Source: Bacillota bacterium
Lineage (GTDB): Bacteria; Bacillota; Clostridia; Christensenellales; CAG-138
Direction: 5' to 3'
Length of the DNA: 64,000 bases
NCBI GenBank assembly: GCA_023399275.1
Contig: JAEWQH010000096.1
Location: 2,190 to 66,189, forward strand
In this document: positions 1 to 64,000 of the stretch, one piece after another
Layout: the number at the start of each line of letters is the position of its first letter
Numbering within the stretch: position 1 is the first letter of the stretch
Made by a program: the position numbers and the translations under genes
Notes under the pieces: generated by a model
Told to the model about the DNA's origin: nothing
The model's database searches: none
What the model saw: the letters and a program-made list of their open reading frames with translations, nothing else

Positions 1-939
1 TTGGAGAGATGCCGGTTGAATTCGCAGGCTTCCAGAACGGTCTCGATGCCGTTTCGGTATTCGACCCGGATGTTGTTGCGGCGCGACGGGGGTATGCGCT
101 TGCCGAGCACGGTCGCAAAGCGCCCGTCCGGCACATCGTCCGGCAGATCCCCCGCGCCCGCGGCGATGATGTACTCCGTAAAGCCTTTATTCTGCGGCAG
201 CGTAAGCGCCTGAGAAAGCTCCTCCTTGGTCAGCGGCTCGGATTCCACCACGACGGTGCGATCCGGCAGTATGCCGTAGCGAAAGGGGCGCGTCTCGCCG
301 GATGCGTCCACGATCCCGGCCTTTCGATACCTGCCGTTGTTGGAGCAGACCAGTGCGTCGATCGTACCTTGGCCCCCGTCCGCAATCAACTGCGTGCGAA
401 GCTTGGCGCGCGGCAAAACGCGCGAGGCGGAGCGCAGCATGTGCCGCGCGGCGTCCGCAGAGGTAAACTTCCCCGCCCACGCGCCCGGCGCGATTAAAAT
501 CCGCCTGCACTGCGCGCCTTTTTCGCAAACCTCCGGTTCGGCGCCGCGGATGCACATGCTCCCGTAGGCGGCGTCCCCGCCCGTGACGCTCCCATCCGGC
601 TGCACGCTGCCGAGATACTCTACTTTGCTGCACTTCTCGACGAGGTTGTTCTGGATAAACGGGCGGTAGATGGTCAGGTACGACAGCAGCACTGGCTTAT
701 GCCCCAGCTGCGCAAACAGCGCCTTGCCGACCTTGAGCGGGAGGTTGGAAAACATGCAAATATACGCGGATTCGCTCTCCGCCGCGCCCACGTCGTCCCA
801 TGCGCCGAAGAGCGTCGCCCCTGCGGCATACGTCAGGGGCACCTCGGAAAAGACGATCTGCCAGCACGATTCCGGCGTCAGAGCGGAGTCGCCGGTCATC
901 GCAAAGCGCAGACCGAGCGAGAACTTGGAGTATTCCATG
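1..939 (-). CDS. Glycerate kinase-family protein with ~145-aa N-terminal domain of unknown function (N-terminal 313 aa; gene runs off the left edge)
   Basis: Absent from the ORF track because no stop lies in the window. Hand translation of the reverse strand from ATG 939-937 (MEYSKFSLGLRFAMTGDSAL...) stays open to base 1. From residue ~147 it reads ILIAPGAWAGKFTSADAARHML...LIADGGQGTIDAL...EYRNGIETVLEACEFNRHL. This follows the class-I glycerate kinase pattern (IAPDSFKGSLSA...ADGGEGT...GIE.V..AL.LE). Confidence 0.7.
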
Positions 940-979
940 CGGTGTATCCTCCTGAGGCTGCGACTTTGCGCGCCTCGTG

Positions 980-2899
980 CTAATCTTCTTCCCCGGCGTC
1001 CAGCGCCTGCAGCGCCACTTCCGCCTGCTCCCATTCACCATAGCAGGCTTCCACGCGCCGCCGCTGCACCTCCAGCCGGTCGTAGGCGGCCTTTGCCTCC
1101 GCAAAGTCGCCTGCCAGCTGCGGGTCAAAGGCTGCGTCCTCCAGCGCCTTGAGCGCTGCTTCTTCCGCGTGAACGCGTTCCTCCGCCTTGCGCAGGGCGG
1201 CCTTCGCCTTCGTCAGCGCGGCGCGCCTCTCCTTGGCGAGCAGATAGTCGTTTTTTGCGGGCGGCGCCTCCTTGGCCTTTGGAGCGGCGCTCTCGGACAG
1301 AAACGCCTTGTATGCGTCCCAGTCGCCCTCAAAATCGCGGATGCCATCTTCATCCATGATGATGATCCGGTCGGCGATCCGGTTTGCGAGGTAGCGGTCG
1401 TGCGTTACGATCAGCATCGTACCGCCGTAGTCGCTCAGCGCGTTCTCCAGCGCCTCGCAGGACGGGATGTCGAGATGGTTGGTCGGCTCGTCGAGAAAGA
1501 GCACGTTGCTGCCGCCAAGCATCAACCGCAGCAGCTGGATGCGCGCATACTCGCCGCCCGAGAGGTCGCTCATGCGCTTAAATACGTCGTCCCCGCAAAA
1601 GAGAAATGTGCCCAGCAGGTTTCTCAGCTGCCGTGTGTCGTAGCGCGGAAAGCTCGCGTTGAGCGCCTCGAGCACGGTGCGCGGGTCGTTTGGACGGACG
1701 GTGCCTTGCTCATAGTAGCCTGCGTGCACGTTGGAGCCGAGTTTATAGCTGCCCGTGTCGGGCTCGATCTTGTTGGTCAGGATCCGCAGCAGCGTGGTCT
1801 TGCCGCAGCCATTTGCGCCCAGCAGGCAGACGCGTTCATCCCGGCGGATCATCAGATTCAGGCTGCGGAAGATCTCCCGGACTCCAAAGCGCTTGCTCAG
1901 GTCTTTGCAGACGACGACCTCGTTTGCCGTCAGTGCGTCCGCGCGGAGGCGAAAGCGGATTTCCTGCGGCCCCTCTTCCGGCTTGACCAGCGTGCTTTTG
2001 ATACGCTCGATCTGCTTTTCCTTGGAAGCGATGGTCACGTAGTTGCGTGCCTGGTTCCAGCGGCGCTGCTGTTCGATGATGCCCTCGATGCGCTTGATCT
2101 CGCGCAGCGCATTTTGATACTTGCGCATGGCGAACTCCCGCTCATCCAGCTTTTTTTCCATAGACTGGCTGTAGTTGCCGGCGTATACATGCACAGAGCC
2201 GCTCTCCAGCTCAAAGATGCGATTGCAGACCTTGTCGAGAAAATAGCGGTCGTGGGAAATGAGCACAAAAGCCCCGCGAAACGAGGCGAGGTATGCCTCC
2301 AGCCATTCCAGCGAAGCGATGTCGAGATGGTTGGTCGGTTCGTCGAGCAGCAGCAGATCCGCATCCGACATCAGTATCTTTGCCAGCGCGGCCTTTCGCA
2401 TCTGCCCGCCGCTCATGACCGATACGGGGCTTGCGAGCTGCACTTCAGAGAAACCGAGGCCAAGCAGGGTCGAGCGCGTCCGCGCGCGGTAGGTCAGCCC
2501 GCCGCCGCTCTGGTAGCGTTCCTGCAGATCCGCCTGCCTGCGGATGAGCGCCTCGCTTGCGCCTTCGCGCTCGATGCGTTGTGCGATATCGCGCAGTGCG
2601 CGCTCCGCCTCCATCCACTTGCCGGAGGCTTCGAGCACCGCCTCGTAGAGCGTCTGCCCGGGCCGCCAATCGGGCGATTGATCCAGCATGGCTAAGGTTG
2701 CGTTTTTCGATACGGAAAGCTGGCCGCGGCCGTCGTGCGGCTCGGTTCCGGCGATCATGCGCATCAGCGTGCTCTTGCCGCAGCCGTTGACCCCGACGAG
2801 GCCCACGTGATCCTGCGCGAACACATCGAAAGCGACTTGTGAAAATAAGGTTCGTTCTCCGAAGCTCTTTTCAAGCTCCTGCGCGTGAATCAGCGACAT
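980..2899 (-). CDS. ABC-F family ATPase (tandem ABC cassettes, no membrane domain)
   Basis: ORF 980..2914. Two Walker A sites (GVNGCGKST, GANGCGKTT), two signature motifs (MSGGQ, LSGGE), two LLLDEPTNHLD-type Walker B sites and a C-terminal coiled-coil tail. ATG at 2899 with GGAG 9 nt upstream is preferred over TTG at 2914. Confidence 0.9.
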   Translation of the reverse strand: MSLIHAQELEKSFGERTLFSQVAFDVFAQDHVGLVGVNGCGKSTLMRMIAGTEPHDGRGQLSVSKNATLAMLDQSPDWRPGQTLYEAVLEASGKWMEAERALRDIAQRIEREGASEALIRRQADLQERYQSGGGLTYRARTRSTLLGLGFSEVQLASPVSVMSGGQMRKAALAKILMSDADLLLLDEPTNHLDIASLEWLEAYLASFRGAFVLISHDRYFLDKVCNRIFELESGSVHVYAGNYSQSMEKKLDEREFAMRKYQNALREIKRIEGIIEQQRRWNQARNYVTIASKEKQIERIKSTLVKPEEGPQEIRFRLRADALTANEVVVCKDLSKRFGVREIFRSLNLMIRRDERVCLLGANGCGKTTLLRILTNKIEPDTGSYKLGSNVHAGYYEQGTVRPNDPRTVLEALNASFPRYDTRQLRNLLGTFLFCGDDVFKRMSDLSGGEYARIQLLRLMLGGSNVLFLDEPTNHLDIPSCEALENALSDYGGTMLIVTHDRYLANRIADRIIIMDEDGIRDFEGDWDAYKAFLSESAAPKAKEAPPAKNDYLLAKERRAALTKAKAALRKAEERVHAEEAALKALEDAAFDPQLAGDFAEAKAAYDRLEVQRRRVEACYGEWEQAEVALQALDAGEED

Positions 2900-3132
2900 C
2901 TTGCATTTCTCCAATAATCAGACAGATTATTTTACCATAGTGCGCTTCCATTTGCAAAAGCGGCGAGGGCGAGCAAAACGAACCTGCTGTAAACAAGGCG
3001 TTCAACTTTTTGTTACATTTTGCCGGCCGAGTTTTGAAAAAGTTCAAATCAATTCAGCCGCTCACGCGGTATAATGAAATCAACAAGCGGGGTCAAGTGT
3101 GTTGTGCACGTTTGATCGAGCCCGCCGGATGT

Positions 3133-4461
3133 ATGATTTGTGAGGTGTTTCTATTGCATACGCCGCGACTGCCCTCGGGCAAACAGCAAAAGCATGTGTT
3201 TCCCCGCTCCGCGCGCACCTGGATTCTGACCATTGCGGGCGGCTGCGTGATTGCGTTTCTCGTTCTGCCGCTGGCGATCGATTATTTCTCCGGTGCCAAC
3301 GCGGTCGCCATCGTTGCGGATCGCGCCGTACTCGAAGCGACGCCAACGCCCATTCCCTTCAGCGCGGATGTGCTCGCGCCGACCTCGTGCGCCGTCAGCA
3401 CGCCGGAACCCGCGGAGCAGACCTCCGCAGGCGCTATGGTTTCCCAGTATACGCTGCTGCAGGAAAACGACGATTACCCGACCGTGTCGCAGCTGCAAAA
3501 CCGGCTCATCGAGCTGGGTTATCTCGACTCGGACGAGCCAACAACCGTGTTTACACCGGCTACGACCGTTGCGGTATCGCTCTTTCAGCGGACGATCAAT
3601 GCGCCGATGGACGGCATCGCCACCGGCGAATTACAGGAGTATCTCTTCAGCGCGGAAGCCAAATCCTACGAGATCAAACTTGGCGACAGCGGGACCGATG
3701 TGGAGAGTATGCAGTCCCGTCTCAACGAGCTGGGTTATTATGAAGATAAGATCAACGGTTATTTCGGCGTTGCGACCGAGGAGGGACTGCGCGCTTTTCA
3801 AACGAAGAACAAACTGAGTGTAGACGGCGTCTTCAGCGTAGACGACCGCGATCTGCTCTACTCGCCCGACGCGCGGCCGAAGATCGACCCGACGCCTACG
3901 CCCTCGCCAAAGCCAACGCCGAAGCCGACCAAGAAGCCAAGCTCGACCAAGAAGCCTTCGGAGACGTCTTCCGGCGGCTCCACGGCAACCGACTCCGGCG
4001 GAAGCTCCTCCACCGAGGCGCCGGCCGCCACGGAAGCGCCCGCAAGCGGCGGAGAGAGCAGTTACAATGCGTCCTACAGCGCGGACGGACTGATCTCCGT
4101 TGCGAGCGCCATGCTTGGCAAGCCATACTCCTGGTCGGAAGAAAGCCCATCTAAGGGATTCGATTGCTCCGGGCTCGTCTATTTCTCGCTTCGCACCTGC
4201 GGCGTAAGCACCAGCCGCTACAGCGCGGCGGGCTTCTCCTCGGTGAGCAAGTGGACGGAGATTACCTCGATCAGCGACCTGCAAAAGGGCGATCTGGTCT
4301 TCTTTAAGAACGATACATCCTCCAACGTGAGCCATACCGGCATCTATGCCGGCGGCGGGAAGTTCATCCACGCCTCATCCAGCTCCGGCAAGGTGATCAC
4401 CAGCTCGATCTCGACCGCCTACTGGACGCGCAACTTTATCAACGGCAGGCGCGTGTTCTGA
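3133..4461 (+). CDS. Membrane-anchored cell-wall hydrolase: 2x peptidoglycan-binding repeats + NlpC/P60 (C40) peptidase
   Basis: ORF 3010..4461. It has a TM helix (WILTIAGGCVIAFLVLPLAI), PG_binding_1-like repeats (LQNRLIELGYLD..., MQSRLNELGYYE...), a P/T/S/K linker, and an NlpC/P60 core (GFDCSGLVYF...SHTGIY...IHAS). Start uncertain: ATG 3133 or TTG 3154 (GAGGTG upstream). Confidence 0.85.
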   Translation: MICEVFLLHTPRLPSGKQQKHVFPRSARTWILTIAGGCVIAFLVLPLAIDYFSGANAVAIVADRAVLEATPTPIPFSADVLAPTSCAVSTPEPAEQTSAGAMVSQYTLLQENDDYPTVSQLQNRLIELGYLDSDEPTTVFTPATTVAVSLFQRTINAPMDGIATGELQEYLFSAEAKSYEIKLGDSGTDVESMQSRLNELGYYEDKINGYFGVATEEGLRAFQTKNKLSVDGVFSVDDRDLLYSPDARPKIDPTPTPSPKPTPKPTKKPSSTKKPSETSSGGSTATDSGGSSSTEAPAATEAPASGGESSYNASYSADGLISVASAMLGKPYSWSEESPSKGFDCSGLVYFSLRTCGVSTSRYSAAGFSSVSKWTEITSISDLQKGDLVFFKNDTSSNVSHTGIYAGGGKFIHASSSSGKVITSSISTAYWTRNFINGRRVF

Positions 4462-4462
4462 T

Positions 4463-5341
4463 ATGGGCGCGTGTCTGCTTTGCCCCCGCGCGTGCGGCGC
4501 GGAGCGTTCGACTGCGCGCGGATACTGCGGCGCGGACGCTTTGCCGCGCGTGGCGAAGGTCATGCTGCATCGCTGGGAGGAGCCGTTTATCAGTGGCACG
4601 CGCGGCTCCGGCGCAGTTTTTTTCTCGGGCTGTAACCTCGGTTGCGTCTACTGCCAGAACCATGCGATCCGCGACGGAGGCGTCGGCGAGATATACGATG
4701 AGGACGCGCTGGCAGAAGCCTATCTTGCGCTTGAAGAGAGCGGCGCGCACAATATCAATCTCGTCACCGCCGCGCCCTACGTGCCGCAGGTGGCGCAGAG
4801 CCTTCGCCGCGCAAAGGCGCGCGGGCTGACGCTCCCCGTCGTATACAACTCCAGCGGATATGAGCGCACGGAGGCGATCGACCAGCTCGACGGACTTGTG
4901 GACGTCTATCTGCCGGACTGGAAGTATGCCTCCCCCCTGCTTGCGCAAAAATTCTCCAACGCGCCGGACTATGCGCAGGTCGCTTCGGAGGCAATCGCGC
5001 GGATGCACCGCCAGGTCGGCGATCTGGATCTGGATGAAAACGGGCTTGCGCGGCGCGGACTTGCCGTTCGCCACCTGATTCTGCCGGGCTGCGCAGACGA
5101 CTCGCGCCGCGTGCTGGACGAAATGGCCCGCCTGCTGCCCGCCTGCACGCACATCTCCCTCATGAGCCAGTATACGCCTCAGCCGTATACAACCGAGTTC
5201 CCGCTCAACCGCAAAATCACGAAGCGGGAGTATGATCGCGTGATCTCGTATGCACTGTCGCTCGGCCTATACAACATATTGATTCAGCAGAGGGACTCCG
5301 CCGAGGCGCACTACACACCAGAGTTCACAAAACAGATATAA
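4463..5341 (+). CDS. Radical SAM protein, PflX-like (homolog of pyruvate formate-lyase activating enzymes)
   Basis: CNLGCVYCQN (CxxxCxxC) cluster motif near the N-terminus. Length and layout fit the COG1313-type family. The ATG lies 1 nt after the stop of the upstream hydrolase gene. Confidence 0.75.
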   Translation: MGACLLCPRACGAERSTARGYCGADALPRVAKVMLHRWEEPFISGTRGSGAVFFSGCNLGCVYCQNHAIRDGGVGEIYDEDALAEAYLALEESGAHNINLVTAAPYVPQVAQSLRRAKARGLTLPVVYNSSGYERTEAIDQLDGLVDVYLPDWKYASPLLAQKFSNAPDYAQVASEAIARMHRQVGDLDLDENGLARRGLAVRHLILPGCADDSRRVLDEMARLLPACTHISLMSQYTPQPYTTEFPLNRKITKREYDRVISYALSLGLYNILIQQRDSAEAHYTPEFTKQI

Positions 5342-5369
5342 ATTTGACACAATCCGCGCATAGATTTGC

Positions 5370-5398
5370 TTGCAATTGCATAATTCGGGTGTTATACT
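5370..5398 (+). promoter_or_regulatory. Sigma-A-type promoter, TTGCAA-17-TATACT with TGn extended -10
   Basis: TTGCAA at 5370-5375, 17-nt spacer, TGT-TATACT at 5390-5398. No protein-coding gene follows on this strand. Confidence 0.6.
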
Positions 5399-5404
5399 CA
5401 GACC

Positions 5405-5586
5405 ATAGAAGTTAATCAGTTTCCGTCCGTTATGTTCGTTTTTTCATTACCGATTTCCTCCTTAAACCGCGTAACCGAACTACTACGTAACTTCATAATC
5501 ACTTTCTGGTGGATAGGGCACCATCGGAAAGGCTTGACGGACGGAAAGTACAAAGGAGCCAAGAAATTGGCTCCTTGTCTATTTTT
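5405..5586 (+). ncRNA. Candidate small RNA (~180 nt), family not recognised
   Basis: Bounded by the promoter above and an intrinsic terminator. A perfect 11-bp long-range helix (5420-5430 TTTCCGTCCGT with 5537-5547 ACGGACGGAAA) encloses an AU-rich 70-nt segment containing UUUCCUCCUU (5454-5463) and an 11-bp hairpin (5502-5512/5521-5531, 2 G-U pairs). The only ORF here (5432..5647) lacks an RBS and reads through the terminator. Confidence 0.4.
5553..5586 (+). terminator. Rho-independent terminator
   Basis: AAGGAGCC-aagaaatt-GGCTCCTT hairpin followed by GTCTATTTTT. Confidence 0.7.
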
Positions 5587-5724
5587 GGCCAGCCGTTTGA
5601 ACCTGCCTTCCTTTTTCGGTCTTGCTCATCAGCCAAGCAATCAATAGATTGTCGGCTCTGTTTTGGTTTGGAATCGAAATCGACGATTCGTTCGGCAATT
5701 TTGATGAAGATGCCGCGCAAGCGG

Positions 5725-6192
5725 CTAAGAGATCGACATCACCATAAGGAGGCACGGGTTTTCCGGGTCCCAAAGCTCCGGCAGCACCTCCAGCTTGCGA
5801 AAACCGAGCGACTCATAGAACATCCGGGTGTCGTCATATTCGCGATAATGCCCGGCATCGACGGTCTTCACGTGCAAAAACTCATATCCCTGTGATCGTG
5901 CAGACGATAACATCACTGCAAATAACGCCTTGCCGACGCCCGATCTGTGATGCGCTTTTTTCACGCCCATCACATTCAGCTCCGCGGCATATAGGCTCGT
6001 CTCTTTGATGGCGATAAACCCGACGGATTCACCGAAAACCTCATAGACCCAAAGCGGCATCTTTGCGCACTCTCTAATGTAGTTTTCGGTGTATTCGGGG
6101 ATTCCGAACCATTCCGGCAGGTCGAGCAAGACTTCGCTCGCGATTGCGGAACGCTCGTCCGGCGATTCAACAAAGCGAATCGTGCCGCTCAT
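5725..6192 (-). CDS. GNAT family N-acetyltransferase
   Basis: 155 aa. Acetyl-CoA binding motif HHRSGVGKALF (R/Q-x-x-G-x-G/A). The ATG overlaps the stop of the upstream ROK gene (ATGA). Confidence 0.85.
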   Translation of the reverse strand: MSGTIRFVESPDERSAIASEVLLDLPEWFGIPEYTENYIRECAKMPLWVYEVFGESVGFIAIKETSLYAAELNVMGVKKAHHRSGVGKALFAVMLSSARSQGYEFLHVKTVDAGHYREYDDTRMFYESLGFRKLEVLPELWDPENPCLLMVMSIS

Positions 6193-7135
6193 CTTTGACG
6201 ATGGAGCATCGCCGCGCCGACGATGCCCGCGTCGTTTTTCATCTCTGCGGTCACGATCTTTGCATGATTTTTAAAGAAAGCATACTTCTTCGCGTATTCG
6301 CGGATCGGTGCGAGCAAAAATTCACCATCGTTGCTCACGCCGCCGCCAAAGGCGATGATCTCCGGGTCAAACAGGGCGATCGCCGTGCAGGCCGTCGCAC
6401 CCAGATAATCGGTAAAGCGGTTATACACTTCTATCGAGACTGCGTCGCCTTCGCGCGCGCAGTCCATCACGAGTTTCGCGTTGATGCGTGACAGGTCGCC
6501 CTGTGTGCGCCGGTACATGGCGCTCTCTGGGTGCGCACCGGCAGCCTTGCGCCCCTCGCGCACGAGAGCCGCAGCCGAACAGTATGCCTCGATGCATCCG
6601 CGCTGACCGCAGGTGCAGGGTTCGCCGCCAAACTGCAGCACCGCGTGCCCGAACTCAAATCCGTTTTTCTTACCGCCGATGAAGATCTTACCGTCCTGCA
6701 CCAGCCCGCCGCCGATGCCGGTGCCGATGGTGATCAGCAGCCCGGAAGAGCATTCGCGAAACGCTCCGCCGTAATATTCGGCGAGCGCGGCCGCATTTGC
6801 ATCGTTTTCCACATAAACCGTAACGCCCGGATAACGCGCACCGACCAGCTCGCAGAGCGGAAAATCATGGTAATCGAGGTTGTGCGCGTCTATGACCGCG
6901 CCGCGGTCATAATCGATGCTGCCGGGCACGGCGAGACCGATAGACGAGATCTGCTCCATCGAGAGACTGCTCTGCGTCAGCAGATCGTCGATGAGCGACT
7001 GGATCGTATCGATGGAATCCAGCGGCTTTCCCGTGTGCGGGAACGGAAGTGATTTTTTGCTAATGAGCCAGTAGTCTTCGTTTATAATGCCGGCGGCGAT
7101 CTTGCTCCCGCCGATATCCACGCCAATGCTATACA
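6189..7135 (-). CDS. ROK family sugar kinase (glucokinase-like)
   Basis: MYSIGVDIGGSKIAAG N-terminal ATP-binding motif and CTCGQRGCIEAY zinc motif typical of ROK kinases. Start moved to ATG 7135, which has GGAGGAG upstream; the ORF-track start at 7229 is an unlikely extension. Confidence 0.85.
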
Positions 7136-7174
7136 TGCTGTCTCCTCCTGATGCTTCTTGCGGCGGCCCGGAGA

Positions 7175-7975
7175 CTACCGGGCTAAAACAAACTGTTCGA
7201 TAAATATGGCGACGCCGTCCTCGTCGCAAGCCGGCACGATAAGGTCGGCAACGGACTTCACTTCATCCTCCGCGTTTGCAACGCATACGCCGAGGCCCGC
7301 CCACTCGATCATCTCCTGATCCAGAAAATTGTCCCCAACTGCGGCCGTATGCTCGCGCGGGATGTGAAGCAGGCCGGCAAGCTCTTCGAGCGCGGACGCC
7401 TTCGTAACGCCGAGACAGTTGATCTCGATAAATCCCGGGTTGGAACGCGAGACCTGTGCAACGCCGGCAAAGCGCGCCTTATACGCTGCAAACAGCTCAT
7501 CCTGCCGCTCGTCTGGCGCCAGCGCGAGGATCTTGGGCACGTTGTGAAACGACTTTTTACGAATATCCGGATCGACGACGAGCGGAAGGCCGTGCCGCTG
7601 CACATAGCGCTCGGCGCGCGCATTCGTTCGCTCGAGCACCACCGCATCGTCCACGTAGATCTGCGCGGAAACGTCGATCTCGGCCGAGTAGTCCAGCACC
7701 GCACGGATCGTCTCCGGCGGCAATTCATGCAGCACGAGCGCGCGCTCGGTGTCGATATCCGCGATCATGGCGCCGCCATACTGGATAGAGGGGCCGTGCA
7801 GATCCAGTGCGCTCCAGATCGGGCGGGTTGCGATGCGCCCCCGTCCGGTCGCGATGACCACATGCACGCCGGCCTCCTGCGCGTGCCGGATGGCGAGCCG
7901 GTTTCGCTCGCTGACGCTGCCTGCGCGGCTGGTCAGCGTGTCGTCGATATCCAACGCGATAAGTTTGATCTCCAT
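7175..7975 (-). CDS. Cof-type HAD-IIB family phosphatase
   Basis: MEIKLIALDIDDTLT (DxDxT nucleophile motif), ATGR, GDNFLD. Start moved to ATG 7975. Confidence 0.85.
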   Translation of the reverse strand: MEIKLIALDIDDTLTSRAGSVSERNRLAIRHAQEAGVHVVIATGRGRIATRPIWSALDLHGPSIQYGGAMIADIDTERALVLHELPPETIRAVLDYSAEIDVSAQIYVDDAVVLERTNARAERYVQRHGLPLVVDPDIRKKSFHNVPKILALAPDERQDELFAAYKARFAGVAQVSRSNPGFIEINCLGVTKASALEELAGLLHIPREHTAAVGDNFLDQEMIEWAGLGVCVANAEDEVKSVADLIVPACDEDGVAIFIEQFVLAR

Positions 7976-8027
7976 CAAATCTCCGAAATCTCCCGTTCGT
8001 TTGCCCTGCCAAAGGCCTGTGCAAGCG

Positions 8028-9269
8028 TTATCGAATCTGCCCCGATCCGCGAACGGCATACTTGACCGTCGTCAGTTCGTCCAGTCCCATCGGCCCGCGC
8101 GCATGCAGCTTTTGCGTGCTGATGCCGATCTCCGCGCCAAAGCCGAACTCCTCCCCGTCCGTAAAACGTGTGGAGGCGTTTACGTAGACCGCGGCCGAGT
8201 TGACCAGGTTGAGGAAGCGCTCCGCCGTGTCGTAGCGGCCGGTGACAATCGCATCACTGTGGTGCGTACCGTAGGTTTCGATGTGCGCCACCGCCTCGTC
8301 GAACGAATTGACAACCTTGACGGAGAGGATCAGATCATTGTATTCCGTAGACCAGTCCGCCTCCTCCGCTTCCTTTGCGCCCGGCATCAGCGCCGCGGCG
8401 CGCGGATCACAGCGCAGCTCCACGCCGCGCGCGTATAAGCGCTGCGCGATCTGCGGCAAACAGGCGGATGCGACGCTGGCGTGCACCAGCAGCGTCTCCG
8501 CCGCATTGCAGACGGACGGACGTGAACATTTTGCGTTTTCGATGATGTCCGCCGCCATCGAAAGATCGGCGCTTTCATCGATATAGACATGGCAGACGCC
8601 AACACCGGTCTCGATGACAGGTACGGTCGCCTGCTGCACGACGCTTTGAATCAGGCCCTGTCCGCCGCGTGGGATGAGCACGTCGATCAGGCCGTTGAGC
8701 TGCATCATTTCATTTGCCGCCGCGCGGTCCGTATCGCGCAGCAACTGGATCGCGCCATCGGGGATTCCGCTCTTGACCGCGGCTGCGTTGAGTGCGTCGC
8801 AGATGGCGGCGTTGCTTTGCAGCGCTTCGCTGCCGCCGCGCAGCACGCAGGCGTTTCCGCTCTTGACGCAAAGCGCGATCGCATCCGCCGTTACGTTTGG
8901 GCGCGCTTCATAGATGATGCCGATCACGCCGAGCGGTACGCGCCGCTTTTCGATGCGCAGCCCATTGGGGCGAACGGCGACATGGTCGCTCTTGCCGATC
9001 GGATCCGGCAGCAGAGCGACCTTTTGCATGCCGACCGCCATACTCTCGATCCGCTTTTGGTCGAGCGTCAGCCGGTCGATAAACGATGCTTTGACTCCGC
9101 GCTGGCGCGCAAGGCGCACATCCTCCGCGTTTGCCGCCAGAATATCGGCTGCGGCGGCAAGCAGAGCGGTTGCTATTTCGTTGAGCGCATCGTTGCGCGT
9201 TTGCGCAGATGTGATCGCGAGCTTGCCGGATGCGGCTTTTGCGCGCTGCGCCAGATCTCGAACCGTCAT
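8028..9269 (-). CDS. proA: Gamma-glutamyl phosphate reductase
   Basis: About 413 aa aldehyde-dehydrogenase fold with typical ProA blocks (IYEARPNVT, VLRGGSEA, CNAAETLLVH, STRFTDG). Start at ATG 9269 (MTVRDLAQRAKAAS). Confidence 0.92.
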   Translation of the reverse strand: MTVRDLAQRAKAASGKLAITSAQTRNDALNEIATALLAAAADILAANAEDVRLARQRGVKASFIDRLTLDQKRIESMAVGMQKVALLPDPIGKSDHVAVRPNGLRIEKRRVPLGVIGIIYEARPNVTADAIALCVKSGNACVLRGGSEALQSNAAICDALNAAAVKSGIPDGAIQLLRDTDRAAANEMMQLNGLIDVLIPRGGQGLIQSVVQQATVPVIETGVGVCHVYIDESADLSMAADIIENAKCSRPSVCNAAETLLVHASVASACLPQIAQRLYARGVELRCDPRAAALMPGAKEAEEADWSTEYNDLILSVKVVNSFDEAVAHIETYGTHHSDAIVTGRYDTAERFLNLVNSAAVYVNASTRFTDGEEFGFGAEIGISTQKLHARGPMGLDELTTVKYAVRGSGQIR

Positions 9270-9296
9270 GGGCGTATCCCTCCAAACTTTCCAAAC

Positions 9297-9325
9297 ATTA
9301 TATCGTATGTCCCGCGGAATCACAA
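9297..9325 (-). promoter_or_regulatory. Sigma-A-type promoter for proA, TTGTGA-17-TATAAT
   Basis: Reverse strand reads TTGTGA (9325-9320), 17-nt spacer, TATAAT (9302-9297), about 28 nt before the proA ATG. Confidence 0.55.
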
Positions 9326-9492
9326 GCTGAAAACCCGGCTGCTTTCGCATCGAAGCAATGGGAAGATATCCAAGCTGGATTCACAGATTTTGTTGCAGAT
9401 CAGTTTGTATATGCCTGCGGACACGCTTATCTTGCGCGCACGCAAATTCTTATGATATAATGCCTTGATTTAGACAATGGGGAGGTTTGGTT

Positions 9493-10725
9493 TTGTTTAC
9501 GGCAAACGGATTTTACTCGCAGCTACACGGCAGCTATCTATTTTACGAGGTCGGCAAGCGCGCCGCCGCGTTTTCCAAGGCGCATCCAGAAGCGAAGATC
9601 ATCCGCATGGGCATCGGCGACGTGACCCGTCCGCTGGTTCCCGCCGTCATCGAAGCCATGCACAAGGCGGTGGACGATATGTCCCGCGCCGAAACCTTCC
9701 ACGGATACGGGCCGGACTTCGGCTACGATTTTCTGCGCGAAGTGATCCTTAGGCGGGACTATATCGGCCGGGGCGTGGATCTCGAGCTGGATGAGATCTT
9801 TGTCTCCGACGGCGCGAAGTGCGATGTAGGAAACATCCAGGAGATCTTCTCGCAAGACTGTGTGGTCGCCGTTACCGACCCCGTCTACCCCGTGTATGTG
9901 GATACCAACGTCATGGGCGGCCGCGGCGGCAGCTACGACGAAGCCAAGGGCGGCTATGAGAAGATCGTTTACATGGCGGGCTCGGAGGAAAACGGCTTTG
10001 TCGCGCCGCTTCCAAAACAGCGCGTGGATGTGATGTATCTTTGCTTTCCAAACAACCCGACGGGCGTAACGCTCACAAAAGCGCAGCTCAAGGCCTATGT
10101 AGACTATGCGCGGGAAACCGGCGCGTTGATCCTCTACGACTCGGCATATGAATCGTATATCTCCGAACCGGACAAGCCGCACAGCATCTACGAGGTGGAC
10201 GGCGCCAAGGAATGCGCCATCGAGTTTCGCTCCATGTCCAAGACCGCTGGTTTTACCGGAACGCGCTGCGCCTATACGGTCGTGCCGAAGGCGCTGGTCT
10301 GCAAGGATAGCTTTGGCAACGAGGTGCGCCTGCGCGATCTCTGGGCAAGGCGCGTTTCGACCAAGTTCAACGGGGTATCCTACATCACCCAACGCGGCGC
10401 ACAAGCTGCCTACAGTCCGGAGGGCAGCGCGCAGATCATGGGCGTTGTGGCGGATTATATGGAGAACGCGCGCATCATCCGCGAGGGCCTGCAGAAGGCG
10501 GGCTACACGGTGTTCGGCGGCGTGAACGCACCCTACATCTGGCTCAAGGTGCCGCATGGGGACAGCTGGCGTTTCTTCGACGAGCTGCTCACCCGCCATC
10601 ATATCATCGGCACGCCCGGCGAAGGCTTCGGTGCGGCGGGCGAAGGCTATTTTCGCATGACGGCGTTTGCCACGCGGGAAAACACGCTCGAAGCCATGGA
10701 GCGCATTCAGAAAGGCTCGCTATGA
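9493..10725 (+). CDS. dapL: LL-diaminopimelate aminotransferase
   Basis: N-terminus [22 protein letters not shown]...[12 protein letters not shown] and the [16 protein letters not shown]-lysine region match DapL. TTG 9493, 7 nt after GGAGG, is preferred over TTG 9487. An extended -10 (TGATATAAT, 9453-9461) lies upstream. Confidence 0.88.
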
Positions 10726-11390
10726 CGAAGATCATCGCGTTCGAAGGCATCGACGGAACGGGAAAGACCGTACAGCTTCAGCGGCTCTGCGAGCGGCTGA
10801 ACGCGGGCGGCCGGTTTCGCGTCCGTACGCTTTCGTTCCCGATGTACGACAGCTTTTTCGGCGCGGAGTGCGGACGGCTGCTCACCGGCAGCGGCGGTGT
10901 ACGCGCAGACGAGGTGGACGGAAAGAGCATGGCGCTCTGGTACGCGCTTGACCGCTTCGAAGCGTTCCGCGATCTCGACTATTCCGACGCAGACGTGCTG
11001 CTCATCAACCGCTATGTTTTGAGCAACGCTGTGTATCAGTCCGTTCGTGAGCGCGACCTTGGCAAGCCGGATCTGCTGGATTTCGTGCTCGAGCTGGAGC
11101 ACGGCCATTTTCGCATTCCACATGCAAACGCGCACATCGTGCTCGACGTCAACCCGGAAGCCGCATCCGAAAACGTCGGTAAAAAAGGATTCCGGGACTA
11201 TGTCGGCGACCGGCCGGATATCTACGAGGCCCTGCCGGACATCCAAAAACGCGCAAGACAAAAGTATATCGAGTATGCGGCGCGCATGCCCGGGATCCAC
11301 ATCATCCCCTGCATGGAGCAAAATCAGCTCAAGAGCATAGAGACGATCGGCGCGCTCATCGACGCGGAGCTTGCGCCGCTGCTCGCCTGA
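10722..11390 (+). CDS. dTMP (thymidylate) kinase-family protein, atypical
   Basis: P-loop [10 protein letters not shown] and an LDRF (DRY/F-type) motif. The ATG overlaps the dapL stop (ATGA). It diverges from canonical bacterial Tmk, so substrate is not certain. Confidence 0.65.
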
Positions 11391-11473
11391 TTTGAGATTC
11401 AATACAGCCGGCCTGCGCTGCTGCGCCGGATGCTTGAAGATATTATCAACGATTCAACTAGGAGGTAAAAAAC

Positions 11474-12535
11474 ATGCGTAAAATCGGAATCCTGACGGGC
11501 GGCGGAGACTGCCCGGGCCTTAACGCGGTCATCCGCGGCGTCGTCGAAGAGTGTGCGGCGGCGGGCATCGAGGTATACGGCTTTTCGGCAGGCTGGCGCG
11601 GTGCGCTGACTGGCGAGGGCCGCTGGCTCACGCTCAAGGACGTAGAGGGCCTTCAGACCAAGGGCGGAACGATCCTCGAAAGCAGCCGCACCAACGTTAT
11701 GAAGGAAGAAAACGGCCCGGAGCGCGTTCGCAAGACCCTCGAAAGCCTCGGGCTTGAGGGCATGGTCGCCATCGGCGGCGACGACACGCTGGGCGTTGCC
11801 AACAAGCTCACCAAGATGGGCATGAAGATGGTCGGCGTGCCGAAGACCATCGACAACGATCTCTCCTGCACGGACTACACCTTTGGCTTTGACACCGCCA
11901 GCAACATCGCCATGGATTGCATGGACCGTCTCCATACGACCGCCGCGTCCCACGCGCGCTGCTTTGTCGTGGAGTGCATGGGCCGCCACACGGGCTGGAT
12001 CGCCGTTCAGGCGGGACTTGCGGCAGACGCAAACCTTATCCTCATCCCAGAGTTCCCCAAAACTTTCGACGAGATCATGCAAATCATCCGCGCGCGCTAC
12101 ATCAAAGGCCAGCGCCATACGATCATTGCGGTCGCCGAGGGCTTTGAGCTCAAGGGCGAATCGCAGGACAACGTCGGGCTCGACGCGTTTGGAAACAAGC
12201 TGCTGCTCGAGAAAGAGATTGCCAAGACGCTCTCGGAGCGCATTGAAAAGGCCATGCGCTCGGATGCAACGCTCGACGAAAAGCGCAAGTTTTTCGAATG
12301 CCGCTCCGTCGTACTCGGCCATATTCAGCGCGGCGGCTCCCCCTCCTGCTTCGACCGTGTGCTTGGCACACGCCTTGGCTTCAAGGCGGGCGAGCTGGTG
12401 GTCAACGAGCAGTACGGCAACATGGTTGCGCTTCAGGGTACGGCTATCGTGACCGCCGACCTCGACAAGGCTGTCACCGAGCGCAAGGAAGTGGATTGGG
12501 ACTTCTACAAGTCCGTCTCGATTCTTTTCAAATAA
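11474..12535 (+). CDS. pfp: 6-phosphofructokinase, pyrophosphate-dependent type by signature residues
   Basis: MRKIGILTGGGDCPGLNAVIRG, IGGDDT (Asp where ATP-PFKs have Gly) and PKTIDND (Lys where ATP-PFKs have Gly). Confidence 0.85.
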   Translation: MRKIGILTGGGDCPGLNAVIRGVVEECAAAGIEVYGFSAGWRGALTGEGRWLTLKDVEGLQTKGGTILESSRTNVMKEENGPERVRKTLESLGLEGMVAIGGDDTLGVANKLTKMGMKMVGVPKTIDNDLSCTDYTFGFDTASNIAMDCMDRLHTTAASHARCFVVECMGRHTGWIAVQAGLAADANLILIPEFPKTFDEIMQIIRARYIKGQRHTIIAVAEGFELKGESQDNVGLDAFGNKLLLEKEIAKTLSERIEKAMRSDATLDEKRKFFECRSVVLGHIQRGGSPSCFDRVLGTRLGFKAGELVVNEQYGNMVALQGTAIVTADLDKAVTERKEVDWDFYKSVSILFK

Positions 12536-12554
12536 GACCGAAGCAAACAGACAA

Positions 12555-12582
12555 GCGGGCAGGGATTTCCCCGCCCGCTTTT
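12555..12582 (+). terminator. Rho-independent terminator after pfp
   Basis: GCGGGCAGGG-attt-CCCCGCCCGC (one A/C mismatch) followed by TTTT. Confidence 0.65.
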
Positions 12583-12599
12583 GCGTGCAATCACTCCGC

Positions 12600-14438
<1,839 letters not shown>

Positions 14439-14463
14439 TCTCCATTCCCCCCGGTCGGTCTGT

Positions 14464-15357
14464 CTAGTTGCCCTGCAGACGCTTGACGCGCTGCGCAACG
14501 GCCTTGCCCGTCGGCGTGGTGGCAAGCCCGCCGCGCGCCGTTTCGCGGTATTCCACGCGGATGTCCTTGCCAACGGCGTACATCGCGGCAACGACCTCGT
14601 CAAACGGGATCAGGCTCGTGATGCCGGCCAGCGCCATGTCGGCGCAAAGCATGGCGTTTACCGCGCCGAGCGCGTTTCGCTTGATGCACGGGCACTCGAC
14701 CAGCCCTGCGACCGGGTCGCAGATCAATCCCATCACGTTTTTCATCGCCATAGCGGCCGCGTCGAGCGCCTGCACAGGCGCGCCGCCGCTGATTTCAACG
14801 AGAGCGGCCGCGGTCATGGAAGCCGCAACGCCCGTCTCCGCCTGGCATCCGCCGCCTGCGCCGGAGATGGTTGCGTTTCTGGCGAAGATCAGCCCGACGG
14901 CGCCTGCCGTGAAGAGCCCCTCGATCAGCGTCTCATCCGACCAGCCGCGCTGGCGTCCGCTCTCGATCAGAGCGCCGGCAAGGATGCCGCTCGCGCCGGC
15001 GGTCGGCGCCGCTACGATGCGCCCCATGGACGCGTTCACCTCGACCACCGCCATGGAGGAAGCGGCCGCGCGGCAGGCGGTATAGCCGGAGAAGGGGTTG
15101 TGCTTGCCGTATTTGAAGAGCCGCATCGCCTCACCGCCGGAGAGCCCGCTGACGGACTCCACCTTGCTGTTGAGACCGCGCTCAACGGATGCGCGCATGA
15201 CGTCGAGATTCTTTTGCATCTCGGCAACGATCTCCTCGCGCGGCTTGTCGCTGGTCTTGATCTCGCGGCGGATCATCGCCTCATAGATCGGTATATCGTT
15301 TTCCAGGCAGTAGCGGCGCAGGGATTCGCCGTTTTCAAACGCGTCTGTCAACAGCAT
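14464..15357 (-). CDS. sdaAA: L-serine ammonia-lyase (iron-sulfur dependent), alpha subunit
   Basis: 297 aa. Typical SdaAA blocks (GGEAMRLF, SGAGGGCQAE, CDPVAGLVECPC). Confidence 0.9.
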   Translation of the reverse strand: MLLTDAFENGESLRRYCLENDIPIYEAMIRREIKTSDKPREEIVAEMQKNLDVMRASVERGLNSKVESVSGLSGGEAMRLFKYGKHNPFSGYTACRAAASSMAVVEVNASMGRIVAAPTAGASGILAGALIESGRQRGWSDETLIEGLFTAGAVGLIFARNATISGAGGGCQAETGVAASMTAAALVEISGGAPVQALDAAAMAMKNVMGLICDPVAGLVECPCIKRNALGAVNAMLCADMALAGITSLIPFDEVVAAMYAVGKDIRVEYRETARGGLATTPTGKAVAQRVKRLQGN

Positions 15358-15372
15358 GGTTCATCCTCCTCC

Positions 15373-16035
15373 CTACACTACAAAAAGCTTGTTGATGCCG
15401 TCGCAGAGCCGCAGGATCATCCCCTGCATCTCCGGCGTCACGGCCTGGTCGGTTTCGATGGTCATATACGCGTCCTCCCCCTTGCCATGGCGGAATACGC
15501 GCATGAATGCAATATTGACGTCGAGCTGCGCGAGCACGTGCGACACCTCGGCGATGACGCCGGGCTGGTCGTTGTGCTGGATGATCAGCGTCGGGTACTC
15601 GCCGGAGAATTCAACCGCCAGGCCGTTGATCTCCGTGATGCGGATGTTTCCGCCGCCAACCGACTGGCCGACCACATCCGTCACCTGCCCGTCCGAACCG
15701 GTGATGACGATGCGCGCGGTATTCGGGTGCTTGGGCGGCTCGTCCGAAAACACAACCGAAACGCGCACACCCTGCTCGCGGGCAACCGTAAATGCTTCCT
15801 TGATGCGCGGATCGTCGGGATCCATTCCAAGCGCGCCCGCAACGAGGGCTTTATCCGTTCCGTGACCCTTCCCCGTTTCGGCAAAGGAGCCGTAGAGCGT
15901 GAAGTCGGCCTCGGCTACGTCGCCGCCGGCGATCTGCCGCGCGACATGCGCCAGGCGCACCGCGCCCGCCGTATGGGAACTGCTCGGCCCGGTCATGCGC
16001 GGGCCGATGATGTCAAACACCGAAAAGTCTTCCAT
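15373..16035 (-). CDS. sdaAB: L-serine ammonia-lyase, beta subunit (with ACT domain)
   Basis: MEDFSVFDIIGPRMTGPSSSHTAGA N-terminus is diagnostic. It sits directly upstream of sdaAA. Confidence 0.9.
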   Translation of the reverse strand: MEDFSVFDIIGPRMTGPSSSHTAGAVRLAHVARQIAGGDVAEADFTLYGSFAETGKGHGTDKALVAGALGMDPDDPRIKEAFTVAREQGVRVSVVFSDEPPKHPNTARIVITGSDGQVTDVVGQSVGGGNIRITEINGLAVEFSGEYPTLIIQHNDQPGVIAEVSHVLAQLDVNIAFMRVFRHGKGEDAYMTIETDQAVTPEMQGMILRLCDGINKLFVV

Positions 16036-16119
16036 ATCGTTATCTCCGGTTCTCTCTTTTTACGGCGGCTCAACTACCGCTCAAACGCAACAGTCGACGC
16101 GGAATCATCCGCGCCGACT

Positions 16120-16405
16120 GAAAGGATTGCCGCGCACCCGTTCTTTGACAAACACGCCTCCGGGCGACGCTCTGACAGGTTGCTCCTTTCAGGCTGCTCC
16201 GCGGCACATCGCGTTTTCCGCTGAATGCTGCTTCCGTCAGGACCTGACATGGTTCACGGCCTGCGATTGCACGGGACCCGACGCTCAACGCCCCTTATCG
16301 GGATCTGACCCCACAGGCGCTTGCCGGGGAACGGGACTTCTGCCCTGCTGTAGCGGATTGCAGGTTCAGGGCACCGCTAACTCCCCGCCTAGCGCGGCAA
16401 ACTGG
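16120..16405 (-). ncRNA. ffs: Signal recognition particle RNA, large Bacillus-type (Alu domain + S domain)
   Basis: The reverse strand reads ...GCCGCGCUAGGCGGGGAGUUAGCGGUGCCCUGAACCUGCAAUCCGCUACAGCAGGGC... This is near-identical to the B. subtilis scRNA Alu domain as I remember it. It also contains the universal domain IV motif GAACCAUGUCAGGUCCUGACGGAAGCAGCAUUCAGCGG...AUGUGCCGCGGAGCAGCCUG. The 5' UUGCCGCGC (16400-16392) pairs with the 3' GCGCGGCAA (16135-16127). Ends are approximate. Confidence 0.9.
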
Positions 16406-16416
16406 ATTACCAGATG

Positions 16417-16445
16417 ATTGTATCACACCGCGCCGGGAAAGCCAA
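16417..16445 (-). promoter_or_regulatory. Sigma-A-type promoter for SRP RNA, TTGGCT-17-TACAAT with TGn
   Basis: Reverse strand: TTGGCT (16445-16440), 17-nt spacer, TGA-TACAAT (16425-16417). Confidence 0.55.
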
Positions 16446-16499
16446 ACGAATTTTGAGGCGTGCGCATGAAAGGACTGCGGCAAAGCAGCGCTCCCGCGA

Positions 16500-17408
16500 T
16501 CAACCGCGCAGCTTCTGCATCGCATAGGTGGCGGCTGCGCGCACGCCATCCCTTTTATCCGTCAGCCAAGGCTCGATCAACGGCAGCAAATCCGCCCTGC
16601 CCCGGTTCGCCGCAACGACGCAGGCATGCTGGATCACGCGGCCCTGCTTATTGAGGTTTTTCCCGACGATCTCCAACGCGGGCTTTACGTTCCCGCGCAG
16701 CAACTCCTCCAGCCGAAACGCCTCCGGCATCTCGCGCAGGGATTCGATCCCGGCGTTGTATGGACAGGCCTTTTGGCAAAGCTCGCAGCCGAGGATGTAT
16801 CGCATCGCTTCCATGACCCAGGGCTCCATGACATATCCCTCCATATAGGAGCGTGCGCAGCGGGCAAAGTGAAATCCTTCCCGGTCGATCGCTCCGCTCG
16901 GGCAGATGCGCTCGCAGGCATGGCATGCCGCGCAGTGCACGGCGGTCGGTTTGCGTACGGGCGTATATGCCGGCTCCGGCAGGCGGGCCAGCAGCGTCTG
17001 CACGGAGTAGCGCGTTCCGTATCCCGGCAGGTAGGTCAGCCCGTTTTTCAGCACGACGCCGGTTCCGCCCCGCGTAAGCAGCTCGCGCACGGGCAGTTCA
17101 ACGCGCTCTGTACGCATCCCCTCCGCTTCCATTTGCCGCATCAATCTGCCGGAGGCGTGGTACGCAGCGTTGCTCGACGGGTAGTAGCCGGAGAGTGCAA
17201 TCTCTTCGGCGTATGGCTGGTACGGGCTGATCAGCGCAAGGATTGCGTTTGCCCATGGCGCTTCACTCGCCGCATCGATCGTGAGCTTGCGTGCTGCGGG
17301 ATGCAGGTCGCCTTCGTGGAGGCGGCGTTCATAGAGGGCAAACGGCTCTGTCGGATACACAAAGCAATCGGCAAAACCAAACGCTGCCGCGCGTGCGCGA
17401 ATATCCAT
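16500..17408 (-). CDS. Epoxyqueuosine reductase QueG-like protein (short form; 2x[4Fe-4S] ferredoxin motifs + C-terminal HEAT-like repeat)
   Basis: CAACHACERICPSGAI and CELCQKACPYNA ferredoxin-type motifs, plus a C-terminal HEAT-like segment (LIEPWLTDKRDGVRAAATYAMQKL). It is shorter than canonical QueG. Confidence 0.55.
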   Translation of the reverse strand: MDIRARAAAFGFADCFVYPTEPFALYERRLHEGDLHPAARKLTIDAASEAPWANAILALISPYQPYAEEIALSGYYPSSNAAYHASGRLMRQMEAEGMRTERVELPVRELLTRGGTGVVLKNGLTYLPGYGTRYSVQTLLARLPEPAYTPVRKPTAVHCAACHACERICPSGAIDREGFHFARCARSYMEGYVMEPWVMEAMRYILGCELCQKACPYNAGIESLREMPEAFRLEELLRGNVKPALEIVGKNLNKQGRVIQHACVVAANRGRADLLPLIEPWLTDKRDGVRAAATYAMQKLRG

Positions 17409-17581
17409 ACTCGATCCAGCCTTTCAAGCGCTTTTCGTGATAATATCATGTTTTTCGCGCCCCGTGAAGAGCACAGATCAAGCGATATATCGAGCCCGAA
17501 AATATAGAGAAAACGCAGACCGCACGGATGCATATTTGCACGCCGCGTGCCTGCGCTTATGCCGCTATACCGGCTTAGCTT

Positions 17582-18211
17582 CTATTTGGTGCCAAAGAGG
17601 CGGTCTCCCGCGTCGCCCAGTCCGGGCACGATATAACCGTGGTCATTGAGCTTCTCGTCGATATGCGCAACGTAGATATCCACATCCGGATGCGCGGCCT
17701 GCATGGCGGCGATGCCTTCGGGCGCAGCGATCAAGCTCACAAAGCGGATGCTCGCAACGCTGTTCTCCTTGAGGATATGGATCGCTTCGATGCCGGAGTT
17801 CCCGGTCGCAAGCATCGGGTCTACGATGATCGTCTCGCGCTCGGCGATGTCCTGCGGAAGCTTGCAGTAGTAGCCCGTCGGCATCAGCGTGTCGGGGTTG
17901 CGATACAGGCCGATATGGCCGACCTTCGCGTTGGGGATCAGGCTCATGATGCCGTCTGCCATTCCCAGCCCGGCGCGGAGAATCGGAATCACCGCGATCT
18001 TCTCGTTTGCAAGCGTCTGGACGGTGGTTTTGCAGATCGGCGTTTCGATCTCGATCTCCTTGAGCTCCAGATCGCGCGTGACTTCGTAGGCCATGAGCAT
18101 GGCCAGCTCATACACGAGTTCGCGAAACGCCTTGCAGCCTGTGTCCTTATCGCGCAGCAGCGAGAGCTTATGCTGCACGAGCGGGTGATCGATGGTGGTG
18201 ACTTTTGACAT
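17582..18211 (-). CDS. upp: Uracil phosphoribosyltransferase
   Basis: [22 protein letters not shown]..., PILRAGLGM and [14 protein letters not shown]-binding motif. Start at ATG 18211. Confidence 0.95.
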
Positions 18212-18221
18212 GGGAGCCTCC

Positions 18222-18668
18222 TTAGTGCGTATTTTCGTAGGCGGATATCTTATCGATCCTGCGCTGATGCCGTTCGCCATGGGAAAACGGCTCGCCCAGC
18301 CAGATGTCGGCGATGCCCTTTGCGCGGACCACGGTGGTCACGTTTGCACCGAGCGCAAGCATGTTGGTGTCGTTGTGCTCGCGGGTCATCTTGGCGGAGT
18401 ATTCGTCTGTCACCAGCGCGCAGCGGATACCGTGTACTTTATTGGCGGCAATGCTTACGCCGATGCCGGTGGTGCAGATGACGATGCCGCGCGCAAACTC
18501 GCCGCGCGCAACCCCCTCCGCAACCGGAAAGACATAATCCGGGTAGTCAATGCTGTTTTTATCGTAGGAGCCGAAGTCTTTCACCTCGTGCCCCTCTTCG
18601 CGCAGGTATGCGACGAGCGCCTCCTTCAGGTCAAAGCCGCCGTGGTCGCAGCCGATTGCCAGTTTCAT
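18222..18668 (-). CDS. rpiB: Ribose-5-phosphate isomerase B
   Basis: [15 protein letters not shown]..., [13 protein letters not shown]. Start at ATG 18668. Confidence 0.93.
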
Positions 18669-18706
18669 ATTCTCTTCCTCCCTTTTCTTCTGCCTGAACT
18701 GTTGGA

Positions 18707-19810
18707 TCAACTAAAACGGTCATCGCTTCCCTCGTCGAGGGATGCGTCGATCACGTGAAATCCCGCGGCGCGCAGCAGGCGGTTCATGTAGGCCAACCCT
18801 TCCTCCTCCGGCGGGATGCCTTCCGCGAGGATCAAATCCGCGCGCCGGTCCATCTCCCGCAGAGCGGAAAAGAGGCTTGCGCAAAGCGTCTCCGGTTCGC
18901 TGCGGTCGCCCAGCACCATGTGCCGCAGTCCTTTGTAGAAATGCCGCGTTTGCTCCGTGGCGGCGATCTCGACGCGTTTCCCCTCCGTCTCGGCCTCGCG
19001 GTAGAGCGCGTTGATGCGTCTTGCCGCCTGTTCGGGCGTGCCGCGTACGACGACAACCTCCGCCGACGGCGCATAGTGCTGATATTTCATGCCCGGCGAC
19101 GCAGCCGTCTCTCCCTCCTTCATGGGATGGAGGATGCTCGTACTCACGTGCACTTCGCCGATGAGCGCCGAAAGCATCTCGCGCGTGATCGCGCCCGGGC
19201 GCAAGATCGTTGGTTCACCAACGAGTGAGAGCACCGTGGATTCGACGCCGTATTTGCAGGGGCCGCCATCCAGAATCAACGGGATGCGCCCGCCGAGATC
19301 GTCCAGCACATGCTGCGCGGTGGTCGGGCTCGGCCTGCCGGAGCGATTTGCGCTCGGCGCCGCGATGGGAACCCCGGCCTTGGCGATCAGCGCACGCGCG
19401 GTCTTGTTCTGCGGCATGCGCACGGCTACAGTATCCAGCCCCGCGGTGACTTCCGACGGCACGATGTCGCTCTTTGGCGCAACCAGCGTCAGAGGCCCCG
19501 GCCAAAACGTGTCCATCAATATCTGCGCCTGCTTTGGCTTCCTGCTCCAAAGTTTCCACGCCTCGCTTTTCTTGGATACATGCTCGATCAACGGATTATC
19601 GGAGGGGCGCCCCTTCGCCACAAATATCTTGGCGACCGCTGTGCCGTCGAGTCCGTTTGCGCCGAGGCCATAGACCGTTTCGGTCGGGAATGCGACGAGT
19701 TCACCTTGCGAAATCAGCTTTGCTGCCCAGGTCGTTCCCGCTTCCTCCTGCCGCGCCGTATTGATCACCTGTGTGTCGAAGACGGGCGCGGACTCTGCCT
19801 CGCGCTTCAT
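18707..19810 (-). CDS. tsaC: L-threonylcarbamoyladenylate synthase, long YwlC/Sua5 type
   Basis: [31 protein letters not shown] motifs plus a Sua5-type C-terminal domain. The ATG overlaps the prfA stop (ATGA). Confidence 0.9.
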
Positions 19811-20886
19811 ACGCCGCCCGGCTCTCCGGCGAGCAGCTCGCTGCGTTCGGCCACGGTCAGCGCGTCGATCATCTCTTCCATATCCCCGTCCAAAAACGCT
19901 TCCAATTTGTACAGCGTCAGCCCGATGCGGTGGTCGGTCACACGCCCTTGCGGAAAGTTATAGGTGCGGATGCGCTCGCTGCGGTCGCCGGAGCCGATCT
20001 GGCTCTTGCGTGCGCCCGCGCGTTCCGATTTCTGCTGGTTGTGGTAGTAGTCGTACAGCCGGCTTTTGAGCACGCGCATGGCCTGCTCCTTGTTCTTCAG
20101 CTGTGATTTTTCATCCTGGCAGGAGACGACCATGCCCGTAGGCAGATGCGTAATGCGAATTGCGCTCTCGGTTTTATTGACGTGCTGCCCGCCAGCGCCG
20201 CTGGAGCGATAGGTATCGATGCGAAGATCGTTCTCTTTGATATCGACCTGCACGTCGTCCACCTCCGGGAGCACGGCCACCGTCGCCGCGCTGGTGTGGA
20301 TACGCCCCTGCGACTCCGTCTCGGGTACGCGCTGGACGCGGTGCACGCCGCTTTCATATTTCAGGCGGCTGAACGCGCCGCGCTTTCCGCCGATGGAGAG
20401 CACGACTTCTTTTACGCCGCCCATGTCGGTGAGGCTGCTGGAGAGATACTCCGTCTTGTAGCCCTGCCGCTCGGCATACCGAAGGTACATCCTGAGCAGA
20501 TCGGCGCCAAAGAGCGAGGCTTCGTCCCCGCCTGTTCCGGCACGGATCTCGAGGATGACATCCCGTTCGTCGTTCGGGTCTTTGGGCAGCAGCAGGATAT
20601 GCAACTGCTCGCCCAGCGACGAAAGCTTTTTCTCGAGCTCCTCCATCTCCGCGTGAACAAGCTCCTTCATCTCGCCGTCCAGGTGTTCGCCGAGCATGCT
20701 CTTGCAGTTTTCCAGCGCCTGCTTTACAGACGCGTATTCGTCAAATGCCAGCACGATTTCCTCGAGCGACGCCCGCTCCTTGACCATGTCGCGCCAGGCT
20801 TCGCGATCCGCCAGCGCATCCGGTTCCGCCAGCTTCTCCGAAAGAAAGTTGAAGCGTTGTTTGATTCCCTGCAGTTTGTCGATCAT
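19807..20886 (-). CDS. prfA: Peptide chain release factor 1
   Basis: [16 protein letters not shown] (GGQ motif) and PxT-type region ([10 protein letters not shown]). Start at ATG 20886 ([12 protein letters not shown]). Confidence 0.95.
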
Positions 20887-20978
20887 CGTTCCTCCGAATG
20901 ACGGGCCCGTCTGTTCGCTCCGGCCCGCGCCGCACGCGCAGAATCCGATGCGGCCGCGTGCAGGCAAAAGATCATATG

Positions 20979-21812
20979 TTATTCAGATGGGCCCTCTTCC
21001 ACAACGAGCACGCGCGGATTGCCGGAATAGTCGCGCAGCACGCTCGTGCTTGCATCAAACAAAGCGGCTGCGGCCTCGGCCTGCGTATTGCCGATCTCGA
21101 GCAAAAGCGCCCCGCCCGGACGCAGGTGCGCCGGATAGTCCCAAGCGATTTTGCGGTAAAAATCCAGCCCGTCTCCGCCGCCATAGAGCGCGATCCTTGG
21201 CTCAAACGCAAGCTCAGGCTGCAGCGCCTGCATATCCGCCAGCGAAAGATACGGCGGATTGCAGACGATCAGGTCATATTTCTCGTCGATCTGCCGAAAC
21301 AGATCGCTCTCAATCCAGGCGAGGCGAACCTCGTTTCGCTCCGCGTTTTCGCCGGCCAGCGCGAGTGCGTCCGCGCTGATATCCGAGGCGGTTACGTCTA
21401 TTCCGGTCTGCTTTGCAATGCAGATGCCGACGCAGCCGCTGCCCGTGCAGAGATCCAGACAGGTTTGATATCCCCGCCGACGGATCCGCTCGATCGCGGC
21501 TTGAACCAGCAGTTCCGTATCCTGCCGCGGGATGAGAGCGCGCGCATCTGCATAAAACGGCAGACCGAAAAACTCCCATTCACCCAGGATATACTGCAGC
21601 GGTTCGCGCTTAACGCGGCGGGAAAGCATATCGCCCAAGTCGGCAAGCTGCTCCGGCGAAAGCGCCATGTCCGCGTGGATCGCCAGCACAGCGGGCTCTA
21701 CACCGGCGACAGCCGAAACCAGGATCTTCGCCTGCTGGAGGGCTTCCTCCTGCGCCACAGGCTCGATCATGATCTTCGCTTCACGAACGGCTTCCGAAAC
21801 GCGAATGCTCAA
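20979..21812 (-). CDS. prmC: Release-factor glutamine N5-methyltransferase
   Basis: SAM-binding [10 protein letters not shown] and catalytic NPPY (VCNPPYLS). TTG start at 21812. Confidence 0.9.
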
Positions 21813-21844
21813 ATTGCAACCTGCTCCTTTTCCTGTTGTGCCTG

Positions 21845-22783
21845 CTACGCCGCTTGCGCCTGCTCCGGCAGTACGCCGTCGTAAATGGCAAGGTTAAATG
21901 CCGCGATTGCGACCTCGATCATGGCAGGCTCCGGTTCGCGCGTGGTCAGATACTGCAGCCCCAACCCAGGCGCGCGAATGATACGCGCCCAGAGCGCATC
22001 CGAAGCTGCCGCAAGCTTGAGCACCTCATAAGCAAGCCCGGCTACGAGCGGCAGAAAGACCAGCCGCGTCAGCACCCGCAAAAACAAGTTTTCGGCATAC
22101 GGCAGCATGGCAAAAAACAGGATGGAGACCGCCATGACGAGAAAGAGATAGTTCGTTCCGCAGCGCGCGTGCAGCCGGGAGTATTGCATAGCGCTCTCTG
22201 GCGTGAGCGGCGCGTCGTGTTCATAGCAGGCGATGGTCTTATGCTCCGCTCCGTGATACATATAGACCCGACGGATATCCTTCATCAACGAGATGGCAGT
22301 GATGTAACCCAAGAAAATAAACAGCCGCACGAAGCCCTCCACAAGGCTCTTCCAGATGCGGGGCGAACCCTCCGGCCAATGGATCAGCTGCGTCACCAGC
22401 GATGGCAGCAGAACAAAGAGGCCGATGGCGAGCACAGCCGCGAGCGCGACGGCAACGACGATGGCGATATCCATCACGTCCTTGCCGGTCTTTTTCGCGA
22501 TCCATTTTTCAAACGCACTCGGTTCCTCCTCAATCTCCTCGCCGTAAAGCTCCGCCGAGCGCGTCATCATCTTCATACCTGTTGCGAGCGAGTCGACAAA
22601 CGCGACCACGCCGCGCACGACGGGCCACTTGAGGACCGGACTCTTGCCGGTTTCTTTTTTGGGTGTATATTCCGTCTCGATGCTGCCGTCCGCTTTTCGA
22701 ACGGCGAGTGCGATCCCGCCGCTCATGGTGCGCATCATAACGCCCTCCATGACGGCCTGACCACCAACCGAGCATCGTTTCAT
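21845..22783 (-). CDS. DUF1385 family membrane protein (YqhQ-like)
   Basis: MKRCSVGGQAVMEGVMMR... and the YHGAEHK motif. It sits in the usual rpmE - DUF1385 - prmC - prfA position. Start moved to ATG 22783, because the track extension to 23134 overlaps rpmE out of frame. Confidence 0.85.
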   Translation of the reverse strand: MKRCSVGGQAVMEGVMMRTMSGGIALAVRKADGSIETEYTPKKETGKSPVLKWPVVRGVVAFVDSLATGMKMMTRSAELYGEEIEEEPSAFEKWIAKKTGKDVMDIAIVVAVALAAVLAIGLFVLLPSLVTQLIHWPEGSPRIWKSLVEGFVRLFIFLGYITAISLMKDIRRVYMYHGAEHKTIACYEHDAPLTPESAMQYSRLHARCGTNYLFLVMAVSILFFAMLPYAENLFLRVLTRLVFLPLVAGLAYEVLKLAAASDALWARIIRAPGLGLQYLTTREPEPAMIEVAIAAFNLAIYDGVLPEQAQAA

Positions 22784-22885
22784 GATCTGTTTTCCCTTCT
22801 GTGTATTTCCGTGCGCCGCCGTGCAATCCGGCGGCCTGTTTCCTGCATGGTTCCGATTATTGTACCATACGCCGGATGCCCGGGC

Positions 22886-22916
22886 AAGAAAAAACCTCCC
22901 CTGTGATGGGAAGGTT
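22886..22916 (-). terminator. Rho-independent terminator after rpmE
   Basis: Reverse strand: AACCTTCCC-atcaca-GGGGAGGTT followed by TTTTTTCTT. Confidence 0.7.
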
Positions 22917-22926
22917 TTCACGCCTT

Positions 22927-23124
22927 TTACAGACCGTAACGCTTTTTGAAACGGTCGACACGTCCGCCGCTGTCCACAAGCTTTTGCTTGCCCGTGAAAA
23001 ACGGATGGCACTTGCTGCAGATTTCGACAGTCAGCTCCTCTTTCGTGGAACCGGCCTTGAAGGTTTCGCCGCAAGCACAGCGAACCGTGGCTTCGCCGTA
23101 TTTCGGATGGATGTCCTTCTTCAT
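22927..23124 (-). CDS. rpmE: 50S ribosomal protein L31 (zinc-binding type A)
   Basis: [22 protein letters not shown]...[13 protein letters not shown]. Full-length match to the L31 consensus. Confidence 0.97.
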
Positions 23125-23241
23125 GCTTGATCACTCCTTTAAAACACTACCAACAGATAGTATAGCGTCCAAACGCAAAAAAATCAATACTTTTCAGAAG
23201 ATATTGCGCTCCATTTCGCGCATAGGCGCCAGAATTCTTTG

Positions 23242-25083
23242 CTATTTCCCAAAGCGGCTGGTAGACATGGTCGTATACCCGTCTTTTTCGTAGATGCCCA
23301 CCCAATCCTTGAGACGCTGGAGAAACTCTTCGTTGTTGCCGGTCTTTTCGAGCATGCCGATGAGGTGCTCCGTCACGTCCGCCGGGTTGCCGCCGGCAAG
23401 TACGCGGCGGATGGTGCGAACGCCCTCCAACTCCTCCGCAGAGAGCAGCAAGTCCTCCCTGCGCGTGCCGGATTTGTAGATATCTATGGCCGGGAAGATC
23501 CGCCGCTCGCTGAGCTTGCGATCGAGGTGAATCTCCATGTTGCCCGTACCCTTGAACTCTTCATAGACCATGTCGTCCATGCGGCTGCCTGTTTCGGTCA
23601 GCGCGGTTGCGATAACGGTGAGACTGCCGCCGTTTTCGATCTTGCGCGCCGCGCCGAAAAAGCGCTTCGGCTTGTGCAGCGCGCCCGGATCCATACCGCC
23701 GGAGAGCGTGCGCCCCGTCGGCGGAATCGTGAGGTTATACGCGCGCGCAAGCCGCGTGAGACTGTCGAGCAGGATGACGACGTCCTTCCCCATCTCGACG
23801 AGGCGCATGGCGCGCTCCTGCACCATTTCCGCAACGCGCGTGTGGTGCTCCGGCAGCTCGTCAAATGTAGAATAGAGCACCTCGCCCTTGATGGAACGCT
23901 GCATATCGGTTACCTCCTCGGGCCGCTCGTCGATGAGCAGCACGATGAGGTGCGAATCGGGATAGTTTTTCGAGATGCCGTTTGCGATGCTCTTGAGCAG
24001 CGTTGTCTTGCCCGCCTTTGGCTGGGAGACGATCATGGCGCGCTGGCCCTTGCCGATGGGTGCGATCAGATCGATCAACCGGATGGCGAGGCTGTTTGTG
24101 CCCGGCAGCTCCAGGGTATAGCGCTCAAAGGGGAACACCGGAACAAGTTCCTCAAAGGGTTTGCGCTCCACGATGCTCTCCGGCGACTCGCCGTTGACCG
24201 CCGTGATGTAGAGCAACGCCAGAAAACGCTCGCCTTCCTTTGAAGGACGCGTCTTTCCGGTGACCATGTCGCCCGTGCGCAAGCCGAAGCGGCGGATCTG
24301 CGCGATGGAGACATATACGTCGTGCTGTCCGGAGAGATAGTTTTCGCTGCGCAGGAAGCCGTAGCCGTCCGGCAGCACTTCGAGCACGCCCTCCGCGTCG
24401 CCGCACTCGCCCGTCTGAAGAATCTCGGGTACGGCGGGATTGCTGGTTCCGTAGTCTTTGTTATAATACCCCTCGGGGTTACGGCCACGATAGTTGCGGT
24501 CGCCCTCAAAGCCCCCCTGCTCAGCGCCGAAGCCCTGCGAGGGATATCCCTGCTGAAAACCGGGCTGCTGATAGCCGCCCTGCTGCTGATACGTATTTTG
24601 CTGGTAGTTGTTGCCGCGCTGGTATCCGCTCTGCTGATAGCCGCCTTGCTGATACCCCCCCTGCTGATAGCCGCCCTGCTGCTGGAAATTTTGCTGGTAG
24701 CTGCCCTGCGAGGCGTATTGCCGTCTCTGGTAGCCGCCCTGCTGGCGGTTGTCGTAGTAGGGTTTATTCTGCTGGTAGGGACGCGGCGTATAGCCGGAGC
24801 GGCGATAGCCGCCATCTGCTTCCTGCGGCATGCCTGCGCCCGACATATCCGCATCCGTCAGTGGGATCGGGGCCGCTTCACTGACCGGCGGCGCGGCGGG
24901 TGCTTCGGCGGCGGCTTCGTCTTCCGCGCCGGCAGACGCAAAACTGGGAGGCACGACCCCCCCTCCCATGATGATCTCTATGAGCTCATTTTTTCGATAT
25001 TTGGTTAAGGATTTCACACCTTGCAGTTTTGCGATTTCACGCAAGTCTCCAAGGCCCTTGGCCTCTAGCTGTTCCTTGTTCAA
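23242..25083 (-). CDS. rho: Transcription termination factor Rho with a large N-terminal low-complexity insertion
   Basis: Rho_N ([22 protein letters not shown]), RNA-binding CSD ([15 protein letters not shown]) and ATPase core ([30 protein letters not shown]). TTG start at 25083 with GAGGAG 7 nt upstream. Confidence 0.95.
24448..24816 (-). repeat. Coding low-complexity tandem repeat (Q/G/Y-rich, QQGGY units) inside rho
   Basis: Residues ~90-212. The plus strand shows recurring CTGCTGATAGCCGCC units (e.g. 24566, 24631, 24661). Confidence 0.85.
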
Positions 25084-25166
25084 CTGTAAACTCCTCTCTA
25101 CGGTAAGACCATCTACCTGTTAACGAAATCAAGAAGCTGATTCGATATGACCTCTTGGATGAAGAA

Positions 25167-25195
25167 ATCATATCGTCGGGCCGGGTTTTTGTCAA
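25167..25195 (-). promoter_or_regulatory. Sigma-A-type promoter for rho, TTGACA-17-TATGAT
   Basis: Reverse strand: TTGACA (25195-25190), 17-nt spacer, TATGAT (25172-25167). Leader of about 75 nt. Confidence 0.65.
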
Positions 25196-25601
25196 TATGC
25201 GTCGATCATTTTTCACAAGAAAAGCCCTTTTCGCGGTGAATCAACGCATTTATGAAAGCGCTTCCTGTTAGTGCCATATTTCGGCTCTTTCTTTTGCTTT
25301 ATCCAACCATTCGCATGCCGGCGTCACGCCCCGCTGCGCGCGACTAATGAGTCGCGCAGCATCGAATCACGCAGATCATACTCCTTTTGAATCAAATCCG
25401 TGTTCGAAACGTGTCAAATATCCGGCACTCGGGTTTCTCCGGCGCCGGTAAGGCCAGCTTTGCCATTCTCAGACGTTTGTCAAGCGGCGCGATGCCGTGT
25501 TTAACGGCGCAAGCCGAGAAAACGTTTTTTCGTGTAACCAATTTGAAAACCTATTGTGCCCCGACTTTTATTTTATCATAAAACGTGCTAAGATACAGTC
25601 C

Positions 25602-26057
25602 ATGGCAAACAGACCGACAGAACGAATCGAGCGCATCAAAACCGGATTTCGCATCCGGCCTCGCTATATCATTCTCTTTTTTATTCTGACCATCTTCGTG
25701 CTCGGTGGCGTATTTCTCTCGCAGCAGACCAAACTGACCACCATCGCCGATGAAAAAACAGAGCTGCAGACCCAGCTCGACAATCTCAAGATCGAGGAAG
25801 AGCGGTTGGAGCGTATGCTGGAGTACATGAGTACAACGGACTATATCATCCAATACGCGCGCGAAAAACTCGGTTACGTATTTGAGGACGACTGGAAGTT
25901 TTACGATGACTCGAACAATGTAAAGGTTACGCCCAAGCTCGCCGAAACGCCAACGCCATTGCCCGCGCTGACAACGCCAAAGTCTTCCCCCTCTCCAACG
26001 TCGACACCGCTGCCCACAACGCCGCCCGATGTCGCCATTGTGACCCTGGGGCCATGA
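25602..26057 (+). CDS. Septum formation initiator family protein (FtsB/DivIC-like)
   Basis: Single TM (YIILFFILTIFVLGGVFL) followed by a coiled coil (KTELQTQLDNLKIEEERLERMLEYM) and DYIIQYAREKLGY. P/T/S-rich tail. ATG 25602 has no RBS, but TGC-TAAGAT lies 7-8 nt upstream. Confidence 0.8.
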   Translation: MANRPTERIERIKTGFRIRPRYIILFFILTIFVLGGVFLSQQTKLTTIADEKTELQTQLDNLKIEEERLERMLEYMSTTDYIIQYAREKLGYVFEDDWKFYDDSNNVKVTPKLAETPTPLPALTTPKSSPSPTSTPLPTTPPDVAIVTLGP

Positions 26058-26983
26058 CCGGTATGAAACTGCTTGTTTTCGACATCGGCAGCAACTCCAT
26101 TCGCACCCTGCGCGTCGCAAGCGATGCACAGGGCATTCCTGATTTTACCGGCAAACGCGTCTATACGACCCGCCTTGCGGAAGGTCTCGCCGAAACCGGC
26201 GCGCTCTCCCAGGCTCGCATGAGGCAGTCCCTGCTCGTGATTCGCTCAATACATGGCGAACACGCACCGCAGGGATTTTCTTCATATGCATATGCAACCA
26301 GCGCCGTGCGGGATGCGTCCAACGGCGCTGCTTTTATCCGTTCTGTAGAAGAGATCATCGGCCGCGGCCACGCGCGTGTTCTCAGCGGCGCGGATGAGGC
26401 ATCGTTTGCCCAACAGGGCGCCGCCCCGGAAGGCGAAAGAATCATCGTGGATATCGGCGGGGGCAGCACGCAGATCGTCCGGCCAAGCTCGCGCAAAAGC
26501 TGGCCGATCGGGTGCGTCCGTGCGAAAGACCTCGCGCCGTATCAGGATCTAGCCTCCATTGCCAACGGACTCTACCCTGTTCTTTCGGGCGTGTTTGGAC
26601 AGCCCGGCGGGATCTCCAGGCCCGTTCGCCCCGCCTCTCCGATGGATCGGCTTTCTCCGCAGGAAACCTTGCTCGGCGTCGGCGGAACGATTACGACACT
26701 CGCCCTGCTCTGCGAAGGGAAGGATTCGTTTGCGCCGTGGGCAGGCGAAAAAAGGATTGAGCTGTTTGCACTGCGCGCGGTGCTCAACGCGCTAGACGGC
26801 ATGGGGGATGCACAGCGCGCAAAAGTGCCGCTGCTCAAAGACCGGCACGATGTGATCCTCCACGGCGGCGTGATCTTGCAGTATCTGATGGAGGCTCTGC
26901 AAAATCCGCGCATCGGCGCAACGCTTTCGGACGGGCTGGACGGATACGCGCTCCATCTGCTCAAAACGCTGCCGCGAGCATAA
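26054..26983 (+). CDS. Ppx/GppA family phosphatase (exopolyphosphatase-like)
   Basis: MKLLVFDIGSNSIRTL, DIGGGSTQ. ASKHA-fold motifs of the Ppx-GppA family. The start overlaps the upstream stop (ATGA). Confidence 0.8.
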   Translation: MTGMKLLVFDIGSNSIRTLRVASDAQGIPDFTGKRVYTTRLAEGLAETGALSQARMRQSLLVIRSIHGEHAPQGFSSYAYATSAVRDASNGAAFIRSVEEIIGRGHARVLSGADEASFAQQGAAPEGERIIVDIGGGSTQIVRPSSRKSWPIGCVRAKDLAPYQDLASIANGLYPVLSGVFGQPGGISRPVRPASPMDRLSPQETLLGVGGTITTLALLCEGKDSFAPWAGEKRIELFALRAVLNALDGMGDAQRAKVPLLKDRHDVILHGGVILQYLMEALQNPRIGATLSDGLDGYALHLLKTLPRA

Positions 26984-27002
26984 AACGAAGATACTTCCAA
27001 TA

Positions 27003-27035
27003 AAGGCTAACTGATACGCAACATCAGTTAGCCTT
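27003..27035. terminator. Bidirectional terminator hairpin between convergent ppx-like and guaA
   Basis: Perfect 13-bp stem AAGGCTAACTGAT-acgcaac-ATCAGTTAGCCTT flanked by A/T-rich sequence on both sides. Confidence 0.7.
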
Positions 27036-27074
27036 ATTCTTATGCAATCATACGCATGGAGAGATCCTTTTTCA

Positions 27075-28598
<1,524 letters not shown>

Positions 28599-28601
28599 GG
28601 C

Positions 28602-29177
28602 TCACTCCCCGCGAAAGACGACGCCGTCTTCATCCGCCCGTTCAATGATGGCGAGCGACTCCAGATGCACGCCGGCCTCGCGCAGCCGTTTACCGCCGGA
28701 CTGGAAGCCTTTTTCGATCGCAACACCGATGCCGAGCAGCTCTGCCCCGGCTTCCTCTACGATCTCCACCAGCCCGCGCAGCGCCTCGCCGTTTGCGAGA
28801 AAATCGTCCACGACGAGCACCTTGTCGCTCGACGTAAGCCACTGGCTCGCTACGATGAGCGTGACGTGCTTTTTATAGGTGTAGGAGTAGATATCACTCT
28901 TGTAAAGGCCGCCCTCGATGTTATCCGATTTCGCTTTCTTTGCAAACACGAGCGGAACGCCGAATTCTTCCGCGCAGATGGTCGCCAGCGCGATGCCGGA
29001 GGCCTCCACGGTCAGCACCGCGGTCAGCCCCGTTAAATCAAAAAGCCTTTTGAATTCCTTCGCCATGTCGCGCATCAGCGCCGTATCCACGCGGTGGTTC
29101 AAAAAGCCGTCTACCTTTATGATGTTGCCCGGAAGCACGCGCCCCTCGGCGCGAATCCGATCCTGTAACTGCTTCAT
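28602..29177 (-). CDS. xpt: Xanthine phosphoribosyltransferase
   Basis: MKQLQDRIRAEGRVLPGNIIKVDGFLNH... and the VLVVDDFLANGEA PRPP motif. Start at ATG 29177, 3 nt upstream of guaA. Confidence 0.92.
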   Translation of the reverse strand: MKQLQDRIRAEGRVLPGNIIKVDGFLNHRVDTALMRDMAKEFKRLFDLTGLTAVLTVEASGIALATICAEEFGVPLVFAKKAKSDNIEGGLYKSDIYSYTYKKHVTLIVASQWLTSSDKVLVVDDFLANGEALRGLVEIVEEAGAELLGIGVAIEKGFQSGGKRLREAGVHLESLAIIERADEDGVVFRGE

Positions 29178-29331
29178 GCTGCACCAACTCCCATCCATAC
29201 CAGATAATGCGTTCATTATCGCTCAAAACGCATCCGGAATCAAGTTCTGACGCAAAAAATGTAGAAACCGGTCAAAATCGCGGTCCGAAACACGAAAGAT
29301 CGCCGGTCGACTACGCACATCGACTGTACAA

Positions 29332-29364
29332 TAAGAAACGCCGCAGGGAAAGATCCATGCGGCG
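29332..29364 (-). terminator. Rho-independent terminator after hup
   Basis: Reverse strand: CGCCGCA-tggatctttccc-TGCGGCG followed by TTTCTT. Confidence 0.6.
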
Positions 29365-29382
29365 CTTGAAACCCAGGTTTGA

Positions 29383-29655
29383 TTAGTTGAGCGAATCCTT
29401 GAGCGCTTTGCCGGCCTTGAAGGTGGGCAGCTTGGACGCCGGGATGTCGATCTCTTTGCGGGTCTGCGGATTGTGCCCTTTGCGCGCGGGGCGAACTTTC
29501 GCCTCAAACGTGCCGAAACCAACGATGGAAACCTTATCGCCGGCCTTCAGGGCCTCCTCGATGGAGCTCAGAAACGCGATAACCGCCTTTTCTGCGTCTT
29601 TCTTCGAGAGTTCGCTCTTCTCCGCGACGGCCGCGATCAAATCGGTTTTATTCAT
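29383..29655 (-). CDS. hup: DNA-binding protein HU
   Basis: [25 protein letters not shown]...[20 protein letters not shown]. 90-aa HU. Start at ATG 29655. Confidence 0.95.
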
Positions 29656-29692
29656 TTTAAAATATCCTCCATGATTTTTTGGTTGCTGGAAT

Positions 29693-29721
29693 ATTGTATC
29701 AATCTTATTGCGGATTGGCAA
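29693..29721 (-). promoter_or_regulatory. Sigma-A-type promoter for hup, TTGCCA-17-TACAAT
   Basis: Reverse strand: TTGCCA (29721-29716), 17-nt spacer, TACAAT (29698-29693). Confidence 0.6.
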
Positions 29722-29737
29722 GCCTTGAATTGTGAAT

Positions 29738-31159
29738 TTATTCCATACTTCCGCCCTTTTTGGCCTCGTCCCAAAGTTTATCCTGCTCGGAAAAGCTAAG
29801 TTCCCGCAGGTCTTTGCCGCGCGCTTTGGCAAGCGTTTCCATCGTTTCGAACCGGCCGATGAACTTATCCGTCGCGCCCATCAGCAGGAATTCCGGCTCC
29901 AGTTTGAGCAGCCGCGCTATGTTGACGACCGCAAAGAGCAGATCGCCCATCTCCTCCTCGACATTGCCGCTCTCTTCCATCGCCAGACGCAGCTCCTCGG
30001 TCTCTTCGGCAATTTTGTAAAACGCCTGCTGCGCGTCTTCCCAGTCAAAGCCCACGTCCGCAGCCTTTTTTTGCACCTTCCTGCTGCGTAACAACGCGGG
30101 GAAGCTCTTTGGCACGCTCTTGAGCACCTCGGTCTGGGTAGACTGCCCCCGCTGGGACATCTTGAGCGCATCCCAGTTTTTGAGCACTTCGTCCGACCCG
30201 CTGACGCGAATGCCGCCGAATACATGCGGATGACGGTAGATGAGCTTTTCCACAAGCTCCGTGCAGGCATCCCGCGCGGTAAAGGCGCTCTGTTCCTCCG
30301 CGATCGCCGCATGCAGCGCAAACTGCAGCAACACATCCCCCATCTCCTCGCAGATATGCGCATCATCCGCCTCGTCTATGGCGTCGATGAGCTCGTAACT
30401 CTCCTCCAGCAACGCGTTCTTCAGCGATTCGTGCGTCTGCTCCCGATCCCAGGGGCAGCCGCTCGGCGCACGCAGCCGGCGCACGATATGCATCACATCG
30501 TCGAATCCGTGCCGCTTGCGCATTTCACACGTGGTCTTGGGGACATATAGCAGAGTCGTCGCGTCATATGCGCTCTGGCGATCCAGCTCGAAGAGGCGTA
30601 TCTCGAAAGCAGCGTAAACGCCGTCCTCCGCAAGAGAAGCGAGCGTGACAACCGTCTCATCCGGATAATACTCGCTCAAAAGCAGTTTGGCTTCGCCCGC
30701 CGCGATGCGGGAGTCGATCTCTTCGACCACATAGTTTTGATTCGGATCGATCCGCTCCGGAAGATCGTGCGCATAGAGCGTTACGCCGGCCTCGCGCCCG
30801 GCAAACGCAACCTGGCCCGCGCTCAGATGCGGCAGTATGGAAACGCGCAAGCCGCGCCGCTGCGCCTCCTCGCGCAGGATTGGCAGCTGGCTGTTCTGTA
30901 TCCCGCCGGTCGCGACGTAGACGCACTCCCCCGCGCTGCAGAGCCGCGCCGCAATGGCGACGTTGAGCGCGTCAAAATCCTCCGCGGACTCAAAGAGGTC
31001 GTCCATCGCAGTATACGGGCGATTCAAATTGGAAAGGACCGCGGCGGAAGGATGCCGCCGTGTCTGCAGAAACAACGGTGCGCCGCTGACGAGCGCCTCG
31101 CGCTGCGTAAGCGTGAGTGCGGCCGGAGCAGGCAAAGTGACGACGGTGATCGTTTGCAT
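29738..31159 (-). CDS. mazG: YabN-type bifunctional protein: tetrapyrrole-methylase-like N-domain + MazG nucleoside triphosphate pyrophosphohydrolase
   Basis: The C-terminal half has tandem MazG repeats ([10 protein letters not shown]...EEMGDVLLQ and [10 protein letters not shown]...[15 protein letters not shown]). The ~220-aa N-terminal domain matches the B. subtilis YabN layout. Confidence 0.85.
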
Positions 31160-31162
31160 GCG

Positions 31163-32794
31163 TTATCTTTCCTCCCGTTTGTCTTCCATGACCGCGGCTT
31201 TGCGGCCAAACTGCAGCTTCGCAAGAATCGATCCGCCGGGGATAAACGCGAGATCCTCCTGCGTAAACATCCGCATCCACAGCGCGCAGAACAAGTAGAG
31301 CCCGGCGCCGACGAGGATCGCCCCCGCCGTTGCGATGGTGTTGGAAGAAAGCCGCGAAAAGATCAGCTGATAACTAAAGTATGCGGCTCCGCCCATGAGC
31401 AGCGACGCCACCAGCGGCTTAATAAACGTATCCAGCACATTGAGCCTGAGCCGGGTGAAACGAATCAGATAGATAGCGTCCAGCACGCCGGCCACGGTAT
31501 AGCAAGCGGTTGTGGAGATCGCCGCGCCCTGAATCTCGATGGCTGGGTTTCGCATGAGCGTGAGCATGAGTACGATCTTGACCACGCCTCCAATAAAGAG
31601 GTTGATCACCGGGATGTGCTGCTTGCCTGCACCCTGCAGAATACCGGTAAGCGTCTGTACCAGCGAGAGAAAGATCACGCCGACGGCGGATGTGCGCATC
31701 AGCGCGCTCGCTATGGAGAGGCGCTCGGCATCGATCGTATACAGCAGATCGATCACCGGCGCCGAAAGCGCAAACAACCCCACCGCGCAGGGAATGCCAA
31801 TGAACATCGCAAGCTTGATGCCCATTGCGGAAACGGTATGGATCGCCTTTTGATCGTTTGCCGTGCGCGCGGCGGAGATGGCGGGCACAAGGCTCATCGC
31901 CAGCGCGATGGTCAGCACCGCCGGCATGTTGATGATATTCGTCACATTGCTGCGCAGCGCCACATAGCGCATGGAGGCCGCCGTTTCGTCGAAGCCGATG
32001 CTCAGCAGCGTGCTCTTGATCAGTGAAGCGTCCGCAATGCCGGTGATCGGCATGATGGACGCGCCTATGGTAACGGGGACCGCGATGGCAAGTAACCCGC
32101 GCAGGATGCTCCGGTCGCTTACGGGCTCGGCGGACGCCGCAGCCGGCAGCTCGATATCACGCCTTCGGAAAAGATAGAATCCGCCGACGACGAACAGCGC
32201 CAGCAGCTCGGAGAGCGTAACGCCGGCCACCGCGCCCATCGCGCCGTATTCCAGCCCGCGCGGCATCCAGCGCGACGCGAGGTACAGGCCGATCGCGAGC
32301 TTGCCCGCCTGTTCGGCCAGCTGGGACATCGCCGTACCGGTCATCTGCTGCAGGCCCTGCAGGTAACCGCGGTAAGCGCACATCAGCGAGACGATCAGCA
32401 GTGCAGGCGACATCATGCGAAACGACGGCGCCGCCAACGGGCCCACGGTGGAGCGCGCGAGCGCATCCGCGCCAAAATACATCAGCGCCGTGGTGATCAC
32501 GCCGATACCGGCTAGCAGCAGCTGGGACTTTCGAAACACCCGCTTTGCCCCCGCTCCGTCGCCAAGCGCCGTGCGCTCCGCAACCATGCGGGAGATCGCC
32601 GTCGGCAGTCCGGCCGAGCTGATGACAAGCAGCGTCGAGTAATACGGATACACCGCCTCGTAGTACTGCATCCCGTCTCCGAGCATGTTGTAGAGGGGGA
32701 TGCGAAAAAACGCGCCTATGATCTTGCAGATCAGGCCTGCGGCGCCGAGGATGAACGCGCCCTTCACAAAGGTCTTCTTGTCGCTTTTTGCCAT
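31163..32794 (-). CDS. MOP-superfamily polysaccharide/lipid II flippase (SpoVB/YabM/MurJ-like)
   Basis: About 14 predicted TM segments. N-terminus KGAFILGAAGLICKIIGAFFRIPLYNMLGDGMQYY is typical of the SpoVB/YabM family, and it sits in the yabM position upstream of yabN. Start at ATG 32794. Confidence 0.8.
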   Translation of the reverse strand: MAKSDKKTFVKGAFILGAAGLICKIIGAFFRIPLYNMLGDGMQYYEAVYPYYSTLLVISSAGLPTAISRMVAERTALGDGAGAKRVFRKSQLLLAGIGVITTALMYFGADALARSTVGPLAAPSFRMMSPALLIVSLMCAYRGYLQGLQQMTGTAMSQLAEQAGKLAIGLYLASRWMPRGLEYGAMGAVAGVTLSELLALFVVGGFYLFRRRDIELPAAASAEPVSDRSILRGLLAIAVPVTIGASIMPITGIADASLIKSTLLSIGFDETAASMRYVALRSNVTNIINMPAVLTIALAMSLVPAISAARTANDQKAIHTVSAMGIKLAMFIGIPCAVGLFALSAPVIDLLYTIDAERLSIASALMRTSAVGVIFLSLVQTLTGILQGAGKQHIPVINLFIGGVVKIVLMLTLMRNPAIEIQGAAISTTACYTVAGVLDAIYLIRFTRLRLNVLDTFIKPLVASLLMGGAAYFSYQLIFSRLSSNTIATAGAILVGAGLYLFCALWMRMFTQEDLAFIPGGSILAKLQFGRKAAVMEDKREER

Positions 32795-32871
32795 GCTCTC
32801 CCTCTCCCTCTCGCCGCCGGCGACGGATGCTCTGCCAAACAGATTCATGCGCGCGCGGACACGATGGCGGT

Positions 32872-32900
32872 ATTATATCACCTTTGCGTTCGCGTGTCAT
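32872..32900 (-). promoter_or_regulatory. Sigma-A-type promoter, ATGACA-17-TATAAT with TGn
   Basis: Reverse strand: ATGACA (32900-32895), 17-nt spacer, TGA-TATAAT (32880-32872), upstream of the flippase gene. Confidence 0.55.
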
Positions 32901-32942
32901 CCGGCCTAAATCGGACGCGGCGCAGGCAATTATGCGCGCATC

Positions 32943-32971
32943 TCGACAAACAAAACTGGCATTGGTATAAT
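32943..32971 (+). promoter_or_regulatory. Sigma-A-type promoter, TCGACA-17-TATAAT
   Basis: TCGACA at 32943-32948, 17-nt spacer, TGG-TATAAT ending at 32971. It lies 29 nt before the SPFH gene ATG, which has GGAGG upstream. Confidence 0.6.
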
Positions 32972-32999
32972 GGAAGCATCAAAAATGGAGGTTACAGCG

Positions 33000-34193
33000 A
33001 TGGGTTTGATATCCGCAGCCACCGGCGCGATCAGCGGCGTGCTGGCCGATCAATGGAGAGAGTATTTCTACTGTGAGTCCATGGGAACCGACGTTCTCGT
33101 CACCAAGGGGTTAAAGCGCGTCAACGAAAAGCGCAGCTCCAATACAAAGGGCTCCGACAACATCATCACAAACGGCTCCATCGTCGCCGTCAACGACGGA
33201 CAGTTTATGATGATCGTCGAACAAGGTAAAGTCGTGGACTTCTCCGCTGAATCCGGCGAATACGTATACGATAAATCCACCGAGCCTTCGCTGTTCTACG
33301 GCGGATTCGGCAAGGGGATTTTGGAGTCGCTCAAGATCATCGGCCGCCGTTTCACATTCGGCGGAGACACGGGCAAGGATCAGCGCGTCTACTTCTTCAA
33401 CACAAAGGAGATTCTCGGCAATAAATACGGAACGGCGAACCCCGTCCCCTTCCGCGTTGTGGACAAAAACGTGGGGTTGGATATCGATATCGCCATCCGC
33501 TGCTATGGCGAGTACTCCTACAAGTTCGTCGACCCGATCCTGTTTTATAAAAACGTCTGCGGCAACGTGGAAAGCGAATACCGCAGGGACGAGATCGACA
33601 GCCAGCTCAAGAGCGAACTCATGACCGCGCTGCAGCCCGCCTTTGCGCGCATCAGTGAGATGGGGCTGCGCTACAGCGCACTGCCAGGGCACGCCAAGGA
33701 GATCGCCAACGCCCTTAACGCAGAGCTCTCGGCCGACTGGAAGGAACTGCGCGGCATCGAGATCGCCTCGTTTGGCGTAAGCTCTGTCACCGCCTCGGAA
33801 GAGGATGAAGAGCGCATCAAGCAGCTACAGCAGGCGGCGGCGCTCAAGGATCCGACCATGGCGGCCGCCGTGCTTGCCAGCGCGCAGGCGCAGGCCATGC
33901 AGGATGCATCCAAGAATGAAAACGGCGCGTTTATGGCCTTTGCCGGTATGAACGCAGCCGCCAACGCGGGCGGTACCAACGCCGCAACACTCTACGGCAT
34001 GGGCCAGCAGCAACCGCAGCAGCAGGCCGCGGGCTGGACCTGCCCCAAGTGCGGCCAAGCAGGCAACACGGGCAAGTTCTGCGGTAACTGCGGCGCTCCG
34101 CGGCCGGATGAGGGCTGGAGCTGCGCCAAGTGTGCGCAGACCGGCAACACCGGCAAGTTCTGCGGCAACTGCGGCGCGGCAAAACCGGAGTAG
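33000..34193 (+). CDS. SPFH-domain protein with C-terminal double zinc ribbon (YdjI / COG4260-like)
   Basis: The body resembles the YdjI-type family annotated as virion-core-protein-like SPFH. There is an A/Q-rich linker, then two CxxC...CxxC ribbons. Start at ATG 33000. Confidence 0.75.
   Translation: MGLISAATGAISGVLADQWREYFYCESMGTDVLVTKGLKRVNEKRSSNTKGSDNIITNGSIVAVNDGQFMMIVEQGKVVDFSAESGEYVYDKSTEPSLFYGGFGKGILESLKIIGRRFTFGGDTGKDQRVYFFNTKEILGNKYGTANPVPFRVVDKNVGLDIDIAIRCYGEYSYKFVDPILFYKNVCGNVESEYRRDEIDSQLKSELMTALQPAFARISEMGLRYSALPGHAKEIANALNAELSADWKELRGIEIASFGVSSVTASEEDEERIKQLQQAAALKDPTMAAAVLASAQAQAMQDASKNENGAFMAFAGMNAAANAGGTNAATLYGMGQQQPQQQAAGWTCPKCGQAGNTGKFCGNCGAPRPDEGWSCAKCAQTGNTGKFCGNCGAAKPE
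34032..34190 (+). repeat. In-frame tandem duplication (81 + 78 nt) encoding two zinc-ribbon modules
   Basis: GWTCPKCGQAGNTGKFCGNCGAPRPDE followed by GWSCAKCAQTGNTGKFCGNCGAAKPE. The DNA copies are roughly 80% identical by eye. Confidence 0.9.
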
Positions 34194-34208
34194 TCGCATA
34201 CGCAGATA

Positions 34209-34259
34209 CAAACAAACCGCCCGCGCGATGGAGACGCATCGCACGGGCGGTTTGTTTTA
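34209..34259. terminator. Terminator hairpin between convergent SPFH gene and glycosylation operon
   Basis: 11-bp stem CAAACCGCCCG...CGGGCGGTTTG (34213-34223/34244-34254) followed by TTTTA on plus, and by T-rich sequence on the reverse strand too. Confidence 0.65.
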
Positions 34260-34286
34260 TAAAAAGCGCCGGAATAGAGCGGATGC

Positions 34287-35246
34287 TCAGCGCTGCTTTG
34301 TCTCCTGCAGCAGCGAAAGGATGTTGAGCTGGATTTCCGATAGCTGCCGGTGTTTGTGCGCGACGGTATCCAGAATCAACCCGCATGAGAACAGCAGCAT
34401 TGCGAGCACCCCCAATATGCCGGAGCCGACCAACGTCGGAAGCCTCGGCACGAGACCCGTATGCAGATAATCGACAAACACGGGGATAAACAGCGCAACG
34501 GACGCAACAAACAGGATCAGCGCGCTCAAGCCGAAGAAGGACATCGGACGGTAGTCCTTGTAGAGTTTGAATATCTGCATAAGCACCTTGATTCCGTCGC
34601 TGACCGTGCTGAGTTTGGATACGCTCCCCTCTGGCCGGTCGCGGTACTGCACAGGCATGGACCGGATTTTCATATTCATATCGAGTGCAAAGATCGTCAT
34701 CTCCGTCTCGATCTCGAAGCCTTTGGAGATAACCGGAAACGATTTGACAAACTGCGCGCTGAACGCGCGATAACCGCTCATGATATCGCGAATATCACTT
34801 TTGAAGAGGGAGTTGACCAGCTTTCTCACCAGCACGTTGCCAAAGTTGTGAAACCTGCGCTTGTTCTGCGAGAAGTAGGTTGAGGAGAGACGGTCGGCAA
34901 CGACCATGTCCGCCTTTCCTTCGAGCACGAGCTGCGCCATCTTCGGCGCGTCCTGCGCGGGATAGGTGTCGTCTCCGTCCGTCATGATATAGCAGTCCGC
35001 CTGAATCTCGCGAAACATGGCGCGAATCACATTCCCCTTCCCCTGCCGGCATTCATACCGAACGATGGCTCCGGCCGCCCGCGCGGCCGCGTCCGTGCCG
35101 TCCGACGAGTTGTTGTCGTATACGTAGATCTGCGCATCCGGCAGCTGCGCGCGCATGTCGCAAACCACCTGCGCAATCGTCACGGCCTCGTTATAGCAGG
35201 GGATCAGTACCGCGATCTTCTTCTTTTCCACGTTATCCGCGCTCAT
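34287..35246 (-). CDS. GT2 polyprenyl-phosphate glycosyltransferase (GtrB/CsbB/DPM1-like, with C-terminal TM hairpin)
   Basis: KIAVLIPCYNEA, YVYDNNSSDGT, MTDGDDTYP (DxD), plus two C-terminal TM helices. This is the GtrB-type architecture. Confidence 0.85.
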   Translation of the reverse strand: MSADNVEKKKIAVLIPCYNEAVTIAQVVCDMRAQLPDAQIYVYDNNSSDGTDAAARAAGAIVRYECRQGKGNVIRAMFREIQADCYIMTDGDDTYPAQDAPKMAQLVLEGKADMVVADRLSSTYFSQNKRRFHNFGNVLVRKLVNSLFKSDIRDIMSGYRAFSAQFVKSFPVISKGFEIETEMTIFALDMNMKIRSMPVQYRDRPEGSVSKLSTVSDGIKVLMQIFKLYKDYRPMSFFGLSALILFVASVALFIPVFVDYLHTGLVPRLPTLVGSGILGVLAMLLFSCGLILDTVAHKHRQLSEIQLNILSLLQETKQR

Positions 35247-35259
35247 TTCCAGCCTCCCG

Positions 35260-35670
35260 TTACTTGACCAGCGCTCTGCGCTTGGTGATATAATTCCAGA
35301 TCATCACAAGCAGCGTTGCGATGATTTTGGCGATCATGTAGTGGATGAAAAACACATCCACAAACAGCCACATAAAGAGCTCATTCAGCCCGAGGCCGAT
35401 GACGCTTGTCGTGATAAAGACCGCGGTCGACTTGGCGCCTGGCCGGTCGATTCCCTTGAACACCCAGGAAACGCAGATCAGATAGTTGACCACGACCGAA
35501 ACCGCAAAGCTCACCCCCGCCGCAAGCAGATAGTGCACCCCCAACGCCGCTTTGAGCAACACCATAACGCCATAGTCGATGATAAAGCCGATGCAGCCGG
35601 CAACCGCAAAGCGGAAGAGCTCCGCCAGTCGTGTATTTGAATCGATTTTTCGCATAATTTCGCGGATCAT
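35260..35670 (-). CDS. GtrA family membrane protein (putative lipid-linked sugar flippase)
   Basis: 136 aa with four TM segments. N-terminal FRFAVAGCIGFIIDYG is typical of the GtrA family. Confidence 0.85.
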   Translation of the reverse strand: MIREIMRKIDSNTRLAELFRFAVAGCIGFIIDYGVMVLLKAALGVHYLLAAGVSFAVSVVVNYLICVSWVFKGIDRPGAKSTAVFITTSVIGLGLNELFMWLFVDVFFIHYMIAKIIATLLVMIWNYITKRRALVK

Positions 35671-35673
35671 ATC

Positions 35674-37809
35674 TCACTCCTCTTCAGAAAGCGCATAGAT
35701 AAAATACCTCCCGGCCTGTGCGATCGGGGTAAGCGAAACGCCGGGCGTTTCCCGATCGCTATAATCCACCTCGGAGAGCACATATCGTACGTTCAGGGTA
35801 CGAAGCGCTCCAAAGTTCAGAACCAGCTGAAAATAATCCGCGTTGCGCAGGGTAAACGTCGTCTCCCCCTCCGTCAGGCTCACGGATATGTGCGCATACC
35901 GGTTGTAGACCGCTTCATACTGCCCGGTCGGATCGAGCAAGCGCCAGCGCTGCAGGTGCGGATACACATTGGTAGAGTTGATGGTCGGAGCCCCCGCCAT
36001 GATGGGGACATTGACCAACGGCGCTCCTCCTTCGACAATCCACAGCCCGCTTTCCTCCTGCACAACTGTTTGGATCGACTGCACCAGCTCGCTTTGATAG
36101 ATCACGTCCACCCCGCGCTGCACCGGGTTCACCAGCCCGCCGCTAAACAGCGAAATCACCACGCAGTAGGCCGTAAGCAGCTTCTTCCAGCCGCCGCTTC
36201 GCGCGGAAAACGCGAGCCAGAGGCCGACGAACAGAACCGCGGTAATGGCCGCGCTCATCGTCAGGCTAAGATACTCGCCCGTTGCGCGTCGGCTCGCAAA
36301 ACTCACTCCGGCGGCCAGCACCGCGGCTGCGGCAACTGCAATGCCCGCGTGCAGCTTGCGCTGCGAGACCGAAACGGCACGCAGCAACAGCAGGATGTTT
36401 CCAAGTCCGACTGCGAGCAGCGTACGCCCGGATGTGGTCCGACTGAGCAGCGTGAGCTTTGCCAGCGCCTCTGGGAGGCCCCATGCGCAGTAGACCATCA
36501 GCAGCGCCTGAACAAGCAGCAGCGGGATCAACATACGGTCCCGCTTTTTTTCAACGAAAACGACATAGAGCGCCAGCAGGATGCCGGCGGGAGCCAAATC
36601 GAAAAACAGGGACGTCTCGCAGGGGTTGGTGGCCAGTCCGCTGGACTTGATCGGTAAAAACAGAGACGCGCCGTAACGAAACAGCTGCGCCAAGCCGCCC
36701 CCGCCTGTCGAGACGCGGTTTCCCGGATAAACGGTGCTGACCACGGTTTGAATCGTATCAGCAGATTGGATGATAACGGGCAGCAGCCCCGCAATCACAA
36801 ACGCAAGTCCGCCTGCGATGATCGGCAGATCCCTCTTCCAAGTGAGCGAGCCGCTGCGTCGGTTCTCCAAAATAACGCCGAGAAACAGCGCTGCAAAGAC
36901 ATACAGCAGCGGAATCTGCCATGCAGGATAGATCGTAAGCAGATAGATCCCGCCGCACCAGAAAAATAGCAGCGCCGCAAGCGCCCGCTTCCAGGTTTTC
37001 TGCGCATGCAGGTAATGATGGGTGCACAGCAGCGCACCCTGCCCGAAGATGAGCATCTCGGCGATGCCGTTGATGGCGAACCACCACTGTACGATGGGCG
37101 CGAGCGCGATCAGCGCGCCCGCAGTCAGGCTGAGCCAGCGGTCTTTTTTTGTGAAGACCATTGCGAATTCAAACGAGACCAAAAACAACGCCAGCAACCT
37201 GGCAACCCAGAAGAACGAAAGCCCCTTAGCCGGCCCCATCAACAAAAACCCCCACAAGAAGGGCCGGAACAGCGTGGCGATATTCCAGGATGGCAGTGCG
37301 TAAATGATGCCGGTATCCGTCAGCGCGCCACGGATGGTTTCGCTGAAATACGGATAGGCACCGGACGCATTGTATTGCTGCGAAAAGATCATCGGCGTGA
37401 ACGTCGCGTATTCATCGGCTCGGATGCTTCTTGGGATGCCAAAGAGGACGCCGGGCTCCTCCGAGTCGATTGTTTTTGCCAGCTGGGCGATCGACGAGCC
37501 GCTGATCTCAAACAGCACGCAGACGACTAGAACTGCCAGCGCCAGTAGATAGCGATAGCGAAACGCAAAGCGCAGAACAGGCGCATGAAATCTCCAAATC
37601 AGCTCCGAAGCACCGCAAAATGCGGCCCACAACAACGCAAAGCGTATGAAATGGATCGCCTGTGGATCTTTTGCGGCAAAGCCGGATAAAACGCCCGTCC
37701 AATACAGCGACGCCGACTCCGCAAAAGCCTCCGCATATCCTGCAGCGCAGAGAGATACAACGGCGATCACCGTATACCGCAGCGCCTTTGCTTTCCGAAT
37801 ATCCGTCAT
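35674..37809 (-). CDS. Polytopic membrane protein, putative GT-C-type glycosyltransferase (family not recognised)
   Basis: 711 aa. More than 12 hydrophobic segments over the first ~520 aa, an acidic loop motif (PRSIRADEYATF) after the early TMs, and a ~190-aa C-terminal soluble domain. The operon context with GtrA/GtrB-like genes supports the role. The assignment is by architecture only. Confidence 0.5.
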   Translation of the reverse strand: MTDIRKAKALRYTVIAVVSLCAAGYAEAFAESASLYWTGVLSGFAAKDPQAIHFIRFALLWAAFCGASELIWRFHAPVLRFAFRYRYLLALAVLVVCVLFEISGSSIAQLAKTIDSEEPGVLFGIPRSIRADEYATFTPMIFSQQYNASGAYPYFSETIRGALTDTGIIYALPSWNIATLFRPFLWGFLLMGPAKGLSFFWVARLLALFLVSFEFAMVFTKKDRWLSLTAGALIALAPIVQWWFAINGIAEMLIFGQGALLCTHHYLHAQKTWKRALAALLFFWCGGIYLLTIYPAWQIPLLYVFAALFLGVILENRRSGSLTWKRDLPIIAGGLAFVIAGLLPVIIQSADTIQTVVSTVYPGNRVSTGGGGLAQLFRYGASLFLPIKSSGLATNPCETSLFFDLAPAGILLALYVVFVEKKRDRMLIPLLLVQALLMVYCAWGLPEALAKLTLLSRTTSGRTLLAVGLGNILLLLRAVSVSQRKLHAGIAVAAAAVLAAGVSFASRRATGEYLSLTMSAAITAVLFVGLWLAFSARSGGWKKLLTAYCVVISLFSGGLVNPVQRGVDVIYQSELVQSIQTVVQEESGLWIVEGGAPLVNVPIMAGAPTINSTNVYPHLQRWRLLDPTGQYEAVYNRYAHISVSLTEGETTFTLRNADYFQLVLNFGALRTLNVRYVLSEVDYSDRETPGVSLTPIAQAGRYFIYALSEEE

Positions 37810-37889
37810 GTTAACCGTTCCTTATCGTTTGATCGCTGATGCAATCCGCCACGCCGCTAACAATGCGCCGGTTGCGGCAAAGCGGCGGA

Positions 37890-39716
37890 TCATCTCTGCA
37901 GAAAATGGGCAATTGTGTGCGCTCCCTTGGGGTTGTAGTATGGATCTCCCGCCTGTGTCTGCGCCGCCCAGCGCTGCCGCAAGCGATTTGACTCGTCTGC
38001 AAGGCGGCTTCGCTTTTCGTCGGTATCCTCGTAGCCGCGCGACTTTGACTCGCAGTGATACAGCTCGGCATACGGTGTAAGCACGATGCGGTATCCCGAC
38101 GAACGGATGCGCAGGCATAGATCCACGTCGTTGAGCGCAACCGCAAACTGCTCGTCAAGTCCGCCGACCTCGTTGAACACCCGGCGCGGCAGCATCAGGC
38201 AGGCTCCGGTCACCACGCTGAGATTCTGCGCGACGCTCAGCCGATCCATATAGCCGCTTTCGCTCTGCCGAAATCCGCTGTATGCATGCCCCGCGGCGGA
38301 GCATCCGTCCATGATAACGCCTGCATGCTGCACCGTATCGTTTGGGTAATACAGCTTTGCTCCGACCGCGCCGACATCCTTTCTCTGGGCAAACATCAGC
38401 ATCTCCTGCAGCCAGTCCGGGGAGATGACCTGGGTGTCGTTGTTGAGCAGCAGGATGTATTCCCCGCGCGCAAACCGAAAGCCGAAGTTGTTGATGGCAG
38501 AATAGTTGAAAGGGCCGTCCCAGCGCGCAAGGCGCACGTTGGCATGATTCGCGCAAAGACTGGCGTAGCAATCGAACGTCTCCTGCTGCGTGCTGTTGTT
38601 TTCGATGATGATGATCTCGTAGTTGCGATACGTCGTTGCCGCCAGAACCGAGTCGATGCATTGAATCAGGTCGGGCGTGTGATCCTTGTTTGGGATCAGT
38701 ATGCTCACAAGCGGCTCTCCGCCGATCGCGTATCGAATCCGGTAGGTAAACGGTGCGGCGGAATCCTCCGCGGTACCGTCGAGACCGACGCGCTGAAGAT
38801 GTTGATTCAGCACCGCCTTTGCCGCATCGCAGGCGCGGTTCTCCATATCCGCGCAGGGTGGGCTGCCATCCTCCCGGTGTAGATACAGCACGCTCGGCAC
38901 GTGCGCAATCGTTTGTGCAGCTTCACTCAGCCGCAGCGTCAAATCATATGTGCAGCTCCTGTCAAACTCTCCGCAAACGCCGCCAGCACGCGCCAAAAGC
39001 GCGCGGGAGAAGACCAAGAAATGACCGATATAATTCATAGAGCGCAGCAAGTCCGGTGAAAAGTCCGGCTTGTAACTGGGAATGCCTGCTTTTCTCGGGC
39101 TGCGGCGGAAGGCAACCTCGTCGGTATAGATCAGATCCGCCTGGTTTTCGGAAATGGCGCGCATCACTTCAAAGAGCGCAGCAGGATGCAGTCGATCCCC
39201 TTGCTCAAGCAAGCCGATGTATGCGCCGGAGGAGTTCGCGATGCATTGGCACAACGCTTCAGATGCATCCAACCTCTGCTCCGGCATAAAATAGACGATC
39301 CGTCGATCCAGCAGTGCCGACAGGCGGCAAACTTGGCTCGCAAGGCCATGCGGCCTGCCGCTCCCATCCGCCAGACAGAGTTCCCAGTTTTGAAACGTCT
39401 GCCTGCGAACGGAATGGATCATCCCGCTCAACGCGCGCGCCGATGCGGTTCCGACCGGTGCAACCACGCTGATCCGAACGCCGTTCATCGATGATGATTG
39501 CCGGATCTGACTGCGTCTTTCCTTCAGAGAAAGGCTGCAAAAGCAGGATCCGCGCAGAGGGTTTCGCCTGCATAGAGCCCTGTATACCTTTTGAGAGGTT
39601 TGGAGAAAGCCGTCCGTTTTCAGGCAGCGGAAGGCAGCCAGACTCTTGCTCGGAAGCTTGCGTAGAAAACAGCCCACAATTCGTGTTTCCTCCCAAAGGC
39701 GCCGGTCGAGCGCCAT
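37890..39716 (-). CDS. Glycosyltransferase with two GT2 domains
   Basis: First GT2: ISVVAPV...RRQTFQNWELCLADG...DEVAF. Second GT2: VSILIPNKDH...YEIIIIENNS...LLLNNDT...CLMLPRRVFNEVGGLDE. Start uncertain (39716 or ATG 39488). Confidence 0.8.
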   Translation of the reverse strand: MALDRRLWEETRIVGCFLRKLPSKSLAAFRCLKTDGFLQTSQKVYRALCRRNPLRGSCFCSLSLKERRSQIRQSSSMNGVRISVVAPVGTASARALSGMIHSVRRQTFQNWELCLADGSGRPHGLASQVCRLSALLDRRIVYFMPEQRLDASEALCQCIANSSGAYIGLLEQGDRLHPAALFEVMRAISENQADLIYTDEVAFRRSPRKAGIPSYKPDFSPDLLRSMNYIGHFLVFSRALLARAGGVCGEFDRSCTYDLTLRLSEAAQTIAHVPSVLYLHREDGSPPCADMENRACDAAKAVLNQHLQRVGLDGTAEDSAAPFTYRIRYAIGGEPLVSILIPNKDHTPDLIQCIDSVLAATTYRNYEIIIIENNSTQQETFDCYASLCANHANVRLARWDGPFNYSAINNFGFRFARGEYILLLNNDTQVISPDWLQEMLMFAQRKDVGAVGAKLYYPNDTVQHAGVIMDGCSAAGHAYSGFRQSESGYMDRLSVAQNLSVVTGACLMLPRRVFNEVGGLDEQFAVALNDVDLCLRIRSSGYRIVLTPYAELYHCESKSRGYEDTDEKRSRLADESNRLRQRWAAQTQAGDPYYNPKGAHTIAHFLQR

Positions 39717-39998
39717 GTGCTGCTACGTTTGAATTGCGGCGATACAAATCGCGCTCTAGGCTATTATATAAAACCCGCCTGCGGGAATCAACAGTTGTTG
39801 CATGTTTGTCAGTTTTGCGCAAACGAAACATAACGCCAGAAAATCACGCGTGATCGTTTTATGCGGCGGAAGCGTCAAAACTATCCGGGTTTGACCCGGA
39901 TAGTTCGCACTGTGCGACTGCATATTTTTGGCGGCGCACCCGGGCGCTGAAACCGCCAACCCAGCGGAGTTTGTTCGAACCCGGTCGAAATAACGGCG

Positions 39999-40035
39999 CA
40001 AAAAAAGACCGTCTGTTGCGGGATGGTCTTTTTTG
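39999..40035 (-). terminator. Terminator hairpin after tRNA-Trp (bidirectional shape)
   Basis: AGACCGTC...GATGGTCT stem flanked by an A-run (40000-40006) and a T-run (40029-40034). Confidence 0.7.
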
Positions 40036-40038
40036 CTT

Positions 40039-40112
40039 TGGCAGGGGCACTAGGGCTCGAACCCAGAAGAACGGTTTTGGAGACCGCTATGTTACCATTA
40101 CATCATGCCCCT
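40039..40112 (-). tRNA. trnW: tRNA-Trp (anticodon CCA)
   Basis: Reverse strand AGGGGCATGATGTAATGGTAACATAGCGGTCTCCAAAACCGTTCTTCTGGGTTCGAGCCCTAGTGCCCCTGCCA folds as a 74-nt cloverleaf. It has a 7-bp acceptor, D stem ATGT/ACAT, anticodon loop CTCCAAA and T loop TTCGAGC, with CCA encoded. Confidence 0.93.
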
Positions 40113-40130
40113 AATTTGGTCAGCAAGCGT

Positions 40131-40160
40131 ATTATAGCAAAACGCGCTCGCGCTTGTCAA
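40131..40160 (-). promoter_or_regulatory. Sigma-A-type promoter for tRNA-Trp, TTGACA-18-TATAAT
   Basis: Reverse strand: TTGACA (40160-40155), 18-nt spacer, TATAAT (40136-40131), about 19 nt before the tRNA 5' end. Confidence 0.7.
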
Positions 40161-40273
40161 ACAAAATGAGCGATGTGCGCGCGCTGATTTTTGCGCTGAA
40201 CCTGTGCAGCTCGTCCGCCCCGAATCCTGTCGTTATTTGAGGCTTTCCTGCCCTTCGTTCAATCCGCTGTAAC

Positions 40274-40306
40274 GCAAAAACAGCCTCCGCATCGTCTGCC
40301 GGAGGC
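40274..40306 (-). terminator. Rho-independent terminator after dnaJ
   Basis: Reverse strand: GCCTCCGGC-agacgat-GCGGAGGC followed by TGTTTTT. Confidence 0.7.
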
Positions 40307-40323
40307 CATTTTTGCCGGTTGTG

Positions 40324-41463
40324 TTATTTTCTAGCGCCGCTTGCGCGGCCAAAGCCGCGCTTGGGTGTGCGGTTTTCGTTGCTTTCGCCGAGCGTCTCGG
40401 CAAACTGCTCCAGCAGCCGCTTTTGCTCCTCGGTCAGATGCTTTGGCACCTCCACCTTGACGGTAACCAGCAGGTCCCCTTTGCCGCTTGCGTTGAGACG
40501 CTGGATTCCCTGCTCACGCAGCCGGTAGGTCGCGCCCGTCTGTGTTCCGGCAGGGATCTGATACTTCACGCTCTCTTTGAGCGTAGGCACCGTCAGGCTG
40601 CCGCCAAGCGCCGCCATCGTATAAGAGATCGGCATCTCCAGATAGAGGTCGTATCCCTTTCGCGTAAAGTGCCTGTGCGGACGCACACTGATGGTCACGT
40701 AAAGATCCCCGTTTGGCCCGCCGCGATGCCCTGCGCTGCCCATGCCGCGCAGACAGAGGCTCTGTCCGTTGTCGATGCCGGCCGGAATCTTGACCGTCTT
40801 TCTCAGATTTTTGCGAATGCGCCCCGCCCCGCGACAATCCGGGCACGGATCGGATATTATCTTGCCGGTGCCCTTGCAGGCCGTGCACGGCCGCGTGGAT
40901 GTAAACGAACCGAGGATCGTGCTCTGCTGTGTGCGCACCTGCCCCGTACCATTGCAGGTTTTGCAGGTGGTCGGCTCGGTGCCGGGCTTCGCGCCGCTGC
41001 CGTGGCAGGTCTCGCAGACCTCTTCGCGCGGGATGATGATCTCCTTCTCCGCTCCAAACGCCGCTTCGTCAAACGAAATCGTCAGATTGTAGCGCAGATC
41101 GTCGCCCGGAATGGGGCTGTTTCGCATTTGTCCGCCGCCAAATCCGCCGCCGAACATCTGGCCGAGGATGTCGCCAAGATCACCAAATCCGCCAAAGCCG
41201 CCGCCGGCAAACGGGTCCTGTCCGCCCATGCTCGGATCAAACGCGGCATGCCCGAATTGATCATACTTCGCGCGCTTTTCCGAATCGGTAAGCACCTCCG
41301 CCGCCTCGTTGATCTCCTTAAACTGCGCCTCCTTGGCCTTGTCGCCCGGATGCAAATCGGGGTGGCACTCCTTCGCTTTTTTGCGGAACGCGTTTTTGAT
41401 CTCGCTCTCCGTCGCGGTTTTACTCACACCCAATATTTCGTAATAATCGCGTTTGTCTGCCAA
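40324..41463 (-). CDS. dnaJ: Molecular chaperone DnaJ
   Basis: J domain (DYYEILGV...HPD), G/F region, four CxxCxGxG zinc motifs. Confidence 0.97.
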   Translation of the reverse strand: MADKRDYYEILGVSKTATESEIKNAFRKKAKECHPDLHPGDKAKEAQFKEINEAAEVLTDSEKRAKYDQFGHAAFDPSMGGQDPFAGGGFGGFGDLGDILGQMFGGGFGGGQMRNSPIPGDDLRYNLTISFDEAAFGAEKEIIIPREEVCETCHGSGAKPGTEPTTCKTCNGTGQVRTQQSTILGSFTSTRPCTACKGTGKIISDPCPDCRGAGRIRKNLRKTVKIPAGIDNGQSLCLRGMGSAGHRGGPNGDLYVTISVRPHRHFTRKGYDLYLEMPISYTMAALGGSLTVPTLKESVKYQIPAGTQTGATYRLREQGIQRLNASGKGDLLVTVKVEVPKHLTEEQKRLLEQFAETLGESNENRTPKRGFGRASGARK

Positions 41464-41531
41464 CGCCCGTCACCTCTCAATCGAAAGCGCAGTACGCTTT
41501 CGCGCTTTCCCATCTATGTTTCCTCCGACAA

Positions 41532-41558
41532 GGAGGCGCAAGTGTAGGTTGCGCCTCC
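41532..41558 (-). other. Intercistronic GC hairpin between dnaK and dnaJ
   Basis: 9-bp stem GGAGGCGCA...TGCGCCTCC. No strong U-run on the coding strand, so it is more likely a processing, stability or partial-termination element. Confidence 0.4.
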
Positions 41559-41594
41559 CGGTCGTGATTTTTGGATCCGCCAGCTTGGCGAAGC

Positions 41595-43433
41595 TTATTT
41601 GTTGTCATCCACGACTTCGTAGTCTGCGTCGACCACGTCGTCCTTGGGCTGGCTTTCCGATTCGGCATAGCCGTCCTGTGCGCCCTCGGCGCCAGCCTGC
41701 TGCTGGGCCTGTTCGTAGACCTTGCCAAAGACGTTGTAGCTCAGCTCGGTGAGGCGCTCGGTCGCGGTCTTGATCATCTCCACGTCGCCGCCTTCGAGCG
41801 TCTTCTTGAGATCGGCAATCGAGTTTTCGATCTGCTCCTTGCCGGAGGCGTCGATCTTGTCGCCCATCTCCTTGAGGCTGCGCTCGGTGGTGTAGATGAG
41901 CTGATCCGCGTGGTTCTTGGTCTCAACCTCTTCCTTGCGCTTTTTGTCCTCGTCGGCAAAGCGCTCCGCTTCCGAGACGGCACGCTTGATCTCATCCTCA
42001 TTGAGGTTCGTCGACGCCGTGATGGTTACGTTCTGCTGGTTGCCCGTGCCGAGATCCTTTGCGGAGACGTGCACGATGCCGTTTGCGTCGATGTCGAAGG
42101 ACACCTCGATCTGCGGCACGCCGCGCGGCGCCGGCGCGATGCCGGTAAGCTGGAAGCGGCCGAGCGTCTTGTTGCCCTGCACCATGCCGCGCTCACCCTG
42201 AAGCACGTGCACCTCTACGCTGGTCTGCCCGTCCGCCGCGGTGGAGAAGATCTGGCTTTTCTTCGTGGGGATGGTGGTGTTGCGCTCGATGAGCTTGGTG
42301 AACACGCCGCCGACGGTTTCGATCCCCAGCGAAAGCGGGGTGACGTCCAGCAGGAGAATGTCCTTGACCTCGCCGCCAAGCACGCCGCCCTGAATCGCCG
42401 CGCCGATGGCGACGCATTCATCGGGGTTGATGCCCTTAAACGGGTCTTTGCCGGTGATCTTCTTGACCATCTCCTGCACAAGCGGAATACGGGATGATCC
42501 GCCAACGAGGATGACCTTGTCCACCTGTGAGGCGGAAAGCCCGGCGTCGCCGAGGCACTTCTGCATCAGGGTCTTGGTCTGCTCCACGAGGTCGTTGATC
42601 AGCTCGTTGAACTTCGCGCGGGTGATGGTGATGTCCAGATGCTTCGGGCCGGACTTATCCATCGTGATGAACGGCAGGTTGATCGTGGTCTGCGCAACGC
42701 CCGAAAGGTCGATCTTCGCTTTTTCCGAAGCTTCCTTGAGGCGCTGGAGCGCCATCTTGTCCTGCCGCAGATCGATACCGTTGTTCTTCTTGAAATCGTC
42801 TGCGATGTAATCCATCAGGCGTTGGTCGAAGTCGTCGCCGCCGAGTCGGTTGTTGCCCGCGGTTGCAAGCACCTGGAACACTCCGTCGCCGATCTCAAGG
42901 ATCGAAACGTCGAATGTACCGCCGCCAAGATCATAGACCAGGATCTTCTGGTTGTTTTCCTTGTCCATACCGTAGGCCAGCGCAGCCGCCGTCGGTTCGT
43001 TGATGATGCGCAGAACCTCGAGGCCCGCGATGCGGCCCGCGTCCTTGGTCGCCTGGCGCTGACTATCCGTAAAGTACGCCGGAACGGTGATGACCGCCTG
43101 CGTAACGGGTTCGCCGAGATAGGCTTCCGCGTCGGTCTTGAGTTTTTGCAGGATCATCGCGGAGATCTCCTGCGGGGTATAATCCTTCCCCTCGATGTGC
43201 ACTTTGCGCGAGGAACCCATGTCACGCTTGATCGAAGAGATCGTGCGGTCGGGGTTCGTGATGGCCTGTCGCTTTGCGATGTTGCCGACCATGCGCTCGC
43301 CGTCTTTAAACGCTACCACGGAAGGCGTGGTGCGCATCCCTTCGGAATTGGGGATGACGACCGGTTCGCCGCCTTCCAGGAAAGCGACGCAGGAGTTCGT
43401 CGTGCCGAGGTCGATGCCGATAATTTTGCCCAT
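41595..43433 (-). CDS. dnaK: Molecular chaperone DnaK (Hsp70)
   Basis: [17 protein letters not shown]..., [10 protein letters not shown]. Full-length Hsp70. Confidence 0.98.
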
Positions 43434-43493
43434 AGTTGATATCCTCCAAGTATTCTATACAAGATTGTCTCCACCCAGTGGAAAAAGTAAGTT

Positions 43494-44084
43494 TTACTCC
43501 GCGACCTTCACCATGCAGTGTCGGATGATGCGGTCCCCCATCCGGTAGCCCTTCTGGAAGACAACGACGATGTCGCCGCTTTCCTTGCCGTCCACCTTTT
43601 CGCGCATGACGGCCTCGTGCTTGGCGGGGTCAAATTTGCAATCGTCCTCGATCTCCTCAAGGCCGAGCTTTTTGAGCGCGTCGAGCAGCTGGCGCTGCAC
43701 CATCGCGATGCCCTCGCGCATGGCCGCGTTTTCCTCCGGAATGCTGTCGAGCGCGCGCTCGAAGTTATCCAGCACGGGAAGAAGCTCCTTGACCGTGTCG
43801 CGCTTGCCCTCTTCGTAGCTGTCGAGCCGGATGCTGGCGTTCCTGCGGCGGTAGTTGTCAAAGTCCGCCTGAACGCGCTGCAGGAGGCCGACCGTCTCAT
43901 CCTTCTCCTTGGTGAGGGCTTCGATGTGCGCCTTTGCCGCAGCAAACTCCTCCGCCGTAAGCGTATAGGATTCCTGTTCGGCAGCAGTTTCTTGCGCAAC
44001 CGACGCTTCCCGATCCTCCGCCGCGGCGTCCTGCGCGCGGATCTTCTCGTCTGCGGGCTCGTGTTTGTTCGTCTTCTTGGTCAA
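43494..44084 (-). CDS. grpE: Nucleotide exchange factor GrpE
   Basis: The C-terminal GrpE fold (FDPAKHEAV...VVFQKGYRMGDRIIRHCMVKV) is present. TTG at 44084 with AAGGAG 9 nt upstream is preferred, and the ORF-track start at 44123 is also possible. Confidence 0.9.
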   Translation of the reverse strand: MTKKTNKHEPADEKIRAQDAAAEDREASVAQETAAEQESYTLTAEEFAAAKAHIEALTKEKDETVGLLQRVQADFDNYRRRNASIRLDSYEEGKRDTVKELLPVLDNFERALDSIPEENAAMREGIAMVQRQLLDALKKLGLEEIEDDCKFDPAKHEAVMREKVDGKESGDIVVVFQKGYRMGDRIIRHCMVKVAE

Positions 44085-44134
44085 TGTTCCAGTCTCCTTG
44101 TCCGTTCCCTTCCGGCGACGCACGCCGGGCCGGG

Positions 44135-45169
44135 TTATTCGTCGTCCTGCTCGGCGCTGAGCATCTGCGAGAGGCTCATGCGCATATATTCCAGAACGGA
44201 GATCACCTTGCTGTAGTTCATCCGCGTCGGCCCGATGATGCCGAAGGAGCCGAGCGGCTCGTCCCCGATTCGATAGGTTGCGGTGACGATGCTGCAGTCC
44301 TTAAACATCTCGTCTTCGTTCTCGTTGCCGATGGTGATTGAGAACGCCAGCTTGCTTGCGCGCTTGAGCATATCGTAGAGGAGATTTCGTCCCTCTACCG
44401 CGGCAAGGAAGGTCTTCGCCTTGTTGACGTCGTTGTATTCCGGATAGTGCAGCATGTTGGTCGCGCCCGAAAGCTGCACATTCGGCGAGTCGGCCGACAT
44501 CTTGCGCTCGACGGCTTCCATAACGGAGCAGAGGAACGCGCGCCGCGCATAGAGTTCGCCGCTCATTTCGCTGGCGATCTGATCAGCGATATGATCCATC
44601 CGGCAGTCGTAAAAGCGCTCGGTCAGCAGACGCGAGATGCGCTCGAGCTCGTCGGTGCGGATATCCTCCGGCACGCGGATGACCGCATCCCGCGCAAACC
44701 CCGCAGTGGTGACGATGACGACCAGCGCGCGGCCTTCGCGCAGCGGAACGAGCTGGATATGGCGCAGCCTGTTCGACGAAAGCATCGGCGGCATGACCAT
44801 TGCCGTGTAGTTCGTAACCGCAGAGAGCGCCTGCGCCGTCTGTTTCATAATCGACTCGACCTCATCGAGCTTCGTGCCCATGTGCGCGCGGATGAGCTTG
44901 ATCTCCTCATCCGAGAGCGCGGCGCGCTGCATCATGTGGTCGACATACAGCCGGTATGCCTTGTCCGAAGGAACGCGCCCGGCGGACGTGTGCGGCTGCT
45001 CCAGATAGCCCAGCTCCTCAAGGTCTGCCATCTCGTTTCGAATGGTCGCACTCGAAAGATTGAATTCTTCGTGCTTGCTGATGGCGCGAGAGCCAACCGG
45101 AGACGCAGACATGATGTACTCGTCGATAATCGCTTTCAGAATGCCGAGCTTTCTCGCATCCAGCCCCAT
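44135..45169 (-). CDS. hrcA: Heat-inducible transcription repressor HrcA
   Basis: MGLDARKLGILKAIIDEYIMSASPVGSRAISK...ATIRNEMADLEELGYLEQPHTSAGRVPS. Confidence 0.95.
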   Translation of the reverse strand: MGLDARKLGILKAIIDEYIMSASPVGSRAISKHEEFNLSSATIRNEMADLEELGYLEQPHTSAGRVPSDKAYRLYVDHMMQRAALSDEEIKLIRAHMGTKLDEVESIMKQTAQALSAVTNYTAMVMPPMLSSNRLRHIQLVPLREGRALVVIVTTAGFARDAVIRVPEDIRTDELERISRLLTERFYDCRMDHIADQIASEMSGELYARRAFLCSVMEAVERKMSADSPNVQLSGATNMLHYPEYNDVNKAKTFLAAVEGRNLLYDMLKRASKLAFSITIGNENEDEMFKDCSIVTATYRIGDEPLGSFGIIGPTRMNYSKVISVLEYMRMSLSQMLSAEQDDE

Positions 45170-45262
45170 ATGCCGCCGCCTCCTTTCGATTCGATCCCGC
45201 CGGTAAAATTCGCTTTGGCAGTTTGCGCGGCGGCACGACGGCCGCCGCTAGAATCCTCGTTG

Positions 45263-45289
45263 TTAGCACTCTGTTTTATCGAGTGCTAA
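45263..45289. promoter_or_regulatory. CIRCE operator (HrcA binding site), perfect consensus
   Basis: TTAGCACTC-tgttttatc-GAGTGCTAA, exactly TTAGCACTC-N9-GAGTGCTAA, between the promoter and the hrcA start. Confidence 0.95.
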
Positions 45290-45300
45290 CCCATGAGAAA

Positions 45301-45329
45301 AATTTAGCACCTACGAGGCTGGGTGTCAA
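45301..45329 (-). promoter_or_regulatory. Sigma-A-type promoter of the hrcA-grpE-dnaK-dnaJ operon, TTGACA-17-TAAATT
   Basis: Reverse strand: TTGACA (45329-45324), 17-nt spacer, TAAATT (45306-45301). CIRCE begins about 12 nt downstream. Confidence 0.7.
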
Positions 45330-45392
45330 GTAAGTGCTGTATCAAAAATGTGACATTCCAGTGAATTCCCCCACCCGAGGCAAAAACCCGCG

Positions 45393-46532
45393 CTATTCCA
45401 TGAAAAAACCAAGCGCTTCGTTCTGCAGGTCGAGTCCTTTGCGGTTCAGCGCAATCAATCCGTCCGATTCGGTAGCCCAGCCCCGCGCGCGCAGACGCTC
45501 CATCGCGGCAGGAAACGCATCGGCCATATCCAACCCAAAACGCGCGCGAAACGCCGCGCGATCCACCCCGCGCGTCAGCCGCAGCCCGAGCATGACGCAC
45601 TCAAACATCTCCTCCGCCGGATACAGGCAAAGGGTCTCGGACAACGGGCGCTTTCCGCGCGCGATCAGGCGATGATATTCGGAAAGCGTGTCCGCGTTGG
45701 CATAGCGCGTCCAGCGCTCCTTGCGTACCGCTGCGTGCGCGGCTACGCCGAAGCCGAGGTATTCCCCGTTTTGCCAGTAGTTCAGGTTGTGGCGGCAGGC
45801 AAAGCCGTCCTGCGCAAAATTGCTGATCTCGTAGCGCAAAAATCCCCTTGACTCGAGAAAATCGATACCTGCATCCTGCATATCCGCAACCTGGTCTTCA
45901 TCCGGCAGCGTGACCTGCCCGTTCTTTGCCATACGGTAAAGCGGCGTGTGCTCCTCCAGGATGAGCGAATAGGCGGATATGTGCTGCGCACCGAGCGCGC
46001 AGACCGCTTCGAGCGAATCGAGATACTGCGCAGGCGTCTGCCCAGGCAAGCCATGCATCAGGTCGATGTTGATGTTGCCGAAGCCGGCAGCCCGCGCGGC
46101 GCCATAGGTTTCGAGAAACTGCGCAAATGTATGGATGCGGCCGATCCGCCGCAGCAGCGCGTCGTGGGTGCTCTGCAAGCCGATCGAAAGGCGATTGACG
46201 CCCGCCGCGCGATAGTCCGCGAGCTTTCCCGCCGTCACCGTGCCGGGGTTGACCTCCATCGAGCGCTCCGCGTCCGCGCGGATACAAAAACGCACGTTCA
46301 GCGCCTCCATCAAGCGGCGCATCTGATCACCGGAAAGCAAAGAAGGCGTGCCTCCGCCGAAGAACACCGTGTCAAACGCGGCAGGGTACTCCCCTTCCTG
46401 CGCAACAAGCACGATCTCGGCAAGCAGCGCATCCACATACGACTCCGGCACGCCGTCCTCCGCAAAGCTGACGAAGTCGCAATATGCGCATTTCCTTACG
46501 CAAAACGGGATATGCAGGTAGATGCCCGCCAT
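45393..46532 (-). CDS. hemW: Radical SAM heme chaperone HemW (HemN-like, oxygen-independent coproporphyrinogen oxidase family)
   Basis: MAGIYLHIPFCVRKCAYCDF (CxxxCxxC), GGGTPS. The ATG at 46532 lies 2 nt after the lepA stop, in the classical lepA-hemN/W-hrcA position. Confidence 0.9.
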   Translation of the reverse strand: MAGIYLHIPFCVRKCAYCDFVSFAEDGVPESYVDALLAEIVLVAQEGEYPAAFDTVFFGGGTPSLLSGDQMRRLMEALNVRFCIRADAERSMEVNPGTVTAGKLADYRAAGVNRLSIGLQSTHDALLRRIGRIHTFAQFLETYGAARAAGFGNINIDLMHGLPGQTPAQYLDSLEAVCALGAQHISAYSLILEEHTPLYRMAKNGQVTLPDEDQVADMQDAGIDFLESRGFLRYEISNFAQDGFACRHNLNYWQNGEYLGFGVAAHAAVRKERWTRYANADTLSEYHRLIARGKRPLSETLCLYPAEEMFECVMLGLRLTRGVDRAAFRARFGLDMADAFPAAMERLRARGWATESDGLIALNRKGLDLQNEALGFFME

Positions 46533-46534
46533 AT

Positions 46535-48337
46535 TCAGTTGATGCGAAGCACGCTCATAAACGCGTCGCTCGGCAGCGAAACGGTGCCGACCTGACGCAT
46601 GCGCTTCTTGCCCTCCTTCTGTTTCTCGAGCAGCTTCTTCTTGCGCGTGATATCGCCGCCGTAGCACTTGGCCAGCACGTCTTTACGCACGGCACGGACG
46701 GTTTCGCGCGCGATGATCTTGCCGCCGATAGCGGCCTGAACCGGGATCTCAAACTGCTGGCGCGGGATGACCTCGCAGAGCTTCTCCGCCACGGCGCGGC
46801 CCTTGGCATAGGCGCGGTCGCGGTGGACGATGGTGCTCAGTGCGTCGCAGACATCCCCGTTGAGCAGAAAGTCGAGCTTGACCAGATCGCTCTTCTCGTA
46901 GCCCTTGAGCTCATAGTCGAAGGAGGCGTATCCCCTGCTGCGGCTCTTGAGCTGGTCGAAGAAGTCATAGATGATCTCGTTGAGCGGGAGCTCGTAGTGC
47001 AGCCGCACGCGCGAACCTTCGATGTAGTTCATGTCGATGAATACGCCTCGGCGCTCCTGGCAGATCTCCATGATGGAGCCGACATACTCCGACGGCGTCA
47101 TGATATACGCGTTGACAACCGGCTCCTCCATCTGCTCGATCTCCGTCACAGGCGGCAGGTTGGAGGGGTTATCGATCAGCTCCACCTCACCGGAGGTGCG
47201 CTTGATGCGGTAGATGACGCTTGGCGCGGTAGTCACCAGATCGAGGTCAAACTCGCGCTCGAGCCGCTCCTGAACGATCTCCATATGCAGCAGGCCGAGA
47301 AAGCCGCAGCGGAAGCCGTAGCCAAGCGCATTGCTCGTCTCCTGCTCGTAGGAGAGCGAGGCGTCGTTGAGCTGGAGCTTGTCGAGCGCATCCCGCAGGT
47401 CGCCGTATTGCGCGCCATCCGCCGGGTAGATGCCGCAAAAAACCATGGGGTTGGCCTGCTTGTAACCCGGCAGCGGTTTGCCCGCAGGGCGCTCGGCCGA
47501 GGTGATCGTATCGCCGACCTTCGTCTCGGCAACGCTCTTGATCGACGCCGCGATATAGCCGACCTCGCCCGCGGTGAGCTCGTCCACCGGCATCTGCGCA
47601 GGCGTGAACACGCCGACCTCCGTTACCTCAAACTCATGCCCCGTCGCCATGGAGCGGATGCGCATCCCTTCCTTTACCGTGCCGTCGAACACGCGCACAT
47701 AGGAGAGCGCGCCCTTGTAGTTGTCGTAATAGCAGTCGAACACCAGCGCGGCGAGCGGCGCGTCCGGGTCGCCCTTGGGCGGCGGCACGGCCCCCACGAC
47801 AGCGGCAAGCACCTCGTCTACATGCAAGCCGTTTTTGGCGGAGATCTTCGGGGCGGACTGCGCCTCGATGCCGATGACATCCTCGATCTCCTGCGCGGTT
47901 CGCTCGGGATCCGCGCTCGGCAGGTCGATTTTGTTGATGACCGGAACGACCTCGAGCCCGTTATCCACGGCGAGATAGACGTTTGCCAGCGTCTGCGCCT
48001 CGATGCCCTGCGTCGCGTCAACGACGAGCACGGCCCCTTCGCAGGCCGCCAGCGCGCGGCTGACCTCATAGTTGAAGTCCACATGCCCCGGTGTGTCGAT
48101 GAGGTTAAACATATAGCGCTTGCCATCCGCATGCGTATAGAACATGCGCACCGCGGAGGACTTGATCGTGATGCCGCGCTCGCGCTCGATCTCCATTGAA
48201 TCGAGCAGCTGCTCGGACATATCCCGCGCGGCGACGGTGTCCGTCAACTCCATCATGCGGTCGGCCAGCGTCGATTTTCCGTGATCGATGTGCGCTATAA
48301 TAGAGAAATTTCGAATGAGTTCATTGGGGTATGCCAT
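46535..48337 (-). CDS. lepA: Translation elongation factor 4 (LepA)
   Basis: [28 protein letters not shown], and the C-terminal LepA-specific domain. Start at ATG 48337. Confidence 0.97.
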
Positions 48338-48364
48338 ATGCTTCCCTCCCATATTTCGGGTTTC

Positions 48365-48393
48365 ATCATACTGTATCTCGGGGCGGAATGCAA
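48365..48393 (-). promoter_or_regulatory. Sigma-A-type promoter for lepA, TTGCAT-17-TATGAT
   Basis: Reverse strand: TTGCAT (48393-48388), 17-nt spacer, TATGAT (48370-48365). Confidence 0.65.
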
Positions 48394-48430
48394 GAACGAT
48401 CCGCCCGCCGCCGCCCTGAGCCGCAAGCGC

Positions 48431-48456
48431 GAAAACGGCGGCGCAGAAGCGCCGCC
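48431..48456 (-). terminator. Rho-independent terminator after the second NlpC/P60 gene
   Basis: Reverse strand: GGCGGCGC-ttct-GCGCCGCC followed by GTTTTCG. Confidence 0.65.
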
Positions 48457-48474
48457 GCGTGCGTGCTTTTCATG

Positions 48475-50004
48475 CTACTCGATCGGGCGCCTGGCCACGA
48501 CGAAGTTCCTGCGCCAGTAGCTGCTCTTTGCGCTCCTGCGAACGACCTTGCCGTTTGCCGAGGACGCGTCTATCATCTCTCCGCCGCCGATGTAGATGCC
48601 TACGTGGCCGACGCTGCTGCTGTCGTCCGACTTGAAGAAGATCAGGTCGCCGCGCTTCACATCGTCGAGATCGGAGATCTTCGTCCAGCTGCTGGTCTTG
48701 CTCAGGCCCGCGGCATTTAACCTGCGGGTATAGACGTTGACCTGGCGCAGGCAGTAGTAGACCAGTCCCGAGCAGTCGAAGGAATCCGGCCCGCTCTTGC
48801 CGAGGATATAGGTATCGCCAAGCTGTTTCTTCGCGATGGAGATGAGCTTGTCGATGCGCCCCTCCGCAGAGGATTCCTTAGCGATCTTTGCCTCGCGTTT
48901 CTTCTCAGCTATGATCTCCTGTTCCTTGGTGTAGGAGACGCGCGCATCGGGCGAGTTGACCGCCTCCAGCGTCTTTTCGCCTGCCTTGCCATCCTTGGTC
49001 AGATAGTTTCGGTTTTGAAATTTCTTGACCGCTTCCACGGTATCGGTGCCGTAGTAGCCGGTGATCTGGTTCTTTTCAAGATAACCCAGCTCGACCAGCT
49101 GCTCTTGAAACGCTTCGATATCGTCCCCCTCCGCGCCCTCATACATGACGTACGGCTTGGCATCCTCGGAGTAGATCAGTACGATGGTCTCGTTTCCGCA
49201 GATGCCGTCTTCCTGCAGCTCGTGCTGGCGCTGAAAAAGCTTGACGGCTTCCTTGGTCGCGTTGCCAAAGTAGCTGGTCGGCTCGTCGATGCCGAGATAG
49301 CCGAGCTCCATCAGCCGCTTTTGCAGCGCCATAACATCCTCGCCTTCCGCGCCTTTCTCAATGCGCACCTCCGGCGTCGGGCTGGGGGTAGGCTCCGGCG
49401 TAGCGGTCGCCTCCACCGTGGGCGACGGGGCCGGGGTCGAGAGCATCAGATCCGCAGCCAGCGCCTCCGCGCGCTTATGACGCGAGCCGGAAACGGCGAG
49501 GATCACGATCACGCATACGAGCACAAACCCGCCCGCACTTCCGAGGAAGATGCGCACCGGCTTCCCCAGCGCGGAGATCGCGCCCACGGCGCCCCGCACC
49601 CAGGCGGACGCCGATTTGCCAAAGAGATAGACCGCGCGAAGACCGCGCTTGAGCCCGTATACGATCGTTTGCCAGAACGTTTTTTTTCGTCTCTTTTTCT
49701 TGCCGGAAGAGGGCGGCCTCCCGCCGGATCCGCCCTTTGGCGGGAGCGCGGACGAACCGCCGCCTGCCCTATGGCCTGTGCTGTCGCGCTGCGCGCGCGC
49801 AGCCGGCTGCGAAGGCACGGCAGAGCGGTACCCGCCCGTTTGTTGCGCGCCGTAAGAGGCGGTCTGCCGGGGCGAATACATGTCGGAAGAATATGCACCG
49901 GCCTTGGCAGGCCGCATGCTTCCGGATGCGGAAGCGCCGCCGTAAAGCCGCGGATCCGCCGTATTCTTTCTATTTTGGAACGAACCGTAGTCGTTTGCGT
50001 TCAT
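48475..50004 (-). CDS. Membrane-anchored cell-wall hydrolase: disordered N-tail + TM + PG-binding repeats + NlpC/P60
   Basis: A ~140-aa G/S/R/P/Y-rich N-terminal region and a TM (IFLGSAGGFVLVCVIVILAV). Three PG_binding_1-like repeats (LQKRLMELGYLG, FQEQLVELGYLE, ...). NlpC/P60 core (SFDCSGLVYYC...GHVGIY...IDAS). Same architecture as 3133..4461. Confidence 0.85.
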   Translation of the reverse strand: MNANDYGSFQNRKNTADPRLYGGASASGSMRPAKAGAYSSDMYSPRQTASYGAQQTGGYRSAVPSQPAARAQRDSTGHRAGGGSSALPPKGGSGGRPPSSGKKKRRKKTFWQTIVYGLKRGLRAVYLFGKSASAWVRGAVGAISALGKPVRIFLGSAGGFVLVCVIVILAVSGSRHKRAEALAADLMLSTPAPSPTVEATATPEPTPSPTPEVRIEKGAEGEDVMALQKRLMELGYLGIDEPTSYFGNATKEAVKLFQRQHELQEDGICGNETIVLIYSEDAKPYVMYEGAEGDDIEAFQEQLVELGYLEKNQITGYYGTDTVEAVKKFQNRNYLTKDGKAGEKTLEAVNSPDARVSYTKEQEIIAEKKREAKIAKESSAEGRIDKLISIAKKQLGDTYILGKSGPDSFDCSGLVYYCLRQVNVYTRRLNAAGLSKTSSWTKISDLDDVKRGDLIFFKSDDSSSVGHVGIYIGGGEMIDASSANGKVVRRSAKSSYWRRNFVVARRPIE

Positions 50005-50174
50005 AGCGTTCTCCTAAGAAAAAATTCTAAGGAAAATGCAAGACATTTGCAATAGGTATCTAAATATTGTAATACAATGTTCAATATTTGCGCCTTACAC
50101 ACAACATCTGGTTGCAAAAGGGCACCGGTTCTACACGTACCTCGCGCAAATATGAACACAGCTTGTCAAGCAGC

Positions 50175-50212
50175 AGAAAAGCGCGCAGAGAGGAGGCTCC
50201 TCCACTGCGCGC
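50175..50212 (-). terminator. Rho-independent terminator after the ECF-S fusion gene
   Basis: Reverse strand: GCGCGCAG-tggaggagcctcctct-CTGCGCGC followed by TTTTCT. Confidence 0.65.
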
Positions 50213-50230
50213 CGGCTGATGATTCCCTGT

Positions 50231-51043
50231 TTAGCGATCGCCCGTCTTGCCGCTGGCTTCCACGGCCGCCTGCATGATCTCTTTTGCCGTCGTATCCCCG
50301 TTTTCCACACGGACAAACGGTTTGTCCTTCGGCAGAAAACGCTCACGCTGCGCGGCGTCAAGCCGCTCAAACGCGCCGGCGTCATCCACGGCGACGATGC
50401 GTGCCATGATCCCCTGAACGGAGAGCATATCCCCCGCCTTACAGATCAGCTCCGCCTTGTCGCGCCCTGCGAGCAGCACGACCTCCGGCCCGTTCTTCGG
50501 CTCGCGCAAAATCTCGGCGCAGTCGGACATCGCCGCGCTTTGCCGCGCAAACAGCTTCGTCTTGAGGAGCATGACGCCGAGAAGCGTCGCAACCACCGCG
50601 CCAGTCATGCACTGCAGCGTGTTAAACAGAATGTTCGGGATCGCGCTTGCTGCGCCGTAGAGCAGCGTTTCGTAGAGAAAGTATCCCGCGGGCACGGCCA
50701 GCGCAGCCAGATAGAGCGCGGCATAGCGGATCCTCTTTTGCGTCCTGACAAAGAGCACCCCGGCAATCAGCGCCACCGCGCCTTTGATGAGAAACGTTGC
50801 GGGCGCGTAAACGGAGTAGCCAAGCAGCACGTCGGAGAGTGCGGACGCCGCGCCTGCGCAGAGCGCGCCCCAACCGCCACCGAGCAGCATGCCCGCCAGC
50901 AAAACGCCCACGTCGCCGAGATTGATATAGCCGAGCCCCCCGGGCATGGGGATGGAGACCAGCGTCGTAAGCAGCACAATCGCGGCCGCGAGCACGCCGG
51001 CGGTCGTCAAGCGCCGGATGGAGAGCGTCTGTTTGGTTTGCAT
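50231..51043 (-). CDS. ECF-transporter S-component-like membrane domain fused to a transketolase C-terminal-like domain
   Basis: Residues 1-165: five or six TM segments with IPMPGGLGYINLGDVGVLLAG...LSDVLLGY, the S-component pattern. Residues ~172-265: GPEVVLLAGRDKAELICKAGDMLSVQGIMARIVAVDDAGAFERLDAAQRERFLPK. This aligns by eye with the E. coli TktA C-terminus [55 protein letters not shown]. Start at ATG 51043 (AGGAGGA upstream). Confidence 0.6.
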   Translation of the reverse strand: MQTKQTLSIRRLTTAGVLAAAIVLLTTLVSIPMPGGLGYINLGDVGVLLAGMLLGGGWGALCAGAASALSDVLLGYSVYAPATFLIKGAVALIAGVLFVRTQKRIRYAALYLAALAVPAGYFLYETLLYGAASAIPNILFNTLQCMTGAVVATLLGVMLLKTKLFARQSAAMSDCAEILREPKNGPEVVLLAGRDKAELICKAGDMLSVQGIMARIVAVDDAGAFERLDAAQRERFLPKDKPFVRVENGDTTAKEIMQAAVEASGKTGDR

Positions 51044-51200
51044 GGTACCGTATCCTCCTGGTCTGGCCGGCGGCATCATCCTGCGCCGGAAAAGTTTACT
51101 ACATTATATCCACTTATGCGCCAAATGAGAATCCAATTTTCGCGCTGTTTTTCCGGCGTTTCATCAAAATAATGACTCTCCCGCGCATTTTTCACCTGCG

Positions 51201-52175
51201 CTATCCCTTTTGAGCCGGAAGCGCTTCAGCGTTGGCATCCTGCCGGGTCCGCTTCGCCTTTGCGCCGCGCACGCTGAGCATGACGCCAAAGATGACGATC
51301 GCCCCGCCGATGAATTTGCGCGCCGTCACCTCTTCGCCCAACAGTGCCCAGGAGAAGAATACGCCGAAGATCGGCACGAGGTTGAGCATGGAAGTCACCG
51401 TGCTCGCCGCCATGGTCTTGAGCCCACGATTGTAGAGCAAGTATGCGAGCACCGAGCAAAACACGCCGAGAAACAGCATCATGGCAAACGAAAGCGACGT
51501 CGGCTGCCGCCACTCGCCCCGCTCAAACAGCGCAAGCGGCAGCAGAAACACCGTGCCGAACAACGTGGAGTAAAACAGCAGCGTAATCGGCGGATATCGG
51601 TTGACGACCTTCTTCGTCATAAAATTGTAGACCGCCCAGACGACGCCGGCAATCACCAGCAGCAGGATGCCGAGCAGTTCCCCATCCTGCCGCGCGTCTG
51701 GTTTTTCATAGGATAGGATAACCACGCCGCCGATGGCGATGAGGATCGCAACGATCTTGAGCGCGCTGAGCCTCGTTTGATAGATGGCGCTCTCGAGCAG
51801 AAGCGTGATAATCGGGTAGGATGCGATGATCAGCGTCGCGCTGGAGGCGGACGTCCACTGCATGGCGATGTTCTGCAGAACGGAATAGAGCGTGATTCCC
51901 GTCAGCCCGCACACGGCGAGCGTAAAAATATCCTTCTTCTCCAACCGGACGCGGTTCTTCGGCAGCAGCGTCAGCGCCCCCAGAATCAGCGTCGCCACCA
52001 CGAAGCGCGTTGCGGCAAGCGTAATCGGCGCATACGTCGCATACGCATACTTGATGGCGACAAACGACGAGCTCCAGATGATGAGCCCGCCCAGCACGGA
52101 GATGATGTTGCGCAGATTGGATCGATTCGACTCTGACACGGCTTGTTTCCCCTTGCGGTGAATTCTCGAAACCAC
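51201..52175 (-). CDS. DMT-superfamily (EamA-type) transporter
   Basis: Ten hydrophobic segments in two EamA-like halves. Start is GTG 52175 or GTG 52139. Confidence 0.8.
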   Translation of the reverse strand: MVSRIHRKGKQAVSESNRSNLRNIISVLGGLIIWSSSFVAIKYAYATYAPITLAATRFVVATLILGALTLLPKNRVRLEKKDIFTLAVCGLTGITLYSVLQNIAMQWTSASSATLIIASYPIITLLLESAIYQTRLSALKIVAILIAIGGVVILSYEKPDARQDGELLGILLLVIAGVVWAVYNFMTKKVVNRYPPITLLFYSTLFGTVFLLPLALFERGEWRQPTSLSFAMMLFLGVFCSVLAYLLYNRGLKTMAASTVTSMLNLVPIFGVFFSWALLGEEVTARKFIGGAIVIFGVMLSVRGAKAKRTRQDANAEALPAQKG

Positions 52176-52203
52176 AGCCGCATAGGCCGGCTACAGTTAG
52201 ATT

Positions 52204-52232
52204 ACCTTATTCTTTTTTGCACGAAATGTCAA
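52204..52232 (-). promoter_or_regulatory. Sigma-A-type promoter for the DMT transporter gene, TTGACA-17-TAAGGT
   Basis: Reverse strand: TTGACA (52232-52227), 17-nt spacer, TAAGGT (52209-52204). Confidence 0.5.
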
Positions 52233-52273
52233 GGAATCATATATGATATATGCGCTCTGCCCGACCTTTACGC

Positions 52274-52303
52274 GCAAAAACATCCCCCGTTTCCGGGGGA
52301 TGT
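52274..52303 (-). terminator. Rho-independent terminator after the GGGtGRT gene
   Basis: Reverse strand: ACATCCCCCG-gaaa-CGGGGGATGT (10-bp stem) followed by TTTTTGCG. Confidence 0.8.
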
Positions 52304-52321
52304 CCGGCAGTGAATCCCGCT

Positions 52322-53317
52322 TTATTTTGCCTGCGCGATGGCCACCGCGACGGCTACCGTTGCGCCGACCATCGGGTTGTTGCCCATACCGATGAGCCCC
52401 ATCATCTCGACGTGCGCCGGAACGGACGAAGAGCCGGCAAACTGTGCGTCGGAGTGCATGCGGCCCATGGTGTCGGTCATGCCATAGGAGGCGGGACCTG
52501 CGGCCATGTTGTCCGGGTGCAGGGTGCGGCCCGTGCCGCCGCCGCTCGCCACGGAGAAGTACTTCTTGCCGTGTTCGTTGCACCATTTTTTATAGGTGCC
52601 TGCAACCGGGTGCTGGAAGCGCGTCGGGTTCGTGGAGTTTCCGGTGATGGAGACGTCCACATTCTCATGGCGCATAATGGCAACGCCTTCGTTTACATCA
52701 TCCGCGCCGTAGCAGCGAACCTTTGCGCGGTCTCCGTCGGAGAACGCCTTGGTGTCGGTAACGTTCAGCTTGCCGGTGTAGTAATCATACTCCGTCTCGA
52801 GGTAGGTAAACCCGTTGATGCGGGAGATGATATACGCCGCGTCCTTCCCCAGACCGTTTAGGATGACCTGAAGCGGCTTGGTGCGAACCTTGTTGGCGGT
52901 CTTTGCGATGCCGATCGCGCCTTCCGCGGCGGCAAAGCTCTCGTGCCCGGCAAGGAAGCAGAAGCAGTTGGTCTCTTCGCGCAGCAGCATGGCAGCAAGG
53001 TTGCCGTGGCCCAGGCCCACTTCGCGCTGATCCGCAACCGACCCGGGGATGCAAAATGCCTGCAGTCCGAGGCCGATGGCCTCCGCCGCCTTATCTGCCG
53101 AGGTCGCCCCGGTCTTGATGGCGATCGCCGCGCCGACAGCGTAAGCCCAGCAGGCGTTATCAAACGCGATGGGCTGAATGCCGCGGACGATGGAAAATAC
53201 GTCGATCCCCTTTGCATCGCAGATGGCTTTCGCCTCTTCAATGCCGCCGATGCCGTATGTCTTGAGCTCTGCGTTGATCTTATCGATTCTTCTCTCGTAA
53301 CCTTCAAAAATAGCCAT
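52322..53317 (-). CDS. GGGtGRT family protein (function unknown)
   Basis: 331 aa. Contains the family-defining SGGGTGRTLHPDN motif and the conserved C-terminal GLIGMGNNPMVGATVAVAVA. Start at ATG 53317. Confidence 0.8.
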   Translation of the reverse strand: MAIFEGYERRIDKINAELKTYGIGGIEEAKAICDAKGIDVFSIVRGIQPIAFDNACWAYAVGAAIAIKTGATSADKAAEAIGLGLQAFCIPGSVADQREVGLGHGNLAAMLLREETNCFCFLAGHESFAAAEGAIGIAKTANKVRTKPLQVILNGLGKDAAYIISRINGFTYLETEYDYYTGKLNVTDTKAFSDGDRAKVRCYGADDVNEGVAIMRHENVDVSITGNSTNPTRFQHPVAGTYKKWCNEHGKKYFSVASGGGTGRTLHPDNMAAGPASYGMTDTMGRMHSDAQFAGSSSVPAHVEMMGLIGMGNNPMVGATVAVAVAIAQAK

Positions 53318-53327
53318 AGCTGCCTCC

Positions 53328-54020
53328 TTACGCTTTCCGCGGGTCGATAACCTTGGCGGCCTGGTCGAAACGCCCGTAGGTACCAATGTTTTTTTCGTAC
53401 GCTTCCTTCGGATCGACGCCCTTCTTGATGGCGTCCATCATCTTGCCGAGGTTGACGAACTTGTAGCCGATGATCTCTCCGCCTTCGTCGAGCGCGATGC
53501 CGAGCACGTAGCCCTCGGCCATCTCCAGATAGCGCGGGCCTTTGGCGAGCGTGCCGTACATGGTGCCGATCTGAGAGCGAAGGCCCTTGCCGAGGTCCTC
53601 AAGCCCCGCGCCGATGGGCAACCCGTCGTCGGAAAACGCGCTCTGCGTGCGGCCGTAGACGATCTGCAAAAACAGCTCGCGCATAGCGGTGTTGATCGCG
53701 TCGCAGACGAGGTCGCTGTTGAGCGCCTCCAGAATGGTTTTGCCCGGCAGGATCTCCGCCGCCATGGCAGCCGAGTGCGTCATGCCGCTGCAGCCGAGCG
53801 TCTCCACCAGCGCTTCCTCGATCACCCCGTTTTTCACGTTGAGCGTGAGCTTGCAGGCGCCTTGCTGCGGCGCACACCAGCCGACGCCATGCGTCAGTCC
53901 GCTGATGTCGGTGATCTGCTTTGCCTTAACCCACTTGCCCTCCTCGGGGATCGGAGCAGGGTCATGCTTTGCGCCTTTGAGGACGCAGGTCATTTCTTCC
54001 ACTTCACTGGAATAATGCAT
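53328..54020 (-). CDS. IscU/NifU-like N-terminal scaffold domain protein with ~100-aa C-terminal extension
   Basis: YSSEV...GVGWCAPQQGACKLTLNVKNGVIEEALVETLGCSGMTHSAAMAAEILPGKTILEAL parallels the IscU consensus (GxPxCGDxMxLxIKV...I.DA.F.TFGCGSAIASSS...GKT..EA). A strong RBS AAGGAGG lies upstream. It ends 10 nt upstream of the GGGtGRT gene. Confidence 0.65.
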   Translation of the reverse strand: MHYSSEVEEMTCVLKGAKHDPAPIPEEGKWVKAKQITDISGLTHGVGWCAPQQGACKLTLNVKNGVIEEALVETLGCSGMTHSAAMAAEILPGKTILEALNSDLVCDAINTAMRELFLQIVYGRTQSAFSDDGLPIGAGLEDLGKGLRSQIGTMYGTLAKGPRYLEMAEGYVLGIALDEGGEIIGYKFVNLGKMMDAIKKGVDPKEAYEKNIGTYGRFDQAAKVIDPRKA

Positions 54021-54045
54021 GTGTGAAGTTCCTCCTTGTCATGCT

Positions 54046-54067
54046 GTGAATACCCAAATAGATTCAC
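54046..54067. promoter_or_regulatory. Inverted repeat GTGAAT-N10-ATTCAC at the predicted transcript start of the IscU-like/GGGtGRT operon (candidate operator)
   Basis: 6-bp perfect arms located between the -10 box (54073-54078) and the RBS. Confidence 0.35.
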
Positions 54068-54072
54068 GATAC

Positions 54073-54101
54073 AGTATAGCAAAAGCACATGCGTCTTTCA
54101 A
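54073..54101 (-). promoter_or_regulatory. Sigma-A-type promoter, TTGAAA-17-TATACT
   Basis: Reverse strand: TTGAAA (54101-54096), 17-nt spacer, TATACT (54078-54073). Confidence 0.65.
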
Positions 54102-54184
54102 TACGCCGTGATCGAATTCTGATGCAGCCAAGCGTTTGATTTTTCGCGCGGCGTCACGCCGCCCTTTCGGTCTCGCGCCCGACT

Positions 54185-54877
54185 GTGCTATACTGGATGC
54201 AGCCGATTGATTGGGGGAACAACCGATTGCCGTATCTCTTCGCCGCCCTGTATGCGCTCGACGCCGCCGTGCAGCTCTACTGCTGCTCCGGCCGGGGACA
54301 TCTGATGCTCCGCCGCGTCAGCAAGTGCCTGCTGATGCCGCTGCTTGCGGCGTGCTACGCCTCGTTTGCCCACTCGTTTTCTCCGCTTGTGCTGACGGCG
54401 ATCCTCTGCGGCTTTGCCGGAGACCTCGTGCTGCTCTTCCGCCCGCGCCGTTGGGCGTTTCCGGCAGGCATGCTCACCTTCGCGGCGGGACACGTATTTT
54501 ACGCCATATATTTTTTGCAGAGCTTGACCGCCGCGCCGCCGTGGTATGCGCTTGCACTGCTGGCCGCCGTCAGCATCGCCTGCGCGGCGATCCTGCTATG
54601 CTATCTTTGGAAGGGGCTGCCGCGAAAGCTCCGTCCCCCAAGCTTCATCTATATGCTGGTCATCGCGGGGATGGCGTCCTGCGCGCTGCTGTTTGCGATC
54701 TATGGCGCTTCGCCGTATCGCATGCTTGCCGCATTTGGCGGACTGTTTTTTGTCGCCTCCGACACGACGCTGTCGATCGACGCGTTTCATCATCCTCTCC
54801 GCGGCAGAAACATCATCGTGATGTCCACCTATATACTCGCGCAGTCGCTGATCGTCTCCGCGCTTGCGCTTGCCTGA
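54185..54877 (+). CDS. YhhN family membrane protein (lysoplasmalogenase-like)
   Basis: About 8 TM segments. LYFAALYALDAAVQLY-type N-terminus, GDLVLL and FFVASDTTLSI motifs typical of YhhN/TMEM86. Start is GTG 54185 or ATG 54197. Confidence 0.75.
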   Translation: MLYWMQPIDWGNNRLPYLFAALYALDAAVQLYCCSGRGHLMLRRVSKCLLMPLLAACYASFAHSFSPLVLTAILCGFAGDLVLLFRPRRWAFPAGMLTFAAGHVFYAIYFLQSLTAAPPWYALALLAAVSIACAAILLCYLWKGLPRKLRPPSFIYMLVIAGMASCALLFAIYGASPYRMLAAFGGLFFVASDTTLSIDAFHHPLRGRNIIVMSTYILAQSLIVSALALA

Positions 54878-54902
54878 CCGATCGATTTTTTTAGGAGCCG
54901 TT

Positions 54903-56198
54903 ATGCCGACCGAAGTGATTGTATTGATCTTGTCCATCGTTGTTTTCGCCGCGATGATCCTGCTGCTCGTCTACGTTATCCGCAGGCAGCAGTCTCTGCA
55001 CGACGCCATGCAGGAAGCGCTGGATCGCGCGCTCTCCGACCTGCGGCGCGAGCTCGGCGAGGGCGTCCAATCGTCCGTATCCCATCTTGGGCGCATGATC
55101 CTGGATCAGCAGCGCGCTGCAAACGCGCAGGGTGAAACGCGCTTCAAGACCTTTGAGCAAGGAAATGAACAGCGGCTCAAGTCCTTCGAATTCAATAACG
55201 AACAAAAGCTGGAAGCCATCCGCCAAACGGTAGAGCGCCGGCTGGTCACCATGCAGAACGACAACGCGCAAAAACTCGACGAGATGCGGAAGATCGTGGA
55301 CGAAAAGCTGCAGCAAACGCTCGAAACCAAGGTGGCGCAGTCCTTCAAGCTCGTCAACGAACGCCTCGAACAGGTCTACAAAGGCCTCGGCGAGATGCAG
55401 ACGCTGGCCAACGGCGTTGGCGACCTCAAGAAGGTGCTCAGTAACGTCAAGACGCGCGGGATCCTCGGCGAAATCCAGCTTGGCGCAATTCTCGAGGAGA
55501 TTCTCGCGCCGGAGCAGTATGAAACCAACGCCGTCACCAAAAACGGCAGCACGGATCGCGTGGAATACGCCGTCAAACTGCCGACCGAGGAGGGCACGCC
55601 GGTCTACCTGCCCATCGACTCCAAATTCCCGGCCGACCTGTATGCGAATCTGCAGGACGCGTATGAATCCGGCTCACCCGAAGCGGTCACCACAGCCATC
55701 TCCGCGCTGACACAGCGCATCAAGCAGGAAGCGGCAAAGATACGAGATAAATATCTCGACCCGCCGTATACAACCGACTTTGCGATCATGTTCCTTCCGT
55801 TTGAGGGGCTGTATGCAGAGGTTGTCAACCGCGGGCTTGTGGAGGAGCTGCAGCGCAGCTACCGCGTCAATATCGCAGGGCCTTCCACCATGGCGGCCAT
55901 GCTCAACAGTCTGCAGATGGGGTTTCGCACGTTTGCGATCCAGAAGCGCAGCAGCGAGGTCTGGCGCGTGCTCGGCGCGGTCAAGACGGAGTTTGCGAAG
56001 TTCAGTAATGTGCTGGCCAGTTCGCGCAAGCGCCTGCAGCAGGTGGACGACGAGCTGGAGCAACTCATCGGCACCCGCACCCGCGCCATTACGCGAAATC
56101 TGCGTGCGGTGGAGCAGCTTGATGAGCGCAGCTCCACCATGATCATCGGCGCGCTTTCAGAGAGCGACGCAGATGAAAGCGATCCCCCGTCCGCCTGA
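54903..56198 (+). CDS. rmuC: DNA recombination protein RmuC
   Basis: N-terminal TM, long coiled coil, then the conserved RmuC nuclease-like C-domain (VEYAVKLP...YLPIDSKFP...DFAIMFLPFEGLYAEV). ATG 54903 has AGGAG upstream. Confidence 0.88.
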   Translation: MPTEVIVLILSIVVFAAMILLLVYVIRRQQSLHDAMQEALDRALSDLRRELGEGVQSSVSHLGRMILDQQRAANAQGETRFKTFEQGNEQRLKSFEFNNEQKLEAIRQTVERRLVTMQNDNAQKLDEMRKIVDEKLQQTLETKVAQSFKLVNERLEQVYKGLGEMQTLANGVGDLKKVLSNVKTRGILGEIQLGAILEEILAPEQYETNAVTKNGSTDRVEYAVKLPTEEGTPVYLPIDSKFPADLYANLQDAYESGSPEAVTTAISALTQRIKQEAAKIRDKYLDPPYTTDFAIMFLPFEGLYAEVVNRGLVEELQRSYRVNIAGPSTMAAMLNSLQMGFRTFAIQKRSSEVWRVLGAVKTEFAKFSNVLASSRKRLQQVDDELEQLIGTRTRAITRNLRAVEQLDERSSTMIIGALSESDADESDPPSA

Positions 56199-56218
56199 TA
56201 TTTCAAGCTGAGCGCAAA

Positions 56219-56254
56219 ATCAAGGCCACCCGAAAAAACGGGCGGCCTTGATTC
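56219..56254. terminator. Bidirectional terminator hairpin between convergent rmuC and the DUF134 gene
   Basis: AATCAAGGCCACCCG-aaaaaa-CGGGCGGCCTTGATT (15-nt arms, one mismatch). Confidence 0.65.
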
Positions 56255-56271
56255 TTATCCGGCGCTCGCGG

Positions 56272-56619
56272 CTATTGACCGCCCCGGTGCTTTCGGCAGC
56301 CGCCGCAGGCGCAGCTCTCCTCCGCAGCGTCGCAAAGGACATAGTCCCCGCCGCGAATCACAAGGCTCTTGGCGTTGACGAGCACATCCGCCAGCTTCTT
56401 TCGCGCTTCGTTATAGATGCCCTGCACGGTCGTCCGCGCAACGTGCATCTGCGCGGCGCATTCCTCCTGGGTAAACCCCATCAAGTCGATCAGCCGTATG
56501 GTTTCATATTCGTCTACCGACATGACGACATTCTCGCTCGAGGCGCGCTCTCCGAGCGGGCCAAACGCCGCATTCCACGGCAAGCAGCAGACACGCCGGC
56601 ACTTCCTCGGTCTCGGCAT
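56272..56619 (-). CDS. DUF134 (UPF0251) family predicted DNA-binding protein with C-terminal Cys cluster
   Basis: The hallmark N-terminus MPRPRKCRRV, an HTH-like core (GFTQEECAAQMHVARTTV) and C-terminal CDAAEESCACGGC. GGGAGGAG RBS. Confidence 0.8.
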   Translation of the reverse strand: MPRPRKCRRVCCLPWNAAFGPLGERASSENVVMSVDEYETIRLIDLMGFTQEECAAQMHVARTTVQGIYNEARKKLADVLVNAKSLVIRGGDYVLCDAAEESCACGGCRKHRGGQ

Positions 56620-56821
56620 CGCAAAATCTCCTCCCAGTCCGCGAAGGATTATTTCTCGCGCCCAGTGGGCGGATCAAATCGCTGTCTATCAGTGTACACC
56701 CCCTTGGCGTGCCCGTCAATTTCCACTGCCTCTTCGGCGATGGATCACAGCCTGGCAACGACGTATTTCCCACCGCGGATCGTGCAATCATCGGTTCTTC
56801 AAAGGAAAATCTCTATTTTTA

Positions 56822-56850
56822 TTGACTTGCGGCGTATTCGATAGTATGCT
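56822..56850 (+). promoter_or_regulatory. Sigma-A-type promoter for the peroxiredoxin gene, TTGACT-17-TATGCT
   Basis: TTGACT 56822-56827, 17-nt spacer, TATGCT 56845-56850. Leader of about 145 nt. Confidence 0.55.
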
Positions 56851-56913
56851 CGAAATATGGCATATGTCGCTTTCGTCTTGCATCACCCGGTGCATGAACC
56901 CGGTTAAATCTTG

Positions 56914-56957
56914 GTGACTTTGTCACATTCTTGCATGGGTTATCCTGATATTATCAG
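56914..56957. promoter_or_regulatory. Two palindromes in the peroxiredoxin leader (candidate operators)
   Basis: GTGAC-TTT-GTCAC (56914-56926) and CTGATA-T-TATCAG (56945-56957). The second resembles a shortened Fur/PerR-type 7-1-7 box. Confidence 0.3.
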
Positions 56958-57000
56958 TATCAGTAACTAATACTATTATTTTTCAAGGAGGTTAAAGAAC

Positions 57001-57678
57001 ATGGACGAAATGACTTACGGACGGATGCCGCTCATCGGTGATACTGCTCCTTCCTTTGGGGCCAAGACCACGCAGGGCGAGATCCATTTCCCGGAAGACT
57101 ATAAGGGGAAATGGGTCATCCTCTTCTCCCACCCCGCCGACTTTACCCCTGTTTGCACAACCGAATTTATGACGTTTGCCACCATGGCAGATGAATTCAA
57201 GGCGTTGAATACCGAGCTCATCGGCCTCTCTGTCGATTCGCTCTATGCGCATATCGCCTGGCTGCGCAAGATTCAGGAGATCGGTTGGAACGGCATGAAT
57301 CATGTCGAAGTCAAGTTCCCGCTCATCGAGGATATACGCATGGACGTCGCCAACAAGTTTGGCATGATCCAGCCCGGGCAGTCCAACACACAGGCCGTGC
57401 GCGCGGTATTCGTGATCGACCCGGACGCGAAGATTCGCACCATTCTCTACTACCCGCTCTCGACCGGGCGCAATTTTGACGAGATCAAGCGCATCATCCT
57501 CGCCCTGCAGAAGGCGGATGCAGACAGCGTCGCCACTCCGGCCAATTGGCGGCCCGGAGACGATGTGATCGTTCCGACCGCCGGCTCCTGCGGCGTTGCC
57601 AAGGAGCGCATGGAGAGCCAGAACGACGATCAGTATTGTCTCGACTGGTTCATGTGCTTCCGCAAAGAAAAGAAATAG
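57001..57678 (+). CDS. Peroxiredoxin (Prx6/archaeal-type AhpC-TSA family)
   Basis: GDTAPSFGAKTTQGEIHF...WVILFSHPADFTPVCTTEF peroxidatic Cys motif. C-terminal Cys pair (CLDWFMC). AAGGAGG RBS. Confidence 0.92.
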   Translation: MDEMTYGRMPLIGDTAPSFGAKTTQGEIHFPEDYKGKWVILFSHPADFTPVCTTEFMTFATMADEFKALNTELIGLSVDSLYAHIAWLRKIQEIGWNGMNHVEVKFPLIEDIRMDVANKFGMIQPGQSNTQAVRAVFVIDPDAKIRTILYYPLSTGRNFDEIKRIILALQKADADSVATPANWRPGDDVIVPTAGSCGVAKERMESQNDDQYCLDWFMCFRKEKK

Positions 57679-57711
57679 TCTATCGATTCGGCAGATTCAG
57701 CCGTGATATGC

Positions 57712-57741
57712 AAAGGCCCGTCCTGTTTGGGGCGGGTCTTT
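57712..57741 (+). terminator. Terminator hairpin after the peroxiredoxin gene
   Basis: AAAGGCCCGTCC-tgttt-GGGGCGGGTCTTT (12 bp incl. 2 G-U) running into a T-rich tail. Confidence 0.6.
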
Positions 57742-57757
57742 CATTATCCTTTTCTGC

Positions 57758-58018
57758 TTATCCTTTTTTGCTCCGTGTATAGAATTCTTTCAGCTCCCGT
57801 TTGATCTCGTCGTCCAGATTGTGCCAGCGCACACCACGGATCGCGCCCTCCAGCGCGCAGAGCCGCATATAGCAGGCGGAAGGATCGATTGCAGCGATTT
57901 GCAGCCAAGCCTCACGGCTTCCCGCCTTACGCAGCGCGTCTGCGCTCGCAATGCCGACTGCCTCCAACTGCGCCTCCAACTTTTGAGCGATATTCGGCAG
58001 TGTTTGCAGGTCTCCCAT
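57758..58018 (-). CDS. TfoX C-terminal domain protein (stand-alone)
   Basis: 86 aa. LQTLPNIAQKLEAQLEAVGIASADALRKAGSREAWLQI... matches the helix-hairpin-helix TfoX_C domain. Start at ATG 58018 (GAGGAGG upstream). Confidence 0.7.
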   Translation of the reverse strand: MGDLQTLPNIAQKLEAQLEAVGIASADALRKAGSREAWLQIAAIDPSACYMRLCALEGAIRGVRWHNLDDEIKRELKEFYTRSKKG

Positions 58019-58042
58019 GACGCCGCACCTCCTCATTTCGGT

Positions 58043-58528
58043 TCAGCCGTGGTTATGCTCCAGATAAACGGAGCCGAGAAACCGGGGTGTTACATCGGAA
58101 AGCAGGTCCGAAAATGCCGCGTGCACCTCGCCGGGCAGAAGCCTGATCTTCGGTATATCGTGTACTGAAACCCACTCCGTCGCAATCTGTGAATCGTCCG
58201 TTTCCGTCGGTTCCGTCCGTTTCGCGGAACGCAAGCGGCAAAGGAAAACATGCAGCATCTTGTGGGCATACTGCGGGTAGCTTTCCCGGATAAACGGATC
58301 GAGGCAGATCTCCTCCATCAGCGCGCAAAAGCGCACGGGCTCAACGGAGTACCCCGTCTCCTCCAGGCACTCGCGGCGGATTGCCTCCGCAATGGTCTCA
58401 TACTGCTCTTGCCCGCCGCCAGGGAGCGAGTAATACTCCCCGATATGCGGGCTCTTGTTGCGGTTGAGGAGCACCTTGCCCTCATGTAAGACAATCACCT
58501 TGACCGTGCTGCGAATGCCCATAGCCAT
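58043..58528 (-). CDS. NUDIX hydrolase
   Basis: Nudix box LPGGGQEQYETIAEAIRRECLEETG (GX5EX7REUXEEXGU). Confidence 0.88.
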   Translation of the reverse strand: MAMGIRSTVKVIVLHEGKVLLNRNKSPHIGEYYSLPGGGQEQYETIAEAIRRECLEETGYSVEPVRFCALMEEICLDPFIRESYPQYAHKMLHVFLCRLRSAKRTEPTETDDSQIATEWVSVHDIPKIRLLPGEVHAAFSDLLSDVTPRFLGSVYLEHNHG

Positions 58529-58542
58529 CCCCTCTCCGACAC

Positions 58543-58941
58543 TTATACGCCGCGCGTAAAACCAAGATAGCGTGTCCCCTGAAAGGTCAGCCTTCCCGCG
58601 TCCCCTTCGGCCAGCAACCCGTATTCGCCGCCGTCGATATGGAACTCGATCCGGTCTCCGCTCTCCACTTCAAACGTAGCGTAGTAGTCTGTGCTGGAGT
58701 AACTCGAATTCATAGTATTGTTCGCAGTGTTCGCGTGATGATGATAGGTTACATCCGATCGCTTGGTCACCACCCTTGCGTCTACTGTCAGGACGGGCGA
58801 ATCGTTGTTTCGCTTCCACTGGCGCGCACCCTGCACCGCCCGGTAGATGATCAATCCGAAGACGACCACAAAACCGATTCCGATGATGATGGGCACGATG
58901 GTAAACATAAGCCCGGAGCCGTCAAATGGATCAAAAAACAT
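58543..58941 (-). CDS. DUF2500 family membrane-anchored protein
   Basis: N-terminal TM (MFTIVPIIIGIGFVVVFGLIIY) followed by PVLTVDARVVTKRSDV...YYATFEVESGDRIEFHIDGGEYGLLAEGDAGRLTFQGTRYLGF, the typical DUF2500 pattern. Start at ATG 58941. Confidence 0.75.
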   Translation of the reverse strand: MFFDPFDGSGLMFTIVPIIIGIGFVVVFGLIIYRAVQGARQWKRNNDSPVLTVDARVVTKRSDVTYHHHANTANNTMNSSYSSTDYYATFEVESGDRIEFHIDGGEYGLLAEGDAGRLTFQGTRYLGFTRGV

Positions 58942-59178
58942 AAAGCACCTCTTGCGTTTGGTCTGCAGCAGCCGGCTGCGAATCGTAGCACACGAGCCTA
59001 CGGACAAATGCCGGCATGTTTCACGACGGCACCGCCCGCGAAGAAGCGGCGCCGAAGAAACGCTTTGCTTTAAAGGCCGGCGCGCCCCATCGATGAACAG
59101 TATACCAGACATAAAGAAGCGCCGGGACGGTAAAATGCAAAAATCGATCGGGTTTCTGTGAACCCTCTGTGAAATCCG

Positions 59179-60768
59179 TCAGTTCGCGGGCGCAATGTCG
59201 AGAAAGCGTACTTTCTCGTTCTTCTCCTCCATGCGGCTGAGCGACCACTCGTTTTTGAAGAGCACCACAGGGCGCTGATATGCATCCTCGAGCAGCAGCG
59301 TGTCGGTATAGGCGAGCATATCCTTGTCGAATCGGTCGGTGACGATCCAGCGCGCCAGTTGATACGGCAGTCTGCGGATGCTGATCTCGACGTTGTATTC
59401 GTTCTTGAGGCGATACTCCAGCACTTCAAACTGCAGCGCGCCGGCAACGCCGATGGTAAAGCGCTCCACGCCGAGATCCGGCTGCTTGAATACCTGAATC
59501 GCGCCCTCTTCGGAGATCTGCCGGATTCCCTTGAGAAATTGCTTGCGTTTGCCGGAATCCACTGCGTTCACCTCGGCAAAATGCTCGGAGGGAAACATCG
59601 GGATCCCTTCAAATCGAAACGCGTTCTTTCCGCCGCAGAGCGTATCGCCGATCAAAAAGCAGCCGGGGTCAAACACGCCAATGATGTCCCCCGCGTACGC
59701 CTCCTCCACGCTCACGCGCTCCTGCGCCAAAAATTGCTGGGACTGCGCAAGGCGCATGGTCTTGCCGGTGCGCTGGTGCACGACCTCCATTCCTTTTTCA
59801 AACCGGCCGGAGCAGATGCGCATAAACGCGATCCGGTCGCGGTGCGCCGGGTCCATGTTCGCCTGAATCTTGAAGACAAAGCCCGAGAAATCCTCGCTGT
59901 CCGGCGCGACGGTGCCGCCGCTGTGCTTCTTCGGGCCGGGCGAAGGCGCCATCTCGATGAACGCTTCCAAAAACGGGCGAACGCCGAAGTTGGTCATCGC
60001 GCTGCCGAAGAACATCGGCGAAAGCTCGCCCGCGCGCACCTTGTCCATATCCAACTCGTCTCCCGCGATCTCCAGCAGCTCGATCTCTTCCATGAGGTGG
60101 TCATAGAGCGCATCGCCAAGGATCGCGCGAAAGCGCGGATCGCCCGCATCCCCCGCGTCGGAGACCGTCTCCTCCTGTCCGTGGCTGCCGCCCGCAAAGA
60201 GCTCGATGCGCTTTGCCCCGCGCTCATATACCCCGCGAAAATCACCGTCCACGCCGATGGGCCAGTTCATCGGGTACGCGCGGATGCCCAGCGTCGCCTC
60301 GATCTCCTCCATCAGCGCCAGCGGGTTTTTGCAGTGCCGGTCCAACTTGTTGACAAACGTGAAGATCGGAATGCCGAACATGCGGCAAACATGGAAGAGC
60401 TTCTTGGTCTGCTCCTCCACGCCTTTCGCGCCGTCGATAAGCATCACCGCGCTGTCAGCCGCGGTCAACGTGCGGTAGGTATCCTCGCTGAAATCCTGAT
60501 GCCCCGGCGTGTCGAGTATGTTGATGCGGTAGCCCTCATAATCGAAGTTGAGCACGCTCGAAGTCACCGAGATGCCTCTCTGCTTCTCGATCTCCATCCA
60601 GTCCGAAACGGCATACTTGCTCGCTTTTCTCCCTTTCACCGTGCCGGCGAGGCGAATAGCGCCGCCGAAGAGCAGCAGCTTTTCGGTGAGCGTGGTCTTG
60701 CCCGCATCCGGGTGAGAGATGATCGCAAACGTCTTTCTGCGGTCGACTTCTTTTGTGATGTTTTCCAT
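59179..60768 (-). CDS. prfC: Peptide chain release factor 3
   Basis: RRKTFAIISHPDAGKTTLTEKLLLFGGAI, DTPGHQDF, NKLDR. Full-length RF3. Start at ATG 60768. Confidence 0.95.
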   Translation of the reverse strand: MENITKEVDRRKTFAIISHPDAGKTTLTEKLLLFGGAIRLAGTVKGRKASKYAVSDWMEIEKQRGISVTSSVLNFDYEGYRINILDTPGHQDFSEDTYRTLTAADSAVMLIDGAKGVEEQTKKLFHVCRMFGIPIFTFVNKLDRHCKNPLALMEEIEATLGIRAYPMNWPIGVDGDFRGVYERGAKRIELFAGGSHGQEETVSDAGDAGDPRFRAILGDALYDHLMEEIELLEIAGDELDMDKVRAGELSPMFFGSAMTNFGVRPFLEAFIEMAPSPGPKKHSGGTVAPDSEDFSGFVFKIQANMDPAHRDRIAFMRICSGRFEKGMEVVHQRTGKTMRLAQSQQFLAQERVSVEEAYAGDIIGVFDPGCFLIGDTLCGGKNAFRFEGIPMFPSEHFAEVNAVDSGKRKQFLKGIRQISEEGAIQVFKQPDLGVERFTIGVAGALQFEVLEYRLKNEYNVEISIRRLPYQLARWIVTDRFDKDMLAYTDTLLLEDAYQRPVVLFKNEWSLSRMEEKNEKVRFLDIAPAN

Positions 60769-60856
60769 GGTGATGCAATCCTTATCCGGCATCCTTCCGC
60801 CTGCGCAGGCGGGAGATGCGTCCTGTTTGGCGCGGAAAACACCGCGCATGATCCGT

Positions 60857-60892
60857 CAAAAAAAGAGCCCCGCCTTTGTAAGACGGGGGTCT
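60857..60892 (-). terminator. Rho-independent terminator after tRNA-Ala
   Basis: Reverse strand: AGACCCCCGTC-ttacaaa-GGCGGGGCTCT followed by TTTTTTTG. Confidence 0.7.
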
Positions 60893-60899
60893 GCCTGTC

Positions 60900-60975
60900 T
60901 GGTGGAGCATGGGGGATTCGAACCCCCGACCTCAACATTGCGAACGTTGCGCGCTACCAACTGTGCTAATGCCCC
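60900..60975 (-). tRNA. trnA: tRNA-Ala (anticodon CGC)
   Basis: Reverse strand GGGGCATTAGCACAGTTGGTAGCGCGCAACGTTCGCAATGTTGAGGTCGGGGGTTCGAATCCCCCATGCTCCACCA. 76 nt, with the G3:U70 Ala identity pair, anticodon loop TTCGCAA and T loop TTCGAAT, CCA encoded. There is one A/C mismatch in the D stem. Confidence 0.9.
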
Positions 60976-60988
60976 AAGCCGCTTGATT

Positions 60989-61017
60989 ATGATACAACAC
61001 GCTTTCTCAAAATGCAA
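60989..61017 (-). promoter_or_regulatory. Sigma-A-type promoter for tRNA-Ala, TTGCAT-17-TATCAT
   Basis: Reverse strand: TTGCAT (61017-61012), 17-nt spacer, TATCAT (60994-60989), about 14 nt before the tRNA 5' end. Confidence 0.65.
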
Positions 61018-61076
61018 GAGCTTTCCGGCAAATTTTTCAAGACTCTTTTTCGCCCGTTTTCGCCCCGGGCGGCATG

Positions 61077-61571
61077 CTACGGTCTGTCTTGCGGCTCGTG
61101 TTCCGGCACTGGTTCCTGCGCACTCTCGGGCCGGTCGGCGGGCTGCGGCGCCGGCGTAAACTGCGGCGCGGCAGGCACGGCCTCCGCCTTTTTCCCGCTG
61201 CGCTTGATCAGTGCTGCAAGCAGATAAAGAAACGGGAGCACCATCACCGCAATATTCTTCCAATAGGTGCGAAACGGCTCTCCCGCGATCAGGTTGACCG
61301 CAAGCGGTACAGCGGCGATGGCGAGCAAAACAAGCCCCATGATGCGGCAGCGCCTGAGCTCTTTGCTCACGAGGCCGAATATCCCCGCGACAAAACCAAG
61401 CGCCCCGCCGATGATGAGAAACACCGCATCCATCGCGCCGGAGAACGAGAGCGTGATGTTTGCATCCGTCAGCTGGTAGAGCGCAAAAGCGATCATGCCG
61501 AGCGACAGAAGCAGATACATCCAACTTATAACGAGTAAAAAAGACGCCGCGCGGGTTCTTTGCTGCTGCAT
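61077..61571 (-). CDS. Small integral membrane protein with Pro/Ala/Glu-rich C-terminal tail (hypothetical)
   Basis: Four hydrophobic segments. Good RBS (GAAGGAGAG) before ATG 61571. No family recognised. Confidence 0.6.
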   Translation of the reverse strand: MQQQRTRAASFLLVISWMYLLLSLGMIAFALYQLTDANITLSFSGAMDAVFLIIGGALGFVAGIFGLVSKELRRCRIMGLVLLAIAAVPLAVNLIAGEPFRTYWKNIAVMVLPFLYLLAALIKRSGKKAEAVPAAPQFTPAPQPADRPESAQEPVPEHEPQDRP

Positions 61572-61616
61572 AAAGGCCTCTCCTTCGATTTGCTCCGGGC
61601 CACACCCGGGCAGCGA

Positions 61617-62870
61617 TCAGCCGACGTTGTGAATCTCGACCATCGTGTGGTTCTTTCGGGATTCCTCGGCGGCGATGCAGATCAGGTGGCTTTGGATCGC
61701 GTCTCGAATCGAACTCTTGACCGCGCCCTCTTCGCCGCGCTCCATCCGTACAAATGCAGCGATCAGGCCCATGTCTCCGCCGCCGTGCCCGTCCCCCATG
61801 CCGCCGGGCAGCGGATTCTCGCTGGTGCGGACGGAGCCGGTTCGAAAGTCGGTCACCTCTATGGTCTCGTCGGACATCTTGGCGCGGATCTCGCCGTGCG
61901 AACCCATGATGTGGATCGTTCGCCCATGGCGATAGTCCGTAAACGCGGAGACGGTCATGGTCGCGCTCACGCCGTCCTCAAACTCCAGCACGGTGGATTG
62001 GTGATCCACCACATCATTGTCGCAATGGTAGACGCATCTGCCGTAGGGCCCTTCGCGCAGCGCCTTTAACCGACCGGCAGGGCTGACATCGTCCGTAATC
62101 ACGGAGACGGGCCACCCAGTTAAAAACGGAATCAGATACAGCCGCGCCGCATTATATGGGCAACCGGCCGCCACCCTGCAGTCCAGGCAGCGCTCGGCGC
62201 TGCCCTCTGGAGCATTCTCTGCCGTGAAGTGCTTCAGGCTGCCAAAGGAAGCGACACGCTTACAATCTTTCCCGATCAGGTAGAGCAGAATGTCCGTATC
62301 ATGGCAGCTCTTGGCGAGAATCATTGGGCTGGTCTCGTCCTCACGCCGCCAATTTCCGCGCACGAAGCTATGCGCCATGTGCCAGTAGCCGATGTTCTCG
62401 CTATGGGAGATATTGATCACATCGCCGATCTCGCCGCTGTCGATGATGGATTTGAGCGTATTGAAAAACCGCGTGTACCGCAGCACGTGGCAGACCGCAG
62501 CGCGCTTTCCCGTGCGAACGGTCGTATCGTAGATGCGGCCAAGCTCCGCCGCGCTTTTGGCGATCGGCTTCTCCAGCAGAACGTCGTAGTCGCGCTCCAT
62601 CGCTGCGCAGGCCGGCTCTACATGCTGATTATCCTGTGTGGCGACGAGCACGGCGTCCGCCTCGATTCCGGCGGCGAGCGCCCCGCGCCAATCGGAAAAC
62701 ACGGCGCTTTCGGGCAGGCTATAGCGCGAGGCAAAGGCGTTTCTTCGCGTCTCGCGCGGCTCCGCCACGCCGACGATTTGAAGCTGATCCGGCGCGATCA
62801 GCGCATACGGCGCATAGGCATCCATGCCTCGCGCACCCGCGCCGAGAACGATCATGCGAACGGGATTCAT
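61617..62870 (-). CDS. Gfo/Idh/MocA family NAD(P)-dependent oxidoreductase
   Basis: N-terminal Rossmann motif MIVLGAGARGMDAY, EKP motif (LLEKPIA). Length 417 aa. Confidence 0.8.
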   Translation of the reverse strand: MNPVRMIVLGAGARGMDAYAPYALIAPDQLQIVGVAEPRETRRNAFASRYSLPESAVFSDWRGALAAGIEADAVLVATQDNQHVEPACAAMERDYDVLLEKPIAKSAAELGRIYDTTVRTGKRAAVCHVLRYTRFFNTLKSIIDSGEIGDVINISHSENIGYWHMAHSFVRGNWRREDETSPMILAKSCHDTDILLYLIGKDCKRVASFGSLKHFTAENAPEGSAERCLDCRVAAGCPYNAARLYLIPFLTGWPVSVITDDVSPAGRLKALREGPYGRCVYHCDNDVVDHQSTVLEFEDGVSATMTVSAFTDYRHGRTIHIMGSHGEIRAKMSDETIEVTDFRTGSVRTSENPLPGGMGDGHGGGDMGLIAAFVRMERGEEGAVKSSIRDAIQSHLICIAAEESRKNHTMVEIHNVG

Positions 62871-63053
62871 ACAAGCGATTCCTTTCCGAAAACAAAACTG
62901 AACGCAGCGAGCCGCATCCCGGCCGATCCGCTACGTTCAGTTTAGCACGATTGAAAGGAATTGCAAGATTGGAGCGCGGCAAAGAGCAAAAATACAGCGC
63001 CGTTCCCCGGTTCGTAACCGTTCCTGCTGAAACGATCCGAATCGTTTCCTTGG

Positions 63054-64000
63054 TTATGTCCGGACTGAAAACGAAAAATGATCCAACTGCTGCGAATAAT
63101 ACTCGGCAAGCGTAATATCCTTGATTTTTTGCCATTTTACCAAGTCCCGGTAAAATAGGGCATCACCCCAGCTATCGTTTCTCCCGGAAACAATCTGCGC
63201 ATTATCTTGTTCTCTATTCTCTGAGATACATTGTATCATCAACCCTTCCTTTGATTTACTCGTTGCTATTATACGCCTAGGGTCGCGTTTTTCCATCTCG
63301 GCTTCCAACCGGAGCGGTAGGTACAGCTCGGAGAGCGGCACGCGACGCAGCATGATCCGAAGGGCATCATACTCACGCGCGTGTCGATTCAGGTCATATT
63401 GACGCATGACCTGCTTCCATTTTTCCTCTCTGACGATGACGTCGGAAACAATCAAATTATACAGTTCAAGATCCTTGTATTTCAAAGTCAACAGAAACAG
63501 ATAAAGTCGGTGTTCCTGAAACCTGCCATAGTTCTTCAGAACGGTATTGCACATGATCGCGTAGTTTGTGATAATCGTCGAGAGGTCGCGAAGACTGAGT
63601 TGAAACGTCTGGCTCAACTCAAACATGTATTTCCCCGCCTCATTCAGCTTCCTTTGTTCTCTTTCGAAATAGACAATCGAACCTAGTTTCATTTTGATAA
63701 AGCTCAGCAAATCAGGTGTTGGCAGCCGGCTGATAAAATCAAAATAACGGCAGAGATATCCGGTGGCGTCCATTTCGCTGCCATATATGGACTTAACAGC
63801 GCAGCTTAACTGCGTGATGTCAAGGAAGAAAATGAAAATCAACCCCTTCACATCAAACAAGTGCTTTGCCATTTCGATGGTTTGAACGGCAAAAGTCGGC
63901 TTGCACCGATCTAGCTCATCTACGATAATCACCAGATTTCGCTTTGTCCTCCTGATAGCGGAAGACAATGTCTTGCGGAACTCCGCATACTGCTCCAGCT
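63054..64000 (-). CDS. KAP family P-loop NTPase, C-terminal part (N-terminus beyond the right edge)
   Basis: The frame stays open past the track start at 63968 to base 64000 (...LEQYAEFRKTLSSAIRRTKRNLVIIVDELDRCKPTFAVQTIE...). VIIVDELDRC is the KAP Walker-B/DxLDRC signature. The gene is markedly AT-rich relative to the rest of the window. Confidence 0.7.
   Translation of the reverse strand, partial: LEQYAEFRKTLSSAIRRTKRNLVIIVDELDRCKPTFAVQTIEMAKHLFDVKGLIFIFFLDITQLSCAVKSIYGSEMDATGYLCRYFDFISRLPTPDLLSFIKMKLGSIVYFEREQRKLNEAGKYMFELSQTFQLSLRDLSTIITNYAIMCNTVLKNYGRFQEHRLYLFLLTLKYKDLELYNLIVSDVIVREEKWKQVMRQYDLNRHAREYDALRIMLRRVPLSELYLPLRLEAEMEKRDPRRIIATSKSKEGLMIQCISENREQDNAQIVSGRNDSWGDALFYRDLVKWQKIKDITLAEYYSQQLDHFSFSVRT

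What the first reader, a model, noticed from the sequence alone, without database searches (positions are those of the whole stretch)
24448..24816. Rho carries a ~120-aa Q/G/Y-rich tandem-repeat insertion (prion-like / low-complexity domain candidate)
Seen in sequence: the insertion lies between the Rho_N helix bundle and the cold-shock-like RNA-binding domain. The ORF first encodes an acidic Ala/Pro stretch, then about 120 residues made almost only of Q, G, Y, N and R. That stretch reads ...[72 protein letters not shown].... At DNA level this is a degenerate 15-nt periodic repeat (CTGCTGATAGCCGCC on the plus strand at 24566, 24631 and 24661). Established knowledge: E. coli-type Rho lacks such a segment. 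A Q/N-rich insertion in Clostridium botulinum Rho was shown to act as a prion-forming domain that switches termination efficiency genome-wide (Yuan and Hochschild, Science 2017). Inference: this G/Y/Q composition is closer to FUS-like phase-separating domains. The perfect short repeats make the length prone to slippage and strain-to-strain variation.
Basis: partly seen in the sequence, partly recalled or inferred. Interest (0 to 1): 0.6.

Follow-up and report, generated by a model that had tools for sequence, protein, structure and literature searches.

The report
Rho factor with Sup35-like disordered insert
The transcription terminator Rho of this uncultured Clostridia bacterium carries a ~180-residue disordered insertion whose tyrosine/glutamine/glycine repeats resemble the yeast Sup35 prion domain; it is a new example of a known class of Rho add-ons that tune termination by self-association or RNA binding.

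Summary
The ORF at 23242..25083 (-) is a full-length Rho of 613 aa. About 182 extra residues (41-222) sit exactly between the N-terminal helix bundle and the cold-shock-like RNA-binding domain. Residues 90-212 are 77% Q/G/Y/N/R, have no I/L/V/M, and carry an aromatic residue every 5±1 positions. The quoted 15-mer occurs exactly three times, at 24565 (not 24566), 24631 and 24661.

All 120 closest protein clusters, from MAGs labelled Christensenella sp., Eubacteriales or Clostridiales, share one modular insert:
- a variable acidic linker;
- a conserved Arg/Tyr block;
- a variable-length (QQGGY)n array;
- a conserved C-terminal block.

Synonymous sites between relatives are saturated, yet the two conserved blocks show dN/dS ≤0.05. 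Tyr positions are 92% conserved, so the insert is under selection.

Its composition and motifs match yeast Sup35 N, with shared 7-mers such as QQGGYQQ. They do not match FUS, which has 20 [G/S]Y[G/S] triplets against 0 here.

Rho insertion domains that are disordered, prion-like or phase-separating are already described (Moreira 2024; Krypotou 2023 and 2026; Yuan and Hochschild 2017). Y/Q-containing repeats in Clostridia Rho were noted by Schumbera 2023. This is a new member of a known kind. The condensation or prion behaviour is inferred, not shown.

The parts
23242..25083 (-). rho coding sequence, 613 aa plus stop, with a TTG start. A Shine-Dalgarno AGAGGAG lies at 25091-25097, 7 nt upstream of the start.
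   Evidence: ORF list and sequence. NCBIfam Rho equivalogs score 614 and 581 bits. Phmmer gives 444 bits to E. coli Rho structures. Relatives also begin with TTG and [14 protein letters not shown].
24964..25083 (-). Residues 1-40: the N-terminal helix bundle (Rho_N), ending in IIMGG.
   Evidence: Pfam Rho_N covers residues 5-38 at 28.1 bits, above the 24.9 cut-off. AF2 predicts helices 3-8, 11-20 and 31-39 with pLDDT 82-90. The segment is nearly invariant in relatives.
24820..24963 (-). Residues 41-88: a variable acidic Ala/Pro/Glu/Ser linker, net charge -8 in this protein. It contains a 12-nt periodic DNA repeat at 24886-24919.
   Evidence: Composition. The sequence is not conserved (25-40% aa identity, dN/dS about 0.65), but the acidic charge is kept: median -11, range -3 to -14 in 83 orthologues. 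TRF result.
24715..24819 (-). Residues 89-123: a conserved Arg/Tyr-rich block, [35 protein letters not shown], with net charge +5 and 7 aromatic residues.
   Evidence: It is 91-94% identical to relatives whose synonymous sites are saturated. dN is about 0.05 and dN/dS about 0.05. Y98 and Y110 are invariant; R95, R101, R120 and R121 are at least 90% conserved.
24529..24714 (-). Residues 124-185: the (Q-Q-G-G-Y)n tandem-repeat array. It is 82% Q/G/Y/N/R with an aromatic residue every 4-6 positions. Its DNA carries the period-15 repeats and the three exact 15-mers at 24565, 24631 and 24661.
   Evidence: DNA repeats; composition. The spacing CV over residues 113-180, which contain the array, is 0.13 against 0.80 in shuffles, with 0 of 10000 shuffles reaching it. 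Length varies between relatives through indels. dN/dS is about 0.18.
24418..24528 (-). Residues 186-222: the conserved C-terminal block of the insert, [37 protein letters not shown]. It includes the invariant motif [15 protein letters not shown].
   Evidence: Columns Y206 to E220 are invariant in 36 sequences. dN/dS is 0.02-0.03 over residues 186-230, which include this block. The motif [14 protein letters not shown] also occurs in more distant long-insert Clostridia Rho proteins (P0125, P0128-P0133).
24178..24393 (-). Residues 231-302: the cold-shock-like primary RNA-binding domain (Rho_RNA_bind).
   Evidence: Pfam scores 113 bits. The domain aligns to E. coli Rho from residue 44 onward.
23470..24084 (-). 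Residues 334-538: the RecA-type ATPase/translocase domain, with Walker A PKAGKT at residues 355-360.
   Evidence: Pfam ATP-synt_ab scores 93 bits. The domain aligns to E. coli Rho.
25084..25195 (-). The rho promoter (TTGACA-17-TATGAT, 25195..25167) and an ~80-nt 5' leader. Both are almost invariant in relatives.
   Evidence: Promoter scan gives 11 of 12 matches. Alignment with L083, L084 and L086 shows the conservation. There is no Rfam match and no covariation.

Best explanation
This is the essential-type transcription termination factor Rho in its 'atypical, type 2' form. About 182 intrinsically disordered residues are inserted between the N-terminal helix bundle and the cold-shock-like RNA-binding domain.

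The insert is modular and has four parts in order:
1. An acidic Ala/Pro linker whose sequence is free but whose charge is kept.
2. A conserved Arg/Tyr block with net charge +5.
3. A variable-length Sup35-like (QQGGY)n array with evenly spaced tyrosines.
4. A conserved block that leads into the RNA-binding domain.

Inferred mechanism: six such tails project from the RNA-loading face of the hexamer, giving about 150 Tyr/Phe and about 60 Arg per ring. They act as multivalent 'stickers' through Tyr-Tyr, Tyr-Arg and Arg/Tyr-RNA contacts. These contacts would make Rho self-associate reversibly with RNA into condensates or higher-order assemblies. They would also extend the RNA-binding surface, and so tune where and how strongly Rho terminates. 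The acidic linker may fold back on the basic block as an autoinhibitor.

Shown here: the protein's identity, the insert's position, composition and modular conservation, and purifying selection on it. Inferred only: disorder (from proxies), condensation, RNA contact and autoinhibition.
For: Identity and position.

Disorder proxies:
- There is no I/L/V/M in 123 residues.
- FoldIndex is below 0 for windows centred on residues 70-234.
- AF2 pLDDT is 24-38 with no secondary structure across residues 51-228.

Sticker-spacer pattern:
- The region holds 24 aromatic residues with spacing CV 0.32, against 0.84 in shuffles (0 of 10000 shuffles reach it).
- Aromatic columns are 92% conserved, against G 63%, N 45% and S 22%.
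- In 83 orthologues the aromatic fraction is fixed at 0.16-0.19 and the net charge at +4 to +6, while length varies from 99 to 139 aa.

Selection: synonymous sites are saturated, yet dN/dS is at most 0.05 in the two conserved blocks and about 0.18 in the array.

Lineage: all 120 nearest clusters keep the insert.

Precedents:
- The B. thetaiotaomicron Rho IDR drives RNA- and ppGpp-dependent condensation through short conserved charged motifs, with autoinhibitory intra-IDR contacts (PMC13269538).
- Mycobacterial Rho IDRs phase separate (bioRxiv 10.1101/2025.08.28.672908).
- The M. tuberculosis NID is disordered and needed for Rut-site engagement (PMC13650167).
- Rho additional regions are widely predicted to be disordered and droplet-forming (PMC11347177).

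From established knowledge rather than a test here: evenly spaced aromatic residues with Arg favour liquid-like assembly in prion-like domains.
Against: - There is no experimental datum for this protein or its lineage.
- The established predictors (PLAAC, FuzDrop, IUPred) could not be run. The PAPA-like score is my own re-implementation, with propensities recalled from memory.
- The AF2 model is poor overall (mean pLDDT 47.9, shallow alignment), so low pLDDT in the insert is only weak evidence of disorder.
- The insert lacks the K/E-rich subdomain that actually drives B. thetaiotaomicron Rho condensation. In that protein the prion-like subdomain alone was not sufficient for RNA-elicited phase separation (PMC13269538).
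- The even aromatic spacing follows automatically from a 5-residue tandem repeat, so it need not have been selected for.
- The whole insert has net charge -6, which is not obviously favourable for RNA binding.
Confidence: 0.55

Rival explanations
1. The insert is a true prion-forming domain of the Clostridium botulinum Rho or yeast Sup35 type. It would occasionally convert to a self-propagating amyloid that inactivates Rho. The result would be heritable genome-wide read-through.
For: - It passes the Q/N-rich criterion, with 35 Q/N in 80 residues.
- Its PAPA-like score of 0.14 equals that of the Sup35N control at 0.135.
- It shares the Sup35 oligopeptide-repeat core QGGYQQ and 7-mers such as QQGGYQQ. 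The Sup35 sequence used was verified against PDB 9xbn.
- C. botulinum Rho sets a precedent, as summarised in PMC11347177, PMC12360218 and PMC4703818.
Against: - There is no Asn-rich amyloid core like the C. botulinum NNNNSNFNNNSNNNSSFNNSN (PMC4703818). The segment has only 9 Asn in 123 residues and no Asn run.
- It is 21% Gly and has 10 Arg, 2 Lys and 7 Asp/Glu scattered through it.
- Its evenly spaced aromatic residues are associated with liquid-like rather than amyloid assembly (established knowledge).
- In Sup35 the repeats support propagation, while nucleation lies in the N-terminal Q/N tract, which has no counterpart here.
- B. fragilis Rho has a QN motif yet did not aggregate under the conditions tested (PMC11347177).
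- Prion predictors have high false-positive rates in bacteria.
Confidence: 0.12
2. The insert is mainly an RNA-recruitment extension of the primary binding site, as in Mycobacterium tuberculosis, Micrococcus luteus and Bacteroides fragilis Rho. It would help Rho load on structured or G-rich transcripts of a fairly GC-rich genome. Condensation would play no regulatory role.
For: - The window is 58.9% GC.
- The most strongly conserved parts are the Arg/Tyr blocks (YRR, PRP, NR, YQRRQY, RNYRGRN), with dN/dS of at most 0.05.
- The insert lies next to the cold-shock-like RNA-binding domain.
- The M. tuberculosis NID is disordered, and its deletion reduces the selected Rut sites from 1759 to 47 (PMC13650167).
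- RxR motifs in Rho inserts have been proposed to bind RNA (PMC11347177).
Against: - The region has only 12 basic residues in 123 aa and no RGG boxes. The whole insert has net charge -6.
- The 62-residue uncharged Q/G/Y array is kept in all 120 relatives and is hard to explain by RNA binding alone.
- This rival is not exclusive of the main explanation, because RNA binding drives condensation in B. thetaiotaomicron Rho.
Confidence: 0.25
3. The array is a functionally neutral low-complexity expansion produced by replication slippage in a tolerant surface loop. It would be merely tolerated, not used.
For: - The DNA is a period-15 tandem repeat with identical units beyond what codon bias predicts (P about 0.01).
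- Its length differs between relatives.
- Many bacteria, E. coli included, do without any insert (PMC10284900).
Against: - The insert is retained in all 120 closest clusters, across divergence at which synonymous sites are saturated.
- dN/dS is about 0.18 in the array and at most 0.05 in the flanking blocks.
- Tyr positions are 92% conserved, and the aromatic fraction and net charge stay within narrow limits.
Confidence: 0.05

Closest known systems
Bacteroides thetaiotaomicron Rho IDR (Krypotou et al. 2023; PMC13269538)
   Same: Both inserts sit at the same place, between the helix bundle and the cold-shock-like domain. Both have subdomains of conserved composition but variable length and sequence, separated by short and strongly conserved charged motifs. 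Both include a prion-like Q/N-type subdomain next to the RNA-binding domain, and an acidic element that could be autoinhibitory.
   Different: The B. thetaiotaomicron IDR is 309 aa and is driven by a 176-residue K/E-rich subdomain through complex coacervation. This insert has only 2 Lys, is Tyr-rich (16% in the core) and Gly-rich, and shows no sequence similarity. Condensation and ppGpp dependence were shown for B. thetaiotaomicron Rho and are untested here.
Clostridium botulinum Rho prion-forming domain (Pallares 2016, PMC4703818; Yuan and Hochschild 2017)
   Same: Both come from class Clostridia, have the same insertion point, and are polar low-complexity segments of about 120 aa with a positive prion-propensity score.
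   Different: The C. botulinum domain is Asn-rich, with an N/S/F amyloid core. This one is Q/G/Y-rich with Arg, has no Asn tract, and shows regular 5-residue aromatic periodicity. Prion behaviour has been shown only for C. botulinum Rho.
Yeast Sup35 N domain oligopeptide repeats (PQGGYQQYN)
   Same: The compositions are almost the same: Q24 G21 Y16 here against Q28 G17 N16 Y16 in Sup35 N. The aromatic density is the same, at 19.5 against 18.7 per 100 aa. The proteins share the 7-mers [14 protein letters not shown] and YQQGGYQ. Both domains are attached to a termination factor.
   Different: There is no homology: BLASTP gives E = 0.10 with composition adjustment. This is convergence. The Rho insert has 10 Arg against 2, fewer Asn, and lacks the N-terminal Q/N nucleation tract. 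It is internal rather than N-terminal, and it acts in transcription termination rather than translation termination.
Tandem-repeat Rho IDRs of Lachnospiraceae: YQSRGD x14 in Clostridium symbiosum and RNYQD x5 in Blautia obeum (Schumbera et al. 2023, PMC10284900)
   Same: These are also Clostridia Rho inserts built from short tandem repeats containing Y and Q (and R). They were noted as independent convergent duplications.
   Different: The repeat units differ. Here the unit is QQGGY, uncharged, with Arg confined to the flanking conserved blocks. None of these inserts has been studied experimentally.
Mycobacterium tuberculosis Rho N-terminal insertion domain (PMC13650167)
   Same: Both are disordered inserts at the same site, in a GC-rich genome, with conserved Arg-containing motifs.
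   Different: The M. tuberculosis NID is Arg/Asp/Gly-rich and not prion-like by PLAAC (PMC11347177). It has no aromatic repeat array.
FUS low-complexity domain
   Same: Both are disordered G/Q/Y-rich domains with regularly spaced tyrosines.
   Different: FUS is 24% Ser and has 20 [G/S]Y[G/S] triplets and no YQQ. The Rho insert is 4% Ser and has 0 such triplets and 8 YQQ. The composition distance is 0.233, against 0.134 to Sup35 N.

Membership tests
Transcription termination factor Rho | The full-length match to curated Rho equivalog models scores above their cut-offs. | tested here: met
   NF006886 scores 614.4 bits (cut-off 315) and TIGR00767 scores 581 bits (cut-off 509.45).
Transcription termination factor Rho | The three canonical domains are present in order: N-terminal helix bundle, cold-shock-like RNA-binding domain, and RecA-type ATPase with a Walker A motif. 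| tested here: met
   Pfam finds Rho_N at residues 5-38, Rho_RNA_bind at 231-302 and ATP-synt_ab at 334-538. Walker A PKAGKT lies at 355-360. The protein scores 444 bits against E. coli Rho structures.
Transcription termination factor Rho | The protein forms a hexameric RNA-dependent ATPase/helicase that releases transcripts. | not testable with these tools
   This needs biochemistry.
[quoted passage not shown] | An extra polypeptide lies between the N-terminal helix bundle and the RNA-binding domain. | tested here: met
   Window residue 223 aligns to E. coli Rho residue 44, and Rho_N ends at about residue 40. The insert is therefore residues ~41-222.
[quoted passage not shown] | The extra region has an exceptional, biased amino-acid composition. 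| tested here: met
   Residues 90-212 are 77% Q/G/Y/N/R, with entropy of 2.4-2.5 bits.
[quoted passage not shown] | The extra region is predicted to be intrinsically disordered. | tested here: met
   The test used proxies only. FoldIndex is below 0 for windows centred on residues 70-234. There are no aliphatic residues in 123 aa. AF2 pLDDT is 24-38 with no secondary structure, but the model is poor overall. flDPnn and IUPred were not available.
[quoted passage not shown] | The motifs run APA, then QN, then RxR along the insert. | tested here: inconclusive
   By eye, EAPAAPP comes at the start, the Q-rich array in the centre, and RNYRGRN near the end. The published MEME motif models were not available to score.
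Prion-forming domain (C. botulinum Rho or yeast type) | The domain has Q/N-rich, prion-like composition. | tested here: met
   It holds 35 Q/N in 80 residues, above the threshold of 30. The PAPA-like maximum is 0.142, above 0.05. That score comes from my own re-implementation, so treat it as indicative.
Prion-forming domain (C. botulinum Rho or yeast type) | The domain contains an Asn-rich amyloid core like that of C. botulinum Rho. | tested here: not met
   There is no Asn run, and only 9 Asn in 123 residues. The C. botulinum core is NNNNSNFNNNSNNNSSFNNSN (PMC4703818).
Prion-forming domain (C. botulinum Rho or yeast type) | The domain forms amyloid and propagates heritably. | not testable with these tools
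   This needs ThT or EM assays, SDD-AGE, and in vivo reporter assays.
Sup35-type oligopeptide repeat domain | The domain has tandem QGGYQQ-containing repeats in a Q/N/G/Y-rich context. | tested here: met
   It has four GGYQQ units and shares three 7-mers with Sup35 N. Q/G/Y/N/R make up 77-82%, against 80% in Sup35 N. The Sup35 N sequence was verified against PDB 9xbn.
Sup35-type oligopeptide repeat domain | The domain shares ancestry with Sup35 N. | tested here: not met
   BLASTP with composition adjustment gives E = 0.10. Phmmer of the insert against PDB finds nothing. The resemblance is convergent.
FUS-family low-complexity domain | The domain has repeated [G/S]Y[G/S] triplets in a Ser-rich context. 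| tested here: not met
   It has 0 triplets against 20 in FUS LC, and Ser at 4% against 24%. The FUS sequence was verified against PDB 5w3n.
Phase-separating Rho IDR (B. thetaiotaomicron or mycobacterial type) | Short conserved charged motifs are embedded in variable subdomains of conserved composition. | tested here: met
   Two conserved blocks (residues 89-123 and 186-222) flank variable regions.
Phase-separating Rho IDR (B. thetaiotaomicron or mycobacterial type) | A K/E-rich subdomain drives condensation. | tested here: not met
   There are only 2 Lys in residues 41-230.
Phase-separating Rho IDR (B. thetaiotaomicron or mycobacterial type) | [quoted passage not shown] | not testable with these tools
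   This needs purified protein and microscopy.

The most novel reading that the evidence does not exclude
A whole lineage of uncultured Christensenella-like Clostridia may have convergently evolved, inside the transcription terminator Rho, the same QGGYQQ oligopeptide-repeat module that makes the yeast translation terminator Sup35 a prion and stress-sensing condensate former. This Rho would then switch reversibly, or even heritably, between soluble and assembled states. Repeat number, which differs between species, would set the switching threshold.
Probability: 0.12. Interest if true: 0.7.

Novelty: new member of a known kind. Interest (0 to 1): 0.35.

Why it matters
Rho sets the genome-wide pattern of transcription termination, so a domain that changes its assembly state or RNA choice rewires hundreds of genes at once. 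Experiments so far cover charged (B. thetaiotaomicron, mycobacteria) and Asn-rich (C. botulinum) inserts. This lineage offers an aromatic 'sticker-spacer' insert with natural length variants, clearly delimited conserved motifs and a close sequence analogue in Sup35. That makes it a clean test of whether tyrosine-driven condensation or prion formation also regulates termination in bacteria. If it does nothing of the kind, it is simply one more catalogued Rho low-complexity insert.

Tried and rejected
- Phmmer of the insert against PDB sequences found nothing, because bias filters remove low-complexity matches.
- The genome-contig scan was swamped by conserved ATPase patterns. It returned 80 distant Rho loci and none of the close relatives. 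They served only as a composition background: Tyr is 0-7% in 40 other inserts, against 10-12% here.
- The exhaustive representative search with the insert alone gave only 13 hits. It showed that the C-block motif occurs in other long-insert Clostridia Rho proteins, and that (YQQGG)n arrays also occur in unrelated zinc-ribbon membrane proteins.
- The test for strain-level repeat polymorphism failed. The two other contigs encoding this exact protein are 100% identical in DNA to the window.
- The AF2 model was poor (mean pLDDT 47.9) because the alignment is shallow and closely related. I used it only as a weak disorder proxy.
- Indel sizes in the array are not clean multiples of 5 residues, so simple unit slippage is not the whole story.
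- The cluster look-up gave no organism names.
- The Science papers by Yuan and Hochschild (2017) and Krypotou (2023) are not held in the library. I cite them through papers that describe them.
- The supplementary tables of Moreira 2024 are not held, so I could not check whether this lineage is in their dataset.
- The FUS-like reading was rejected on motif and composition counts.
- The overlapping antisense and out-of-frame ORFs (for example 24322..25008 on + and 24075..24854 on -) were dismissed as by-products of GC-rich repetitive sequence lying inside a strongly supported rho frame.
Full report
**1. The observation**

The finding lies inside the ORF at 23242..25083 on the minus strand (613 aa, TTG start, with a Shine-Dalgarno AGAGGAG 7 nt upstream). 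Pfam finds Rho_N at residues 5-38, Rho_RNA_bind at 231-302 and the RecA-type ATPase at 334-538. The two NCBIfam Rho equivalog models score 614 and 581 bits, well above their cut-offs.

The coordinates 24448-24816 correspond to residues 90-212. This segment contains Q30, G26, Y20, R10 and N9, which is 77% of its 123 residues. It has 24 aromatic residues and not one Ile, Leu, Val or Met. Sequence entropy falls to 2.4-2.5 bits. An acidic Ala/Pro stretch (residues 41-89, net charge -8) precedes it.

The 15-mer CTGCTGATAGCCGCC is present exactly at 24565, 24631 and 24661. No shuffle gave as many matches. TRF reports period-15 arrays at 24618-24681 and 24548-24585.

Phmmer against solved structures aligns window residue 223 with E. 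coli Rho residue 44. The extra segment is therefore residues ~41-222, exactly between the helix bundle and the cold-shock-like domain.

**2. Anatomy from relatives**

The 120 best protein clusters (72-87% identity overall) come from MAGs labelled Christensenella sp., Eubacteriales, Clostridiales or Firmicutes. All of them carry the same kind of insert. The start of the RNA-binding domain falls between residue 164 and residue 316.

Alignment shows a modular architecture:
- The helix bundle, ending in IIMGG.
- An acidic linker of about 45 residues that is unalignable. It keeps a net charge with median -11 in 83 orthologues.
- A conserved Arg/Tyr block, [34 protein letters not shown].
- A (QQGGY)n array that gains and loses units.
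- A conserved block, [31 protein letters not shown], which leads into the RNA-binding domain.

The catalytic core (residues 231-613) is 97-98.7% identical among the nearest relatives. The Arg/Tyr-plus-array region, by contrast, ranges from 99 to 139 residues.

Codon analysis against three relatives shows saturated synonymous sites (dS of 1 or more). Despite that, dN/dS is at most 0.05 in both conserved blocks, about 0.18 in the array and about 0.65 in the acidic linker.

Within residues 90-212, aromatic positions are 92% conserved, against 63% for Gly, 45% for Asn and 22% for Ser. The aromatic fraction (0.16-0.19) and net charge (+4 to +6) are held within narrow limits. Aromatic residues occur every 5±1 positions. 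The spacing CV is 0.32, against 0.84 in shuffles, and 0 of 10000 shuffles reach it. This regularity is inherent to a 5-residue repeat.

The insert is therefore old, selected and modular. It is not recent slippage debris.

At the DNA level, three of four GGYQQ units use an identical 15-mer. Given the window's codon usage this has P of about 0.01, which suggests some ongoing duplication or conversion.

Strain-level polymorphism could not be tested. The only other contigs with this protein are identical in DNA to the window.

**3. Disorder and prion-likeness**

I could not run PLAAC, IUPred or FuzDrop. The proxies I could run gave the following:
- FoldIndex is negative for windows centred on residues 70-234.
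- AF2 gives pLDDT of 24-38 and no secondary structure for residues 51-228. The model is poor overall, with mean pLDDT 47.9.
- The best 80-residue window holds 35 Q/N, above the classical threshold of 30.
- A PAPA-like score peaks at 0.14 at residue 149. The controls score 0.135 for Sup35 N, 0.099 for FUS LC and -0.069 for E. coli Rho. This score is my own re-implementation, with propensities recalled from Toombs et al. 2010.

**4. FUS-like or Sup35-like?**

I first verified my remembered Sup35 N and FUS LC sequences against PDB entries 9xbn and 5w3n. The comparison then gave:

| Feature | Rho insert | Sup35 N | FUS LC |
|---|---|---|---|
| Composition distance to the insert | n/a | 0.134 | 0.233 |
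| Shared 7-mers with the insert | n/a | [21 protein letters not shown] | none |
| [G/S]Y[G/S] triplets | 0 | 1 | 20 |
| [G/S/N]YQ motifs | 8 | 9 | 0 |
| Ser content | 4% | 4% | 24% |

BLASTP with composition adjustment gives E = 0.10 between the insert and Sup35 N. The likeness is therefore convergent, not homologous. The nearest analogue is the Sup35 oligopeptide-repeat region, with added arginines.

**5. What is known**

Rho insertions at this site are a recognised class.
- Moreira et al. 2024 (PMC11347177) classify such proteins as type 2 Rho. They find this type in 22% of Bacillota species. They describe an APA, QN, RxR motif order and predict disorder, droplet formation and sometimes prion-likeness.
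- Three functional modes have experimental support. The first is condensation that raises termination activity in B. thetaiotaomicron, governed by short conserved charged motifs, intra-IDR autoinhibition, RNA and ppGpp (PMC13269538), and also in mycobacteria (bioRxiv 10.1101/2025.08.28.672908). The second is prion/amyloid conversion in C. botulinum (PMC4703818; Yuan and Hochschild 2017, as summarised in PMC11347177 and PMC12360218). The third is RNA recruitment and Rut-site selection in M. tuberculosis (PMC13650167).
- Schumbera et al. 2023 (PMC10284900) already pointed out tandem Y/Q/R/D repeats in the Rho IDRs of two Lachnospiraceae.

In a convenience sample of 40 other insert-bearing Rho genes, Tyr is 0-7% of the insert, against 10-12% here. 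The aromatic-rich flavour is therefore unusual but not unprecedented.

The C-block motif [14 protein letters not shown] recurs in other long-insert Clostridia Rho proteins with different repeat units. One example is (QGYPQ)x7 in P0125.

**6. Most likely mechanism (inferred)**

Six disordered tails per hexamer project from the RNA-loading face. Together they carry about 150 aromatic and about 60 Arg residues. Tyr-Tyr, Tyr-Arg and Arg/Tyr-RNA contacts could make Rho assemble reversibly with RNA. They could also extend its RNA-binding surface and so tune termination. The acidic linker may mask the basic block. I give this model about 0.55.

The rivals are:
- a pure RNA-recruitment role (0.25);
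- a heritable amyloid prion (0.12), disfavoured by the lack of an Asn-rich core, the 21% Gly, the scattered charges and the evenly spaced aromatic residues;
- neutral slippage junk (0.05), contradicted by the selection data.

**7. Verdict**

Repeat length varies between species, and strain-level variation is untested. The insert is a new member of a known kind. Interest is moderate to low, and it would rise if the convergent Sup35-like module were shown to switch Rho activity.

Noticed in passing
window 25084-25195 (-): The rho promoter (TTGACA-17-TATGAT) and an ~80-nt 5' leader are almost invariant in three relatives whose synonymous sites are saturated. There is no Rfam match and no covariation-supported structure. 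It could be an autoregulatory leader, but it remains unexplained.
   Followed up: partly
window 25602-26983 (+); also L084 4151-5553 and L086 4242-5620: A divIC-like gene and a Ppx/GppA-family phosphatase gene lie divergently upstream of rho, and this arrangement is conserved in relatives. Because ppGpp is required for B. thetaiotaomicron Rho condensation, the neighbourhood is suggestive. It may equally be coincidental.
   Followed up: no
window 25602-26057 (+): The DivIC homologue ends in a Thr/Pro/Ser-rich low-complexity tail (…TPTPLPALTTPKSSPSPTSTPLPTTPP…).
   Followed up: no
proteins P0123, P0127 and P0126: Unrelated metagenomic proteins carry long (YQQGG)n or (NGYQQ)n arrays like the Rho insert. 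Two are N-terminal zinc-ribbon proteins, one of them with a long hydrophobic, probably membrane-spanning, C-terminal part (P0123). The third has two C-terminal Cys/His motifs that look like a C2H2-type zinc finger. None was scanned against a domain library. The repeat type is therefore reused outside Rho.
   Followed up: no
proteins P0125 (700 aa) and P0132 (755 aa): More distant Clostridia Rho proteins share the motif [22 protein letters not shown] just before the RNA-binding domain. Their inserts are much longer and use other repeat units, such as (QGYPQ)x7. The motif may be a lineage-wide functional element of insert-bearing Clostridia Rho.
   Followed up: partly
window 24886-24919: A second, 12-nt periodic DNA repeat (2.9 copies) lies in the Ala/Pro-rich acidic linker of rho.
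   Followed up: no
window 16130-16397 (-); 40042-40112 (-); 60903-60975 (-): A bacterial large SRP RNA (175 bits) and two tRNA genes were found by the Rfam scan of the window.
   Followed up: no
window 20242-23124 (-), from L081 gene calls: Downstream of rho the gene order is rpmE, a DUF1385 gene, prmC and prfA. In relatives this continues with sua5, rpiB and upp. The neighbourhood is conserved and groups termination and translation-release genes.
   Followed up: no

What the first reader, a model, noticed from the sequence alone, without database searches (positions are those of the whole stretch)
52274..54101. Self-contained two-gene module: IscU-like scaffold protein + GGGtGRT family protein of unknown function
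Seen in sequence: two genes 10 nt apart share one promoter (TTGAAA-17-TATACT). A GTGAAT-N10-ATTCAC inverted repeat sits at the predicted transcript start. There is a consensus RBS and a 10-bp GC hairpin terminator, so this is an autonomous, probably regulated unit inside otherwise ordinary genes. Gene 1: its first ~130 aa track the IscU/NifU Fe-S scaffold consensus, with Cys in WCAP, GAC and GCSG contexts. A ~100-aa C-terminal domain follows that I cannot assign. Gene 2 carries the SGGGTGRT motif of the GGGtGRT family, which to my knowledge has no experimentally assigned function. Inference: a scaffold-like protein paired with an uncharacterised conserved enzyme-sized protein suggests an undescribed metallocluster- or cofactor-dependent activity. 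It is the best candidate here for an undescribed system among genes with no known role.
Basis: partly seen in the sequence, partly recalled or inferred. Interest (0 to 1): 0.6.

Follow-up and report, generated by a model that had tools for sequence, protein, structure and literature searches.

The report
Conserved IscU-like plus GGGtGRT operon
This is a real two-gene operon for an IscU-fold cysteine-rich protein and a GGGtGRT protein that always sit together, are nearly unchanged across many bacterial phyla and are abundant in gut bacteria, yet still have no known function.

Summary
On the minus strand, a sigma-70-like promoter, two genes 10 nt apart (230 aa and 331 aa) and a 10-bp hairpin terminator form one unit among unrelated genes.

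- **Gene 2** is a full-length PF14057 GGGtGRT protein (E 5e-194). It has no relative in the PDB by sequence, profile or fold.
- **Gene 1** has an IscU fold but is not a canonical IscU. It scores below family cut-offs. The first canonical ligand Cys is Gln, and the LPPVK-His-Cys segment does not align.
- **Linkage** is complete: 78/78 testable genome loci searched from gene 2, and 76/76 testable metagenome loci searched from gene 1. Divergent members (about 50% identity) and Vibrio also keep the pair. No cysteine desulfurase or other recurrent neighbour was found.
- **The GTGAAT-N10-ATTCAC repeat** is not conserved even in the closest relatives.

Published work reports the same pair in Bacteroides thetaiotaomicron (BT0173-4) and Clostridium pasteurianum. 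It is iron-responsive, abundant in metaproteomes and still uncharacterised.

Best reading: an obligate heteromeric iron-sulfur protein, not a general cluster-assembly scaffold. It is a typical member of a catalogued orphan family, and the open question is the family's function.

The parts
54073..54101 (-). Sigma-70-type promoter: -35 TTGAAA (54101-54096), 17-nt spacer with TG extension, -10 TATACT (54078-54073)
   Evidence: 10 of 12 matches. The same promoter is kept in the closest relatives L001 and L012.
54046..54067 (.). 6-bp inverted repeat GTGAAT-N10-ATTCAC in the first ~20 nt of the predicted transcript; probably not a conserved operator
   Evidence: Searches show it is present, once in the window. 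One search shows L001 and L012 have CTGAAT...ATTCTC/ATTCTT (4 of 6 complementary). One search finds no such repeat in 75 other upstream regions.
54031..54037 (-). Ribosome-binding site AAGGAGG of gene 1, 10 nt before the ATG
   Evidence: Read directly. A strong GGAGG-type site is seen in nearly all orthologous loci.
53328..54020 (-). Gene 1, 230 aa. It has a conserved N-terminal extension (1-40) and an IscU-fold core (~41-122) with invariant C49, C77 and C106 and ~90% conserved C56. A conserved linker (123-169) follows, then an unassigned alpha/beta C-terminal domain (~150-230).
53323..53329 (-). Ribosome-binding site AAGGAGG of gene 2. It overlaps the TAA stop codon of gene 1 and lies 5 nt before the ATG, which suggests translational coupling.
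   Evidence: Read directly.
52322..53317 (-). Gene 2, 331 aa, GGGtGRT family (PF14057). It has an N-terminal helical domain (1-112) and a Rossmann-like alpha/beta domain (118-260). A highly conserved C-terminal region follows (SGGGTGRT 258-265, HPDN 267-270, AGSSSVPAH 294-302). The true start is the ATG at 53317, not the TTG at 53386.
52274..52303 (-). Intrinsic terminator: 10-bp perfect GC-rich stem (52280-52289 / 52294-52303), 4-nt loop, then a T run on the minus strand. It begins 18 nt after the gene 2 stop codon.

Best explanation
The two genes are co-transcribed and probably translationally coupled. I propose that their products form an obligate heteromeric iron-sulfur protein.

The 230-aa subunit uses an IscU fold as a permanent cluster-binding module rather than a transient assembly scaffold. 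Three invariant cysteines (C49, C77, C106) and a fourth, C56, conserved in about 90% of members would hold the cluster.

The 331-aa GGGtGRT subunit would be the catalytic or ligand-binding partner. Conserved glycine-rich loops (GHES, GLGK, TGNSTNP, SGGGTGRT) sit at the C-terminal ends of the strands of a Rossmann-like sheet. That is the usual place for a phosphate-bearing substrate or cofactor. Five invariant histidines and several invariant acidic residues lie nearby.

In both proteins, some of the most conserved segments are the ones a monomer model cannot place. I infer that they fold at a shared inter-subunit site containing the metal centre.

Shown here: the operon anatomy, the complete linkage, the co-variation of the two proteins, the IscU fold, the cysteine and histidine conservation, and the absence of any known homologue for GGGtGRT.

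Inferred: complex formation, cluster binding, the location of the active site, and a role in iron-dependent redox or central metabolism that is dispensable for growth on glucose. The substrate is unknown.
For: - Operon anatomy.
- Linkage from gene 2: the IscU-like gene lies directly upstream on the same strand (gap 10-77 nt) in 78 of 80 genome loci. These span Bacillota, Bacteroidota, Verrucomicrobiota, Planctomycetota, Spirochaetota, Elusimicrobiota, Desulfobacterota and Actinomycetota. The other 2 loci are cut by contig ends.
- Linkage from gene 1: 76 of 80 metagenome loci have GGGtGRT directly downstream, 4 are at contig ends, and none is unpaired.
- The pair is also kept in the most divergent members, at 50-66% identity, and in Vibrio.
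- Pairwise identities of the two proteins co-vary, r = 0.60-0.87.
- No other recurrent neighbour was found, and no IscS-like gene lies near any locus.
- IscU fold: Foldseek probability about 1.0, rmsd 3.2 A over 97 columns; hhalign against E. coli IscU gives 86.6% probability.
- Invariant C49, C77 and C106.
- GGGtGRT has no strictly invariant Cys but has invariant H104, H125, H267, H288 and H302.
- Model: gene 2 has pLDDT 82 and pTM 0.83 overall. Residues 260-284 and 295-301 score below 50, although they hold many of the invariant columns. In gene 1, the conserved segments 1-32 and 123-152 also score below 50.
- Literature: in B. thetaiotaomicron, BT0173-74 fall 11- to 13-fold under iron limitation. 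In C. pasteurianum, both adjacent proteins respond to iron. Both proteins are abundant and co-vary in gut and rumen metaproteomes.
Against: - No biochemical data exist: no metal analysis and no demonstration of a complex.
- The gene 1 model is poor (pLDDT 63), so the geometry of the four cysteines is unverified.
- By sequence alignment, C106 does not fall on the canonical third ligand position.
- No multimer model could be run.
- GGGtGRT's best structural matches are weak: phosphofructokinase at E 0.011 and TM 0.24, with CO dehydrogenase hits at rmsd about 19 A. Profile comparisons with E. coli PfkA and DhaK were negative. The 'phosphate-binding loop' reading therefore rests on motif resemblance and strand topology only.
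- B. thetaiotaomicron insertion mutants grow normally on glucose, so a main-flux enzyme is unlikely, at least in that species.
Confidence: 0.5

Rival explanations
1. An auxiliary Fe-S cluster biogenesis, repair or storage system. The IscU-like protein acts as a real scaffold or carrier that hands clusters to many client proteins. GGGtGRT is its dedicated helper, for example an iron or sulfide donor or a nucleotide-dependent release factor. This would suit sulfide-rich anaerobic habitats, where no cysteine desulfurase is needed.
For: - IscU fold and conserved cysteines.
- Inter-phylum identity of 75-85%. From general knowledge, IscU itself is also very strongly conserved, and many client contacts could explain that.
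- High abundance in organisms rich in Fe-S enzymes; the metaproteomics authors interpreted it this way.
- The absence of a linked cysteine desulfurase is compatible with direct use of sulfide.
Against: - The canonical first Cys is Gln, and the Asp39, His105 and LPPVK features are missing or do not align.
- A fourth, near-invariant Cys suggests a fully ligated, stable cluster.
- The pair is repressed 11- to 13-fold under iron limitation. That is the pattern of an iron-consuming protein under iron sparing, not of an assembly machine that is needed more.
- Insertion mutants of B. thetaiotaomicron grow normally.
Confidence: 0.22
2. A sulfur-relay or thiolation system. The IscU-fold protein works like SufU, as a zinc-bound persulfide acceptor and carrier. 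GGGtGRT uses a nucleotide to activate a substrate for sulfur insertion.
For: - Weak matches to SufU by sequence and fold.
- Glycine-rich loops in GGGtGRT that resemble phosphate-binding loops.
Against: - The SufU match scores 19 bits against a cut-off of 92.5.
- No sulfur donor enzyme is linked.
- Very high abundance is atypical for a cofactor or tRNA thiolation enzyme.
- The iron-responsive expression points to iron rather than zinc.
Confidence: 0.08
3. The two proteins act independently, and the adjacency only reflects co-expression of two abundant housekeeping proteins.
For: No direct evidence of a complex is available.
Against: - 154 of 154 testable loci keep the same order, strand and short gap across at least eight phyla, while all other neighbours vary.
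- The ribosome-binding site of gene 2 overlaps the stop codon of gene 1.
- The divergence of the two proteins is correlated.
Confidence: 0.05

Closest known systems
GGGtGRT protein family (Pfam PF14057), e.g. B. thetaiotaomicron BT0173 and C. pasteurianum F502_05012
   Same: Full-length match at E 5.4e-194, the same length, and the same SGGGTGRT, HPDN and AGSSSVPAH motifs. Identity is 75-95% to homologues in many phyla. The IscU-like gene sits upstream in the same way.
   Different: Nothing notable; this is a typical member. The family has no assigned function and no solved structure or detectable structural relative.
IscU / NifU N-terminal domain Fe-S scaffold (Pfam PF01592; NCBIfam TIGR01999, TIGR03419)
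   Same: The fold of residues ~41-122. The GC(S/G)G motif carrying the second ligand Cys aligns exactly. Three invariant cysteines lie in the equivalent loops.
   Different: - It scores at or below the Pfam cut-off and far below the equivalog cut-offs.
- The canonical first Cys is replaced by Gln, with an invariant Cys 3-4 residues upstream and a ~90% conserved Cys 3-4 residues downstream (the offset depends on the alignment).
- No Asp39 equivalent, and the LPPVK-His105-Cys106 segment does not align.
- It has an extra 40-aa N-terminal extension and a ~100-aa C-terminal domain with no family match.
- It is never next to a cysteine desulfurase.
SufU (zinc-dependent sulfurtransferase, TIGR01994)
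   Same: An IscU-type fold used for something other than classical scaffolding. Weak sequence and fold matches.
   Different: It scores 19 bits against a cut-off of 92.5. From general knowledge, SufU has an insertion between its second and third Cys. Here the C77-C106 spacing is 29 residues, against 43 between C63 and C106 of E. coli IscU. No SufS partner is present.
Ni,Fe-CO dehydrogenase / hybrid-cluster protein architecture (analogy only)
   Same: A helical N-terminal domain followed by a Rossmann-like domain, with conserved His and acidic residues that could help bind a cluster. These proteins recur among the weak Foldseek hits.
   Different: TM about 0.25 and rmsd about 19 A, with no sequence similarity. 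GGGtGRT is half the size and has no invariant Cys. This is a lead, not a relationship.

Membership tests
GGGtGRT (PF14057) | Full-length match to the family profile above the gathering score (27 bits) | tested here: met
   643.9 bits, E 5.4e-194, protein residues 4-330 on profile positions 1-327 of 327.
GGGtGRT (PF14057) | The GGGTGRT sequence motif | tested here: met
   SGGGTGRT at residues 258-265. Residues S258 to T265 are invariant in 99 sequences.
GGGtGRT + IscU-like operon (as in BT0173-4) | A ~230-aa IscU-like gene immediately upstream on the same strand | tested here: met
   The gap in the window is 10 nt. 78 of 78 and 76 of 76 testable loci show the same arrangement.
IscU / NifU_N scaffold (PF01592, TIGR01999, TIGR03419) | Score above the curated family cut-offs | tested here: not met
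   Pfam: 21.3 bits against 22 for the whole protein, and 22.7 for the isolated N-terminal part. NCBIfam: 25.2 against 187.9, and 20.8 against 192.4.
IscU / NifU_N scaffold | The IscU three-dimensional fold | tested here: met
   Foldseek top hits are all IscU or SufU, with probability 0.97-1.0, target-normalised TM about 0.5 and rmsd 3.2 A over 97 columns. The model confidence is only moderate, at pLDDT 70-80 in this core.
IscU / NifU_N scaffold | Three cluster-ligand cysteines at the canonical positions (E. coli C37, C63, C106) | tested here: inconclusive
   C63 corresponds to the invariant C77. C37 aligns to Q52 or Q53, and the family instead has the invariant C49 and the ~90% conserved C56 in the same loop. 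The invariant C106 lies at the start of a long helix but is not aligned to the canonical HCS cysteine.
IscU / NifU_N scaffold | Asp39, His105 and the LPPVK chaperone-binding motif | tested here: not met
   The position after the first-ligand loop is Ala/Gly. The alignments stop before LPPVK-H-C, and no LPPVK-like motif is present. The family's LPGK aligns to IscU's VKGK.
IscU / NifU_N scaffold | Genomic association with a cysteine desulfurase (IscS, NifS or SufS) | tested here: not met
   tblastn with E. coli IscS gave no hit at E <= 1e-5 in the 64-kb window, in 85 genome and other loci, or in 80 metagenome loci.
IscU / NifU_N scaffold | Transient Fe-S cluster assembly and transfer to apo-proteins | not testable with these tools
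   This needs anaerobic biochemistry.
SufU (TIGR01994) | Score above the cut-off, and a SufS partner | tested here: not met
   19.1 bits against 92.5. No class-V aminotransferase lies nearby.
Phosphofructokinase / DhaK-type phosphate-binding Rossmann families | Detectable profile similarity | tested here: not met
   hhalign probability 0.2-0.3% against E. coli PfkA and DhaK. The Foldseek hit to phosphofructokinase has E 0.011 and TM 0.24.

The most novel reading that the evidence does not exclude
The IscU-like and GGGtGRT pair is a previously uncharacterised heteromeric metalloenzyme with a new catalytic fold. An IscU-fold subunit has been recruited as a permanent cluster-bearing subunit. It would form an inter-subunit metal site with the His- and Asp/Glu-rich loops of GGGtGRT. 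The complex would carry out an unrecognised, iron-dependent reaction common to anaerobes of many phyla.
Probability: 0.4. Interest if true: 0.85.

Novelty: new member of a known kind. Interest (0 to 1): 0.58.

Why it matters
The window's locus is an ordinary member of its family. The family is one of the better-defined orphans in anaerobe biology.

- Both proteins are 75-85% identical across at least eight phyla.
- They are among the abundant proteins of gut and rumen metaproteomes.
- They respond strongly to iron.
- Neither has a solved structure, a detectable structural relative (for GGGtGRT) or an assigned reaction.

This work adds four things. The linkage is complete in both directions. 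The IscU-like subunit departs from the scaffold signature at defined residues. No sulfur-donor enzyme accompanies it. Some of the most conserved segments of both proteins are the ones that cannot be modelled in isolation.

That makes the question directly testable. Co-purify the pair anaerobically, identify the metal centre, and look for the substrate in the available B. thetaiotaomicron mutants.

If the heteromeric-enzyme reading is right, it would also be an unusual example of an Fe-S assembly scaffold fold reused as a fixed enzyme subunit.

Tried and rejected
1. **Operator hypothesis for GTGAAT-N10-ATTCAC.** Rejected. The repeat is not kept as a palindrome in L001, L012 or L002, and is absent from 75 other upstream regions. 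No universal upstream motif was found.
2. **Pathway clue from neighbours.** Clustering 843 flanking ORFs from 80 loci gave no recurrent partner beyond the pair. The Vibrio and window neighbours are unrelated.
3. **Solved-structure relatives of GGGtGRT.** Sequence search, profile search and Foldseek found nothing significant.
4. **Weak family matches for protein segments.** Pfam and NCBIfam at E <= 10 and PADLOC gave nothing.
5. **Motif resemblances recalled from memory.** These were DhaK SGGGSGHEP, the phosphofructokinase GGDGS and MGR motifs, FtsZ GGGTGTG, the flavodoxin T-G-x-T loop and the fumarate-lyase GSSxMPxK loop. DhaK and PfkA were tested by hhalign and were negative. The others were not tested and are leads only.
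6. **Natural fusions of the two genes, as evidence for a complex.** The longer database proteins turned out to be assembly chimeras with internal duplications.
7. **Structure prediction with locus-derived sequences in the alignment.** No multimer prediction was possible.
8. **Mobile-element or plasmid origin.** Plasmid-collection hits are all large non-mobilizable replicons.
9. **Literature.** Searches by family name, Pfam accession and locus tags found only omics mentions.
Full report
**1. What is in the sequence.**

Both genes lie on the minus strand.

- Gene 1 runs 54020 to 53328 (230 aa, ATG start).
- Gene 2 runs 53317 to 52322 (331 aa, ATG start). The longer TTG-initiated ORF from 53386 is not the real gene, because all homologues begin MA(L/I)FE.
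- The gap between the genes is 10 nt. The AAGGAGG ribosome-binding site of gene 2 (53329-53323) overlaps the TAA stop codon of gene 1.
- Gene 1 has its own AAGGAGG site (54037-54031) 10 nt before the ATG.
- The promoter scan finds TTGAAA-17-TATACT with a TG extension at 54101-54073, 10 of 12 matches.
- A perfect 10-bp GC-rich hairpin (52280-52289 / 52294-52303) followed by a T run starts 18 nt after the gene 2 stop codon.
- GTGAAT-N10-ATTCAC lies at 54046-54067, just after the -10 box.

The flanking genes are unrelated to each other and to the pair. On the gene 2 (downstream) side they are an NlpC/P60 hydrolase, an ECF riboflavin S component and an EamA transporter. On the promoter (upstream) side they are YhhN, RmuC, DUF134 and a peroxiredoxin. 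The description of a self-contained bicistronic unit is correct.

**2. Identity of the two proteins.**

Gene 2 is a full-length member of Pfam PF14057, 'GGGtGRT protein' (E 5.4e-194). No NCBIfam or PADLOC model matches it.

Gene 1 matches NifU_N only weakly. Pfam gives 21.3 bits against a gathering score of 22, over residues 56-113. NCBIfam gives 19-25 bits against cut-offs of 92-192. Sequence and profile searches of the PDB find IscU, ISCU and SufU chains at E 6e-5 to 1e-1. Comparison of the family profile with E. coli IscU gives 86.6% probability over family residues 56-104.

The AlphaFold model of gene 1 is weak overall (pLDDT 63), but the core at 41-122 scores 70-80. Its Foldseek hits are all IscU or SufU (probability about 1.0, rmsd 3.2 A over 97 columns). 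The last ~100 residues form an alpha/beta domain (pLDDT about 80) with no Pfam or NCBIfam match.

**3. The cysteines.**

Up to 86 family members were aligned, down to 50% identity. The invariant cysteines are C49 (GxCAP), C77 (GCSG) and C106 (LVCDA).

Aligned to human ISCU and E. coli IscU:

- The second canonical ligand (GCG) coincides with C77.
- The first canonical ligand (the Cys of ACGD) falls on Gln52 or Gln53. The following Asp is not conserved.
- The alignment ends before the LPPVK-His-Cys segment. C106 sits at the start of a long helix, as the third ligand does in IscU, but its equivalence is not established.

The refutation condition 'lacks the three ligand cysteines when properly aligned' is therefore neither met nor cleanly passed. 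The fold and three invariant cysteines are there, but the ligand set has been rearranged. A fourth, near-invariant Cys is present, which suggests a fully ligated, stable cluster.

**4. Is the pairing conserved?**

Yes, without exception where it can be tested.

The best 80 come from Bacillota, Bacteroidaceae, Akkermansia and other Verrucomicrobiota, Victivallis, Planctomycetota, Spirochaetota, Elusimicrobiota, Desulfobacterota, Collinsella and Veillonellaceae. In 78 of them the IscU-like gene lies directly upstream on the same strand, with a gap of 10-77 nt. The remaining two loci start within 121 nt of a contig end.
- Searching from gene 1: in metagenome contigs, 76 of 80 loci have GGGtGRT directly downstream, 4 are at contig ends, and none is unpaired.
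- The most divergent full-length gene 1 relatives, from a search of 1.84 billion representative proteins (66%, 60% and 53% identity), are each followed by a PF14057 gene or its N-terminus.
- A Vibrio replicon shows the same pair with unrelated neighbours.

Pairwise identities of the two proteins across 75 loci are correlated, r = 0.87 overall and 0.60 without the two outliers. No other gene recurs in the flanks. No IscS-like cysteine desulfurase occurs in the window or in any of the roughly 165 loci.

**5. Conservation and fold of GGGtGRT.**

Median pairwise identity in the 80 best genome loci is 79% for gene 2 and 76% for gene 1. This sample is biased towards the query. Members down to 47-50% identity exist.

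No cysteine of GGGtGRT is strictly invariant: C202 is present in 98 of 99 sequences and C89 in 88 of 99. Five histidines (104, 125, 267, 288, 302) and many Gly/Ser/Thr/Asn-rich motifs are invariant.

The AlphaFold model (pLDDT 82, pTM 0.83) shows a helical N-terminal domain (1-112) and a Rossmann-like alpha/beta domain (118-260). The strand ends of that domain carry the GHES, GLGK, TGNSTNP and SGGGTGRT motifs. The highly conserved stretches at 260-284 and 295-301 score below pLDDT 50.

Foldseek against the PDB gives nothing below E 0.01. The best hits are generic Rossmann-like matches: phosphofructokinase at TM 0.24, and CO dehydrogenases at rmsd about 19 A. Sequence and profile searches of the PDB are empty. 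Profile comparisons with E. coli DhaK and PfkA, prompted by motif resemblance, were negative.

**6. What the literature adds.**

- Transposon insertions in BT0173-4 raise Roc protein about 2-fold in glucose, in the same screen that recovered pfkA. They do not slow growth.
- In C. pasteurianum the adjacent F502_05012 (GGGtGRT) and F502_05017 (NifU-related) proteins both change with iron supply.
- NifU homologues (COG0822) made up about 1% of spectra in the core human gut metaproteome.
- GGGtGRT and NifU are highly expressed in vivo in chicken-gut isolates. They co-vary in rumen and colorectal-cancer metaproteomes.
- Papers from 2024 and 2025 state that the function of GGGtGRT is unknown.
- Searches by family name, Pfam accession and locus tags found no functional study.

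The third refutation condition, an already documented function, is therefore not met within the searchable library.

**7. Regulation.**

The inverted repeat is real but is not evidence of regulation.

- Six inverted repeats of at least 6 bp occur in the same 200 nt.
- In the closest relatives, which keep the promoter, the arms read CTGAAT and ATTCTC or ATTCTT. That is 4 of 6 complementary bases, with no compensating changes.
- No other locus has the repeat.

No upstream motif is shared across the family. A Rex-type core (GTGAA-N4-TTCAC) occurs upstream in L020, L052 and L057, with a variant in L036. A GTCCC-N3-GGGAC palindrome occurs in L015 and L026. These are lineage-specific leads and were not followed further.

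**8. Interpretation.**

The data fit an obligate two-subunit protein best:

- invariant order and spacing in every testable locus;
- a likely translational coupling;
- correlated divergence of the two proteins;
- conserved segments in both proteins that a monomer model cannot place.

Several points argue against a general assembly scaffold and for a fixed cluster-bearing subunit:

- the rearranged ligand set with a fourth cysteine;
- the non-conserved Asp39 position and the LPPVK-His-Cys segment that does not align;
- the absence of any linked sulfur donor;
- strong repression under iron limitation, which is the behaviour of an iron-consuming protein;
- dispensability for growth in B. thetaiotaomicron.

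GGGtGRT, with phosphate-loop-like motifs on a Rossmann-like sheet and invariant His, Asp and Glu residues, is the likely catalytic or ligand-binding partner. The reaction is unknown.

The main rival is an auxiliary, desulfurase-independent Fe-S biogenesis or repair system. It is not excluded. It would explain the extreme conservation through many client contacts.

**9. Verdict.**

The feature is real and the linkage claim is strongly confirmed. The scaffold and operator details are only partly right.

The locus is a typical member of a catalogued family whose pairing has already been noted in print. Its function remains unknown. For that reason novelty is rated 'new member of a known kind'. 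Interest stays moderately high because the open question is sharp, general to anaerobes and directly testable.

Noticed in passing
L020 (about -120 from the gene 1 start), L052 (-88), L057 (-99), L036 (-90): Rex-operator-like cores (GTGAA-N4-TTCAC; GGTGA-N6-TCACC in L036) lie upstream of the pair in one Oscillospiraceae and three Erysipelotrichaceae-type loci. In the latter they sit just after a TATAAT box. About 0.02-0.05 such matches would be expected by chance in the 15 kb surveyed. This hints at NADH/NAD-responsive control in some lineages.
   Followed up: partly
L015 (-103) and L026 (-78), with a degenerate copy in L041: A GC-cored palindrome, TTGTCCCGG(C/T)GGGACAA, lies upstream of the pair in Eubacterium and Clostridium loci. 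The regulator is unknown.
   Followed up: no
window 50231-51079 (-): A 282-aa ORF combines an ECF-type riboflavin transporter S component (residues 19-170) with a C-terminal region matching the transketolase-like C-terminal domain (190-265). This is an unusual combination for a membrane S component.
   Followed up: no
Proteins P0001, P0344, P0392, P0394, P0397, P0398 (database homologues): The 'longer' homologues of both genes contain internal tandem duplications of 60-120 residues with slightly different sequence. They look like metagenome assembly chimeras between strains, as can happen with very conserved genes. They are not true fusions or domain gains.
   Followed up: yes
L083 20-343: In one divergent metagenome locus, the gene just upstream of the pair matches the third domain of aconitase X (AcnX_3rd), an Fe-S dehydratase family. 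This is a single occurrence.
   Followed up: no
L084 8242-9951 (Vibrio sp. THAF191d, 1.85-Mb replicon): The pair also occurs in a few marine Vibrio and Persicobacter genomes, on large non-mobilizable secondary replicons. It is therefore not strictly confined to obligate gut anaerobes, and its patchy presence suggests lateral transfer.
   Followed up: partly
window 52250-52861 (+), 52943-53350 (+), 53689-54015 (+): Long ORFs antisense to both genes (up to 203 aa) are by-products of the GC-rich coding sequence. They have no support as genes.
   Followed up: partly
window 56272-56619 (-) and 57001-57678 (+): A DUF134 protein with a C-terminal Cys cluster and a 1-Cys/AhpC-type peroxiredoxin lie about 2-3 kb from the pair. 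The same neighbourhood (YhhN, RmuC, EamA) is kept only in the closest relatives (L001, L002), so no functional link is implied.
   Followed up: partly
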